A stretch of 64,000 nucleotides of DNA from Pristiophorus japonicus (Eukaryota), in the NCBI RefSeq assembly GCF_044704955.1, contig NC_091984.1, positions 147,374,001 to 147,438,000 of the forward strand, given 5' to 3'. Of the stretch, positions 1 to 64,000 are shown in pieces (the first letter of the stretch is position 1; every line of letters starts with the position of its first letter). Below the pieces are notes generated by a model. The model did no database searches. It had not been told where the DNA came from and worked only from the letters and a program-made list of their open reading frames with translations. The translations under genes and the position numbers were made by a program.

Positions 1-935
1 TCAAAACTGAACACAATATTTCAGGTGTGGACTCACTAAGGACCTGTACAACTGCAGTAAGACCTCCCTGCTCCTATACTCAAATCCCCTAGCTATGAAG
101 GCCAACATACCATTTGCCTTCTTCACCGCCTGCTGCACCTGCATGCCAACTTTCAATGACTGATGAACCATGACACCCAGGTCTCGTTGCACCTCCCTTT
201 TTCATAATCTGCCACCATTCAGATAATACTCTGCCCTCGTGTTTTTGCCACCAAAGTGGATAACCTCACATATATCCACATTATACTGCACGAGCATGCA
301 TTTGCCCACTCACCCAACCTGTCCAAATCACCCTGCAGCCTCTTAGCATCGTCCTCACAGCCCACACCACCATCCAGTTTAGTGTCATCTGCAAACTTGG
401 AGGTATTGCACTCAATTTCTTCATCTAAATCGTTAATGTATATTGTAAAGAGCTGGGTCCCAGCACTGAAGCCTGCAGCACTCCATTCGTCACTGCATGC
501 CATTCTGAAAAGGACCCGTTTATCCCGGCTCTCTGCTTCCTGTCTACCAACCAGTACTCTATCCACGTCAGTACATTATTCCCAATAGCATGCCCTTTGA
601 TTTTGCACACCAATCTCTTGTGCGGAACCTTGTCAATAGCCTTTTGAATGTCCAAATACACCACATCCACTGGTTCTCCCTTGTCCACTCTGCTAGTTAC
701 ATCCGCAAAAAATTTCAGAAGGTTTGTCAAGCATGATTTCCCTTTCACAAATCCATGCTGACTTGGTCTGATCCTGTCATTGTTTTCCAACTGCTTTACT
801 ATTTCATCCTTAATGATTGATTCCAACATTTTCCCCACCACTGATGTCAGGCTAACCGGTCTATAATTAACCGTTTTCTCTCTCCCTCCTTTTGTAAAAA
901 GTGGTGTTACATTAGCTACCCTCCAGTCCATAGGA
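1..935 (-). mobile_element. CR1-clade LINE (HER1-like) ORF2/RT fragment, degraded, runs off window start
   Basis: Minus-strand ORFs 425-931, 219-566 and 1-192 carry CR1 RT motifs ([41 protein letters not shown]) broken by frameshifts. Confidence 0.92.
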
Positions 936-979
936 ATCTTGTGCAGTAACCTTTTATGTGGCAGCTCATGGGCTCACAT

Positions 980-2100
980 CAAAGCACATGGTATTGGGGG
1001 TAATGTACTGACTTGGATAGAGAACTGGTTGGCAGACAGGAAGCAGAGTCGGGATTAACGGGTCCTTTTCAGAAGAGCAAGCAGTGACTAGTGGAGTGCC
1101 GCAGGGTTCAGTGCTGGGACCCCAGCTCTTTACAATATACATTAATGATTTAGATGATGGAATTGAGTGTAATATGTCCAAGTTTGCAGATGACACTAAA
1201 CTGGGTGGCGGAATGAGCTGTGAGGAGAATGCTAAGAGTGATTTGGACAGGTTAGGCGAGTGGGCAAATACATGGCAGATGCAGTATAATGTGGATAAAT
1301 GTTCGGTTATCCATTTTGGGGGCAAAAACATGAAGGCAGAATATTATCTGAATGGCGGCACATTACGAAAAGGGGAGGTGCAGCGAGACTTGGGTGTCAT
1401 GGTTCATCAGTCATTGACGGTTGGCATGTAGGTACAGCGGGCGGTGAAGAAGGCAAATGGTATATTGGCCTTCATAGCAAGGGGATTTGAGTATAAGAGC
1501 AGGGAGGTCTTACTGCAGTTGTATGGGCCTTGGTGAGGCCTCACCTGGAATATTGTGTTCAGTTTTGATCTCCTAATCTGAGGAAGGATGTTCTTGCTGT
1601 TGAGTGAGTGCAGCGAAGGTTCACCAGACTGATTCCAGGGATGGCTGGACTGACATATGAGGAGAGATTGGATCAACTGGCCCTTTGTACACTGGAGTTT
1701 AGAAGGATGAAAGGGGATCTCATAGAAACGTATAAGATTCTGACTGGACTGGACAGGTTAGATGCGGGAAGAATGTTTCCGCTGTTGGGGAAGTCCAGAT
1801 CCAGCGGACACAGTCTTAGGATAAGGGGCAGGCCATTTCGGACTGAGGTGAGGAAAAACTTCTTCACTCAGAGAGTTGTTAACCCGTGGAATTCCCTGCC
1901 GCAGAGAGTTGTTGTTCATTGGATATGTTCAAGAGGGAGTTAGATATGGCCTTTGCAGCTAAAGGGATCAAGGGGTATGGAGAGAAAGCAGGAAAGGGGT
2001 AATGAAAAAATGATCAGCCATGATCTTATTGAATGGTGGTGCAGGCTCCAAGGCCGGATGGCCTACTCCTGCTCCTATTTTCTATGTTTCTATGTTTCTA
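980..2100 (+). mobile_element. CR1-clade LINE (HER1-like), 5'-truncated 3' end
   Basis: [18 protein letters not shown] motifs, 3' UTR and (TTTCTATG)n tail ending ~2100. Confidence 0.93.
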
Positions 2101-2690
2101 TCCTCATCCACCCTCTGTTACCTCATCAAAAAATGTAATCAAGTTAGTCACATGATTTGCCCGTAACCACTAGGTGCTGCCTCTCCGTTATTGGTCCGTG
2201 CTTATCCACATGGCTGCTCATTTTCTCGCGGATTATTGTCCTTGAAGCTCCCTCACCATAATGTTAAACTGCTCGGCCTGTCATTGGCAGCTTTATCCCT
2301 CTCCCCTTTTTTGAACAAGGGTGTAATATTTACAATTCTCAGTCCCCTGGCCCCTGTATCTAATGAGGATTGGACGATTGTGGTCCGCCACTCTGCACTT
2401 TCTACCTTTCCCTCAGTATCCAAGGATGGCTCCTGTCTGCACCGGGTCACTTATCCACTTTAATTATTTCCATCCTTTCCAGTACCTCCTCTTTATCTAC
2501 TTTTATCATCCAGTATCCCAACAGCCTCCTCGTTTACTGTAGTTTGGACAAAGTCCCCTTCCTTGGTAAACACTGGTGCACAGTGTCATTCAGTACCTCA
2601 GCGATACCTTCTGCCTCCACCAATCGATCTGTATTGTGCTCCCTAATCGGCCCCACTGCACCTCTGACAAACCTTTCACTGTTAATATGC
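2101..2690 (-). mobile_element. Older degraded CR1 ORF2 fragment
   Basis: NITPLFKKGERDKAANDRPSSLT and VGPIREH motifs in ORFs 2253-2450 and 2534-2719. Confidence 0.75.
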
Positions 2691-2804
2691 CGATCGCCGT
2701 CCCGTCCTTTGTTCTCCAAAAGGAACGCTGAGGTGCTGCCCCAGGGTAGTGGCAGGGGCTACATGGAGCAAGAACATGTGTCTTCTCTCAGGCTGTGAGC
2801 ATTC

Positions 2805-3190
2805 GTCCTGCCCCCACTCCCCTCCCCCCACTGCCACTCCCCTCCCCCCACTGCCACTCCCCCCACTGCCACTCCCCCCACTGCCACTCCCCCACTGCCA
2901 CTCCCCCCACTGCCACTCCCCCCACTGCTACTCCCCCTCCCCTACTGCCACTCCCCTCCCCCCACTGCCACTCCCCCTCCCCTACCGCCACACCCCCTCC
3001 CCCCACTGTCACTCCCCCCTCAACACACTCCCCCCACTGCCACTCCCCCCACTGCTACTCCCCCTCCCCTACTGCCACTCCCCTCCCCCCACTGCCACTC
3101 CCCCTCCGCTACTGCCACACCCCCTCCACCCACTGCCACTCCCCCTCCCCCCACTGCCTTTCCCCCCTCCCCGCACTGCCACTCCACTGC
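2805..3190. repeat. C-rich minisatellite (CCACTGCCACTCCCC-type units)
   Basis: Repeats directly visible; the G-rich minus strand has G-quadruplex potential. Confidence 0.9.
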
Positions 3191-3559
3191 CGCCCCAGGC
3201 TGAGGTGGGGCAGTCTACAGCCGGGCCCTCTAGGCCCAGAGCTGCTCGAGATGGTCTGGCAAGGCCATCCGCAGCCTCCCCCACTGAAAGTCAGCAGCCT
3301 TCCACCATCCATGCTGCAGCCCCTGGGGTAGCACTGTACAGGAGCACTCACTGGGACAGCCAAAGATACACGCAAGGCACCCACTGAGGGTATTCACAAC
3401 GGGGTTAGTTGAGTTTGTGATGTAATATTGGATGGATTGTTATATAACATTGGGTTGGAATGTTTGTGTTGGGGGGCCTTTATTGTGGCTGTGGGGCCAA
3501 GTGCTGGGTGTGATGGTCAGTTAGAGAGGGACAGAAAAGTGTGGGACTATTGGTCAATG

Positions 3560-4440
3560 GGGAGTGGGGGTTGGGTTCACTGGTACCACACTCGGAGGAT
3601 TCGATCACGGACAGCCCGGGCAGAAAGGGGCTGTCTGGGTCACTACTCCCTTCCACTTCATCCTCCTCTTCCTTTTCCTCCTCCCCAGCTGCTCACTGTA
3701 CACCTGGTGACAAGGACAGTGCCCTCCTGATGGTCGTGGTTGTGGGGCACGCAGCGGGCCACGGCCAATCAGGACACATGTTCTGGTGAGTACAGCAGCA
3801 CTCCTCCAGAGCGGCCCAGGCCGTGGAAGCATTGTTTCAGGACACCAATGTTCTGCTCCATCAGATTGTGTGTGGCAGCATGGCTCTCATTGTCCTCATG
3901 CTGCCCACGTGTGGTTGGGTTGTGGAGCAGAGTCATGGAGCCCATGGTCAGTGGATAGCCCTTGTCGCCCAGTAGCCAGCCTCTGGTTTGTCTCGGTGAC
4001 TCAAAGACTGAGGGGGCAGCGGCCTGGTGCAGAATAAAAGCATCGTGACTGCTGCCAGGATATCGGGCATTCAGCATCATGATACGGATAGAATGGACCC
4101 ATTTCCCTCAGCAGAGGGGTCAACAACCAGGGGGCATAGATTTAAAGTAATTGGTGGAAGGTTTAGAGGGGAGATGAGGAAACAATTCTTCACCCAGAGG
4201 GTGCTGGGGGTCTGGAACTCACTGCCTGAAAGGGTGAGAGAGGCAGAAACCCTCACCACATTTAAAAAGTACTTGGATGTGCCCTTAAAGTGCCGTAACC
4301 CACAGGGCTACGGACCCAGAGCTGGAAAGTGGGATTAGGCTGGGTAGCTCTTTGTTGGCCGGCGCAGACATGATGGGCCGAAATGGCCTCCTTCCGTGCT
4401 GTAATTTTCTATGATTCTATGATCGTGCTGGTGGTGTTGA
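3560..4440 (-). pseudogene. PIF/Harbinger transposase C-terminal relic, split by a CR1 fragment
   Basis: ORF 3769-4080: NARYPGSSHDAFIL, WLLGDKGYPL, EQNIGVLKQCF; a few upstream codons continue at 4424-4440. Confidence 0.85.
4084..4423 (+). mobile_element. CR1 3'-end fragment inserted in the Harbinger relic
   Basis: TRGHRFKV...FFTQRV motif, TTCTATGA-type tail, ATGAT at both junctions (4079-4083 and 4419-4423). Confidence 0.88.
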
Positions 4441-4851
4441 CCACTTTAAAAGTCGCAGCATACATTTTATTGAAGCTATTCCCGTCCCTGGTTTCCCCGC
4501 TGCCAATAATTGGATCAATCGATGCTGTAGCGCTTCCTTGTGGTACATCGATATGGGCTCCACCCAAACCCCTGCTTTCAACCCTTGAACCCACGTTGCC
4601 TACGCTAGCTGGAGCCCCGCTCCTTCGTCACAGCATCTCACAGCACAGACGGACGCCATTCGGCCCATCAAACCTGTGCTGGCTCTTTGAAAGAGCTATG
4701 GACTACTATGGTCTGGACCAATGATCCAGAGACACAAGTTTAAATCCCACCATGGCAGCTGGGGAATTTAAATTCAGTTAATTAAATAAATCTAGAGTAA
4801 AAAGCTAGTGTCAGTAAAAGTGACCATGAAACTGCTGGATTGTCGTAAATA

Positions 4852-7705
4852 CCCATCAACCTGGCCTGCTACCTTCAGGGATCTGTGGACATGCATACCC
4901 AGGTCCCTTTGTTCCTCTACACCTTTCAGTATCCTGCCATTTAATGTGTATTCCCTTGCCTTGTTAGCCCAAATGCATTACCTCACACTTCTCCGGATTA
5001 AATTCCATTTGCCATTGTTCTGCCCATTTGAACATTTCATTGATATCTTCCTGCAGTCTACAGCATTCTTCTTCATTATCAACCACACGGCCGATTTTAA
5101 TATCATCTACAAAATTCTTAATCATATCCCCTACATTCAAATCTAAATCCTCGATATACACCACAAAAAGCAAGGGACCTTGTACTGAGCCCTGCGGAAT
5201 TCCAGGGGAAACAGCCTTCCAGTCACAAAAACACCCATCAACCATTACCCTTTGCTTCCTGCCTCTGAGACAATTTTGGATCCAACTTTCCACTTTGCCC
5301 TGGATCCCATGGGCTTTTACTTTCGATACCAGTCTGTAAAGTGGGACCTGATCAAAAGTCTTTCTAAAATCCATAGACACTACATCAAACGCACAGCCCT
5401 CATCGAGCCTCCACACACAGATTACCTTTATGGTCTCAATTAGGCCAATCTCTTTCTTTAATTATCCTCCTGCTCTTAATGTATTTATAAAACATTTTTG
5501 GGTTTTCCTTGATTTTACTTGCCAAAATGTTTTCATGCTCTCTCTTTCCTAATTTTCTTTTTAATTGCACCCCTGCACTTTCTATACTCCTCTAAAGTTC
5601 CTGCAGTATTGAGCCCTCGGTATCTGTCAAAAGCCTCCATTTTTTTACTTTATCCTACACTGTATTTCCCTCGACATCCAGGGCCACTAGATTTGTTAGC
5701 CCCACCCTTTTTCTTTAAGGGAACAGACTTACTCTGAAACCACAGGATTTCCTCCTTGAATGCCTCCCACAGCTCTGACACTGATTTACCTTCAAGTAGC
5801 CGTTTCCAGTCCACTTTGGTCAAATCTCATCTCAGCTCAGCAAAATTGGCATTTCCCCAAATGAGAAATTTTATTCCTGGTCTATCTTTGTCCTTTTCCA
5901 TAACTATCCTAAATCTAACTGAATTATGATCACTCGCACCAAAATTCTCTCCCACTGATACCCCTTCCACCTGCCCCTCTTCATTCCCCAAAACCAAGTC
6001 CAGAACCGTCCCCTCCCTTGTTGGACTTGTTACATACTGGCTAAAAAAGTTCTCCTGAATGCATTTTTAGGAATTCCGCACCCTCTATACATTTCACACT
6101 AATTTTATCCCAGTTAATATTAGGGTAGTTGAAATCCCCGACTATTACTGCCCTATAGTTTTTGCAATTGTCAGAAATGTGCCTACTCTTCTCTCTCCCT
6201 CTGACTGTTTGGGGGTCTATAGTACACTCCCAGCAGTGTGATTACCCCTTTTTCGTTCTTCAATTCGACCTATATGGCCTCATTTGATGATCCTTCCGAC
6301 ATATCATCCCTCCTCACAGCTGTAATTGTTTCTTTCAATTGTTTTACAACTGCGAACTCCTCCTTTTTTATCCCCCTCTCTATCCCATCAGGAAAGGCTG
6401 CAACCAGGAATGTTGAGCTGCCATACCTGCCCTTCTTTCAGCCATGTCTCAGTAATAACTATAATATCGTACTCCCAAGTGTTTATCTGTGCTCTCAGCT
6501 CATCTGCCTTATTCCCTATCCTCCATGCATTGAAGTATATACCATTTAGCACTGCCAAAATACCTTTTTGTCTATTTTCTAGGCTTTGTTTCCTCTGTAT
6601 TCCAAATTCACTTTCTGCTTTTCTGCTTTCCAATTCCAGCTTTGCTTCTCTCCCCACTGAATCTATTCTCCGGTTCCCATCACCCTGCCAAGCTAGTTTA
6701 AACCCTCCCCAACAGCACTAGCAAACCTCCCGCGAGGATATTGGTCCCGGCTCTGTTGAGGTGTAACCCGTCCGACTTGTACAGGTCCCACCTTCCCGAG
6801 AAATGGTCCCAATGCCTCAGGAAACTAAAGCCCTCCGTCCTGCACCATCTCTCCAGCCACGCATTCATCTGCTCTATCCTCCTATTTCTGTACTCACTAG
6901 CACGTGGCACCGGGAGTAATCCGGAGATTACTACCTTTGAGGTCTTGCTTTTTAATCTCTCTCCAAGCTCCCAAAACACTGCCTGTAGGACCTCATCCCT
7001 CTTTCTACCTATGTTATTGGTACCGATATGGACCACAACCTCTGGCTGTTCACCCTCCCCCCTCAGAATGTACTGTAGCCACTCAGTGACATCCTTGACC
7101 CTCGCATCAGGGAGGCAACATACCATCCTGGAGTCATGTCTGTGGCCGCAGAAATGCCTGTCTTTTCCCCTAACTATCGAATCCCCTACCACTATTGCTC
7201 TTCCACTCTTCTTCCTCCCCCCTGTGCAGCTGAGCCACCCGTGGTGCCGTGGACTTGGTTCTGGCTGCACTTCCTAGAGGAACCATCGCCCCCACCAGTA
7301 CTCACAACACAATACTGGTTGGAGAGCGAGATGGACTCAGGGGTCTCCTGCACTACCTGCCTGGACCTACTCTTCTGTCTGGTGGTCACCCATTCCCTCT
7401 CTGCCTGCACATTCTTAAGCTGCGGGGTGGCCACCTCTAGAAACATACATTCCACGAAGTTCTCAGCCTCGCGGATGCACCGCAGTGACTCCAGCCGCCA
7501 CTCAATCTCCGAAACGTGGGGCTCGAGTTGCTGTAGCTGGTGACACTTCCTGCACATGTGGTCATCCAGGCCACGAGAAGTGTCCAGGACTTCCCACATG
7601 CCACAGGATGTGCACTCCACGGGACAGAACTGCCCTGCCATGCCTCTATTTAAAAGACTGAGAACTAACTTAGCAGAAATAAACTTAAAACTAAAAAAAA
7701 GCAAA
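4852..7705 (-). mobile_element. CR1 LINE 5' portion (ORF1 plus ORF2 EN/partial RT), internally deleted and 3'-truncated
   Basis: ORF1 motifs, EN motif YFNA...YDIIVITETWL, RT motifs in 4964-5416; internal deletion near 5410. Confidence 0.9.
6698..7641 (-). pseudogene. CR1 ORF1: zinc finger/leucine zipper plus SGNH esterase, frameshifted
   Basis: CxxC pairs (CTSC, CRKC), then GDSIVRG, VHIGTN, DGLHLN; frameshift in the G-run at ~7217-7222. Confidence 0.88.
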
Positions 7706-7812
7706 TAATGGCCTGACCTACATCATTCTGGCCATAATTTCTGGATTTGTTCACCCCACTGAGGGCGAACACCGTCGATGGGCCATTAATGGGCCTTAAG
7801 TTTTCAGCTAAG

Positions 7813-8450
7813 TCAGCTGTGGCTCAATGGGCAGCACACTCACCTCTGAGTCCGAAGGTTGTGGGTTCAAGTCACATTCTTGAGACTTGAAACGGATAGC
7901 GCCCAGTGAGTCGTGTCCGCCTCCTGTTAGCTGTGTCCATGACCATGAGCGGTGTACGTGAGCTGTGTCCGCGCTGGGCCTGTGGATCATTAACCGGGCC
8001 GCACTTCAATTGCGGGGTAAAATTTATAGGGAGGTGCGTGCTGTCGCACCCCGTCATTTGTTTTTGACGACTTACCGGTTGGGTCTTTCTGTGCCGATGT
8101 GGTGGGGTCGATGCCGCAATTGTGCAGCCCGAAACTCGCCCCCGAGCCCACCCCCAGGGAAAGTGCAGAACGCCACATTGCGCTCCCTTTCCTGTCAGGT
8201 GTCGTGACCCCAATTTTGCTTCCAGGGCGGGATTTCGGTGTGGGAAAAGTTACCGCCCCAACCGGGGCAATACGCAATTTGGGCCCATTATCTGGTCATA
8301 GTCATATGTGGGAGCTTGCTGTGCACAAACTGTCTGTTATGTCTCCTCCATTACCGCAGTGACTATACTTCAAAAATACTTCATTGGCTGTAAAGCACTT
8401 TGGGACATCCTGAGGTGGTGAAAGGCGGTTTATAAATGCCAGTCTTTCTT
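7813..8450 (+). mobile_element. tRNA-derived SINE (Deu/SacSINE1-like) head and tail with GC-rich MITE-like DNA between them
   Basis: A/B-box-like head at 7813-7890; tail at 8305-8450 matches the SINE at 55720-56174. Confidence 0.65.
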
Positions 8451-8872
8451 TCCCATTCAGCTCTACATCTTTGAAATCCAAACCCATGGAGAGTGAAGGA
8501 CAGGTAAAGACCCTGTGGTCCATCCAGCCCGTCCCACACAATTGTGATACCTTGTGTATCACAGTACAGACTCTCCACCCCACCCAAAACTACCTGATCT
8601 CCTGGGAGAGGAGAAAAACCAGGTAAAAAACCCTTGGGGGAAAATAAATCTGGGCAACTCCTCTCCGACACCCCGCCCCTGCCCCCCACACGCAGGTGAT
8701 TGAAACTAGTCCAGGAGATCACTGTGGCCCTGAATTCCCTGCAGTAACTACCTTCTGTAAGTGGTGATCTCCGCACCGGCCACAATCAGGTCCTGCTCTT
8801 GCTTATGTCCAGCTCATGGATTTAAAATTACAAGTTTCCCCACAGTGTCAAGTGCTGTAAATACTGTGTTAC

Positions 8873-11800
8873 ACAGAAACATAGAAAATAGGTGCAGGAG
8901 TAGGCCATTCGGCCCTTCGAGCCTGCACCGCCATTCAATATGATCATGGCTGATCATTCACTCAGTGCCCCTTTCCTGCTTTCTCGCCACACCCCTTGAC
9001 ACCTTAGCCGTAAGGGCCATATCTAACTCCCTCTTGAATATATCCAATGAACTGGCATCAACAACTCTCTGCGGTAGGGAATTCCACAGATTGACAACTC
9101 TCTGAGTGAAGAAGTTTCTTCTCATCTCAGGCCTAAATGGCCTACCCCTTATCCTAAGACTATGTCCCCTGGTTCTGGACTTCCCCAACATCGGGAACAT
9201 TCTTCCCGCATCAAACATATCCCGTCCCGGCAGAATCTTATAAGTTTCTATGAGATCCCTTCTGTTGGGGAGGGGATCAAACTGGAAAATAGGGCTGCAT
9301 GTAATAAAGGTGCAGCAGTTATCATGGGTGACTTCAATATGCATATAGATTGGGCTAACCAAACTGGAAGCAATACGGTGGAGGAGGATTTCCTGGAGCG
9401 CATAAGGGATGGTTTTCTAGACCAATAAGTCGAGGAACCAACTAGGGGGGAGGCCATCTTAGACTGGGTGTTGTGTAATGAGAGAGGATTAATTAGCAAT
9501 CTTGTTGTGCGAGGCCCCTTGGGGAAGAGTGACCATAATATGATGGAATTCTACATTAGGATGGAGAATGAAACAGTTAATTTAGAGACCATGGTCCAGA
9601 ACTTAAAGAAGGGTAACTTTGAAGGTATGAGACGTGAATTGGCTAGGATAGATTGGCGAATGATACTTAAAGGGTTGACTGTGGATGGGCAATGGCAGAC
9701 ATTTAGAGACCGCATAGTTGAACTACAACAATTATACATCCCTGTCTGGCGTAAAAATATAAAAGGGAAGGTGGCTCAACCGTGGCTATCAAGAGAAAGC
9801 AGGGATATTATTAAAGCCAAGGAAGTGACATACAAATTGGCCAGAAACAGCAGCGAACCCGGGGACTGGGAGAAATTTAGAACTCAGCAGAGGAGGACAA
9901 AGGCTTTGATTAGGGCAGGGAAAATAGAGTACGAGAGGAAGCTTACAGGGATCATTAAGATGGACTGCAAAAGCTTCTATAGATATGTATTGAGAAAAAG
10001 GTTAGTAAAGACAAACATAGGTCCCCTGCAGTCAGAATCAGGGGAAGTCATAACTGGGAACAAAGAAATGGCAGACCAATTGAACAAGTACTTTGGTTCG
10101 TTATTCACTAAGGTGGACACAAACAACCTTCCGGATATAAAAGGGGTCAGAGGGTCTAGTAAGAAGGAGGAACTGAGGGAAATCCTTATTAGGCGGGAAA
10201 TTGTGTTGGGGAAATTGATGGCCGATAAATCCCCAGGACCTGATGGTCTGCATCCCAGAGTACTTAAGGAGGTGGCCTTGGAAATAGCGGATGCATTGAC
10301 AGTCATTTTCCAACATTCCATAGAATCTGGATCAGTTCCTATGGAGTGGAGGGTAGCCAATGTAATCCAACTTTTTAAAAAAGGAGGGAGAATGAAAACA
10401 GGGAATTATAGACCGGTCAGCCTGACATCGGTAGTGGATAAAATGATGAATCAATTATTAAAGATATCATAGCAGCACATTTGGAAAGAGGTGACATGAT
10501 CGGTCCAAGTCAGCAGGATTTGTGAAAGGGAAATCATGCTTGACAAATCTTCTGGAATTTTTTGAGGAAGTTTCCAGTAGAGTGGACAAGGGGGAACCAG
10601 TTGATGTGGTGTATTTGGACTTTCAGAAGGCTTTTGACAAGGTCCCACAAAGTTAAAGCACATGGGATTGGGGGTAGTGTGCTGATGTGAATTGAGAACT
10701 GGTTGGCAGACAGGAAGCAAAGAGTAGGAGAAATGGGTACTTTTCAGAATGGCAGGCAGTGACGAGTGGGGTACAACAAGGTTCTGTGCTGGGGCCCCAG
10801 CTGTTTACATTGTACATTAATGATTTAGACAAGGGGATTAAATGTAGTATCTCCAAATTTGTGGTTGACACTAAGTTGGGTGGCAGTGTGAGCTGCGAGG
10901 AGAATGTTATGAGGCTGCAGAGTGACTTGGATAGGTTAGGTGAGTGGGCAAATGCATGGCAGATGAAGTATAATGTGGATAAATGTGAGGTTATCCACTT
11001 TGGTGGTAAAAACAGAGAGACAGACTATTATCTGAATGGTGACAGATTAATGAAAGGGAAGGTGCAACGAGACCTGGGTTTTATGGTACATCAGTCATTG
11101 AAGGTTGGCATGCGGGTACAGCAGGCAGTTCAGAAAGCAAATGGCATGTTGGCCTTCATAGCGAGGCGATTTGAGTACAGGGGCAGGGAGGTGTTACTAC
11201 AGTTGTACAGGGCCTTGGTGAAGCCACACCTGGAGTATTGTGTACAGTTTTGGTCTCCCAACTTGAGGAAGGACCTTCTTGCTATTGAGGGACTGAAGCG
11301 AACGTTCACCAGACTGATTCCCGGGATGGCGGGACTGACATATCAAGAAAGACTGGATCAACTGGGCTTGTATTCACTGGGGTTCAGAAGAATGAGAGGG
11401 GATCTCATAGAAGCATTCAAAATTCTGACGGGTTTAGACAGGTTAGATGCAGGAAGAATTTTCCCAATTTTGAGGAAGTCCAGAACCAGGGGTCACAGTC
11501 TAAGGATAAGGGGTAAGCCATTTAGGACCGAGATGAGGAGAAACTTCTTCACTCAGAGAGTGGTGAACCTGTGGAATTCCATACCACAGAAAGTTGTTGA
11601 GGCCAATTCACTAAATATATTCAAAAAGGAGTTAGATGTAGTCCTTACTACTAGGGGGATCAAGGGGTATGGCGAGAAAGCAGGATTGGGGCACTGAAGT
11701 TGCATGTTCAGCCATGAACTCATTGAATGGCGGTGCAGGCTCGAAGGGCCGAATGCCCTACTCCTGCACCTATTTTCTATGTTTCTATGTTTCTATCCTT

Positions 11801-12650
11801 CTAAACTCCAGTGAATAAAGGCCCAGTTGATCCAGTCTATCCTCATATAACAGTCCAGCCATCCCTGGAATTAGTCTGGTGAACCTTCGCTGCACTCCCT
11901 CAATAGCAAGAACGTCCTTCCTCAGATTAAGAGACCAAACCTGAACACAATATTCCAGGTGAGTTCTCACTAAGGCCTTGTACAACTGCAGTAAGACCTC
12001 CCTGCTCCTATACTCAAATCCCCTAGCTATGAAGGCCAACAAACCATTTGCCTTCTTCACCACCTGCTGTACCTGCATGCCGACCTTCAAAGGCTGATGA
12101 ACCGTGACACCTACGTCTCATGGCACCTCCCCTTTTCCTAATCTGCCGCCATTCAGATAATATTCTGCCTTAATTTTTTGCCTCCAAAATGAATAACCTC
12201 TCATTTATCCACATTATACTGCATCTGCCATACATTTGCCCACTCACCTAACCTGTCCAAGTCACCCTGCAGCCTCTTAAGTCCCCCTCACAGCTCACAC
12301 CGCCACCCAATTTAGTGTCTTCTGCAAACTTGGAGACATTACACTCAATTCCTTCATCCAAATCATTAATGTATATTGCAAAGAGCTGGAGTCCCAGCAC
12401 TGAGCCCTGCGGCACTCTACTAGTCACTGACTGCCATTCTGAAAAGGACCCGTTTATTCCGCCACACTGCTTCCAACCAGTTCTCTATCCATGTCAGTAC
12501 ATTATCCCCAATACCATGTGCTTTAATTTTGCACACCAATCTCTTGTGCGGGTCCCTGTCAAAAAGCCTTTTGAAAGTCCAAATACACCACATCCACTGG
12601 TTCTCCCTTGTCCACTCTACGAGTTGCATCCTCAAAAAATTCCAGAATTT
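8873..12650 (-). mobile_element. CR1 (HER1-like) 3' portion, split by a second CR1
   Basis: Tail at ~8875; element sequence breaks at ~9263 and resumes at ~11797; absent from the right arm. Confidence 0.9.
9264..11796 (+). mobile_element. CR1 (HER1-like), 5'-truncated 2.5 kb, nested
   Basis: ORFs 9468-10472 and 10759-11697 (catalytic motif mutated to FVVDT); (TTTCTATG)n tail; CCTTCT at both junctions. Confidence 0.93.
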
Positions 12651-13464
12651 TTTATTATCAGGATTATATTATCAGGGTTATATTCTCACTGTCTGTCATT
12701 GTCACAACACTCGCTATATAAATGCAAGTTGTTGTTGTGTTCAGGGGCCGCTGTATCTGGCTCAGGCTTCTTATCCATCCCCCCCTTCCCTTCCCCCTCC
12801 ATTGGGGGCCTCCTTCAGCTGCCTGGGCACTAACTCCCTGCTCCCTAAACCTCTCTGCCACTCCACCCCTCTCCTCTTTTAAGACCTCCCTTCAAACCCA
12901 ATCTGTGACTGAGCATTTTGTACAACCCTCCCAGCTCCTCCCTCTTTGGCTCAGCACCACTTTGACCAGATTACGCCTCTTTCAGCTGCCTTGGGATGTT
13001 GTTCTAATGTTCCAGTTTCTATAGCAATGCCGGTTGTTGCTGTTGTACCTGGCAACAGAGCGTCTCTCTGTGGATATACCCCGTGCACCGAGCTCCGCGG
13101 TGAGGCCTCCCACAGGGAATGGCCTGCCGATGCTCGCTGCAGTGCAGAGTGGCTGCTGCCCCGCCAATCGGTCTGAGACACCGCCTCATGAGCGGACGAG
13201 GAGATACACGCTGAGATCCACCATCAAATGACACATGGGGAACGGGAAATGATTCTGTAAACCTGACTGGAGGTTTGGTACAAATGGGTTTTACAAACCA
13301 ATCAATTGCGTGACACAGAAATTGTCAAAAAATGTGATCTTTTCAGAACCAACATCGTCCCTTTTTGGTATGAAGACAGCACTGCCAATTTCCCTCACAA
13401 TTTGACTGAGCTGCAATTTTCAATGTCTCCTTATGTGGCTCGCTGTCAATCTTTATTTTATAAC

Positions 13465-13687
13465 TGTGATGCTCATAATAAATGTTCAGACCGAGTACTG
13501 TGTGTCATGAGCAAGTGTGACCTTAGCTCCTTTATTGTAGTTCCAGAATGCAGGTACTTCGTGGGTGGCCTGCTTATAGACTGTACTCCCAAGGGATGCT
13601 GGGATCCCTTGGAACTCCAACAGGTAGGCACTCTGGTGGACAGGTCTGATGCAGGTTACAAGGTTACAAGGGGTTAAATACATGACA
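13465..13687 (-). repeat. 3' LTR of outer Gypsy element
   Basis: Direct repeat of 24506-24732, about 92% identical by eye. Confidence 0.92.
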
Positions 13688-14594
13688 TCCCTCCCCCGTG
13701 AAGTCAACAATACACTTATTTACAAGGTGAGACGATCTGGGTCTCTGCGCTCCCTTGTCGATCGTCTTGGTACAAATGTTGATATGATTGGGTTGGTCAG
13801 TTCTTCATTGGACTGTTGGGCAGCCGGCCTTGCCGGGCTGCTGGTGATGACGAGTTCTGTTTCCTGGTCAACTGTGATGTCAGTTGTCACTTGTGTGCGT
13901 GTTGGAAGGTCAAAGTTGGTAGCGTCCTCTTGAGGTTGTCCGTAGCTGTTGGTGAACCGCAGTTTAATTTGGTCCAAGTGTTTTCTGTGCATTTGTCCAT
14001 TGGTCACTTTGACCTCAAACACCCTACTCCCCTCTTTGGCTGTGATCATGCCAGCAAGCCATTTGGGACCATGTCCAAAATTGAGCATAAACGCACGATC
14101 ATTGATCTCAATATCGCGTGACAAGTTTGCGAGGTCATGATACACACTCTGTTGATGCCGCTTGTCCTCCACGTGATCATGTAGATCAGGGTGGACCAGA
14201 GAGAGCCTTGTTTTAAGCGCCCTTTTCATGAGCAGCTCGGCTGGGGGAATCCCTGTGTGTGAGTGGGGTCTGGTGCAGTAGCTGAGCAGTACTCGGACAA
14301 CCGGTTCGGCAGGGAGCCTTCCGACACGTGTTTCAAGCTTTGCTTGATGGTCTGAACTGCCCGTTCTGCTTGGCCGTTGGATGCGGGCTTCAACGGCGGA
14401 GATGTGACATGTTTGATCCTGTTGCGGATCATGAATTCTTTGAATACGGCACTAGTGAAGCATGGCCCATTGTCGCTGACTAGGACATTGGGCAGGCTTT
14501 GCGTGGCAAACATAGCTCTTAGACTTTCAATGGTGGCTGTGGACGTGCTTCCAGACATTACTGCACAATCAATCCATTTTGTGTAAGCATCCAC

Positions 14595-14854
14595 TGTCAT
14601 ATATGTAACCTTCATGTAACGGTAACCTTCATGTAATAACACTGCATACTATATATACCTAAAAAATGTACACCTTGATCACAGGGGGTGAACTTGTGGG
14701 AGACACTCCTCATCTGGTCCTCCAGGTATATAAAGGGAGGTCCCATGCAGGGTCATCACTTCTTGGTCCTGTGAATAAAGGTTCAGGTCACAGAGTGACC
14801 TTGTCTGCAGAATGTGCCTCATGTGAATTTATATTTGTGTGTAAGGACATTACA
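14595..14854 (+). repeat. 5' LTR of inner Gypsy element
   Basis: TG..CA ends, TATATAA and AATAAA inside, direct repeat of 20099-20357. Confidence 0.93.
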
Positions 14855-15717
14855 TTTGGCGAAGAGAAACAGGAATCAACAACTCACGAGAATGGCCACC
14901 AGTAGCACAGAGAAACGGTACTGTGTTGGTAACGACTGGGACGATTTCATTGAGAGGCTCCAGCAGAGCTTTGTCACAAAGGTCTGGCTGGGAGATGCAG
15001 CGGCTGACAAGCGAAGTGCGCATCTACTGACCAGCTGTGGACCTAAGACTTACGCGCTGATGAAAGACATGCTCGCACCCGAAAAGCCGGCGGACAAAAC
15101 CTTTGAAGAGCTCAGCAAACTGATCAGTGAGCACCTCAAACCGGCGAGCAGTATACACATGGCCCGACACCGATTCTATACACACCGACGTTGGGAAGGA
15201 CAGAGCATACTGGACTTCGTTGCAGACTTTCGGTGCTCGGCCAGCCTCTGTAAGTTAACAGACGCCTGCAGGAGGGAGATGTTAAGGGATTTCTTTATTG
15301 AGGGCATTGGTCATGTCGGTATTTTCAGAAAGCTAATTGAGACCAAGGACTTGACCTTGGAAGTGGTGGCGTTCATGGCTCAGACCTTCATGGCAGGGGA
15401 AGAGGAAACCAAGACAATATACGCGCGCAACTCTGTTTCCAAGGTGGCAATGGATCAGGGAGTTAACATTGTAAACGCGACTCAGAACCCCGCAGGCAGG
15501 CAAGGGCAATTCGACACCACTCAGGCAGCAACAGACTCGAGAGTGGGTCCTCAACAGAGACAATGGCAGGTTGAATGGACATTTACGCCATCACGGTGGA
15601 CAATGTGTCGAGGGATGGGGCCATTGACACACACTAACAGAGTGCTCAAGAGTAATCAAAGAGATAATCAGAGAGGAATGCCTGGCAACAGCTCTTTTGT
15701 TCACAACAATCTCAGCT

Positions 15718-16755
15718 CATAGAAACATAGAAACATAGAAAATAGGTGCAAGGGTAGTCCATTCGTCCCTTCTAGCCTACACCGCCATTCAATGAGTTCA
15801 TGGCTGAACATGCAACTTCAGTACCCCATTCCTGCTTTCTTGCCATACCCCTTGATCCCCCTAGTAGTAAGGACTTCATCTAACTCTTTTTTGAATATAT
15901 TTAGTGAATTGGCCTCAACAACTTTCTGGGGTAGAGAATTCCACAGGTTCACCACTCTCTGGGTGAAGAAGTTTCTCCTCATCTCGACCTAAATGGCTTA
16001 CCCCTTATCCTTAGACTGTGACCCCTGGTTCTGGACTTCCCCAACATTGGGAACATTCTTCCTGCATCTAACCTGTCTAAACCCATCAGAATTTTAAATG
16101 TTCCTATGAGGTCCCCTCTCATTCTTCTGAACTCCAGTGAATACAAGCCCAGTTGATCCAGTCTTTCTTGATAGGTCAGTCCCGCCATCCCGGGAATCAG
16201 TCTGGTGAACCTTCGCTGCACTCCCTCAGTAGCAAGAATGTCCTTCCTCAGGTTCGGAGACCAAAACTGGACACAATACTCCAGGTGTGGCCACACCAAG
16301 GCCCTGTACAACTGTAACAACACCTCCCTGCCCCTGTACTCAAATCCCCTCGCTATGGAGGCCAACATGCCATTTGCTTTCTGAACTGCCTGCTGTACCC
16401 GCATGCCAACCTTCAATGACTGATGTACCATGACACCCAGGTCTCGTTGCACCTCCCCTTTTCCTAATCTGTCACCTTTCAGATAATAGTCTGTCTCTCT
16501 GTTTTTACCACCAAAGTGGATACCCTCACATTTATCCACATTATACTTCATCTGCCATGCATTTGCCCACTCACCTAACCTATCCAAGTCGCTCTGCAGC
16601 CTCATAGCATCCTCCTCGCAGCTCACACTGCCACACAACTTAGTGTCATCTGCAAATTTGGAGGTATTACATTTATTCCCCTCGTCTAAATCATTAATGT
16701 ACAATGTAAACAGCTGGGGCCCCAGCACAGAACCTTGCGGTACCCCACTACTCAC
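15718..16755 (-). mobile_element. CR1 (HER1-like) 3' 1 kb inserted in the gag zinc knuckle of the inner Gypsy
   Basis: ORF 15979-16836 RT C-terminus; (CATAGAAA)n tail at 15718; Gag NNLSS resumes as WRCGGRH. Confidence 0.93.
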
Positions 16756-19700
16756 TGGAGGTGCGGGGGCAGACATGCTGCAAAAACCTGTAGGTTTCAA
16801 CAATTTACCTGTAGAAATTGTAACTTCAGTGGACATTTAGCCAGAATGTGCAGGAAGCCTGCAGCGAGGCTAATTTACGAGGCAGATGAACCAGAAGAGG
16901 GGTCTGCAAGGCAGGTTGATGCTTGGGACAAAGCAATGGACGCTGAAGTTCAGCGGGTTCATGTAGCAAACATCCACAGCTCATATACCAAAACGCCAGC
17001 CATGATGATGAAAGTCCTATTAACCAGCATCCCGGTACGCATGGAGCTGGACAAAGGGCCAGCCAGCCACTTAGGAGTGTCCAACAATTCGAGAAGTTAT
17101 GGCCACTCCGAGCTAGCAGACCCAAACTAGAACGCATTGACATGCAATTACGGATGTACACCAAAGAGATCATCCCAGTGCGAGGCAGTGCAATGTTGCT
17201 GGTCACACATAATGGATCAGAGAACCGGCTGCCACTCTGGATTGTCCCGGAAAATGGTCCCGCGCTTTTGGGGAGGAGCTGGCTAGCCGAGATGAACTGG
17301 AAATGGGGGGATGTGACACCATTTCATCCATGGAGCAAAGTTCACGCTCACAGGTCCGACAGAAATTTGAGTCACTATTTCAACCTGGTGTCGGGACGTT
17401 TAAGGTTACCAAAGTCGTGTTACGCATCACCCCGGACGCCAGACCAGTGCACCACAAAGCCAGAGCTGTGCCGTATGTGATGCGGTAGAAAATTGAGAGT
17501 GAGTTGTACAGGTTGCTAAGAGAGTGCTTAATTACGCCCGTTGAATTCAGCGACTGGGCAAGCCCCAACGTCCCTGTCCTAAAAAAGGATGGCTCGGTCA
17601 GGATCTGTGGTGACTATAAGGCCACTATCAACCGAGTGGTTCTACAAGACCAATACCCGCTTCCGAAAGCAGAGGAACTTTTTGCCACGCTGGCAGGCAG
17701 CAAGCTGTTCACCAAGTTGGACCTCACTTCAGTCTACATACCTTGGAACTGGCCAAAGAATCCAAGCTACTGACAACCATCACCATGCACAAGGGGCTGT
17801 TTGTCTACAATAGGTGTCCATTTGGCATTCGATCAGCAGCTGCTATCTTTCAAAGGAACATGGAAAGCCTGCTCAAATCCATCCCTGGAACAGTCGTATT
17901 TCATGACGACATCCTTATCACGAGTCAAGACACCGAGGAACACCTCCACAACCTGGAGGAGGTGCTACGCCGACTGGACCGAGTAGGCCTGCGACTAAAG
18001 AAGTCCAAGTGTGTGTTTTTGGTCCCAGAGGTCGAGTTTTTGGGCAGGATGGTTGTCGCAGACCGGATCCGGCCTACCGAAACCAAAGCGGAGGCGATTC
18101 GTCGTGCGCCCAAGCCCGGCAACACATCGGAGTTACGTGCACTTCTGGGACTCTTGAACTATTTCGGGAACTTTCTGACGAACTTAAGCACATTGTTGGA
18201 GCCGCTACACATGCTCCTGTATAAGGGTTGCGATTGGTTTTGGGGGTCTGTCAGGAATGGGCTTTCAATCAGGCGCGGAACCTGCTTTGTTCAAATAAGC
18301 TGTTGACCCTGTACAAACCCTGTAAGAAATTGGATTTGACATGTGATGCACCATCCTATGGGGTTGGGTGCGTGTTGCAGCAGAGTAATGATGAGGGCCA
18401 ACTCCAAGCTGTGGCTTATGCCTCCAGGTCACTCTCCCAAGCAGAACGGGGATATGGGATGGTTGAAAAGGAAGCACTCGCATGTGTCTACGGGGTGAAA
18501 AAGATGCACAGTACCTTTTTGGCAGAAGTTAGAAATGGACTACAAGCCATTAACATCCCTGTTGTCAGACAACAAAGCTTTCAATGCCAATGTGTCAGCT
18601 CGCATACAGCGATGGGCTCTCACGCTGGCTGAATATGACTACACCATACGGCACCGGCCAGACACCGAAAATTGCGCTGACGCGCTCAGCAGGCTTCCAC
18701 TGGCCACCACAGAGGGGGCAGTAGAGCAAAGTGCTGAGATGGTCATGGCTGTCGATGCCTTTGACAGCGCAGGCTCCCCCATCACAGCCCACCAGATCAA
18801 AATCTGGGCCAACAGAGATCCCCTCCTATCCTTGATTAAGAAATGTGTCCTGCCTGGGGATTTGGCGCCCGCACATGGAGCATGCCCCGAGGAGGTCAGA
18901 CCGTTTCACAGACAGATGGATGAGCTCTCCATCCAAGCCGACTACCTACTATGGGGCAGCCGGGTAGTCATGCCCCAGAGGAGCAGGGAAGCATTTGTCA
19001 GAGAACTGCACAGCCATTGCCCGGTCACATATATGGTGGCCGGGAATTGACTCGGACCTGGAACACTGTGTTCACAGGTGCACGACGTATACCCAGCTGG
19101 GCAATGCCCCCAGCGAGGCCCCACTCAGCCCGTGGCCCTTGCCCACCAGGCCATGGTCACGTATTAACCTAGACTACGCGGGCTCATTCATGGAAAAAAT
19201 GTTCCTCATTGTTGTTCCTCAATGGATCGAGTGCATCATATTGAATTTGTGTCCGACATCCACCACTGTGGAGAGCCTGCATGCGGTCTTAGCGGTTCAC
19301 GGCTTGCCGGACATTCTGGTTAGCGACAATGGCCCGTGTTTCACTCACTATGAATTCCGGGAGTTCATGTCGGGTAATGACATCAAACATGTCAGGACGG
19401 CGCTGTTCAAGCCGGCTTCCAATGGCCAGGCGGAACGTGCGGTCCAAATAATAAAACAAGGCATGCTCCAGATTCAAGGACCCTCCCTTCAATGCCACCT
19501 ATCGTGCCTCCTGCTGGCCTATAAGTCCCGACCACATTCACTCACGGGAGTCCCGCCCATGGAACTACTCATGAAACGTACACTTAAAACTCGGCTGTCC
19601 TTCATTCATCCAGTCCTGTCAGACATTGTTGAGGGCAAGCGCCAGTCCCAAAATGAGTGCCATGACCGTAACTCAAAGGGGAGATGTATAGAAATCGATG

Positions 19701-20098
19701 ACCCTGTATTTGTTCTTAATCACGCTTTGGGGCCCAAGTAGCTTGAGGGTACTGTAATTGGCAAAGAGGGGAATAGGGTCATAGTGGTCAGACTTAAAAA
19801 TGGACAGATATGCCGCAAGCATGTGGACCAAGTAAAAAAAAAGGTTCAGCATGGACACTGAGGAACCTGTGGAAGATCATGAGATGTTGCCCACACCACT
19901 GCCAGTGAACGAGCAACAAGAACATTCAGCAGCATGCACAGTTCCTGTGGCCAGCCCGGACAGGCCGGAGTCACCACAGGTGACAGAGACGCATACCAAG
20001 GCTCAACAACCAGAGCCCCAACTTCGGCGCTCCACGAGAGAACGTCGACCGCCTGAAAGACTTAATCTTTAACCCCATAAGATGTTGGAGGGAGGTGA

Positions 20099-20357
20099 TG
20101 TCATGTATGCAACCTTCATGTAACTGTAACCTTTATGTAATAACACTGCATACTATATACACCTAAGAAATGCATACCTTGACCACAGGGGGTGAACTTG
20201 TGGGAGACATTCCTCACCTGGTCTTCCAGGTATATAAAGGGAGGTCCCACGCAGGGTCATCACTTCTTGGTCCTGTGAATAAAGGTTCAGGTCACAGAGT
20301 GACCTTATCTGCAGAATGTGCCTCATGTGAATATATAGTCGTGTGTAAGGACATACA
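20099..20357 (+). repeat. 3' LTR of inner Gypsy element
   Basis: About 93% identical to 14595-14854 by eye. Confidence 0.93.
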
Positions 20358-20804
20358 TCCACGACAACCAAAAACATTTTGCCTAGGAATGGGCCTGCAT
20401 AGTCTACATGGATCCTCGACCACAGTTTGGATGGTCAGGACCATAAACTTAGTGGTGCCTCTCTGGGTGCATTGCTCAATGGAGAGCAAGCACTGGCGTA
20501 CACATGACTCTAAATCTGAGTCGATGTCTGGCCACCACACGTGGGATCTGATATGGCTTTCATCATTATGATGCCTGAGTGGGTGCTGTGTAGTTCCCCA
20601 ATAAATGTGTCTCTGCTTTTCTTGGGCAATACCACAGGATTGCCCCACAAGAGACAGTCCGCCTGCAGGGACAGCTCATCTTTGCATCTATGGAATGGCT
20701 TAATCGCTTCCTGCATCTCCACTGGGACACTGGACCAGTTCCCATGGAGGACACAGTTTTTTTTACCAGGGCCAGTAAAGGATCCTGGCTGGTCCAGGTC
20801 CTGA

Positions 20805-21666
20805 CTAACGTTTGGCTAAGGTTTGGCAGATGGAATACAATGTCGGAAAGTGTGAGGTTATCCACCTTGGGAAAAAAAACAGTAAAAGGGAATATTATTT
20901 GAATGGGGAGAAATTACAACATGCTGAGGTGCAGTGGGACCTGGGGGTCCTTGTGCATGAATCCCAAAAAGTTAGTTTTCAGGTGCAGCAGGTAATCAGG
21001 AAGGCGAATGGAATGTTGGCCTTCATTGCGAGATGGATGGAGTACAAAAGCAGGGAGGTCCTGCTGCAACTGTATAGGGTATTGGTGAGGCCGCACCTGG
21101 AGTACTGCATGCAGTTTTGGTCACCTTACTTAAGGAAGGATATGCTAGCTTTGGAGGGTGTACAGAGACGATTCACTAGGTTGATTCCGGAGATGATGGG
21201 GGTTACTTTATGATGATAGATTGAGTAGACTGGGTCTTTACTCATTGGAGTTCAGAAGGATGAGGGGTGATCTTATAGAAACATTTAAAAGAATGAAAGG
21301 GATCGACAAGATAGAGGCAGAGAGGTTGTTTCCACTGGTCGGGGAGACTAGAACTAGGGGGCACAGCATCAAAATACGGGCCAATTTAAAACCGAGTTGA
21401 GAAGGAATTTCTTCTCCCAGAGGGTTGTGAATCTGTGGAATTCTCTGCCCAAGGAAGCAGTTGAGGCTAGCTTATTGAATGTATTCAAGTCACAGATTGA
21501 TAGATTTTTAACCAACAAGGGAATTAAGGGTTATGGGGAGCGGGCGGATAAGTGGAGCTGAGTCCACGGCCAGATCAGTCATGATCTTGTTGAATGGCGG
21601 AGCAGGCTCGAGAGGCTAGATGACCTACTCCTGTTCCTAATTCTTATGTTCTTATGTTCTTATATT
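20805..21666 (+). mobile_element. CR1 3' fragment, (TTCTTATG)n-tail subfamily, inserted in the outer Gypsy pol
   Basis: ORF 20812-21213; host reading ARQIR|TWT restored on removal. Confidence 0.92.
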
Positions 21667-24505
21667 CTGATCTGGCGGGCCGTAACAGGGGATTTCTCAT
21701 TCTCAAATGCCTCCATGACCATAAGCAAGTCCGCTGGCTGTGCCATTTCCACCCCAGTGGTGGGCAATGGTAGCCGACTGAGAGCATCTGTGCAGTTCTC
21801 TGTGCCCGGTCTGTGGCGAATTACATAGTTGTATGCCAACAGCATGAGCGCCCATCTTGGCATGCGGGCAGAGGCATTGGTATTTATCGTTTGCTCTCTG
21901 AGAACAGCGAAATGAGCGGCGTGTGATCTGTTTCAAGTTCGAAAGTCAGGCCAAGCAAGTACTGGTGCATTTTTTTTACAATGTAAACACACGCCAGAGC
22001 CTCTTTTTCAATCATGCTGTAGGCCCCTTCGGCCTTGGACAAACTCCTAGATGCATATGCAACCGGTTGCAAAATCCCCAATTCATTAGCCTGTTGTAAA
22101 ACACACCCGAACTTGTATGACGACGCATCGCAAGCTAACACTAGTCGTTTACATGGGTTATACAGGACAAGCAGTTTGTTAGAACACAGTAAATTTCTGG
22201 CTTTCTTAAAAGCAGCCTCTTGTGAATTCCCCCATACCCAGTCGTCTCCCCTGCGCAGTAGCGCATGCAAGGGTTCTAGTAGGGTGCTTAACCCAGGTAG
22301 GAAATTACCGAAGTAGTCAGGAGTCCCAGAAACGACGGCAGTTCTGTGGTCACAGCGTGTTCTTGATGGCCTCCGTCTTGGCGTCGGTCGGTCTGATGCC
22401 ATCTGCTGCGATCCTTCTTCCTAAGATTTCAACCTCCTGTGCCAGAAATACACACTTTGAGCGTTTCAACCTGAGCCCCACGCGATCCAACCGACTAAGA
22501 ACCTCATCCATAGTGCTCCATAGTGTCCCAACCTGTAACCAATATGTTGTCCTGGAAGACCAGTGTACAAGGAACCGACTTTAGCAGGCTTTCCATGTTT
22601 TGCTGGAAGATTGCTGCAGCCGACCGAATCCCGAACGGGCACCGGTTCTAAATGAATAGACCTTTGTGCGAGTTGATGCAGGTGGGGCCTTTTGAAGACT
22701 TCTCCAGCTCCTGCGTCATGTAGTCCGAGGTCAGGTCCAGCTTGTGAACGTCTTCCCTCCAGCAAGGTCGCAAATAGGGCGTCTGCCTTGGGTAGCGAAA
22801 AACGGTTAATTGTTACTTTATAGTCACCGCAAATTCTAACTGTACTGTCCTCCTTGAGTATGGGAACAATCAGGCCGGCCCAGTGTTGAATTCCACCGGC
22901 GCGATGATGCCCTCGCGTTACAGCCTGTCCAGCTCGATTTCCACTTTTTCACGCTTCATGTACGGTACCGCCCGAGCCTTGTGGTGGATCGGTCGCGTAC
23001 CAGAAACCAAATGGATCTGCATTTTCGCCCCCGAGAAACTTCCAATGCCTGGCTCGAATAACGATGAGAACTTGCTTAGAACCTGGGTACATGCGGTGTC
23101 ATCAACTGACGAAAGCGCTCGGATGTCGTCCCAGTTCCAGCGGATTTTCCCCAGCCAGCTTCTGCCAAATAACGTGGGGCCATCCCCTGGCACAATCCAT
23201 AGCGGGAGTTCGTGTACTGCTCCATCATAGGAGACTTTGACTTCAGCACAGCCAATTACCGAGATTAGTTCCTTTGTATAAGTCCTTAACTTCGTGTGAA
23301 TGGGGCTGAGCTTGGGTCTGTGTGCAATGGCTGCAGAACAATGGGACACTTCCAACGAATATGCAGGTGAGCTACAAACCCTGCAAACCCTGCAAATTAC
23401 CACGTTGCAGAGGAAGATCGGTCCACAGTGGAGCAGACGGATCTGGGTGCCTTCTTCCCCCACAGCCTGTCGAAGGCTGTTTTACTCATTATGGACTTGC
23501 TCCCGTGTACCGCTTCATCGACACTGGAATACCGTTCAGTTCAACTTTCAACATTATTGGTGGGCATTGCGTCGTGAACGTGTGTACCCCATACACCTCT
23601 GCCTCCTCAGTATGAGTTTCCAATTCCATCTGATCCACTGTGGACTGATCTTCCTCTGCAACGTGGTGGTTTGCAGGGTTTGCAGCTCGCCTGCACATTC
23701 GTTGGAGGTGTCCCATTGTTCTGCAACCATTGCATACATAGTGCTTAAAGCGGCATTGATGGGACCGATGATCACCTCCGCAGCACCAACAGGGTGTTAA
23801 CTGCCTCGCATTAACAGATGATGACGGATTCTGGGTCAATTGAGGTCAGGCCACAGCAGCCAGTGTGTACATTCTGCCATGTACATTTCTGCTCAAAACC
23901 GACGTTACTTTATGCACAGTACTGGCCAAAACTTCTTTGTTCTGCGAAATCTGCTTGGTGTTGTCGCTGGTGGACATAAATGCTTAGGCTATCGTTATGG
24001 CTTTATTCAGATTCGCAGTTTCTACAGTCAACAAGCTTGCGAAGGATTGTCTCATGTCCAATGCCCAGTACAAAAGAGTCTCTGAGCATTTGTTCTCGGA
24101 ATGCCTCAAACTCACAATGTTCTGCAAGGCGCCTTAGTTCGTGACGTAGCTTGCCACTTCCTGGTCCGCCGATCGTTGACACGTGTAGAACCGATATCTC
24201 ACCATCAAAAGGCTTTCCTTAGGATTTAGGTGCTCCCGGACCAGCGTACACAGTTCTTCATAGGATTTATCTGTTGGTTTAGCCGGGGCCAGGAGATTCT
24301 TCATGAGGCCATAGGTAGTGGCCCTACAGACGGTTAGGAGGATCGCCCTTCGTTTGGTCGCGTTCTCGTCCCCTTCCAGGTTGTTGGCTATGAAGTATTG
24401 GTCGAGTCTCTCCACATAGTCCTCCCTATCATCCCCCTCCGAGAACTTCTCCAGGATGCCAACTGTTCTTTGCATTTACGCGCGGTTCGTTATCTCGTCA
24501 CCAAT

Positions 24506-24732
24506 TGTTATGCTCATAATAAATGCTCAGACCGATTACTGCGTGTAATGAGCAAGTGTGACCTTAGCTCCTTTATTGTAGTTCCAGAGTGCAGGTACCT
24601 CGTGGGTGGCCTGCTTATATACTGTACTGCCAAGGGATGCTGGGATCCCTTGGGACTCCAACAGGTAGGCAGGCCCTCTGGTGGGCAGGTGTGAAGCAGG
24701 TTACAATGTTAAAAGGGGTTAAATACATAACA
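24506..24732 (-). repeat. 5' LTR of outer Gypsy element
   Basis: Adjacent to PBS at ~24494-24503. Confidence 0.92.
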
Positions 24733-24946
24733 ACAATGCTCCTGTGAAGCACTCGGGGAGTTTTACTGTGTTAAAGGTGCTGTATAAAAGTTGCTGTTGT
24801 TGTTTGTTCTGAGTTAGCTGTTCCAACTGAGGTCGGGATATGACTCACAGCTCAGACTGTGCGGCATCCAGTGATGCAATGTTGTATCGTGGGTTCAAGC
24901 CCCACTCCAGGGACCTGAGTGCAAAATAAAGACATACACGACTGTG

Positions 24947-25390
24947 CAGTCCTGAGGGAGTGCTGCACTGTCAGAGGGGCAGTACTGAGGGAGTGCTGCA
25001 CTGTCAGAGGGGCAGTACTGAGGGAGTGCCGCACTGTCGCAGGAGCAGTACTGAGGGAGTGCCGCACTGTCAGAGGGGCAGTTCTGAGGGAGTGCTGCAC
25101 TGTCAGAGGGGCAGTACTGAGGGAGTGCTGCATTGTCAGAGAGGCAGTACTGAGGGAGTGCTGCACCGTCCGAGGGGCAGTACTGAGGGAGTGCTGCACT
25201 GTCGGAAGGGCAGTACTGAGTAAGTGCTGCACTGTCAGAGGGGCAGTACTGAGGGAGTGCTGCATTGTCAGAGAGGCAGTACTGAGGGAGTGCTGCACCG
25301 TCCGAGGGGCAGTCCTGAGGGAGTGCTGCACTGTCGGAAGGGCAGTACTGAGGAAGTGCTGCACTGTTGGAGGGGCAGTACTGAGGGGTT
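24947..25390. repeat. 33-bp tandem repeat (CAGTACTGAGGGAGTGCTGCACTGTCAGAGGGG), about 13 copies
   Basis: Directly visible; inverted counterpart at 43960-44340. Confidence 0.95.
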
Positions 25391-25393
25391 GCC

Positions 25394-26463
25394 TGTAAGT
25401 GGTTCTCTCAGCCGTACCAAAAACGCACCTCCTACTACAAGTTCTGGACGATCGGGATTATATGGACAGACGAGACTCAGACACATGTTTTTCGGGTTCA
25501 ACCGTATTGTGTTTAATAAGTTTAACAACACCACTCATAAACAGTGCAAAACAGTACATCCCTGGCTTGTCCAATAAGCCCTGCCGTGCTAAGCTACCAC
25601 GGCTTAATAAAAGGACCCTCTCGTGAAATAAACTAACACAGGACCCCCCCAGCACTAAACCCCTTGGGTTTGGTTGGGACTTACAATCACCCCCTCACAC
25701 AGCTAAGTGGTCTTGTGGATGTGCAGGCGTAGGCAATATGCTCACCCTGATTGCCCGTTGTCTTGCTTGCAGCTTCTTCCTGAACGTCTCGCTCCTGGGT
25801 CTTTTCCTGAGCTTCTTCCACCTGAGCTGGAGTTTGTTGCAAAGTGGCTCCTTATATCCCCAAAACCCATCACTTTTCCTCCTGCCAATACTGACCGATG
25901 GATTGACTCCGGTGATCTGTCTGGACCCCTCCTCCCCGCCCTCCCCCCGTGGCCTGGAGTGGCTCGTAGCCTTTGAAATCTTTGTGAAAGATGATATTTT
26001 GTTTTCCCGCTCCCAGGCCTTGCATCTGGAGAGACAATGGGTGCTGATTACTGGATGTCTGTCGTTTCCTGAGTTGATGGCCCCCATTAGCAGGTAATGG
26101 GTTTCGATCACAAACCGATCTTGCTTAACTGGCTTATCTCCTGGAAGACAATGGGCCGGCCATTTCCTGCCTAGCACCAGTTTGGGTTGGGACTGAGTCG
26201 TGACTGTGCTTTAACAATGCGAAGGTACAGTGTCTTTGAGTTACCTCTCGGGGTATTGTTCCCAGGAATTACTTTAGATGGTGATGACATCAATGGGCCT
26301 GGGTTCCCTATTACCCAGCCTGTCAGTGTGAAATGTCCGGTTGTATATGAATGCAGCTAAGTGCCACCCCACAACCTCGCCAACAGTACAGTTCTTTCTT
26401 GGGGATTTGGATTTATGAAATTAAAATATTGTTGATAGAAATGGCCAGAAAGCTGGTGCTACA
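25394..26463 (-). mobile_element. 3' LTR (type A, 1070 bp) of a retrovirus-like element
   Basis: TG..CA ends, PPT GGGGGAT adjacent (26464-26470), TATA-like GATATAAG and ATTAAA on the minus strand. Confidence 0.85.
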
Positions 26464-27245
26464 ATCCCCCTGATGATATTTTGTCACCAAAACCAGAAAT
26501 ATCTCGAATTCCGTCGTCTTCTGCTGCGGGAGGTGCATTGTGGGTCCATAACTGATCAATTACACCCGGGCTCCCGTTTCTTCTGATTTCCTGATTAAGA
26601 CAAACAGATACAGCACCACCGTTCTCTGAGCGCTTTTTCCCTCCACAGGTCGGGCTTTCGTTATTTACATATATATACAGTTCATTCCGCGTTATCGAGT
26701 GCCCCCGGTTAAAATCTCTCCTGTTGGGGCCTCTTGCGGCTCGCGGCCGGTGAATAAGGAGGCATCCACGGCGCCCTAGGCCGTGGTATCCGACTGTTTC
26801 TCCTTACTGCCCTGCCATCTGGGTCATCACCATCATCCTACACCATGGGAGGAAGACCAGCGTCCACCAGGCTCATTATTGTGCCCTGGTTTCTCTTTGC
26901 CTTTGTCTTCCCCCCCTCGGGGTTAAACAACTTGCATTGGTTGATATGGTAGCATTTTGTATGTTTCGGGAGTCTGACTGCACATACCATGGGGCTGGCC
27001 TTATCTACGATGTTATAAGGCCCCATGTACAGTGGCTCGAATGCCCCCACTCGGGCACAGTTCCTGAACATTACCTGGTCTCCCACCTTCCACTCGTGGC
27101 TTCTCCGGGGCTCAAGTAGCAACCGATGTTTCCCGGTGCTGGTTCCCCAGGTTACTGGCTGCCTGCCAGTGAATCTGTTTTAAAACATCAAACAGATTCT
27201 GGACCAACCAGTCCAGGTTTACCTCGCGGTCATGAGCTCATGTGA
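26464..27245 (-). pseudogene. Integrase C-terminus and 3' internal region of element A, with no env
   Basis: ORF 26838-27122 with GPY/F motif (FEPLYMGPYNIVDK), homologous to 29603-29896. Confidence 0.85.
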
Positions 27246-28062
27246 TGCAAGGTGTTAATTTTCCACTCTCCTCTGATTCATAGACCTCGGGAATTACAGG
27301 AAGGACTCCACGTAATGCAAAGTTTAGGCTTAAACCCAACTGTTATTTTGTTTCACAAAAAACAACTAAACATTACAGAACAAGACTTCTTAGAGATTGA
27401 CCGAAGACATACAATCGCCCATCCAGCCAGTTGCTACTGTTGTCCATTGTCGGCTCGTGGAGCGAGGGAAGGTGTTGTGGCCCTGCTGCTGCTTCGTGGC
27501 TGTAGTTCATTGACCTGCTGGTCTGAGATGTTTCTTCGACCTGTTCTTCCTCTCTCTGAACCTTTGTTCTCAGCTCTTACAGATATATCCATTCGATTAT
27601 ACACATCTCCTGCTGGGCTGCCTTTCAGTTAATGCAGCTGGATGAGTCTCGATGGCTGTGGTGATGGGTCTGGATCTGTTCGGACGGCCACAATTCACAC
27701 ATGGAATCGACGGGGCAAAAGATAACTGCTTATCTTTTGTGCCCCGTTATCCAAGAATGCACGCCTTGTGGGATTTTTTGTTGTCCTGGGTTTTCGCAGA
27801 CTTGGAGTCTCCAGAGGGAACTGGTTTTCCCCTCCGGCCAATGAATCCATGGGCTCCTCTGCTTGATTGTGTCAAACCCTTTGTCTCGATGTTAATCGGG
27901 TCTCACTCCTGACCCCAGAAATCACATTAATCAGTGATCAGTCACCACCTGCCCCAGGCTGGTGCTCTTTCTCCTTCCTTACAGTCCCAAAGGTTTTCTT
28001 TTAAGCCATTTTAGTCCATGGCCTCTTGCTGTGCCTCGATCATGAAACATATAACCCTTACA
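27246..28062 (-). repeat. 3' LTR of provirus B
   Basis: Starts TGTAAGG directly after PPT AAAGGGGGAAG (28063-28073) and ends CCTTGCA; aligns loosely to the 5' LTR. Confidence 0.85.
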
Positions 28063-28249
28063 CTTCCCCCTTTAATATCTCTTGTTATAAACTCAGAGAC
28101 ATTACTATAGGTGGCTTCTTCTTCTTTCCATTGAGCTCGTTTGGGTGTATTGCAGTCTTCAGTCAAATCTCCATTTACATACTTTTTACAACAAAACAAT
28201 GTTTGGCCTTAATCCATCTGACTTCAGTTTATACTTTTACAAACACTTT

Positions 28250-29414
28250 CGCCTTGGTTGATTTTAATAACCTTTCAAGATTCCCTTCCCTCATCTTTTG
28301 CTTTAATTAACAGGACAAGACGAATAGATACAACACTATTACCAACTGTACAATTACTAACAAGTGTGATACGATTCGAACCCAGGATGGGATCTCAATA
28401 TTGAGTCCCACATCCCACTGTGGAGGGGCAATCATTTCCTCAATTTCCGCCCTTACTTTTTCATTCTTTTGGTGTAACATGTAATAATGTTTGTGGGACA
28501 ACTCGATGTTCTTTAACAGTTCAGTCAAATGTTCGGGTCACGGTGGGATATAGTATCCAACACGCGATATGTATCCCTGGAGGTTCGTAACGTATCATTG
28601 ACTGTAATATGGATATGTTTGTGGTCTGAGATAGGAATTATTCTTTCTTGTGCTACTTGTGCCTCAACCTGGGGTTTGAAACAAAAGGAAGAATCTGTCA
28701 GCATTTTAGGGAGAGGTTTTAATCTGCTTGCGATCAGTTCGGTCGCATTTACTGCCTTTGGTCAAGGTCACACAGGAATCAAAACCCTGGGTCCAATTCA
28801 TTCCTAACCCGAAATCCTGTCATTGTCATTTAAAAACAATCCCCACACCTCCCCTGCACTTGTGGCTAGATCCAACCACACAGACATAAATCCCTTGTTC
28901 CTCCTTCCACCACTTTTCCCAACACAATTTCACCCCTTCTCTTGTTCCTCTGCTCCGCCTGTTTGAGTTATTACCCAGTTTCTCCCATTCTGTGGATGCA
29001 TTAACTTTTCCCCTGACTGTTTTCTGTAACCACCACCACCCTCCCATGGGGGCAATCCCTTTACATTCCAGACAAACTCGTCTCCCCTCTCTCACCCGTA
29101 CATTCCTGGCCGTGATGTTTACCCTGGGGCAGGACACTGACACCTCCCCAAGTTTACCCTCGGTTTGTCTGGAGTACTTGGTCGAATTTGACCCAAACCA
29201 CCCTGGCCAGCTCCCAGTGTGAGCATAGGCGTTTGTGCCCTTGTTGCTCCGTACGGCTCCCCCTTGAGTTACAGTGGGGCCGGTTCCTCCCATACACCCG
29301 TGTGTAAGGAATGTCTCGGTGTCTCCCCGATCTCCCAATCCTTTAATAATAATGGCCATCCACAGGCCTATCCACAACGTCCACCTCCTCTCGTACCCTT
29401 GGCTCGATTCGCTC
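28250..29414 (-). pseudogene. env-like glycoprotein remnant: signal-like segment, Ig-like domain, heptad region, transmembrane helix
   Basis: ORF 28826-29377 (four N-glycosylation sequons, Ig motif); ORF 28307-28528 ends in hydrophobic IVSHLLVIVQLVIVLYLFVLSC; splice-acceptor-like site at 29415-29416. Confidence 0.75.
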
Positions 29415-29599
29415 CTTTCAAGACAAAAATGAAAGAAATACCTTTGCTCTGTGGGGCCTCCCCCTCACAGGTCCTCCTTCAGTTATTCACAAATGTACAT
29501 AACTCCTTTTTACAATCACTGCTTCCCTCTCCTTTTATCCCGATGCTTGGGCTTACGGAGGCTCGGTGGTGGAGATGGAGGAGGTGTCCAGGGCACCCT

Positions 29600-32500
29600 A
29601 GGTCACAGTACCTGACCACTCCACCTTACTGCTCCGTCCCTTACTTCTCCATCCTCATCATCCCACAGTATTGGTGGGAGGCTTACACTGATCAAACTCA
29701 TTATTGTTCCTGGGGCCTTCGCCCGCTTTTTACTTTTCTCTCCGGGGTTGTACAGCTTACACTGGTTTATATGGAACCATTTTATATGTTTTGGCAGCTG
29801 GATCGTGTACATCATAGGGCTTGCCTTGTCTACAATGCTATATGATCCTTTATACAATGGTTCAAATGCCCCTATTCTGGCATAATTCCTGACCATTACC
29901 TGATCCCCTGGCCCTCCATTTCTGTGTAACCCGGGGTTCCAGCAGCAGTTTATTCTGCTGGTGCTGCCTGCCCATATTGTTAGCTGTTTCCCAATGCAGC
30001 CCCTTCAGATTACCATACAGATCTGACAAACCTGTCCCGTGTGATCTCTTTAACCTGCGTTTCAGTCAGGACTGGTGCTAGGATATGGGTCGGGGTCCTC
30101 ATTAGTCTCCCTGTCATCATCACATGTGGGGAGTGTCCCGTACTCTTAGAGAGACTGGCTCGGTGGCTCATCAGTATTCGGGGTAGGGTCTCATCCCATT
30201 TCTTCGGAGTATCTCCTATCTCCTTCCTAAGCCTCTCTTTTAAGGTCCGGTTTGTCCTCTACTGGATCTAACGATTGGGGGTTATACGTCACATGAAATT
30301 TCCCCTGTATCCCGAACAGCTTTAGGGTGGCCTGCATTACTGCTCCGGTGAAATGACTCCCTTGATCTGATTCCACTATCAGGGGCAGTCCCCATTGAGA
30401 AAATACTTCTCGCACCAGAACCTTTGCTGTGACTATCGCGGTGGCCCCGACATGGAAAAGCTTCAACCCATTTTGTAAAGAGATGTATTAACACCAAGCA
30501 ATATTTATTGCCTCTGCCTGAGGTGGGCAGTGGCCCAATTAAATCTATCTGTATAGACTGCCATGGCCCCTCTACCCTCCTCGTGTGTCCCAACGGAGCC
30601 TTCCTCGGTGTGGATTGTTTGTGGCACATACCAGACAATTCTGGCAATAATCCCTGACATCACTTCTAAGCCCGGGCCACCATCCCACGGCTTCTACTTT
30701 ATTCCACATTGTTTCTGGCCCTGGATGTCCAGCTCCTGGACCCACATGCACCAGCTGCAAGAATTCTTCCCTGCACTGCCCTGGCACGATCCAACTATCT
30801 CCCTTGAACAACATTCCTTGCTTTACTGCTATGTCTGCAGCTCCCAAAGGTCCCACTGCAGACTTCCCGTCTATTTTGTCCCTAATCGCTGCTCTAAGGT
30901 CTGCATCCCGTAGCTGAGCCTGTTTTAAATCAGGCGGCAATGGGACTTCTTTGGGCCTCTCTCTGCCTGTTACAGCCGTGATCTGTCCACAGTGATATGG
31001 GTCCCAAGGTGTCCCTTCTCCTGCCCCTGTTTTAGCCAGTGTGTCTGCTTTCTCATTCCCTTCCCACTTGGGCTCTGTCTTAGAGTGTGCTTTGACCTTT
31101 TGGATGTAGTCACCCTTCTGGTCCGTACCCTTGACGTGCAAAATGACTTTTAACAACGGAACCATCACCAACCATTTTCCATCTGAGGACTTAAACCCTC
31201 GCCTCGCCAATATGGCTAAATACTCTGTACAGGAGTTAGAAATGAACATGGAGTCTGAACATATCGTATAGGGAGTTGGGAATTCGTTCGGGTGTGTGAC
31301 TACATACGCTACTGCTGCTAGCTCGGTCTGCTGCGTACTTAAAGTGTTGGGGATTTTATGGCTTTCTCCATCACTGCCTCTGGATCGTAAATCCCACAGC
31401 CTGTCTTTCTCTCTCTGTTTATTACTGAACTGGACCCATCTACATAGACGTCCCTGCTTGTCAGGTGTTCTCCTGCTCAGAATCCCACATCTACATCCCA
31501 CACTCCTTCCACTGAACACACATGAGCTGCCCCTGGATAAACCAGGTTCGGGGCGAGCTTTAATTCTCCTGGCCTCTCGACCTTCAGGTCTAACTGAGTA
31601 AGCAACAATGTCCAGCGGGCAATCCTGTTACTGCTCACTGTCCCATCTTTCATTCTACCATCCAGTAACACTTGTGTTGTGGTGTGACAGGTCAGTAAAG
31701 TTACTGTAGCTAACCCTGTGAGCGACCGAAAATGCTTCACTGCCCAAAATGTTGCTAACAGATGTCGTTCGCAATTCGAAAAGCTCTTTTCTATTTCGGT
31801 GAGAACTTGGGAGGCGTAGGCCACCGGTCTCAGCTTGCTGTGTCGCTCCTGGAGTAACACTGCACTCAAACTGTCCCCAGTCATTGCTACCTCCAGACTA
31901 AAGTCCTGGTCCCCATTTACTGCTCCCGACGCTGGTGCTGTCTGTAACACCTCTTTTAACCAAATGAAAGTTTCCTGACAACTCTCACTCCATTCCCACT
32001 CCACTCCTTTCCTAAGAAGCCTCAACAAAGGAGCTGCCATGGTTACATATCCCTCTATGAATTCCCTGCAGTGACCCGTTATTCCCAGGAAAGACCTTAC
32101 TCCAGAAACGTCCCTCGGAACAGGTAGTTCCTGGACTGACTTTCTCTTCGCTCCATCTATGGCTCTCTCTCCTGCCCTAATGGTCAAACCTAGAAACTGC
32201 ACCTCCTCTTTGCCTATTTGAGCTTTCTTGGGACTGACTTTAAAACCTGCTTCTTTCAACAAATGCAGTAACTCACTGAATAAGGGCCCGTGGTCCTCCG
32301 CACTTTCGGAGAATAACAACAGGTTGTCCACGTATTGGACCAACCGGTCTGGCTGACTAAAACCGTTTAATGCCTCGGCCATACTTTGGTGGAAGATCGA
32401 GGGACTGTTGTGAAACCCTTGTGGAAGACATGTCCACTTATACTGCTGACCTTTAAAGGTAAAGGTCGATTTATACTGGTCCTCCCATCTCAGGGGAATG

Positions 32501-33401
32501 GACCAAAACCCGTTTGAAATGTCCAGCACTGTGAAAGTTGTTGTGGCCGCAGGGATACTCCCGATCAAATCCGCTACCACTGCTACCGTGGGCGCACAGG
32601 CTGGAATATTTTTATTCAGGTTTCGGTCATCTACCGTGGCCCTCCATGAGTTATCGGGCTTCTTTACTGGCCATAGGGGTGAGTTTACATGTGTGGCTAT
32701 GGTCCTCAACACACCTTGATCCACCAGGGAATTTATAGCAGTTTCCAAATCCCTTTCTGCTTCCCGGGGAAAATTATACTGTTTCTGGGGTCGTGTCATC
32801 GAATCCCCATCTATCTTCACCTCCACCCTAGATACTCTCCCGCAATCGTGCTTGTGAATTGCAAACGCATCCATATTCTCCTGTACATACCTTGATACCG
32901 GGCCGGAATGTTATCTACTAATCGTTCTCAGTCATAACTCTCTTTCGGCTTCATCGTGCAGGTGCTACCTTTGTCTGTACTGTCCCTGGGAATCACTACG
33001 ATCTCTCCCATCTTATCTGCATCAACTGCCCCCCATAGACAATTGTTTTTCATATCCACTATGGTGTGGTGTGCCAACATGTAGTCGGTCCCGAGAACTC
33101 CCGAACCGGGCTGTTCCCACTTCATTAAAATGCCCTCCCATTTCATTATGTTCGGTCCTAACTCTACGGTTGAGGGTTTCCACACTGCCCCAGCCTGCTC
33201 ATTACCCGTAAAACCCACCAGTGTAAATGGTACTCCGCTCAACCACGGGGAAGTGGTCGGATTCGGTGAGTGGATAACCGTGCTAGAGGCTCCTGTATCT
33301 ACTAGATCCCTTCCCCTAACTGTTTCCACCTTCACATCCACACATGGCCTGCCCCACCCATCATATATGAGCAGACACAGGTATTCTGGCTGGGCACACC
33401 G
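29600..33401 (-). pseudogene. pro-pol: protease, RT, degenerate RNase H (tether), RNase H, integrase
   Basis: LVDTGAS; LDISNGFWSI, LPQGFHNSP, YVDN (32323-32334); DVYVDGS, TELAAV, CSDS, VKAHS, GNEKAD; HHCC, IDLIGPLP, SDQGSHF, GPY/F-like motif; several frameshifts. Confidence 0.92.
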
Positions 33402-35001
33402 TCACAGAGGGGGTGCCGACACATTGGGTCCCTTTTCTCCCACTGCTGCGTCCAGCTTTCCTCCACCCGTGCCCATAACCTGCTGTAATGCGGCCACTAA
33501 AACCTGCACTGGGTCGTCGGCTACCTTCTTCTGGCCTTTTCCTGCCTCAGCACCTCGTACCCTGGCTTCCCTCCTTTAGAGAGCCTACAATCCTTGCTCC
33601 AGTGTCCCAACTTCCCACAGTTAAAACACTCGCCTTTAGATCGACCCGCATTACCTCCCTCTTGTCTCCATTCTTTCTTTGGCCTAACCTCTCCTTTTAC
33701 TTCGTGTACCTTCCCGTTTAGTTTCTCCTCCTCCCCTTGCCTGGACTTAAAGCGAGAGTTAATCTTCTCAGCACCCCTGCCTCTGTATTCTGGAGATGGT
33801 CTGGGTCAAACCATACTTCGACCTTTGCTCTGAGCTGTGGCAAACTGTTACCATTACGGTTCTCAGCCAATGGTTCCTGGGTTCCTCTATTAAATCTGCC
33901 CACACCAGATTTCCTCCAGCAGCCCTTAAATAAATCACCCACAGTCTGTCTGCAAACGTATCGGGTGATTCGTTTACTTGCTGCCTAGTCTGTTCTACCT
34001 GCCAGAACGGACTACCCTGACTGTACCCGAGCACTGCCATCATTTGCTCCTTTAAGCCCTGTGGGGTTCCTGCACCTAACTTGGTGGCTGTCGACAAGCT
34101 CTGATAAAGCTTCCCCTCCAGCGAGAGCAGTGTTAGCTGCACTTTCTCCTCCTCGCTGCAGTTATTGATACCCCCTATCTGCTCTATATTAGTAAAATGA
34201 ACAGAGGCATCTCCTCCTTGCTTTAACTGTACTACACCCGTCAGCATCTCCTGCAGCTGAAGCGGTGTGTATGGGATCACTAGTCGCTCTGTAATGGTGC
34301 CGGACCACCATTTGCGGGGGTGGGCTGAATTTCTGCTGTCTCAAAGGACACATCGGTTTCAGGGGTCCCGGTGCCTCGGGAGCCGGCCGATGCTCGCTAT
34401 ACTCGGGCCCATTGTCTGACTCTTTCCCCTCTGGATCCCAATCTTCCTCGCCTGTTCCGGGTGCCCTGAGACAAACCATCCCTTTGGTCCCGTCTAACTC
34501 TGCCGTTAATTGGTGGATTTTTTCCTTACAAGGTCCGTGATCTGCTCTCGCGTAACCCTGTTTCTGGGCTACGTGATAGGCTATCGACTCTCCTGACCTG
34601 GTCCTCTGCCTCTTGGCTCTTTCTAAATGCCTTTCACTTTGTTCAATGTGGGTCTGCTGCTGCTTTTTGTACTCGGTCACCTGGCATTGTAAATACTCAA
34701 GGTGATTCCGTGCTGTTTCTTCCTTCCTACCCTGGTCCTGCCTTTCCTTCTCCAAACTGCCTACCTCGCCCTTTAACCCTTTATTCTCCTTCTCCAGCTT
34801 TCCGACCCTTTCTCGTTACAGTTGTGTCTGCTTCTGCAGGTATATGAGCCAAACCTCCTTCTCTTTTGACCCTTTGTGGTTACTACTGACTGTCCACTCT
34901 GCTGTTTTTTCCTGCGGATCCCCAGAGTGCAGCATTTCCCGTGCCCATAGCCCTGAAATGTTCAATTTGTTGCCTATATATCCAGCTACCTTAGCCTCCA
35001 T
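33402..35001 (-). pseudogene. gag: N-terminal coiled coil, capsid-like region, single CCHC knuckle
   Basis: ATG at 35001; ORFs 34189-34755 and 33768-34280; CFNCGKLGHWSKDC at 33587-33628; TGA at 33402-33404. Confidence 0.85.
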
Positions 35002-35079
35002 GGACTTCCTACGATGGCTGTTAGCTGCGGGCTCTACCGCGCTTTGCTGCGGTGAGTCCACTTCCAGTGCCTCTGGCTG

Positions 35080-35830
35080 AGAAATTCTCTCTGACTACCT
35101 TGGTGTCCCCTGAGACCACCTCGCAGTGACCTGCGGTTCCTGTTACTCTGGCTTCTCTCTGTGGCTACCCTAGTCGACCCGAGACTACTCCAGCATGTCA
35201 GAGACTTTCTCTCCTGGTCCCCTAGTCGCCCTTGAGATCACCTTTGGCCTCCCTGAGACGACCCCGTGACAATATTGGCTTTTCTCTGTGACTACCCCAG
35301 TCAACCGAGATTACTCCAGACTATCCGAGACTGTTTCTCCCTCAGGCTGCCCTGGCTGCCTGTGAGATTATCCCTGGCCTCCCTGACACCCTGCGCAGAC
35401 TACCTGCGATTACTTCTCCCAGTGGCTGCCCTAGTCAGCCGGAGCTCTTCGGCTACTCCTGGTCCCCCTTGAGATTCCCTTGGTCTCCCTGAGACCCCTG
35501 CGCAGACTACCTGTGATTACTTCACCCGGTGGCTGCCCTAGTCAGCCGGAGCTCTTCGGCTACTCCTGGTCCCCCTTGAGATTCCCTTGGTCTCCCTGAG
35601 ACCCCTTCGCAGACTACCTGCGGCTTTCTCGGTGGCTACACTCGTCAAGCCAGGATTACTCCAGCCTACCCAAGACTGTTCCTTCCTCTGCTGGCTGCCC
35701 TAGCTGCCCTTGAGAGTACAATGGTCTCCCTCAGACCACTGAGCAACTACCTGAGACTTCTTTTCTCAGTGGCTACCCTAATCGACTCAAGCCTATCAGA
35801 CCCTGTTACTCTCCTGGTCGCCCTAGCCGC
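35080..35830. repeat. Tandem ~108-bp repeats in the proviral 5' leader
   Basis: Near-identical units at ~35390-35497 and ~35497-35605, with diverged units on both sides. Confidence 0.85.
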
Positions 35831-35937
35831 CCTGGAGAAGATCCTTTTCGACCACCTTAGCCGACCTTAGACATAACCAAGCCTCCCTCGGGGTTTTTGC
35901 TCTGGTATGTGTCCGTAATACTATTCCCAAAGCCGAG

Positions 35938-35955
35938 GTCCTGCCGCGGTCACCA
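35938..35955 (-). promoter_or_regulatory. Primer-binding site, tRNA-Arg(TCG)-like
   Basis: TGGTGACCGCGGCAGGAC, 5 nt from the LTR end; 17/18 match to the complement of the vertebrate tRNA-Arg(TCG) 3' end as recalled. Confidence 0.8.
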
Positions 35956-36625
35956 ATTTCTGTAGGTAGTTTATTTTTCACTCTACTCCGATTCTTCGAC
36001 CTGGGAACTTGTAGTGGGAAAGGACAACATGTGGCACAACATTTAGGCTTCACCCAGTGTCAGTTTTATTGTGCACAAAAACCGTCGAAAACTACAGGAC
36101 TAGACTTCTGAGAGAAATCGACTGAAATCATACAATTGCCCTTCCTGGCTGTAGCTATTGTAGGTCCGTGGTCATTGGTTCCGTGACCGGTTGGTTCTTC
36201 TTCTGGCCGTTCTCTGCAGTGCTGTTACTTCTGTGTACGTTTCGTACAACATGTTCCTCCGTCCATTCGTCTGTTCGTGCTTTCAACCTGTGTCCATCTG
36301 TACATGTGTCCTTCTACTTCTCCTGTGTGCTTCTTCTTCCGTCTGTTCCTATCCTTGTTCCATCTCCTGCTGAGCTGCTTCTAGCTCACATATTTATATC
36401 CAGGTTATGACTGACCTCCCGCCACTGCGGTTTCTGATAAAGTGTTTGCATCAATACATTGTTTTGTGGTCCCCTTGGTTGATTGATTACAATAATGAAC
36501 TCGTCTGTTTTCCCATTTGCACACTGAGTCTGCAAGGCTCAAGTTGATTTCTCATCTTAACACCTCATCCTAAAAAATGTGCAACTGTTGTGGTTCCTTT
36601 GTTGTCAGGTCCTTTTACAGACTTG

Positions 36626-39504
36626 GGGCTAGAACCTCCTCTTTTATTGCCTGTTTAATGCACACTAAACACCCATTTTACCACTGAAATGACATATAAT
36701 GCCCAGATATCACCCATTTTGGCACAAAATGGAAACTGACGGGCTTTTTTAGGAGACTTGTCGCCGAGCGTTACTTTCCCAATGGGCTTAACGCAGAGAA
36801 TAAATATTATCGCCCACCTACTTTTTTGGGGCGGAATCAGCAGAATGGGCAAATTCAACGCCCATATTATCACCCAGCGTTACTTTCCTCGTGGAATTAA
36901 TGCCGAGATTCAACATTAACACCCGCCGACTGTTTTTTGTCATGAACAGCATATTTACCCAAAGTAACGGCCATGGAGATCACCCACCGTCAATTTCACC
37001 ACCTCGTACACATATCGCCCACAATATCGCTCGCTCAAAAAACCACCCACAAAAAGTGGAACTAACCAGAACGAATCACAGCGTTATGGACGCCATGATG
37101 TAGATCACATGTCGCGTCCTTTCACCTCGGCGGAGTTCAGATGTACTCTGCAGGTCGTTGGAGTTGATTTGAACATCTCTGAAAACATCTTGACCACACT
37201 GTGACCGATTGGAATTGAAGAGGTGTGCTCGTCGGGACATTCTTTGCTTGTGTGCAATCGGTGACAGACACAGAGCTACTGCAATGGGGCCTGTCCTTTC
37301 TCACTCTCTCTTGGTGACCAAATATATGCAGCAGACTCAACATCGCTGAAGGAACGCTACATTGCATTATGTGCCCAATGTACGAAATAACAGACAGATG
37401 AGGAGGACCAGACGTTACACCCCCCGCAAGTACAAGGAGAAGCATTCTTACCTCGACTTGCCCGACACCACCTGCCTTCGGAGACTGTGCTTCCACAAAG
37501 AGGTTATCACTGAGGTATGCCAGCTGATAAGGGCAGGCCTACAGCCTGGCAGCACCATCAGAACTGCACTGTCCGTCGAGGTCAAAGTCACCACGCCACT
37601 ATCGTTCTATGTCTCGGGTTCTTTTCAGGCCACAGCTGGTGACATTTGCAGACTTTCTCAGCATGCCACACATTGCTGCATTAGACAGGTCACTGAAGCC
37701 CTGTACACACGCAGGAGGGACTTGATCAGCTTCTCTATGACCAGGAAGGCACAGAGTGAGAGGGTTCGAGGTTTCTCCAGAATTGCAAACTTCCCCAAGA
37801 TGCAGGGAGCAATAGACTGTACGCACATCGCGATGTGGGCACCTTTTCAGGATGCCGCAAGGGATTCCACTCCCTGAATGTCCAGCTGGTTGTCGACCAC
37901 CAGCAAATTATACTGGCAGTGAATGCTCAATTTCTGGGCAGCATCCATGCTGCACACATCCTGCGTGAGAGCATTGTATCTGACTTGTTTAACATTGAGC
38001 CACAAGGTCAATGCTGGAAACTTGGGGCCAAAGGATATGGCCTTGCCACCTGGCTGATGACCCCCTGCGTGACACCCACACTGAGGCCGAGAGGTGATAC
38101 AACGAGAGCCACAGAGCAACTCGCAATATTGTGGAGAAAACCATTGGAGTGCTGAAGCAGCGCTTTCGATGCCTGGACCACTCAGGTGGTGAGCTCCAAT
38201 ACTACCCTGAGCAGGTAGCTCAATTCGTGGTGATGTGCTCCATGCTGCACAACTTGGCTATCAGGAGGGAACAAGAATTGTCTGATGAGTCTGACAGTCC
38301 ATCTCACCAGAGAGAGGAAGAGGAGGATGAGGAGGCGGACGCCGACATCGGATCAGACAATCAGGCTGACGCTGAAGCCATGCCCCCGCCCTTCTGTAGA
38401 TCGCATGAAAGGGCCCATGGTGGCATGATAGCTGCAAGCGCCTTACACCAGGAGCTCATCAATGATCGCTTTGCCTAAAAGAACGTTGGTGTTATTTCCA
38501 CAGCTGACACACTGCTGGGTGTGCAGGTCATAAATTAATCGTGGACATCACCTTGGTGACCGTTAAAGTTTACTTTGATTATATCCTTTGATGTTAACAA
38601 ATCACCAGCGTGTTACGGTACAGCTATCTGAGCCAATGTGCTGCAAGGTTTTGTTCAATAAAAAACATTTAAACCAAACATTAGTCTGAAATCATCAGTA
38701 TTTCTGTACAAACCAACCCTTCCCCCCACCCACCCCACTTCTCCTCCCCAACTCTACCCCTTCCCCTTCCCCTTCTGACTCCAAGCCGCCTGACCGCGGA
38801 GGTTCTCAGGCGATGCTTCATTGTGAGGTGGGTGGTGATGGACAAAGCACTGCTTGGACGGATATGGGAGAAGATGGTCCCAAGGTGGGAACGTGCTTCG
38901 AGCCAGAAGCGAGATGTTGCTCCTGGCTCTCATGTGTGGTTGGCAATGGGGTTGCATCACCTTGGGGTGTAGTGCGGCACTCCGGGATCACTGGGAGCCC
39001 TCTGCCACCAGTGTTCCTGGCTACCAGCTCCAGGGCCTCCTCCATCCCTTACATTTTATATGTTATTTGTGGGACAAAAACTCGATGCCAACTATGTTCT
39101 TGGTGCTTAGTGCGCTTTTTGCTGTTGATGAATCTCCCTTGTGCCTCCCACAACAGCCAAACAAACGCACACCACAGACACACACGCTTTCAGTGCCTCT
39201 GAGCTCCCTCTCTCTCTGTCTCCTCTTCTGCGTATGTCATGGTTACCCTTGACCTCCAGAATCGAGGGAATGGACCATTGCCATGCTGTTGCTAAGGACG
39301 ACCGCACTTTACAACAGAAGGTCAGAAAAATGTAACGCTGCCGCCCATTTGAACTCGTTCGCGATAACGGCCATTTTCAAAGATGTAAACTAAGTGTTTT
39401 GAGAATGGGCGAGAAGCCGGCGATCTGAAAATCCTTTTTTACCACCCACGCCGGAAATCACGCCCATTTTTGGGCACAAAGCTCAAAAGTGGAGGTTCTA
39501 GCCC
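36626..39504 (+). mobile_element. PIF/Harbinger DNA transposon with both termini
   Basis: TIR GGGCTAGAACCTCC at both ends; 3-bp TSD TTG (36623-36625 and 39505-39507). Confidence 0.95.
37284..38478 (+). pseudogene. Harbinger (HARBI1-family) DDE transposase, disrupted
   Basis: GAIDCTHIA, KGFHSLNVQLV, GSIHAAHIL, LGAKGYGL, EKTIGVLKQRFRCL, CSMLHN; stop, frameshifts and catalytic D-to-A changes. Confidence 0.92.
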
Positions 39505-40639
39505 TTGGTGTCTCCAGTGAGCTTGTTTTCCCCACCCTGGTCAATCAAGTTCAGGGCCTCACGTAACAACTCCATTCTTGTTATGCATGGAGTCAGTTTT
39601 GGTCCCTGACCACAGAATGTCATTAATTGTCCAGCTTCATTCCAAAAGCTGGTATTAAGCAATTTTTAGTGCATGGTCTCCTTCTGTGCTTTTCTGAAGA
39701 TTGGTAACCTTACACACAACACCTCACCTCTCCCACCCCCAAAACCGCCCCTCACCCAACCCCAACACCGCCCCCAACTCCCACCCCCAACACAACTCCT
39801 CTCCATCCCCCAACACCGCCACTTTCCCACCTCCAACACTCACCTTAAACTGACACACACAGCAGGCAGGACTTATGTGGGCACATGACCCCCCGCGGGA
39901 CACATCACCACTGAGGGGTCATGTCCCCTGGCCTCACAATGGAAACCATGGCAACACAGAAACCGCAGGGGTGGACCAATCACAGCAAAGTGCTACAGAC
40001 TGTGCATTTGTGCCTGAGAGAGCAACGAGGAGAGAGCTTCAATCTATTTAACCCTTCGATCCCTGGCTGCCATCTGAAAACTAAGCCCGAGTTGGCAGTG
40101 GTGGTGACTACATTATTCCCACTGTTATTCTGCCCCCTGCTCATTCATCTCAACCCCTGTGTTAATGTTTCTCTGCTCAATGGTACTGCTCCCCACGGCA
40201 AATCCAACCAGAGAGATTTCTCAGCTGGGTGTGAAACATGGAGAAGCAGAGATGGGCATGGACTGTGTGGGGGCACTAAAGGACCCACTGGCTCCGACCA
40301 ATAATAAAACAGTCAGTAAGGACACGGGGAAAAGTGGGGGATGGGATCAGATGATGGACCTGGGCAAGTCCGACAAGGAGGCTGTCCTGCCGGCCAGATC
40401 AATGGTGAAATATGCTGGCCTCATTACCGTCCCAGACTGTCAGCCAATCACCGTGGCTTCCTCCTTCGGAGAGTTGTTCAAATCTCCACGGGTTTCACAG
40501 CTGCAGCTCACAGACACGCTGGTGAGCAGATTGTTGGGGTGTTTGCTCTACACTTGTCCAGTTTCTGTGTTTCACGGGCCTGGGCAACTTTACAATTGGA
40601 GCCCATTACTGGTCTCATAAAGTGACGGGCACATTGATT

Positions 40640-41313
40640 AGTCTGAGCTTTCGACCACACATCCGCAGCATAACTAAGACCATCTATTTCCATCGCCGTA
40701 ACATCGCCCGTCACTAATCCTGCCTCAGCTCATCCGCTGCTGAAACCCTCATCCATGCCTTTGTTACCTCTAGACTCGACTATTCCAATGCTCTCCTGGC
40801 TGGTCTCCCAGATTCTACTCTACGTAAACTAGCGGTGATCCAAAACTCTGCTGCCCGTGTCCTAACTTGCACCAAGTCCCGCTCACCCATCAGCCCTGTG
40901 CTCACTGACCTACATTGGCTCCTGGTTAAGTAATGCCTCGATTTCAAATTTCACATCCTTATTTTTGAATCGCTCCATGACCTCGCCCCTCCCTATCTCT
41001 CTAATCTCCTCCAGCCCCACAACCCCCTCGCGATGTCTGAGCTCCTCTAATTGTGCCCCCCTGATTATAATCGCTCAACCATTGGTGGCCATGCCTTCTT
41101 TTGCCTGGGTCCCAAGCTCTGGAACTCCCTCCCTAAAAATCTCCGCCTCTCTACCTCTCTTTCCTCCTTCAAGATGCTCCTTAAACTCTATCTCCCTGCG
41201 CTAATTTCTACTTATGCGGCTCAGTTTCAAATTTATATCGCATAATACTCCTGTGAAGCACCATGGGATGTTTCACTACGTTAAAGGCGCTATATAAATA
41301 CAAGTTGTTGTTG
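40640..41313 (+). mobile_element. L2-clade LINE 3' fragment
   Basis: HAFVTSRLDYSNALLAG coding motif at ~40752-40805; tail GGCGCTATATAAATACAAG(TTG)n. Confidence 0.88.
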
Positions 41314-41545
41314 GGAAAAACAGAACCACAACTGTTTGTAGACAAAACCCACGCAAGGATCCAACCGCTCTGCGATGCCGTGTGATAAAGTGCGGGCTGA
41401 AGCTCTCAGTGTGCTGGGGAACTTGGCCATGGGGGGAATCGGAGGGTCCAGGTGTTGCTGCACCTGGATGGAAACAGTGAGCAGGTCACCAGGTCCTGTT
41501 GTTCAACACTGCGCTCGGTATTCCCACGTATTGGATCTGCCGAGG

Positions 41546-41690
41546 CTTCCTCAGTAACTGGGAATGATCCAGGGGAACCCCACAGGGACTACACGGACTT
41601 CCTCAGTAACTGAGAATGATCCAGGGGAACCCAACAGGGGCTACATGGACTTCCTCAGTAACTGAGAATGATCCAGGGGAACCCAACAGG
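41546..41690. repeat. 52-bp tandem repeat, about 2.8 copies
   Basis: Units start at 41546, 41598 and 41650. Confidence 0.92.
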
Positions 41691-42888
41691 AACATACCAT
41701 TATTGTCCCCGAGGGGGGCAAGAGGAGAGGGAAAGGTGAGGAACATACCACTATTTTCCCCGGGGGGGAGAGGAGAAGGAGAGGTGAGGAACTACAATTG
41801 TTTTCATCGTGGAGGGAGAAGAGGTGAGTACATACCATTATTTTCCCCGGGGGAGGGAGCGAATGGGGAGAGGTGAGGAACATACCATTATTGTCCCCGG
41901 GGGAGGGGGCGGGGGGGCGAGAGGAGAGGGAGAGATGCGGAACATACCATTATTGTCCACAGGGGTGGGGGTGGTGAAGAGGAGACGGAGACTTGAGGAA
42001 CATACAATTATTGACCCGGGGAGACGAAGAGAGAGAGCGGTGAGGATCATACCATTATTGTCCCTGGGGTGGGGGAGAGGGAGAGGTGCGGAACATACCA
42101 TTATTTTCCCAGGGAGGGAGGGGGTAGAGGAGAGGGAGAGGTGAGAAACATACCATTATTGTCCCCGGGGGGGAGGGGCGAAGAAGGAGAGCGGGTTGAC
42201 TTATGAGGAATGGTTGAGTAGGTTGAGCCACCACTCATTGGAATTCAGAAGAAAGAGAGGTGATCTTATCAAAACATATCAGATTATGAGGGGGCTTGAC
42301 AAGGTGGATGCAGAGAGGATGTTTCCACTGATGGGGGAGACTAGAACTAGGGGGCATAATCTGAGAATAGGAGGCCGCCCATTTAAAACTGAGATGAGGA
42401 GGAATATCTTCTCTCAGAGGCTGGTGGATCGGTGGAATTCACTGCCTCAGAGAGCTGTGGAAGCTGGGACATTAAATACATTTTAGACAGAAATACAGTT
42501 TCTTAAATGATAACGGGTTATGGGGAACCGGCAGGGAAGTTCACCTGAGTCCATGATCGGATCAGCCATGATCGTATTAAATGGCGGAGCAGGCTCGAGG
42601 GGCGGTGTGGCCAACTCCTGCTCCTATTTCTTCAGTTCTTATGAGAGGTGAGGAACATACCATTATTGTCCCCTGGAGGGGGTGGGAGAGGAGAGGGAGA
42701 GGTGAGGAATAAACCATTATTGTCCCCGGGAGGGGGTGGGAGAGGAGAGGGAGAGGTGAGGAATAAACCATTATTGTCCCCGGGTGGGGGGAGGGAGGGA
42801 GAGAGAGAGAAAGAGAGAGGGAGGGGAGCGTTGAAGAACATACGTTATTGTCCTGGGGGGCGGGGGGGTGAGTGGAGAGGTGAAGAAT
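41689..42888. repeat. Minisatellite with conserved core GAGGTGAGGAACATACCATTATTGTCCCC and variable G/A-rich spacers, about 15 units
   Basis: Directly visible; interrupted by a CR1 fragment. Confidence 0.9.
42190..42643 (+). mobile_element. CR1 3' fragment within the minisatellite
   Basis: ORF 42196-42486; TTCTTATG tail. Confidence 0.9.
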
Positions 42889-43957
42889 TGTAGCTCCAGC
42901 TTTCTGGCCATTTCTATCAACAATACTTTAAATCCTTAAATCCAAATCCCCAAGAAAGAACTGTCCTGTTTGGCGAGCTTGTGGGGGTGGCATTGAGGTG
43001 CATTCATATACAACCGGACATTTCACACTGACAGGCTGGGTGGCAGGGAACCCAGGCCCATTGATTTCATCACCATCTAAAGTGATTCCTGGGAACAATA
43101 TCCCGAGAGGTAACTCAGAGACACTGTTCCTTCGCATTGTTAAAGCACAGTCACCACTCAGTCCCAACCCAAACTGGTGCAGGACAGGAAATGGCCGGGC
43201 CATTGTCTTCCAGAAGATAAGCCGGTTAAGCAAGATCAGTTTGTGATCGAAACCCATTACCTGCTAATGGGGGCCATCAACTCAGGAAACGACAGACATC
43301 CAGTAATCAGCACCCATTGTCTCTCCAGACGCAAGGCCTGGGAGCGGGAAAACAAAACACAATTTTTCACAAAGATTTCAAAGGCTACGAGCCGCTCCAG
43401 GACACGGGGAGGTGGGGGGTCCAAACAGATCACCGGAGTCAATCCATCGGTCAGTATTGGCGGGAGGAAAGGTGATGGGTTTTGGGGATATAAGGAGCCG
43501 CTTTCCAAAAAGCTCCAGCTCAGGAGGAAGAACGCTACGGAAAAAGCTCAGGAAAAAGCCCAGGAAAAAGCTCAGAAAAAACCCAGGAGTGAGACGTTCA
43601 GGAAGAAGCTGCAAGCAAGACAACGGGCAATCAGGGTGAGCATATTAGCTGTGTGAGGGGGTGATTGTAAGTCCCAACCAAACCCAAGGGGTTTAGTGCT
43701 GGGGGGGTCCTGTGTTAGTTTATATCACGGGAGGGTTCTTTTATTAAGCCGTGGTAACTTAGCACGGCAGGGCTTATTGGACAAGCCAGGGTTGTACTGT
43801 TTTGCACTGTTTATGAGTGGTGTTGTTAATCTTATTGAACATAATACAGTTGAGCCTGAAAAAAATGTGTCCGAGTCTGATCTATCCATATAATCCCTAT
43901 CGTCCAGAACTTGTAGTAGGAGGTGCATTTACGTTACGCCGGAAAAAAACACCTACA
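42889..43957 (+). mobile_element. LTR type A, second copy, without internal sequence
   Basis: Reverse complement of 25394-26463 with the same satellite junction; no PPT, no TSD. Confidence 0.88.
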
Positions 43958-43959
43958 GG

Positions 43960-44340
43960 CACCCCCTCAGTACTGCCTCTTCGATAGTGCGGCACTCCCT
44001 CAATACTGCCCCTCCGGCAGTGCGGCACCCCCTCAGTACTGCCAATCTGACAGTGCGGCACTCACTCAGTACTGTCACTCTGACAGTGTGGCACTCCCTC
44101 AGTACTGCCCCACCAACATTGCGGCACTCCCTCAGTACTGACGCTCTGACAGTGCGGCACTCCCTCAGTACTGCCCCACCAACATTGTGGCACTCCCTCA
44201 GTACTGACGCTCCAACAGTGCGGCACTCCCTCAGTACTGCCATTCTGACAGTGCGGCACTCCCTCAGTACTGCCCCCCTGACAGTGCAGCACTCCCTCAG
44301 TACTGCCCCTCTGACAGTGCAGCAATCCCTCAGGACTGCA
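43960..44340. repeat. 33-bp tandem repeat, inverted copy, about 11 units
   Basis: Directly visible. Confidence 0.95.
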
Positions 44341-45764
44341 CAGCAGTGTATGTCTTTATTTTACACTCAGGTCCCTGGAGTGGGGCTTGAACCCATGATA
44401 CAACATTGCATCACTGGATGCTGCACAGTCTGAGCTGTGAGTCATATCCCGACCTCAGTTGGAACAGCTAACTTAGAACAAACAACAACAGCAACTTTTA
44501 TACAGCACCTTTAACACAGTAAAACTCCCCAAGTGCTTCACAGGAGCGTTATAGAATAAAGATTGACAGCGAGCCACGTAAGGAGACATTGAAAATTGCA
44601 GCTCAGTCAAATTGTGAGGAAAATTGTCAGTGCTGTCTTCATACCAAAAGGGGACGATGTTGCTTCTGAAAAGACCAGATTTTTTGACAATTTCTGTGAA
44701 ACTCAATTGATTGGTTTGTAAAACCCGTTTGTACCAAACCTCCAGTCAGGTTTGCAGAATCATTTCCAGTTCCCCACGTGTCATTTGATGGTGGATCTCA
44801 GCATGTATCTCCTCGTCCGCTCGTGAGGCGGTGTCTCAGACCGATTGGTGGGTCAGCAGCCACTCCGCACTGCATCGAGCATCGGCAGGCCATTCCACTG
44901 TGGAAGACCTCACCGCGGAGCTCTGTACACAGGGTATAACCACACAGAGACGCTCTGCCGCCAGGTACAGCAGCAACAACCTGCATTGCTATAGCAACTG
45001 GAACATTAGAACAACATCCCAAGGCAGCTGACAGAGACGTAATCTGGTCAAAGTGGTGCTGAGCCAAATGGGGAGGGGCTGGGAGGGTGATCAAAACGCT
45101 CAGTCGCAGATTGGGTTTGAAGGGAGGTCTTAAAAGAGGAGAGAGGTGGAGTGGCAGAGTGGTTTAGGGAGCAGAGAGTTAGGGCCCAGGCAGCTGAAGG
45201 CACGGCCCCCAATGGAGGGGGAAGGGAAGGGGGTGATGGATAAGAAGCCTGAGCCAGATACAGCGGCCCCTGAAACAACAACAACTTGTATTTATATAGC
45301 GCATGTTGTGACAATGACAGACAGCGAGAATATAACCCTGAGAATGTAACACAGTATTTGCAGCACTTGACACTCTGGGGAAAGCTTGTAATTTTAAATC
45401 CATGAGCTGTACCTAAGCGAGAGCAGGACCTGTTTGTGACCGGTGCGGAGATCACCACTTACAGAAGGGAGTTACTGCAGGGAATTCAGGGCCACAGTGA
45501 CCTCCTGGACTAGTTTCCATCGCCTGGGGAGCGGGGGATGGTCGGAGAGGAGTTTCCCAGATTTATTTCCCCCAATGGGTTTTTTCCCTGGTTTTTTGCC
45601 TCTCCCAGGAGATCAGGTAGTTTTGGGTGGGGTGGAGAGTCTATACTGTGATACACAAGGTATCACAATTGTGTGGGACGGGCTGGATTGACCACAGGGT
45701 CTTTACCTGTCCGTCACTGTCCGCGGGTTTGGGTTTCAAAGACGTAGAGCTGAATTGGAAAGAA

Positions 45765-46700
45765 GGACTTGCATTTATAGAGCGCCTTTCACTACCTCAG
45801 GACATCCCAAAGAGCTTTACAGCCAATGAAGTACTTTTGAAGTGTAGTCGCTGAGGTAATAGAGGAGACACGACAGACAGTGTGTGCACAGCAATCTCCC
45901 ACAAGTTACTTTGGGCCCAAATTATAACTTTTCCAAGCCGAATTCCCGCCCCGGAAGCAAAATTGGGGTCACAGCCCCTGACAGGAAGTGGAGTGCAATG
46001 TGGTGTACAGCATTTCCCCTGGGGGCGGGCTCGGGGGCCAGTGTCAGGCTGCACCATCGCGGCACTGACCCCGTCACATCGGCATAGAAAGACCCGACAG
46101 GTTAGTTGTCCAAAACAAATGTCGGGGCGCAGAGGCATACACCGCCTGTAACTTTCACCCCGTGAGTGAAATGCGGCCCGGTTCGTGACCCACAGGCCTG
46201 GTGCGAACACGGCTCACGGGGCACTCTCCGTTTCGTGTCTCTGCTAAATCGCGCGGGTAGCTCCCCCCCGCACCGCCACTCCATACCCTCGGGGAAAAAC
46301 TCTGTCACACCCCATAAGCGCCCTCCGGAGGCACTAATGGCAGGCACACAGCGGGGGAATTTCATCCCCAGTCTGTTTTTGTGATGTTGATTGAGGGATA
46401 AATATTGACCAGGACACTGGGGAGAACTCCCCTGCTCTTCTTCAAAACATTGGCATGGGATCGTTAACGCCAACCTGAGAGAGCAGATGGGGCCTTGGTT
46501 TAACCTCTCGCCTGAAAGACGGCCCCTCCGACAGTGCGTCACTACCTCAGTTCTGCACTGGGACTGTCAGTGTGGATTTCTGAGAGTCTCTGGAGTGGAC
46601 CATCTCTCCAGCCACGCATTCATCTGTTCTATCCTCCTATTCTGGAGTGGACCTTCGGACTCAGAGGTGAGTGTGCTGCCCATTGAGCCACAGCTGACTG
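45765..46700 (-). mobile_element. Deu/SacSINE1-like SINE interrupted by a GC-rich MITE-like insert (~45910-46365)
   Basis: SINE tail 45765-45905, Deu-like core ~46370-46570, head to 46700. Confidence 0.7.
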
Positions 46701-48039
46701 AGCTGGAAACTTAAGGCTCATTAATGGCCCATCGATGGTGTTCGCCCTCAGTGGGGTGAACAAATCCAGAAATTATGGCCAGAATGATGTAGGCTAGGCC
46801 ATTATTTGCTTTTTTTTAGTTTTAAATTTATTTCTGCTAAGTTAGTTCTCAGTCTATTAAATAGAGGCATGGCAGGGCAGTTCTGTCCCGTGGAGAGCAC
46901 ATCCTGTGCCATGTGGGAAGTCCTGGACACTTCTCGTGGCCTGGACGACCAAATGTGCAGGAAGTGTCACCAGCTACAGCAACTCGAGCTCCGCGTTTCG
47001 GAGATTGAGCGGCGGCTGGAGTCACTGCGGTGCATCCGCGAGGCTGAGAACTTCGTGGATAGCACGTTTCTAGAGGTGGCCACCACTCAGCTTAAGAGTG
47101 TGCAGGGATGAGAGGGAATGGGTGACCACCAGACAGAAGAGGAGGTCCAGGCAGGTAGTGCAGGAGTCCCCTGTGTCCATCTCGCTCTCCAACCAATATT
47201 CTGTTCTGAGTATTGATGGGGGCGATGGTTCCTCCAGGAAGTTCAGCCAGAGCCAAGTCCACGGCACCACGGGTGGCTCAGCTGCACAGGGGGGAGGAAG
47301 AAGAGTGGAAGAGCAACAGTGATAGGGGATTCGATAGTTAGGGGAACAGACAGGTATTTCTGCGGCCGCAGGCGTGACTCCAGGATGGTATGTTGCCTGC
47401 CTGGTGCCAGGGTCCAGAATTTCACTGAGTGGCTGCAGTACATTCTGACGGGGGAGGGTGAACAGCCAGAGATTGTGGTCCATATCGATACCAATGACAT
47501 AGGTAGAAAGAAGTATGTGGTCCTACAGGCAGAGTTTAGGGAGCTAGATTAAAAAGCAACACAGCAATGGTAGTAATCTCCAGATTACTCCCGGTGCCAC
47601 GAGCTAGTGAGTACAGAAATAGGAGGATAGAGCAGATGAATGCGTGGCTGGAGAGATGGTGCAGGACGGAGGGCTTTAGTTTCCTGAGGCATTGGGACCA
47701 TTTCTCGGGGAGGTGGGACCTGTACAAGTCGGACGGGTTACACGTCAACAGAGCCGGGACCAATATCCTCGTGGGGGGGTTTGCTAGTGCTGTTGGGGAG
47801 GGTTTAAACTAGCTTGGCAGGGGAATGGGAACCGGAGAATAGATTCAGTGGGGAGAGAAGCAAATCTGGAATTGGAAAGCAGAAAAGTAGTAAGTAAATT
47901 TGGAAGACAGAGGAAACAAAGCCCAGAAAATAGACAGCAAAGATGGTTGGCAGTGCTCAATGGTGTATACTTCAATGCAAGGAGTATAGGGAATATTGCA
48001 GATGAGCTGCGAGCACAGATAGACAATTAAGAGAACGAT

Positions 48040-48650
48040 ATTGAGGTGGAAATTCTGACGTGTCCGGGCCCGTACGTAGGTTCTACGGACCCGGGAAGGC
48101 ATCGGAAAAGCCGGTTTTCAGCGTGCAATGCGCATGCACTGAAAACCTGCTTTTCCGATCTGTCAAGCTGGAGCTGGAGAGATCGTAGCCAGATCATGAG
48201 CGAGGACATTTGTATGGGCAAGATGGGACTATTTATCCATATCTTGCCCAGCAAATGTCCTCAAAAATCATAGCCTACTTTTACAGGCGTAAGTGCTTTA
48301 AAACATACAGAAACAATTGTAAAATAAAATTATAGACATTTAGTTTATTGTTCAAAAACCTCCACACTACAGTAAGTTTATTACCATAATTAAAAAAACT
48401 TTTTTAGCAATCGGGAACATATTTTATTTCTATAAGACATAATAACTTTAATTTCAAATAATTTTAAATATCTGTGGTCTGTTTTTTAGTTTTTATTATT
48501 TTGTGTGTTTGGCTTTGTCACCATTAATAGCACTGAGAACTGGTAGATACGCGAGTCTCAGTGCTATTAATGGGAACCTGTGAACTACCTACCTGATTGG
48601 CTGAGCAGCCACACATGACTGCATCTTCTGCGTGGGAACCCTCTGGACTA
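48040..48650. mobile_element. Truncated MITE-like non-autonomous element with internal palindromes
   Basis: Absent from the left arm; hairpins at ~48101-48158 and ~48520-48573; AT-rich core. Confidence 0.6.
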
Positions 48651-49864
48651 GATCGTGCTTCAATGCATTCAGGAGAATTTTATCAATGAGTATGTAACAA
48701 GTCCAACAAGGGAGGGGACGGATCTGGACTTGGTTTTGGGGAATGAAGAGGGGCAGGTGGAAGGGGTATCAGTGGGAGAGCATTTTGGCGCCAGTGATCA
48801 TAATTCAGTTAGATTTAGTGTAGTTATGGAAAAGGACAAAGATAGACCAGGAATAAAAGTTCTCAATTGGGGAAAAGCCAATTTTGCTGAGCTGAGATGA
48901 GATTTGGCCAAAGCGGACTGGAAACAGCTACTTGATGGTAAATCAGTGTCAGAGCAGTGAGAGGCATTCAAGGAGGAAATCCTGTGGTTTCAGAGTAAGT
49001 CTGTTCCCTTAAAGAAAAATGGTGGGACTAAAAATCCTAGGGCACTGGATGTCAAGGGATATACAGTGTAGGATAAAGTAAAAAAGAGAGGCTTATGACA
49101 GATACCGAGGGCTCAATACTGCAGGAACTTTAGAGGGGTATAGAAAGTGCAGGGTGCAATTAAAAAGGAAATTAGGAAAGCAAAGAGAGAGCATGAAAAC
49201 ATTTTGGCAAGTAAAATCAAGGAAAACCCAAAGATGTTTTATAAATACATTAAGAGCAGGAGGATAATTAAAGAAAGTGTAGAGCCTATTCGAGACCATA
49301 AAGGTAATCTGTGTGTGGAGGCAAAAGACGTGGGTATGTTTCTGAATGAATACTTTCTGTCTGTTCTCACAAAAGAGAGAGGCAATGCAGACATTGCAAT
49401 CAGGGAGGAGGAGTGTGAAATATTAGATGAAATAAACATGGTGAGAGAGGAAGTATTAAGGGGCTCAGCAGCTTTGAAAGTGGATAAATCCCCTGGCCCT
49501 GATAAAATGTATCCCAAGCTGTTAAGTGAAGCAAAAGAGGAAATAGCACAGGCTCTGACCAACATTATCCAATCCTCTCTGACTGCACATGTGGTGCCAG
49601 AGGTCTGGAGGACTGCTAATGTTGTACCTTTGTTTAAAAAGGGAGAAAGGGATAGACCGAGCAATTGCAGGCCAGTCAGCCTAACCTCATGGTGGGAAAG
49701 TTATTGGAAAAAATTATGAGAGACAGGATAAATCTTCATTTAGAAAGACATGGATTAATCCAGGACAGTCAGCATGGATTTGTAAAGGGAAGGTCGTGTC
49801 TGACTAACTTAATTGAATTCATCAAGGAAGTAATAAGGAGGGTTGATGAGGGCAGTGCGTATGA

Positions 49865-51178
49865 TACATAGAAACATAGAAACATAGAAAATAGATGCAG
49901 GAGTAGGCCATTCGGCCCTTCTAGCGTGCACCGCCATTCAATGAGTTCATGGCTGAACATTCAACTTCAGTACTCCATTCCTGCTTTTTCGCCATACCCC
50001 TTGATCCCCCTAGTAGTAAGGACCTCATCTAACTCCTTTTTGAATATATTTAGTGAATTGGCCTCAACAACTTTCTGTGGTAGAGAATTCCACAGGTTCA
50101 CCACTCTCTGGGTGAAGAAGTTCCTCCGCATCTCGGTCCTAAATGGCTTACCCCTTATCCTTAGACTGTGACCTCTGGTTCTGGACTTCCCCAACATTGG
50201 GAACATTCTTCCTGCATCTAACCTATCTAACCCCGTCAGAATTTTAAATGTTTCTATGAGGTCCCCTCTCATTCTTCTGAACTCCAGTGAATACAAGCCC
50301 AGTTGATCCAGTCTTTCTTGATAGGTCAGTCCCGCCATCCCGGGAATCAGTCTGGTGAACCTTCGCTGCACTCCCTCAATAGCAAGAATGTCCTTCCTCA
50401 GGTTAGGAGACCAAAACTGTGCACAATACTCCAGGTGTGGCCTCACCAATGCCCTGTACAACTGTAGCAACACCTCCCTGCCCCCGTACTCAAATCCCCT
50501 TGCTATGAAGGCCAACATGCCATTTGCTTTCTTAACCGCCTGCTGCACCTGCATGCCAACCTTCAATGACTGATGTACCATGACACCCAGGTCTCTTTGC
50601 ACCTCCCCTTTTCCTAATCTGTCACCATTCAGATAGTAGTCTGTCTCTCTGTTTTTACCACCAAAGTGAATAACCTCACATTTATCCACATTATACTTCA
50701 TCTGCCATTCATTTGCCCACTCACCTAACCTATCCAAGTCGCTCTGCAGCCTCACAGCATCCTCCTCGCAGCTCACACTTAGTGTCATCTGCAAATTTGG
50801 AGATACTACTTTTAATCCCCTCATCTACATCATTAATGTACAGTGTAAACAGCTGGGGCCCCAGCACAGAACCTTGCGGTACCCCACTAGTCACTGCCTG
50901 CCATTCTGAAAAGTACCCATTTACTCCTACTCTTTGCTTCCTGTCTGACAACCAGTTCTCAATCGATGTCAGTACACTACCCCCAATCCCATGTGCTCTA
51001 ACTTTGCACATCAATCTCTTGTGTGGGACCTTGTCGAACGCCTTCTGAAAGTCCAAATATACCACATCAACTGGTTCTCCCTTATCCACTCTACTGGAAA
51101 CATCCTCAAAAAATTCCAGAAGATTTGTCAAGCATGATTTCCCTTTCACAAATCCATGCTGACTTGGACCTATCATGT
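49865..51178 (-). mobile_element. CR1 (HER1-like) 3' 1.3 kb, nested
   Basis: ORFs 50730-51176 and 49967-50824; (CATAGAAA)n tail. Confidence 0.93.
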
Positions 51179-51707
51179 CACCTCATATCATGTAGTGTAG
51201 ATAGATTTTGCAAGACTTTTGGTAAGGTCCTACATGGCAGACTGGTCATGAAAGTAAAACCCCTTGGATCCAGGGCAAAGTGGCAAGTTGGATCCAAAAT
51301 TGGCTCAGAGGCAGGAAGCAAAGGGTAATGGTTGGTGATTTAATGACTGGAAGGCTGTTTCCAGTGGGGTTCCGCAGGGCTCAGTACAAGGTCATTGCTT
51401 TTTGTGGTATATATCAATGATTTAGACTTGAATGTAGGGGGCATGATAAAGAAGTTTGCAGATGATACTAAAATCGGCCGTGTGGCTGATAATGAAGAAG
51501 AAAGCTGCACACTGCAGGAAGATATCAATGAAATGGTCATGTGGGCAGAACAGTGGCAAATAGAATTTAATCCAGAGAAGTGTGAGGTAATGCATTTGGG
51601 GAGGGCTACCAACGCAAGGGAATACACATTAAATTGTAGGATACAGAGAAGTATAGAGGAACAAAGGGACATATCCACAGATACCTGAAGGTAGCAGGCC
51701 AGGTAGA

Positions 51708-52499
51708 TGTGAGGTTATCCACTTTGGCAGAAAGAATAGAAAAGCAAATTATTTTTTAAATGGAGAATAATTGCAAACTGCTGCAGTACAGAGGGATTTG
51801 GGGGTCCTTGTGCATGAAACACAAACATTTAGAATGTAGCAAGTAATCAGGAAAGCAAATGGAATGTTGGCCGTTATTGCAAGGGGGATGGAGTATAAAA
51901 GCAGGGAAGTCCTGCTACAATTGTACAGGGTATTGGTGAGACCTGGAGTACTGCGTGTAGTTTTGTTCTCCAAATTTAAGAAAGCATATCCTTTCATTGA
52001 AGGCAGTTCAGAGGAGGCCCACTCGGTTGATTCCGGAGCTGAGGGGGTTGACTTATGAAGACTTGTTGAGAATGTTGGGCCTATACTCATTGGAGTTCAG
52101 AAGAATGAGAGTTGATCTTCTCGAAACATATAATATAATGAGAGGGCTTGAAAAGGTGGATGCAGAGAGGATATTTCCACTCATAGAGGAAACTAAAACT
52201 AGAGGGCATAGTTTCAGAATAAGGGGTCGCCTATTTAGAACTGAGATGAGGAGGAATTTCTTCTCAGAGGGTTGTAAATCTGTGGAATTCTCATGCCGCA
52301 GAGAGCTGTGGAGGCTGGGTCATTGAATATATTTAAGGCAGAGATAGACAGATTTTTGAACAAGAAGTGGATAAAGAGTTATGGTGAGCAGGCAGGGAAG
52401 TGGAGCTGAGTCCACGATCAGATCAGCCAAGATCTCATTGAATGGTGGAGCAGGCTCGAGGGGCCAAATAGACTCCTGCTCCTATTTCTTATGTTCTTA
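51708..52499 (+). mobile_element. CR1 3' fragment, TTCTTATG tail
   Basis: ORFs 51864-52058 and 51997-52326. Confidence 0.9.
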
Positions 52500-53059
52500 A
52501 TCCGTAATACCCTTACCCAACAGGGTGCTGATGGTGCCGGAGAACCAGCCTGAGCCTCAGATCCTGAACTGTACACTGCAACACTGGACTGAGACACAGA
52601 GGGAGCAGTGTGTGCAAAGTGGTGATTGGCTGGTCCGCTGGTCCCCGAGACCCCTCCCCGACCCCACAGTCCCAACAGGATCCCCCCCCTCGATACCCAG
52701 CACCCAGTCCCACCAGAGACCCTGACCTCCCCGTGACCCCCATGATCCCCCCCCACCCCCCGATCACGCCAGTCCCCCCCGTTCCACGCACAGTCAGCCC
52801 CCGATAAAGCCCACCCTCCCCCGGCCCGGTCTCCCCTCTCCTGGGTAACAGTCTTGCACACACATACACACACCTACAGACAGTGCTGGGTAACAGTCTC
52901 ACACACACACACACACACACCTACAGGCGGTGCTGGGTAAGTCACACTAACACGCAGCAACATGTACACGGTGATACACTGACTGCTCCTCTCCCTAAGC
53001 TGAGGCCTCACTTGGTACAGTTTTGTGCTGCTGCCATGAGCCACCCGTTAAGGAGAGAG

Positions 53060-53160
53060 AATGCAACATTGTGACTGTGGCCTCCTGCCCCCAGATTGCC
53101 CCCAGCAGTCAGCACACAGTGCACAGTGCGATCCCACCATCGGGGGCAGCCCCAACAACC
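53060..53160 (-). other. Candidate 23-RSS followed by a degenerate J-like segment
   Basis: GGTTGTTGG-23 bp-CACTGTG (53160-53122), then DCWGQ / WGQEATVTM coding-like sequence; no splice donor. Confidence 0.4.
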
Positions 53161-53184
53161 CCAGTGTGCAGAGTGAGAGCCAAC

Positions 53185-54292
53185 AAGCTCCCCGCTGGAG
53201 TGGAACTAAACTACAGAACCAGTGGGAACCTGTTCAACCTGCGCAGTCTCCAGGCCAGATCCAAGGCCACTCCAACCTCGGTCGTCGAGCTACAGTATGT
53301 GGACGATGTCCGCATCTGCGCACATACAGAGGCCGCACTCCAGGACATAGTCGACGTATTTACTGAGGCATACGAAAGCATGGGCCTTACGCTAAACATC
53401 TGTAAGACAAAGGTCCTCCACCAGCCTGCCCTCATCACACAGCACTGCCCCCAGTCATCAAGATCCATGGCGCTGCCCTGGACACCGTGGACCACTTCCC
53501 ATATCTCGGGAGCCACCAATCAACAAGAGCAGGTATTGACGACGAGATCCAACACTGCCTCCATGCGCCAGTGCAGCCTTCAGTCGCCTGAGGAAAAGAG
53601 TGTTTGAAGATCAGGCCCTCCAAACTGCCACCAAGCTCATGGTCTACAGGGCTGTAGTAATACCTGCCCTCCAATATGGCTCAGAGACATGGACCATGTA
53701 CAGCAGACACCTCAAGTTGCTGGACAAATATCACCAACGATGTCTCCGCTAGATCCGACAAATCCCCTGGGAGGACAGGCACACCAACATCAGCGTCCTC
53801 AGTCAGGCTAACATCCCCAGCATTGAAGCACTGCCCACACTCGATAGCTCCGCTGGGCAGGCCACATAGTCTGCAAGCTAGACACGAGACTCCCAAAGCA
53901 AGTGCTGTACTCGGAGCTCCTTCATGGCAAACGAGCCAAAGGTGGGCAGCGGAAACGCTACAAGGACACCCTCAAAGCCTCCCTGATAAAGTGCAACATC
54001 CCCACTGACACCTGGGAGTCCCTGGCCCAAGACCACCCTAAGTGGAGGAAGTGCATCCGACAGGGCGCTGAGCAACTCGAGTCTCGTCGCCAAGAGCATG
54101 CAGAAACCAAGCGCAGGCAGCGGAAAGAGCGTGCGGCGAATCTGTCCCCACCCACCCCTTCCCTCAATGACTGTCTGTCTCACCTGTGACAGAGTCTGTG
54201 GTTCTCGTATTGGACTGTTCAGCCACAAAAGAACTCACTTCAGGATGGAAGCAAGTCTTTCTTGATTCCGAGGGACTGCCGATGATATGATG
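53185..54292 (+). mobile_element. RTE-clade LINE 3' fragment
   Basis: GNLFNLRSL, ELQYVDD, GLTLNICKTKVL, GGQRKRYKDTLKASL; (GAT)n tail. Confidence 0.92.
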
Positions 54293-54624
54293 AGAATGGG
54301 ATGGTTTAATTCCAGCAGCTTTTAGTGTCTGTGTTTAATCTTGTGCACTCCAGGGGTTCGAGGACAAATTGATCGTTTTGAAATGATTGATAATTGGCTT
54401 TGAATCAAATCTCCTGCCAACGTGCCATTGATTGACAGCCCACTCAGCCAATCAGGACAGACACTTACTGAAATGCAGCCAATCCAGCTGAGGGGGAGGT
54501 GGGACATTTCCAAAGCACTCACCAGACACAGACTAAATATTATTCACATTTATTGCCTTTTACAGATTCACATTTAGAGAAACAAGATTTGAATAAACAG
54601 CCCAGCGAGAGCGAGCTGGAGACA

Positions 54625-54712
54625 TTCACAGGGAGAATGCAGCTTTATTAAAACAGTTGTGGGGATTTTCTCCACACCGAGAGAATCCTGTCCCTTTAAA
54701 CGGGGACTAAAC
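54625..54712 (-). other. Predicted terminal 3'-UTR exon with polyadenylation signal of the Ig light-chain gene
   Basis: Pyrimidine tract and AG at 54713-54714 (alternative AG at 54707-54708); AATAAA at 54644-54649, second at 54549-54554. Confidence 0.55.
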
Positions 54713-54844
54713 CTTGAATTGTAACAGCAGGGTGAGCAGGGAGGGGATCTGCTTACTGAAGCGGCACTTCGCAGTTTAACATTAGTTTTACTCTGCTGAC
54801 AGTTTTCAGCATTTTCGAGAGGTTTTACTTGGCAGCACGAGTCA

Positions 54845-54990
54845 ACACTGTCCCATCAAACCCTCCCAGGGCAGGTACAGCACGGGTCAGATACAGAGTA
54901 AAGATCCCTCTACACTGTCCCATCAAACACTCCCAGGGCAGGTACTGAACAGGTTAGATACAGAGTAAAGCTCCCTCGACACTGCCCCAA
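54845..54990. repeat. ~65-bp tandem repeat (ACACTGTCCCATCAAACACTCCCAGGGCAGGTAC...), about 2.2 copies
   Basis: Directly visible. Confidence 0.85.
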
Positions 54991-55146
54991 TAATGTGCCT
55001 TACCCCCTGACCCTCAGATGCTTTCCCTGACCCAGTCCCGAGAAGGAAGAAAGTAGAAATGCAGTGCTGACAATGACCTTTGCCATCCCGGCTCACCCCC
55101 TGTTCTATTTAAAGTTGCGTCTCCCCCGCGGATTGTCCCTGACACA

Positions 55147-55475
55147 CTACGCACATTCTGCTCTCCTGACCCCCTTGCTGAGGTGAGAGGAGAGACTCTC
55201 GTGGGTGAGGCTGCAGGAGAAGCTGGCGTTGGACTCCCAGTCGGAGCCAGAGAGGGTCAGCAGGCTGCTGACACTGTAGGTGTTGTCCGAAGCTCGCAGG
55301 TAGTCGCTGGTCTGGACCCCAGCCGAAATGGTCACCCCGTCCTTCTTCCACTCCACCTCCACCGCATCGGGGTAGAAGTGATCGGCGAGGCACACCAGGG
55401 TGGCAGTGCCCTTGGTCGTGACCTCCTCCGTGGAGGGAGGCAGCAGGGTCAGCGTGGGCGGTGTCTTCCCTCGGC
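55147..55475 (-). CDS. IGKC: Immunoglobulin light-chain constant exon, elasmobranch type III (kappa-like)
   Basis: Acceptor TTTCAG at 55476-55481, phase 1, open to TAG: RGKTPPTLTLLPPSTEEVTTKGTATLVCLADHFYPDAVEVEWKKDG...YSVSSLLTLSGSDWESNASFSCSLTHESLSSHLSKGVRRAECA. C1-set Cys/Trp/Cys and penultimate Cys are present; isotype assigned from recalled similarity to shark type III/NS4 chains. Confidence 0.93.
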
Positions 55476-55719
55476 CTGAAAGGGAGGAGAAGGATGTTTA
55501 ATAGATGTATATTAGTGTATGTGTGTGTGTGTGTCACTGTGGGTGTTTCCGTGTGGGGATAATTCACATCTGATAACGGAGAGTTGGGTTAATGAACTCC
55601 TGGCTGGCGATTAACCATTAGAGGCGAGCAACACTAATTCTTAATCTTCTTTGCCTCGCTTGATAAGTTCAATATAAATATAAATGCGTTTGAAGTTAAG
55701 GTTTTTAAAAAAAAAAATC

Positions 55720-56174
55720 TTTCATTTATATTATGCCTTTCACAACCACCGGACATCTCAAAGCACTTTTCAGCCAATGAAGTACTTTTGGAGTGTCGTC
55801 ACTGTTGTAATGTGGGAAACACGGCAGTCAATCTGCGCACAGCAAGCTCCCACAAACAGCGATGTGATAATGACCTGATAATCTGTTCTTTTGTCATGTT
55901 GGTTGAGGGATAAATATTAACCAGGGCACCGGGGAGAACTCCCCTGCTCTTCTTCAAAATAGGGGCATTGGATCTTTTACATCTACCTGAGAGGGCAGAC
56001 GAGGCCTCAGTTTAAAATTTCATCTGAAAGACGACACCTCCAACAGTGTTGCACTCACTCAGCACTGCCCTGCAGTGTCAGCCTCGATTTTTGTGCTCAA
56101 GTGCCTGGTATGGGACTTGAACCCACAACATTCTGAATCAGAAGCGAGAGTGCAACGCATTGAGCCACGGCTGA
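55720..56174 (-). mobile_element. Near full-length Deu-domain tRNA SINE (SacSINE1-like)
   Basis: A box TGGCTCAATG, B box GGTTCAAGTCC, Deu-like core GTAAAAGATCC...GAGCAGGGGAGTTCTCCCCGGTG, L2-like tail. Confidence 0.8.
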
Positions 56175-56339
56175 TGCTCAAAATCATACTGGGGTGAGGT
56201 CAAGGGTGAGGCTACAATTAGCCTCAGTGTACCAGGGTCAGGCAGGGTCACTGCTCCCAATGATCCCGTGACCTCCTGGAAGGTCAGAGTGCGCGGACAA
56301 TGGCCGAGGGTCAGGATCAGGGCCCTCCCACTTCAATGA

Positions 56340-57080
56340 AAGAAAGCCTTGAATTTATATCGCGCCTTTCACAACCTCAGGATGTCCCAAGGTGCTTTAC
56401 AACCAATTGTACACAGGGAGATTTACGAGGATGTTGCCTGGACTGGAAAATGTTAGCTATGAAGAAAGATTGGATAGGCTTGGGTTGTTTTCTTTGGAAT
56501 AGAGGAGTCTGAGGGGAGACCTTATTGAGTTGTATAATATTATGAGGGGCCGAGATAGAGTGGATAGGACGGACCTATTTCCTTAAGCAGATTGGCCAAC
56601 AACCAGGGCATAGATTTTAAAGTAATTGCTAGGAGGTTTAGAGGGGATTTGAGGGGAAATATCTTCACCCAGAGGGGGTGGGGGTCTGGAACTCACTGAC
56701 TGAAAGGGTGGTAGAGGCAGAAACTCTCATCACTTTTAAAAATTACTTGGATGTACACTTGAAGTGCTGTAACCTACAGGGCTACGGACCAAGAGCTGAA
56801 AAGTGTGATTAGGCTGGATAGATCTTTGCCAGCCAGTGCAGACACGAATGGCCTCCTTTCATGCTGTAAATTTCTCTGATTCTATGAGCTCCCAGACTGC
56901 AATGACATTATGACCAGATCATCGGCTTTAACTATGTTAGTTGTGGGTTAAATATTGGCCAGGACACTGGGAAGAACCCCCATGCCCTTCCAATAATGAT
57001 TATGAGATCTTTCATGTTCACTTAAGAGGGCAGATGGGACTTCGGTTTAACGTCTCATCTGAAAGACGGCACCTCTGACA
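56340..57080. mobile_element. Deu-like SINE fragment (minus) split by a CR1 3' fragment (plus, ~56410-56886)
   Basis: SINE tail 56340-56410 and core 56890-57080; CR1 3' UTR and TTCTATGA tail between them. Confidence 0.75.
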
Positions 57081-57084
57081 GAGG

Positions 57085-60000
57085 GAAGATATGTTTGAAG
57101 GATCATCAAATGAGGCCATATGGTTTAAACTGATGAACAGAAAAGGGACAATCACACTGCTGGGAGTGTACTATCGACCCCTAAACAGTCAGAGGGAGAT
57201 AGAAGAGAAAATATGTCGGCAAATTGCTGAGAAGTGCAAAAACAATCGGGCAGCAATAGTCAGGGATTTCAACTCCCCTCACATTAACTGGGATGGAATC
57301 ATGTCAAAGGTATAGAGGGTACAGAATTCTTCAAATGCATTTAGGAGAACTTTTACAGTCAGTACGTAGCAAGCCCAGCAAGGGAGGCGCGGTTCTGGGC
57401 TTAGTTTTTGGAAATGAAGCTGGGCAGGTGGAAGGGAGATCAGTGAGAGAGCATTGTGGTGCTCGTGATCATAATTCAGTTAGATTTAGTGTAGTTATGG
57501 AAAAGGACAAAGATAGAGCAGGAATAAAGGTTCTCAATTGGGGAAAGGCCAATTTTACTAAGCTGAGAGGTGATTTAGCAAAAGTGGTCTGGAAACAGCT
57601 ACTTGAAGGTAAATCAGTGTCAGAGCAGTGGGAGGCATTCAAGGGGGAGATAGTGAGGGTTCAGAGCAAGTATGTTCCCACAAAGGAAAAGGGTGGCACT
57701 CCCAAATCTAGAGCCCCCTGGATGTCAAAGGGCATACAGGGTAGGATAAGGCAAAAAAGGGAAGTTTATGTCAAATACCCAGAGCTAAATACTGCAGAAA
57801 GCCCAGAGGTGTATAGAAAGTGCAGGGGTGAAATTAAAAAGGAAATTCGAAATACAAAGAGAGGGCATGAAAAAATACTGGCAAGTAAAATCAAGGAATA
57901 CTCAAAGATGTTTTATAAATACATAAAGAGCAAGAGGATAACTAAAGAAAGAGTTGGGCCTATTGGAGACCAAAAAGGTACCCTGTGTGTGGAGGCGGAA
58001 GACGGGGGAATGGTTCTTAATGAATATTTTGCATCTGTCTTCACAGAAGAGAGGGACGATGCAGACATTGTAATTAAGGAGGACAAGTGTGAAATATTAG
58101 ATGAGATAAACATAGTGAGAGAAGAAGTATTAAGGAGCTTAGCATCTTTGATCGTAGAAAAATCACCAGGCCCGGATGAAATGTATCCCAGGCTTTTAAG
58201 AGAAGCAAGCGGGGATATAGCAGAGGCTCTGACCATCATTTTCCAATCTACTCTGGCTACAAGTGTGGTGCCAGAGGACTGGAGGACTGCTAATGTGTAC
58301 CTTTGTTTGAAAAGTGAGAAAGGGATAGACCGAGTAATTACAGGCCAGTCAGCCGAACCTTGGTGGAGGGAAAATTATTGGAAACAATAATTGTCATATA
58401 GAAAGGGACATATTAATCAAGGACAGTCAGCATGGATTTATTCAGGGAAGGTCGTGCCTGACTAACTTGATTTAATTTTTTGCGGAGATAACAAGGAGAG
58501 TCGATGAGTTTTGCATCTTTGATGTCGTACACATGGACTTTTGCAAGGTTTTTGGTGAGGTCTCACATGGCAGAAAAGTAAAAAGCCCAGGGATCCAAGG
58601 GAAAGTGGCAAGTTGGATCCAAAATTGGCTCAGTGGCAGGAAGCAAAGTGTAATGATCAACGGGTGTTTTTGTGACTGGAAGGCTGTTTCATGTGGGGTT
58701 TCAAGCCAGGTTTGCTGATAATACAAAGATGGGAGGAAAAGCAATGTGTGATGAGGATACAAAAAACCTGCAAAAAGACAGACAGGCAAAGTGAGTGGGC
58801 AAAAATTTGGCAGATCGAGTATAATGTTGGAAAGTGTGAGGTTATGCACATTGGCAGAAAAAAATCAAAGAGCAAGTTATTATTCCAATGGAGAAAAATT
58901 GCAAAGTGCTGTAGTACAGCGGGACCTGAGGGTACTTGTGCATGAAACACAAAAGGATAGTATGCAGGTACAGCAAGTGGTCTGGAAGGCCAATGGAATC
59001 TTGGCCATTAATGCAATGGGGATGGAGTATAAAAGCAGGGAAGTCTAGCTACAGTTATACAGGGTATTGGTGAGGCCATAGCTGGAATACTGCGTGCAGT
59101 TTTGGCTTCAATATTTAAGAAAGGATAGACTTGCTTTGGAGGCAGTTCAGAGAAGGTTCACTAGGTTGATTCCAGAGATGAGGGGAGTTGTCTTTTGAAG
59201 AAAAGTTGAGTAGGTTGGGCTTCGACTCATTGGAATTCAGAAGAATAAGAGGTGATCTTATCAAAACATGTAAGATTATGAGGGGCCATGCAAGGTGGAT
59301 GCAGAGAGGATGTTTCCACTGATAAGGGAGACTAGAACTAGGGGGCTTAATCTTAGAATAAGTGGCCGCCCATTTAAAACTGAGATGAGGAGGAATTTCT
59401 TCTCTCAGAATCTTTAACCTCTAAGTATTCTCTAATCTTTGGATTACTCCCGGTGCCGCGAGCTAGTGAATACAGAAACAGGAGGATAGAGCAGATGAAT
59501 GTGTGACGGGAGAGATGGTGCAGGCGGGATGCTTTAGGTTCCTGAGGCATTGGGACCGCTTCTGGGGGAGGTGGGACCTGTACAAGCCGACCGGGTTGCT
59601 CCTCAACAGAGCCGGGACCAATAGCCACGAGTGGGGCATTTGCTCGTGCTGTTGGGGAGGGTTTAAACTAGCTTGGCAGGGGGATGGGAACCGGAGAATA
59701 GATTCAGTAGGGAGGGAAGTAAAGCTGGAATTAGAAAGTAAAAATAAAGAAAGTGAGTTTGAAGGAGAGAGGAAACAAGCAGATAAAAAGGGTAAAAAAA
59801 CAAATTTAAAGGCTCTTTGCCTAAATAACAAAATAGCTGAGTTGATGGCACAAATAGATACAAATGAATATGATCTGATAGCCATTGCAGAGACGTGGTT
59901 GCAAGGTGACCAGGACTGAGAACTAAATACTCAGGAGTCCTTGACAATCCGGAAAGGACAGACAGAAAGGTAAAGTAGGTGGGGTAGCTCTGTTGACAAA

Positions 60001-61262
60001 GGATGGAATTACTGCAATAGTGAGAAATTATATTGGCTCAAATGATCAGGATGTTGAAACTGTTTGGGAGGAGATAAGGAATAATAAGGGGAAAAAGTCA
60101 CTGGTGGGCATAGTCTATAGGTCCCCTAACAGTAGCAACTCTGTTGGTCGGAGTATAAACCAAGAAATAGTGGGGGCCTGTAAAAATGGATCAGCAATAA
60201 TTATGGGTGATTTTAACCTCCACATTGATTGGATAAATCAAATTGGTCAGGGTAGTCTTGAGGAAGAGTTCATAGAGTGCATAAGGGACGGGTTCCTTGA
60301 GCAGTCTGTAATGGAACCAACCAGGGGGCAGGCTATCTTAAATCTGGTCCTGTGTAATGAGACAGGATTAGTAAACAATCTCCCAGTAAAGGATCCCCTT
60401 GGACTGAGTGATGATAACATGGTTCAATTTCAAATTCAGATGGAGGGTGAGAAAGATGGATCTCTAACCAGCGTACTAAGCTTAAATAAAGGAGACTACA
60501 AAGGTATAAGTGCAGAGTTGGCTAAAATGGACTGGGAAAATAGATTAAAGTGTAGGACGGCTGATGAACAGTGGCGCACATATGAAGGAGATATTTCACA
60601 ACTCTCAAGAAAAATATATTCTAGTGAGGAGGAAAGGGTGCAAAAGAAAAGATAGCCATCCGTGGCTAACTAAAGAAATAAACAACGGTATCCAATTAAA
60701 AACAAGGGCATACAAAGTGGCCAAAACTAGTGGAAGGACAGAAGATTGGGAAGCTTTTAAAAGCCAACAAAGAATGACTAAAAAAATGATTAAGAAGGGG
60801 AAGATAGACGATGAAAGTAAACGAGCACAAAATATAAAAACAGATAGCAAGAGTTTCTATCGGTATATAAAAAGGAAAAGAGTGGCTAAAGTAAATGATG
60901 GTCCCTGAGAGGACAAAACCAGGGAATTAGTGATGAGGAACATGGAGATGGCAGAAACTCTGAACAAAGATTTTGTATCAGTCTTTACGGTAGAGGACAC
61001 TGAGATGAGGAGGAATTTCTTCTCTCAGAGGGTTGTACATCTGTGGAATTTGCTGCCTCAGAGAGCTGTGGAGGCTGGGTCATTGAATATATTTAAGACA
61101 GAGATGGACAGTTTCATAACTGATAAGGGAATAAGGGGTTATGGGGAGCGGGCAGGGAAGTTGACCTGAGTCCATGATCGGATTGGCCATGATCGTATTA
61201 AATGGTGGAGCAGGCTCGAGAGGCTGTGTGGCCTACTCCTGCTCCTATTTCGTATGTTCTTA
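57085..61262 (+). mobile_element. Mosaic of degraded CR1 segments (EN/RT 57085-59410; ORF1 end plus EN 59440-60995; 3' end to 61262)
   Basis: ORFs 57293-58390, 59503-59919, 59993-60655 and 60564-60908 with CR1 motifs. Confidence 0.88.
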
Positions 61263-61359
61263 AAATGAGGAGGAGTGGGACTAATTGGGTAAATCTTTCA
61301 AAGAGCCGGCACAGGCACGATGGGCCGAATGGCCTCCTTCTGTGCTGTAAGATTCTAGT

Positions 61360-61560
61360 CTGTGAGCGCGGTTCACAGTTTTCTCCCACGTCATTAACAA
61401 ACGTACAGCTGTGACAACCTCTCTCTTTCACTTCCTCTGTGGGTGAAGTTTAATTCTTCCGATCTGACAATCTCTTCAGTTATTTTTTGCACGGGGGATT
61501 TCTGCTGTGGTCTGAGTCTCTAATAATAACGGTCCAATCAGGCAGAATAACAGCAGCTCG
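61360..61560. promoter_or_regulatory. Candidate Ig light-chain intronic enhancer
   Basis: Non-repeat island with EICE, E-box, kappaB-like, RUNX, TGACGTGG and CCAAT motifs within ~155 bp. Confidence 0.45.
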
Positions 61561-61574
61561 GACCGGCTCGGACA

Positions 61575-61735
61575 GCGGACCCAGGCTCAGTGCTGACCCT
61601 GCAACGTCCCCCTCACCAACATCTGGGGACTTGTGCCAAAAGTGGGAGAGCTGCCCCACAGACTAGTCAAGCACCAGCCTGACATTGTCCTACTCACAGA
61701 ATCAGAGCTTTCAGCCAATGTCCTACTGCACCCCC
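61575..61735 (+). mobile_element. LINE endonuclease N-terminal fragment
   Basis: Translates as NIWGLVPKVGELPHRLVKHQPDIVLLTES. Confidence 0.7.
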
Positions 61736-61984
61736 ACCACTGACCTTCCTGCCCCCGAAATCCGTGAATCCTTAAACAGGAACCCGTTTGAAGAACAGTT
61801 TGTTTTGAAGTTCTGGGTGTGAAAGAGTCTTTGCTGAGAAAACAATCACTATCACGAGAGAAAAAGTTACTCGGTAAAATAATGGAACTAAAGGTGCACA
61901 AGTCCCCTGTACCTGATGGCCTGCATCCTAGGCTCTTAAATGAAGTGGCTGCAGAGATAGTGGATGCATTGGTTGAAATGCATC

Positions 61985-63652
61985 AGAGGGTCTAGTGAGG
62001 AGGAGGAACTGAAGGATATCCTTGTTCGGCGGGAAATTGTGTAAGTGAAATTGATGGGATTGAAGGCCGATAAATCCCCGGGGCCTGATAGTCTGCATCC
62101 CAGAGTACTTAAGGATGTGGCCCTAGAAATAGCGGATGCATTTGTGATAATTTTCCAACAGTCTACTGACTCTGGATCAGTTCCTTTGGACTGGAGGGTA
62201 GCTAATGTAACACCACTTTTTAAAAAAGGAGGGAGAGAGAAAGTGGATAATTATGGACCGGTTAGCCTGACATCAGTACTGCGGAAAATGTTGGAATCAA
62301 TTATTAAGGATGAAATAGCAGCGCAATTGGAAAGCAGTGACAGGATTGGTCCAAGTCAGCATGGATTTATAAAGGGGAAATCATGCTTGACAAATCTTCT
62401 GGAATGTTTTGAGGATGTAACTGGGAGAGTAGACAAGGGAGAACCAGTGGATGTGGTGTATTTGGACTTTCAAAAGGCTTTTGACTAGATCCCACACAGG
62501 AGATTGGTGTGCAAAATCAAAGCACTTGGTATTGGGGGTAATATACTGACGCGGATAGAGAACTGGTTGGCAGACAGGAAGCAGAGAGTCGGGATAAATT
62601 GGTCCTTTTCAGAATGGCAGGCAGTGACTAGTGGAGTGCCACAGGGCTCAGTGCTGGAACCCCAGCTCTTTACAATATACGTCAATGATTTGGATGAAGG
62701 AATCGAGTGTAATATCTCCAAGTTTGCAGATGACACTAAACTGGGTGGCAGTGTGAGCTGTGAGAGGGACGCTAGGAGGCTGCAGGGTGAATTGGACAGG
62801 TTAGGTGAGTGGGCAAATGCATGGCAGATGCAGTATAATGTGGATAAATGTGAGGTTATCCACTTTGGGGGTAAAAATGCGAAGACAGAATATTATCTGA
62901 ATGGTGGCAGATTCGGAAAAGGGGAGGTGCAACGAGACCTGGGTGTCATGGTTCATCAGTCATTGAAAGTTGGCACACAGGTACAGCAGGCGGTGAGGAA
63001 GGCAAATGGTATGTTGGCCTTCATTGCTAGGCGATTTGAGTACAGGAGCAGGGAGGCCTTACTGCAGTTGTACAGGGCCTTAGTGAGGCCTCACCTGGAA
63101 TATTGTGTTCAGTTTTGGTCTCCTAATCTGAGGAAGGACGTTCTTGCTATTGAGGGAGTGCAGCGAAGGTTCATCAGACTGATTCCCGGGATGGCTGGAC
63201 TGACATATGAGGAGAGACTGGATCAACTGGGCCTGTATTCACTGGAGTTTAGAAGGATGAGATGGGATCTCATAGAAACATATAAAATTCTGACGAGACT
63301 GGACAGGTTAGATGTGGGTAGAATGTTCCCGATGTTGGGGAAGTCCAGAACCAGGGGACACAGTCTTAGGATAAGGGGTAGGCCATTTAGGACTGCGATG
63401 AGGAGAAACTTCTTCAATCAGAGAGTTGTTAACCTGTGGAATTCCCTGCCGCAGAGATTTGTTGATGCCAGTTCATTAGGTATATTCAAGAGGGAGTTAG
63501 ATATGGCCCTTACTGCTAAGGGGATCAAGGGATATGGAGAGAAAGCAGGAAAGGGGTACTAAGGGAATGATCAGCCATGATCTTATTGAATGGTGGTGCA
63601 GGCTCGAAGGGCCGAATGGCCTACTCCTGCACCTATTTTCTATGTTTCTATG
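61985..63652 (+). mobile_element. CR1 (HER1-like) 3' 1.7 kb nested in another CR1 (61850-61975, resuming 63653-64000)
   Basis: ORFs 62045-62488 and 62504-63562 separated by a stop; FADDTKL; (TTTCTATG)n tail. Confidence 0.93.
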
Positions 63653-64000
63653 TAAATCTACCAAAGTTCCCTGGATTCTAGAGATGTCCCAGCAGATTGG
63701 AAAACTGCAAATATAACGACCCTATTTAAAAAAGGAAGGAGACAGAAAACAGTAAACTATAGACCAGTTAGCCTAACATCTGTCGTTGGGAAAATGCTGG
63801 TGTCCATTATTAAGAAAGCAGTAATAGGACATTTGGAAAAGCATAATTCAGTCAAGCAGAGTCAGCATGGACTTATGAAAGGGAAATAATGTTTGACACA
63901 TTTGCTGGAGTTCTTTGAGGAAGTAATGTGCAGGATGGATATGGGGGAACAAGTGGATACGGTGTATTTGGATTTCCAGAAGGGATTCAATAAGGTGCCA

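Follow-up and report, generated by a model that had tools for sequence, protein, structure and literature searches.

The locus described here raises the question of what an immunoglobulin (Ig)-like stretch is doing in the N-terminal part of a retroviral envelope protein (Env). An earlier note on the window (by which we mean the whole 64,000-nucleotide stretch analysed, C8:147374001-147438000 of the 5.9-Gb Pristiophorus japonicus genome) had read a 183-residue open reading frame as the start of an env-like gene, had seen an Ig-superfamily (IgSF) pattern in it and had proposed that the pattern might mark a captured receptor-binding or immune-decoy domain.

The assignment to a retroviral env was borne out, as the frame lies within an LTR provirus (window 27250-36626) that runs on the minus strand from about 36600 to about 27250 in the order LTR, primer-binding site, gag, protease, reverse transcriptase (RT), tether, RNase H, integrase and env. 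The 5' LTR (35953..36626, ends approximate) is like the LTR region of dispersed copies, which is found twice in locus L049, and the primer-binding site at 35938..35955 is complementary at 18/18 positions, with the CCA, to a tRNA 3' end. The tRNA genes that match it contain an intron and have TCG in the anticodon loop; ARAGORN gave them no name, and we infer that the primer was tRNA-Arg. The primer-binding-site pattern (window 35938-35955, minus strand) occurs 985 times genome-wide, part of these in ~3-kb tandem arrays on C27, and the long leader between this site and gag contains degenerate tandem repeats (window 35149-35838). Also on the minus strand are a broken gag region recognised by position and motif (33500..34815; coiled-coil N-terminus, capsid-like part and CCHC motif), a protease (32928..33401; Pfam RVP, E=3.8e-4), the RT with its tether, a degenerate RNase H (31477..32910; Pfam RVT_1 and RT_RNaseH_2), and a frameshifted second RNase H and integrase (29600..31627; Pfam RNase_H, Integrase_H2C2, rve and SH3_Tf2-1). 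The RT active-site motif is altered in this copy. The 3' LTR region, again on the minus strand, lies at approximately 27250..27900 and is 70% like the 5' LTR over 200 nt only; dating of the provirus from its LTRs was ruled out, the two regions being too unlike. Just past the 3' LTR region is a second integrase C-terminal fragment (window 26757-27083, minus strand) that is 69% like the main integrase and is an older related insertion. The surroundings also hold 33-bp tandem arrays (window 24847-25491 and 43892-44404), which lie within a larger repeat present as two inverted arms that are ~87-93% alike, and fragments of Ty3/gypsy, LINE and Harbinger-like transposase elements (37350-38478).

The env frame itself is open for 212 codons (29464-28826, minus strand; translation P0001). 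Its beginning differs from that given previously, as the supposed start at 29377 is really a TTG inside the signal-peptide-like segment (29333..29383, minus strand), and the window copy lacks a start codon at the position that opens the frame in 16 of the 17 deduplicated dispersed family-A loci showing the motif of this segment. The signal segment is followed on the same strand by an N-terminal arm of ~67 residues (29132..29332) with one Cys and an invariant sequon, which is conserved in families A and B and in skate, and then by the probable IgSF domain of I/V type (28829..29131; ~100 residues, six conserved Cys), hereafter the module. The arm shows an omega of 0.16 for shared variants and a pLDDT below 40 and, used as a negative control, did not match the host Ig profiles. 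Directly behind the module is a premature stop (28826..28828, minus strand) that is common to most of the tandem copies on C8, and therefore the 183-residue frame is a pseudogene fragment rather than a gene. A linker towards F2 (28700..28825, minus strand), with a frameshift near 28760, leads to a deletion junction (28691..28700, no strand assigned) at which ~1.13-1.16 kb of the dispersed copies is missing, including F2, the furin site, the fusion peptide, HRA and most of F1. What remains beyond it is a broken F1 C-terminus (28310..28690, minus strand) with HRB and the transmembrane helix (TM, ~28310-28384). Likeness to the dispersed copies is 85-90% upstream of the junction and 76-81% downstream; because the two sides differ in this way and the LTRs are only 70% alike, the window copy is probably a chimera. 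We conclude that the env copy in the window is a dead, non-coding fragment, and it is the rest of the family that bears on what the intact protein looked like.

Matches to the module were found at least ~150 times in the genome for family A, to which the window copy belongs, and at least ~150 times for a sister family, B, that is ~50% identical to family A in the module. The Ig-like module is thus common to the family. It had also been asked whether the module lies in frame with a fusion core resembling the F proteins of Mononegavirales, and this proved to be so: in five natural loci (L032, L053, L054, L102 and L106) the B-strand Cys, the F-strand Cys and the furin/fusion-peptide junction fall in one open frame under a strict pattern, and L101 and L103 show the same layout by eye. 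L102, of family B, runs from signal peptide through module to F1 in 588 codons; every copy examined was either incomplete or interrupted. The layout recurs in P0010, a skate gene model that is 43% identical over module and core. The order in natural copies is signal, 67-residue arm, Ig-like module, linker, F2, RxK/RR, fusion peptide, HRA, Cys-rich F1, HRB and TM. Three gene models (P0018, P0014 and P0019) have env pieces fused to host exons, one example being a C2H2 zinc-finger protein that ends in arm plus Ig-like module; such fusions may be annotation artefacts or exonisation. A third, distant provirus (L035:600-3900, plus strand) has an F-like env of 25-32% identity, with a different N-terminal arm whose Cys...Trp pattern recalls an Ig strand pair.

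The position of the window invites another account, namely that the Ig-like stretch was gained locally from an Ig light-chain locus after integration, or that the host domesticated a secreted Ig fragment. The window does lie among kappa-type V genes on C8. The 24 best matches (92-100% at the amino-acid level) are at C8 143-149 Mb and on three small contigs; the deletion junction is common to 17 of these tandem copies and the 212-codon frame is likewise open in 17/24. However, the tandem copies are without a start codon, the module also occurs in the sister family, in skate and in copies scattered over many contigs, and it fails to match a V-set profile for which the kappa V genes nearby were the main source. 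Origin from those V genes was rejected on this last ground, and we regard a local or domesticated origin as very improbable and largely refuted. The kappa-type light-chain V exons of C8 form an array at 143.5-148.8 Mb with ends that resemble recombination signals, the nearest listed exon (L111) being 14 kb past the window end. Near-identical provirus copies are interleaved with these exons, and the proviruses look to have been co-amplified with the light-chain clusters. No RNA run was present among the sequencing-run holders listed.

We then considered whether the module is an Ig domain at all. The residues on which the earlier note relied (Cys102, Cys105, Cys152, Cys166 and Trp116, the third W of WWW, in a numbering equal to that of P0001 minus 29) are all where it placed them, as are the sequons NST, NIT, NAS and NNS; a third conserved Cys pair, 83/174 in the same numbering, had been missed. 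It can be seen that the Ig hallmarks are in register, with C134 on strand B, W145 on strand C and Y193-x-C195 on strand F, and that they are well conserved across the alignment rows: Cys112 in 52/52, Cys131 in 52/52, Cys134 in 49/52, Trp145 in 52/53, Cys181 in 40/44, Tyr193 in 33/41, Cys195 in 41/41 and Cys203 in 39/40. The extra pair Cys102/Cys152 (131/181 in P0001) had been ascribed to neighbouring B and E strands, and this fits the predicted strands, in which Cys131 falls on B and Cys181 on E; the pairing of the two is a prediction.

Profile comparisons point in the same direction. The window segment matched Pfam Ig_3 with E=0.0027 and 18.6 bits, below the curated cut-off of 30 bits, and 16 of 37 aligned segments matched it at E<=0.1, again all below 30 bits. 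With hhalign the module aligned to a host I-set profile built from 14 exons with a probability of 68.9% (E=4.5e-5, score 30.7), a score reached by 0/100 column shuffles (maximum 18.3), as against only 1.5% for a profile of a host V-set sample. In the ESM Atlas the first matches scored 0.92-0.93 and 10/10 of the best family-bearing matches were in the Ig clan, although a third of shuffled proteins likewise reach 10/10. Profile searches of the PDB gave IgSF proteins as 12/16 matches in one case and as 11/15 (at E<=5) with an Ig-only profile, best E 0.016-0.035; the latter included CD8alpha, CRTAM, VEGFR1 and ROBO2, with ArfGAP1, a non-Ig zinc finger, joint first at E=0.035. With two further profiles no more than one or two Ig matches appeared, at E 0.3-0.9. 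A word-index protein search with P0001, which covered longer proteins, found no match, and phmmer of P0001 and of P0040, one of the more distant relatives described below, against the PDB returned nothing useful.

Structure prediction, proposed earlier as a check through AlphaFold and Foldseek, was carried out and gave no confident Ig sandwich (pLDDT ~41-55). Model 1, of the window segment with 53 rows, is a beta-sandwich of mean pLDDT 41.5 whose matches were jelly-roll-like (seipin, CBM and TNF-like folds, Z<=7), with no Ig chain among the rows listed by Foldseek and VIA. Residues 76-153 of model 2, made from L102, did show weak IgV matches (Fab, Nav beta4, catshark CD8alpha and CD79b, Z 3.6-4.0), with bacterial Ig-like and phage sandwiches interspersed among them at Z up to 4.5. 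The preference of model 1 for jelly-roll-like matches would suit a viral beta-sandwich that is not Ig, or an Ig domain remodelled together with the arm into a fold of its own, serving in either case folding or trimer stability; so would the three disulfide-ready Cys pairs and the Trp-rich E-F stretch, which are atypical for Ig, and the fact that every Ig score stays below threshold. Against this, evidence for IgSF comes from Pfam, the shuffle-controlled host profile, the language-model neighbours, the PDB profiles and model 2 alike, and the B-strand Cys, C-strand Trp and F-strand YxC fall in register across the Ig signals. We think such a non-Ig or remodelled fold unlikely, and that the module at 28829-29131 probably has an Ig fold. 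Its likely source is a cell-surface gene of the host, from which it would have been acquired in the distant past. A donor search among 44 host domains found none that stands out (best single domain E=0.003), and because no host gene was found capture is a matter we infer.

The earlier note had also suggested comparing substitution rates across copies. Variants were counted column by column, with the tandem C8 copies cut to two and twice-fetched loci dropped. For the family A module (28 copies), non-CpG variants present in three or more copies numbered 11 N/16 S (omega 0.19; 0.29 for shared variants when CpG sites are included), whereas private non-CpG variants numbered 98 N/26 S (omega 1.04). 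The family B module (45 copies) gave an omega of 0.62 for private and 0.28 for shared variants; all these omega values are approximate, as the copies are best matches and some in family B are tandem duplicates. Shared variants gave 0.16 for linker and core, RT (11 copies) gave 0.05, and between families A and B (1134 pairs) the module had a pN of 0.30 and a pS of 0.79. Given the shared omega of 0.19 against the private one of 1.04, we conclude that the module was under purifying selection while the virus replicated and decayed neutrally once inserted. Many receptor-binding surfaces are hypervariable; the module, with an omega of ~0.2, is not, and is conserved like the core.

Natural copies have a furin site followed by a fusion peptide and HRA, with HRB and TM also present. 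The core was modelled with AlphaFold from the natural frame L102 (63 aligned rows), and pLDDT was 70-93 across much of it. Foldseek against the PDB returned paramyxovirus and pneumovirus F proteins (13 matches at E<=0.001, the best being hPIV3 F at E=2.4e-5), and against BFVD it gave 28 matches, among them lispivirus and paramyxovirus F down to E=3e-7 and also models of baculovirus F and walleye retrovirus Env. VIA scored the core model at Z 10.3 with hPIV3 F and foamy Env. No sequence-level match of the core to F was found in Pfam or the PDB. The core is thus predicted to have an F-type (class Ib) fold. The walleye matches are Q9WHI8 (Env of walleye epidermal hyperplasia virus 1, E 9e-6) and A4GTG3 (Env of walleye dermal sarcoma virus, E 1e-4), and these models hint at F-like Envs in epsilonretroviruses.

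Paramyxoviruses use a separate attachment protein. We consider it probable that an IgSF domain and an F-like core were combined in one Env here and that the domain served as a built-in attachment head. The ancestral Env would have joined a host-derived Ig domain to an F-like fusion core; its signal would be cleaved, the protein would trimerise, and furin would cut at the F2/F1 site only. In the alignments the stretch that joins module to F2 has no clear furin motif, and the module would therefore stay on the N-terminal subunit and three would ride on each trimer. The module may then have bound a partner on the cell surface, which would probably be an adhesion protein or a further member of the IgSF, and partner binding would have been followed by F-type refolding as described for class Ib fusogens in the accessible part of PMC11468914. 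It would in this way have replaced the separate attachment protein, as the foamy receptor-binding domain (RBD) and coronavirus S1 are reported to do on the same scaffold.

An effect on the immune system could be imagined for an Ig-derived module, which might mimic a host IgSF ligand as a decoy or shield while receptor binding resided in the arm or the F core. The nearest sequence matches are indeed lymphocyte-surface IgV proteins (CD8alpha, CD79b and CRTAM), three sequon positions in or beside the module are conserved across families, and headless F-like Envs exist (P0053, P0056 and those of lokiretroviruses), which means that the core can work alone. However, these matches, at E>=0.016, do not point to any particular molecule that is mimicked, the module's profile agrees much more closely with host I-set than with the V-set sample from the host, and the module occupies the position of known binding modules on the F scaffold (PMC11468914, as far as accessible). 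We therefore hold a decoy or shield to be unlikely and retain the attachment head as the preferred reading.

Searching 1.84 billion representative sequences with a profile yielded 55 proteins, of which 16 were compared; that these distant F-like proteins are proviral Envs is suggested by their core. Other, weakly Ig-like heads were seen in bamboo shark (P0020, which bears the UniRef name 'Ig-like domain-containing'), in frogs (P0027 and P0050) and in P0040, whose head matches V-set at E=0.045 and is CD2-like by eye while being without the canonical Cys pair. The frog head reached 0.87-0.89 with Ig clusters of the ESM Atlas, which we take as a lead only. In the Mustelus proteins P0017 and P0031 the head is rich in Cys and gave no Ig signal, and P0053 and P0056 are headless. 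Profile scores between the heads of the distant Envs and the present module were at noise level (P<=3%). Some distant relatives have a different Ig-like head, some a non-Ig one and some no head, which suggests that attachment modules are swappable. The P0050 cluster (Mantella, 16 members) contains many full-length 677-residue gene models of F-like Env with an Ig-like head and is a young family in the frog genome.

With regard to the retroviral lineage, the RT matched MLV-type structures in the PDB at 188-194 bits, foamy at 171-184 and Ty3 at 140-144. Among the nearest Pol relatives one record is 71% identical and frog and coelacanth Pols 46-48%; they carry automatic 'NYNRIN-like' names, a weak hint of affinity to lokiretroviruses, for which an integrase related to CGIN1/NYNRIN is a distinguishing mark. 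A 53-row RT tree, whose rows are the 36 best and every sixth other match with no labelled Loki or SnRV row, groups the element with retroviruses and the frog and coelacanth Pols, apart from Ty3/gypsy (100/100). A scan of viral contigs with the RT gave no match. The dual RNase H (tether plus RH) is present as in lokiretroviruses, an arrangement common to all retroviruses. By eye, the tether resembles the Loki tether; the RT signatures common to the six Loki RTs compared in the published alignment are absent from the present RT, and the Loki RT motif is in none of the 120 Pol relatives listed. In two blocks of the RT core in that alignment, again by eye, 65/125 positions are identical to SnRV as against 46/125 to Loki-Bsp. 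SnRV uses an Arg primer, as appears to be so for the present provirus. Sharks are known hosts of the snakehead retrovirus clade (clade Huo, PMC6001957; elephant-shark CmiERV lineage I, PMC4422223; both seen in part). The accessible part of PMC12193657 gives SnRV a 136-residue Env tail and accessory ORFs, whereas the present Env tails are short, and no record named SnRV Env occurred among the protein profile search and BFVD matches. On these sequence comparisons the lineage probably belongs to the SnRV clade; a basal lineage not yet named is distinctly less likely, and a lokiretrovirus less likely still.

Lokiretroviruses (lokiorterviruses) are alike in several respects in the accessible parts of PMC7947760: they have the same LTR-gag-pol-env order with tether and second RNase H, and their Env likewise has a signal, RxKR site, fusion peptide, coiled coil, TM and F-like core, with an F2 start motif, P..GP..G, that aligns by eye with the present Env. 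Unlike the present Env, the lokiretrovirus Envs compared have no N-terminal extension; in the supplement of that paper, 17 of the 18 starts compared (of 23) pass from the signal straight to the F2 strand and one is without an N-terminus. The same accessible text reports none from three chondrichthyan genomes. An F-like Env is not exclusive to lokiretroviruses, because foamy and walleye-virus Env models also match, and the present results suggest that such Envs also occur beyond lokiretroviruses and foamy viruses. The present Env would work like that of a lokiretrovirus, yet should not be filed as one.

F-type fusogens normally rely on a separate attachment protein. A tentative reading, which we put forward as a possibility and not as the expected outcome, is that in an SnRV-like basal lineage of sharks, skates and frogs the F-like Env scaffold repeatedly captured different host IgSF heads; they would be I-type here, a CD2/SLAM-like V in P0040 and others in bamboo shark and frogs, and would fill the N-terminal slot used by coronavirus S1. 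Headless, Ig-like-headed and non-Ig-headed Envs on one core form a natural series for the addition of modules to class Ib fusogens.

The likeness to class Ib fusogens lies in the predicted core fold and in an added module that replaces a separate attachment protein. In the accessible part of PMC11468914, F is described as a minimal scaffold to which binding modules are added N-terminally (coronavirus spike) or by insertion (foamy Env). In foamy Env the RBD is non-Ig and is inserted after F2, ahead of the furin site, whereas the module here is N-terminal and IgSF-like, and it is distinct from the Ig-type fold that F itself possesses, which is domain II in F1 (PMC11468914). The earlier view that an IgSF domain in an env is unusual applies in a narrower sense. 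For Envs that are F-like or come from chondrichthyans, the literature open to search, which did not extend to subscription papers and bioRxiv supplements, contained no account of an Ig domain. For retroviral Envs in general the view is too broad, as Ig-type receptor-binding domains are described in gamma-type Env (RBD-C) and a SIRP-like IgV in the alpha-like Env-Dbi (bioRxiv 10.1101/2024.03.17.585361, accessible text); a term search of that text found no mention of loki, shark or fish. As here, the domains of that preprint form an N-terminal IgV-like module with an extra disulfide and a proposed host capture. They differ in standing on another fusion scaffold, the gamma/alpha-type TM, and in having an identifiable donor, so that with the present family the capture of Ig domains, described for gamma/alpha-type Envs, would reach a second scaffold.
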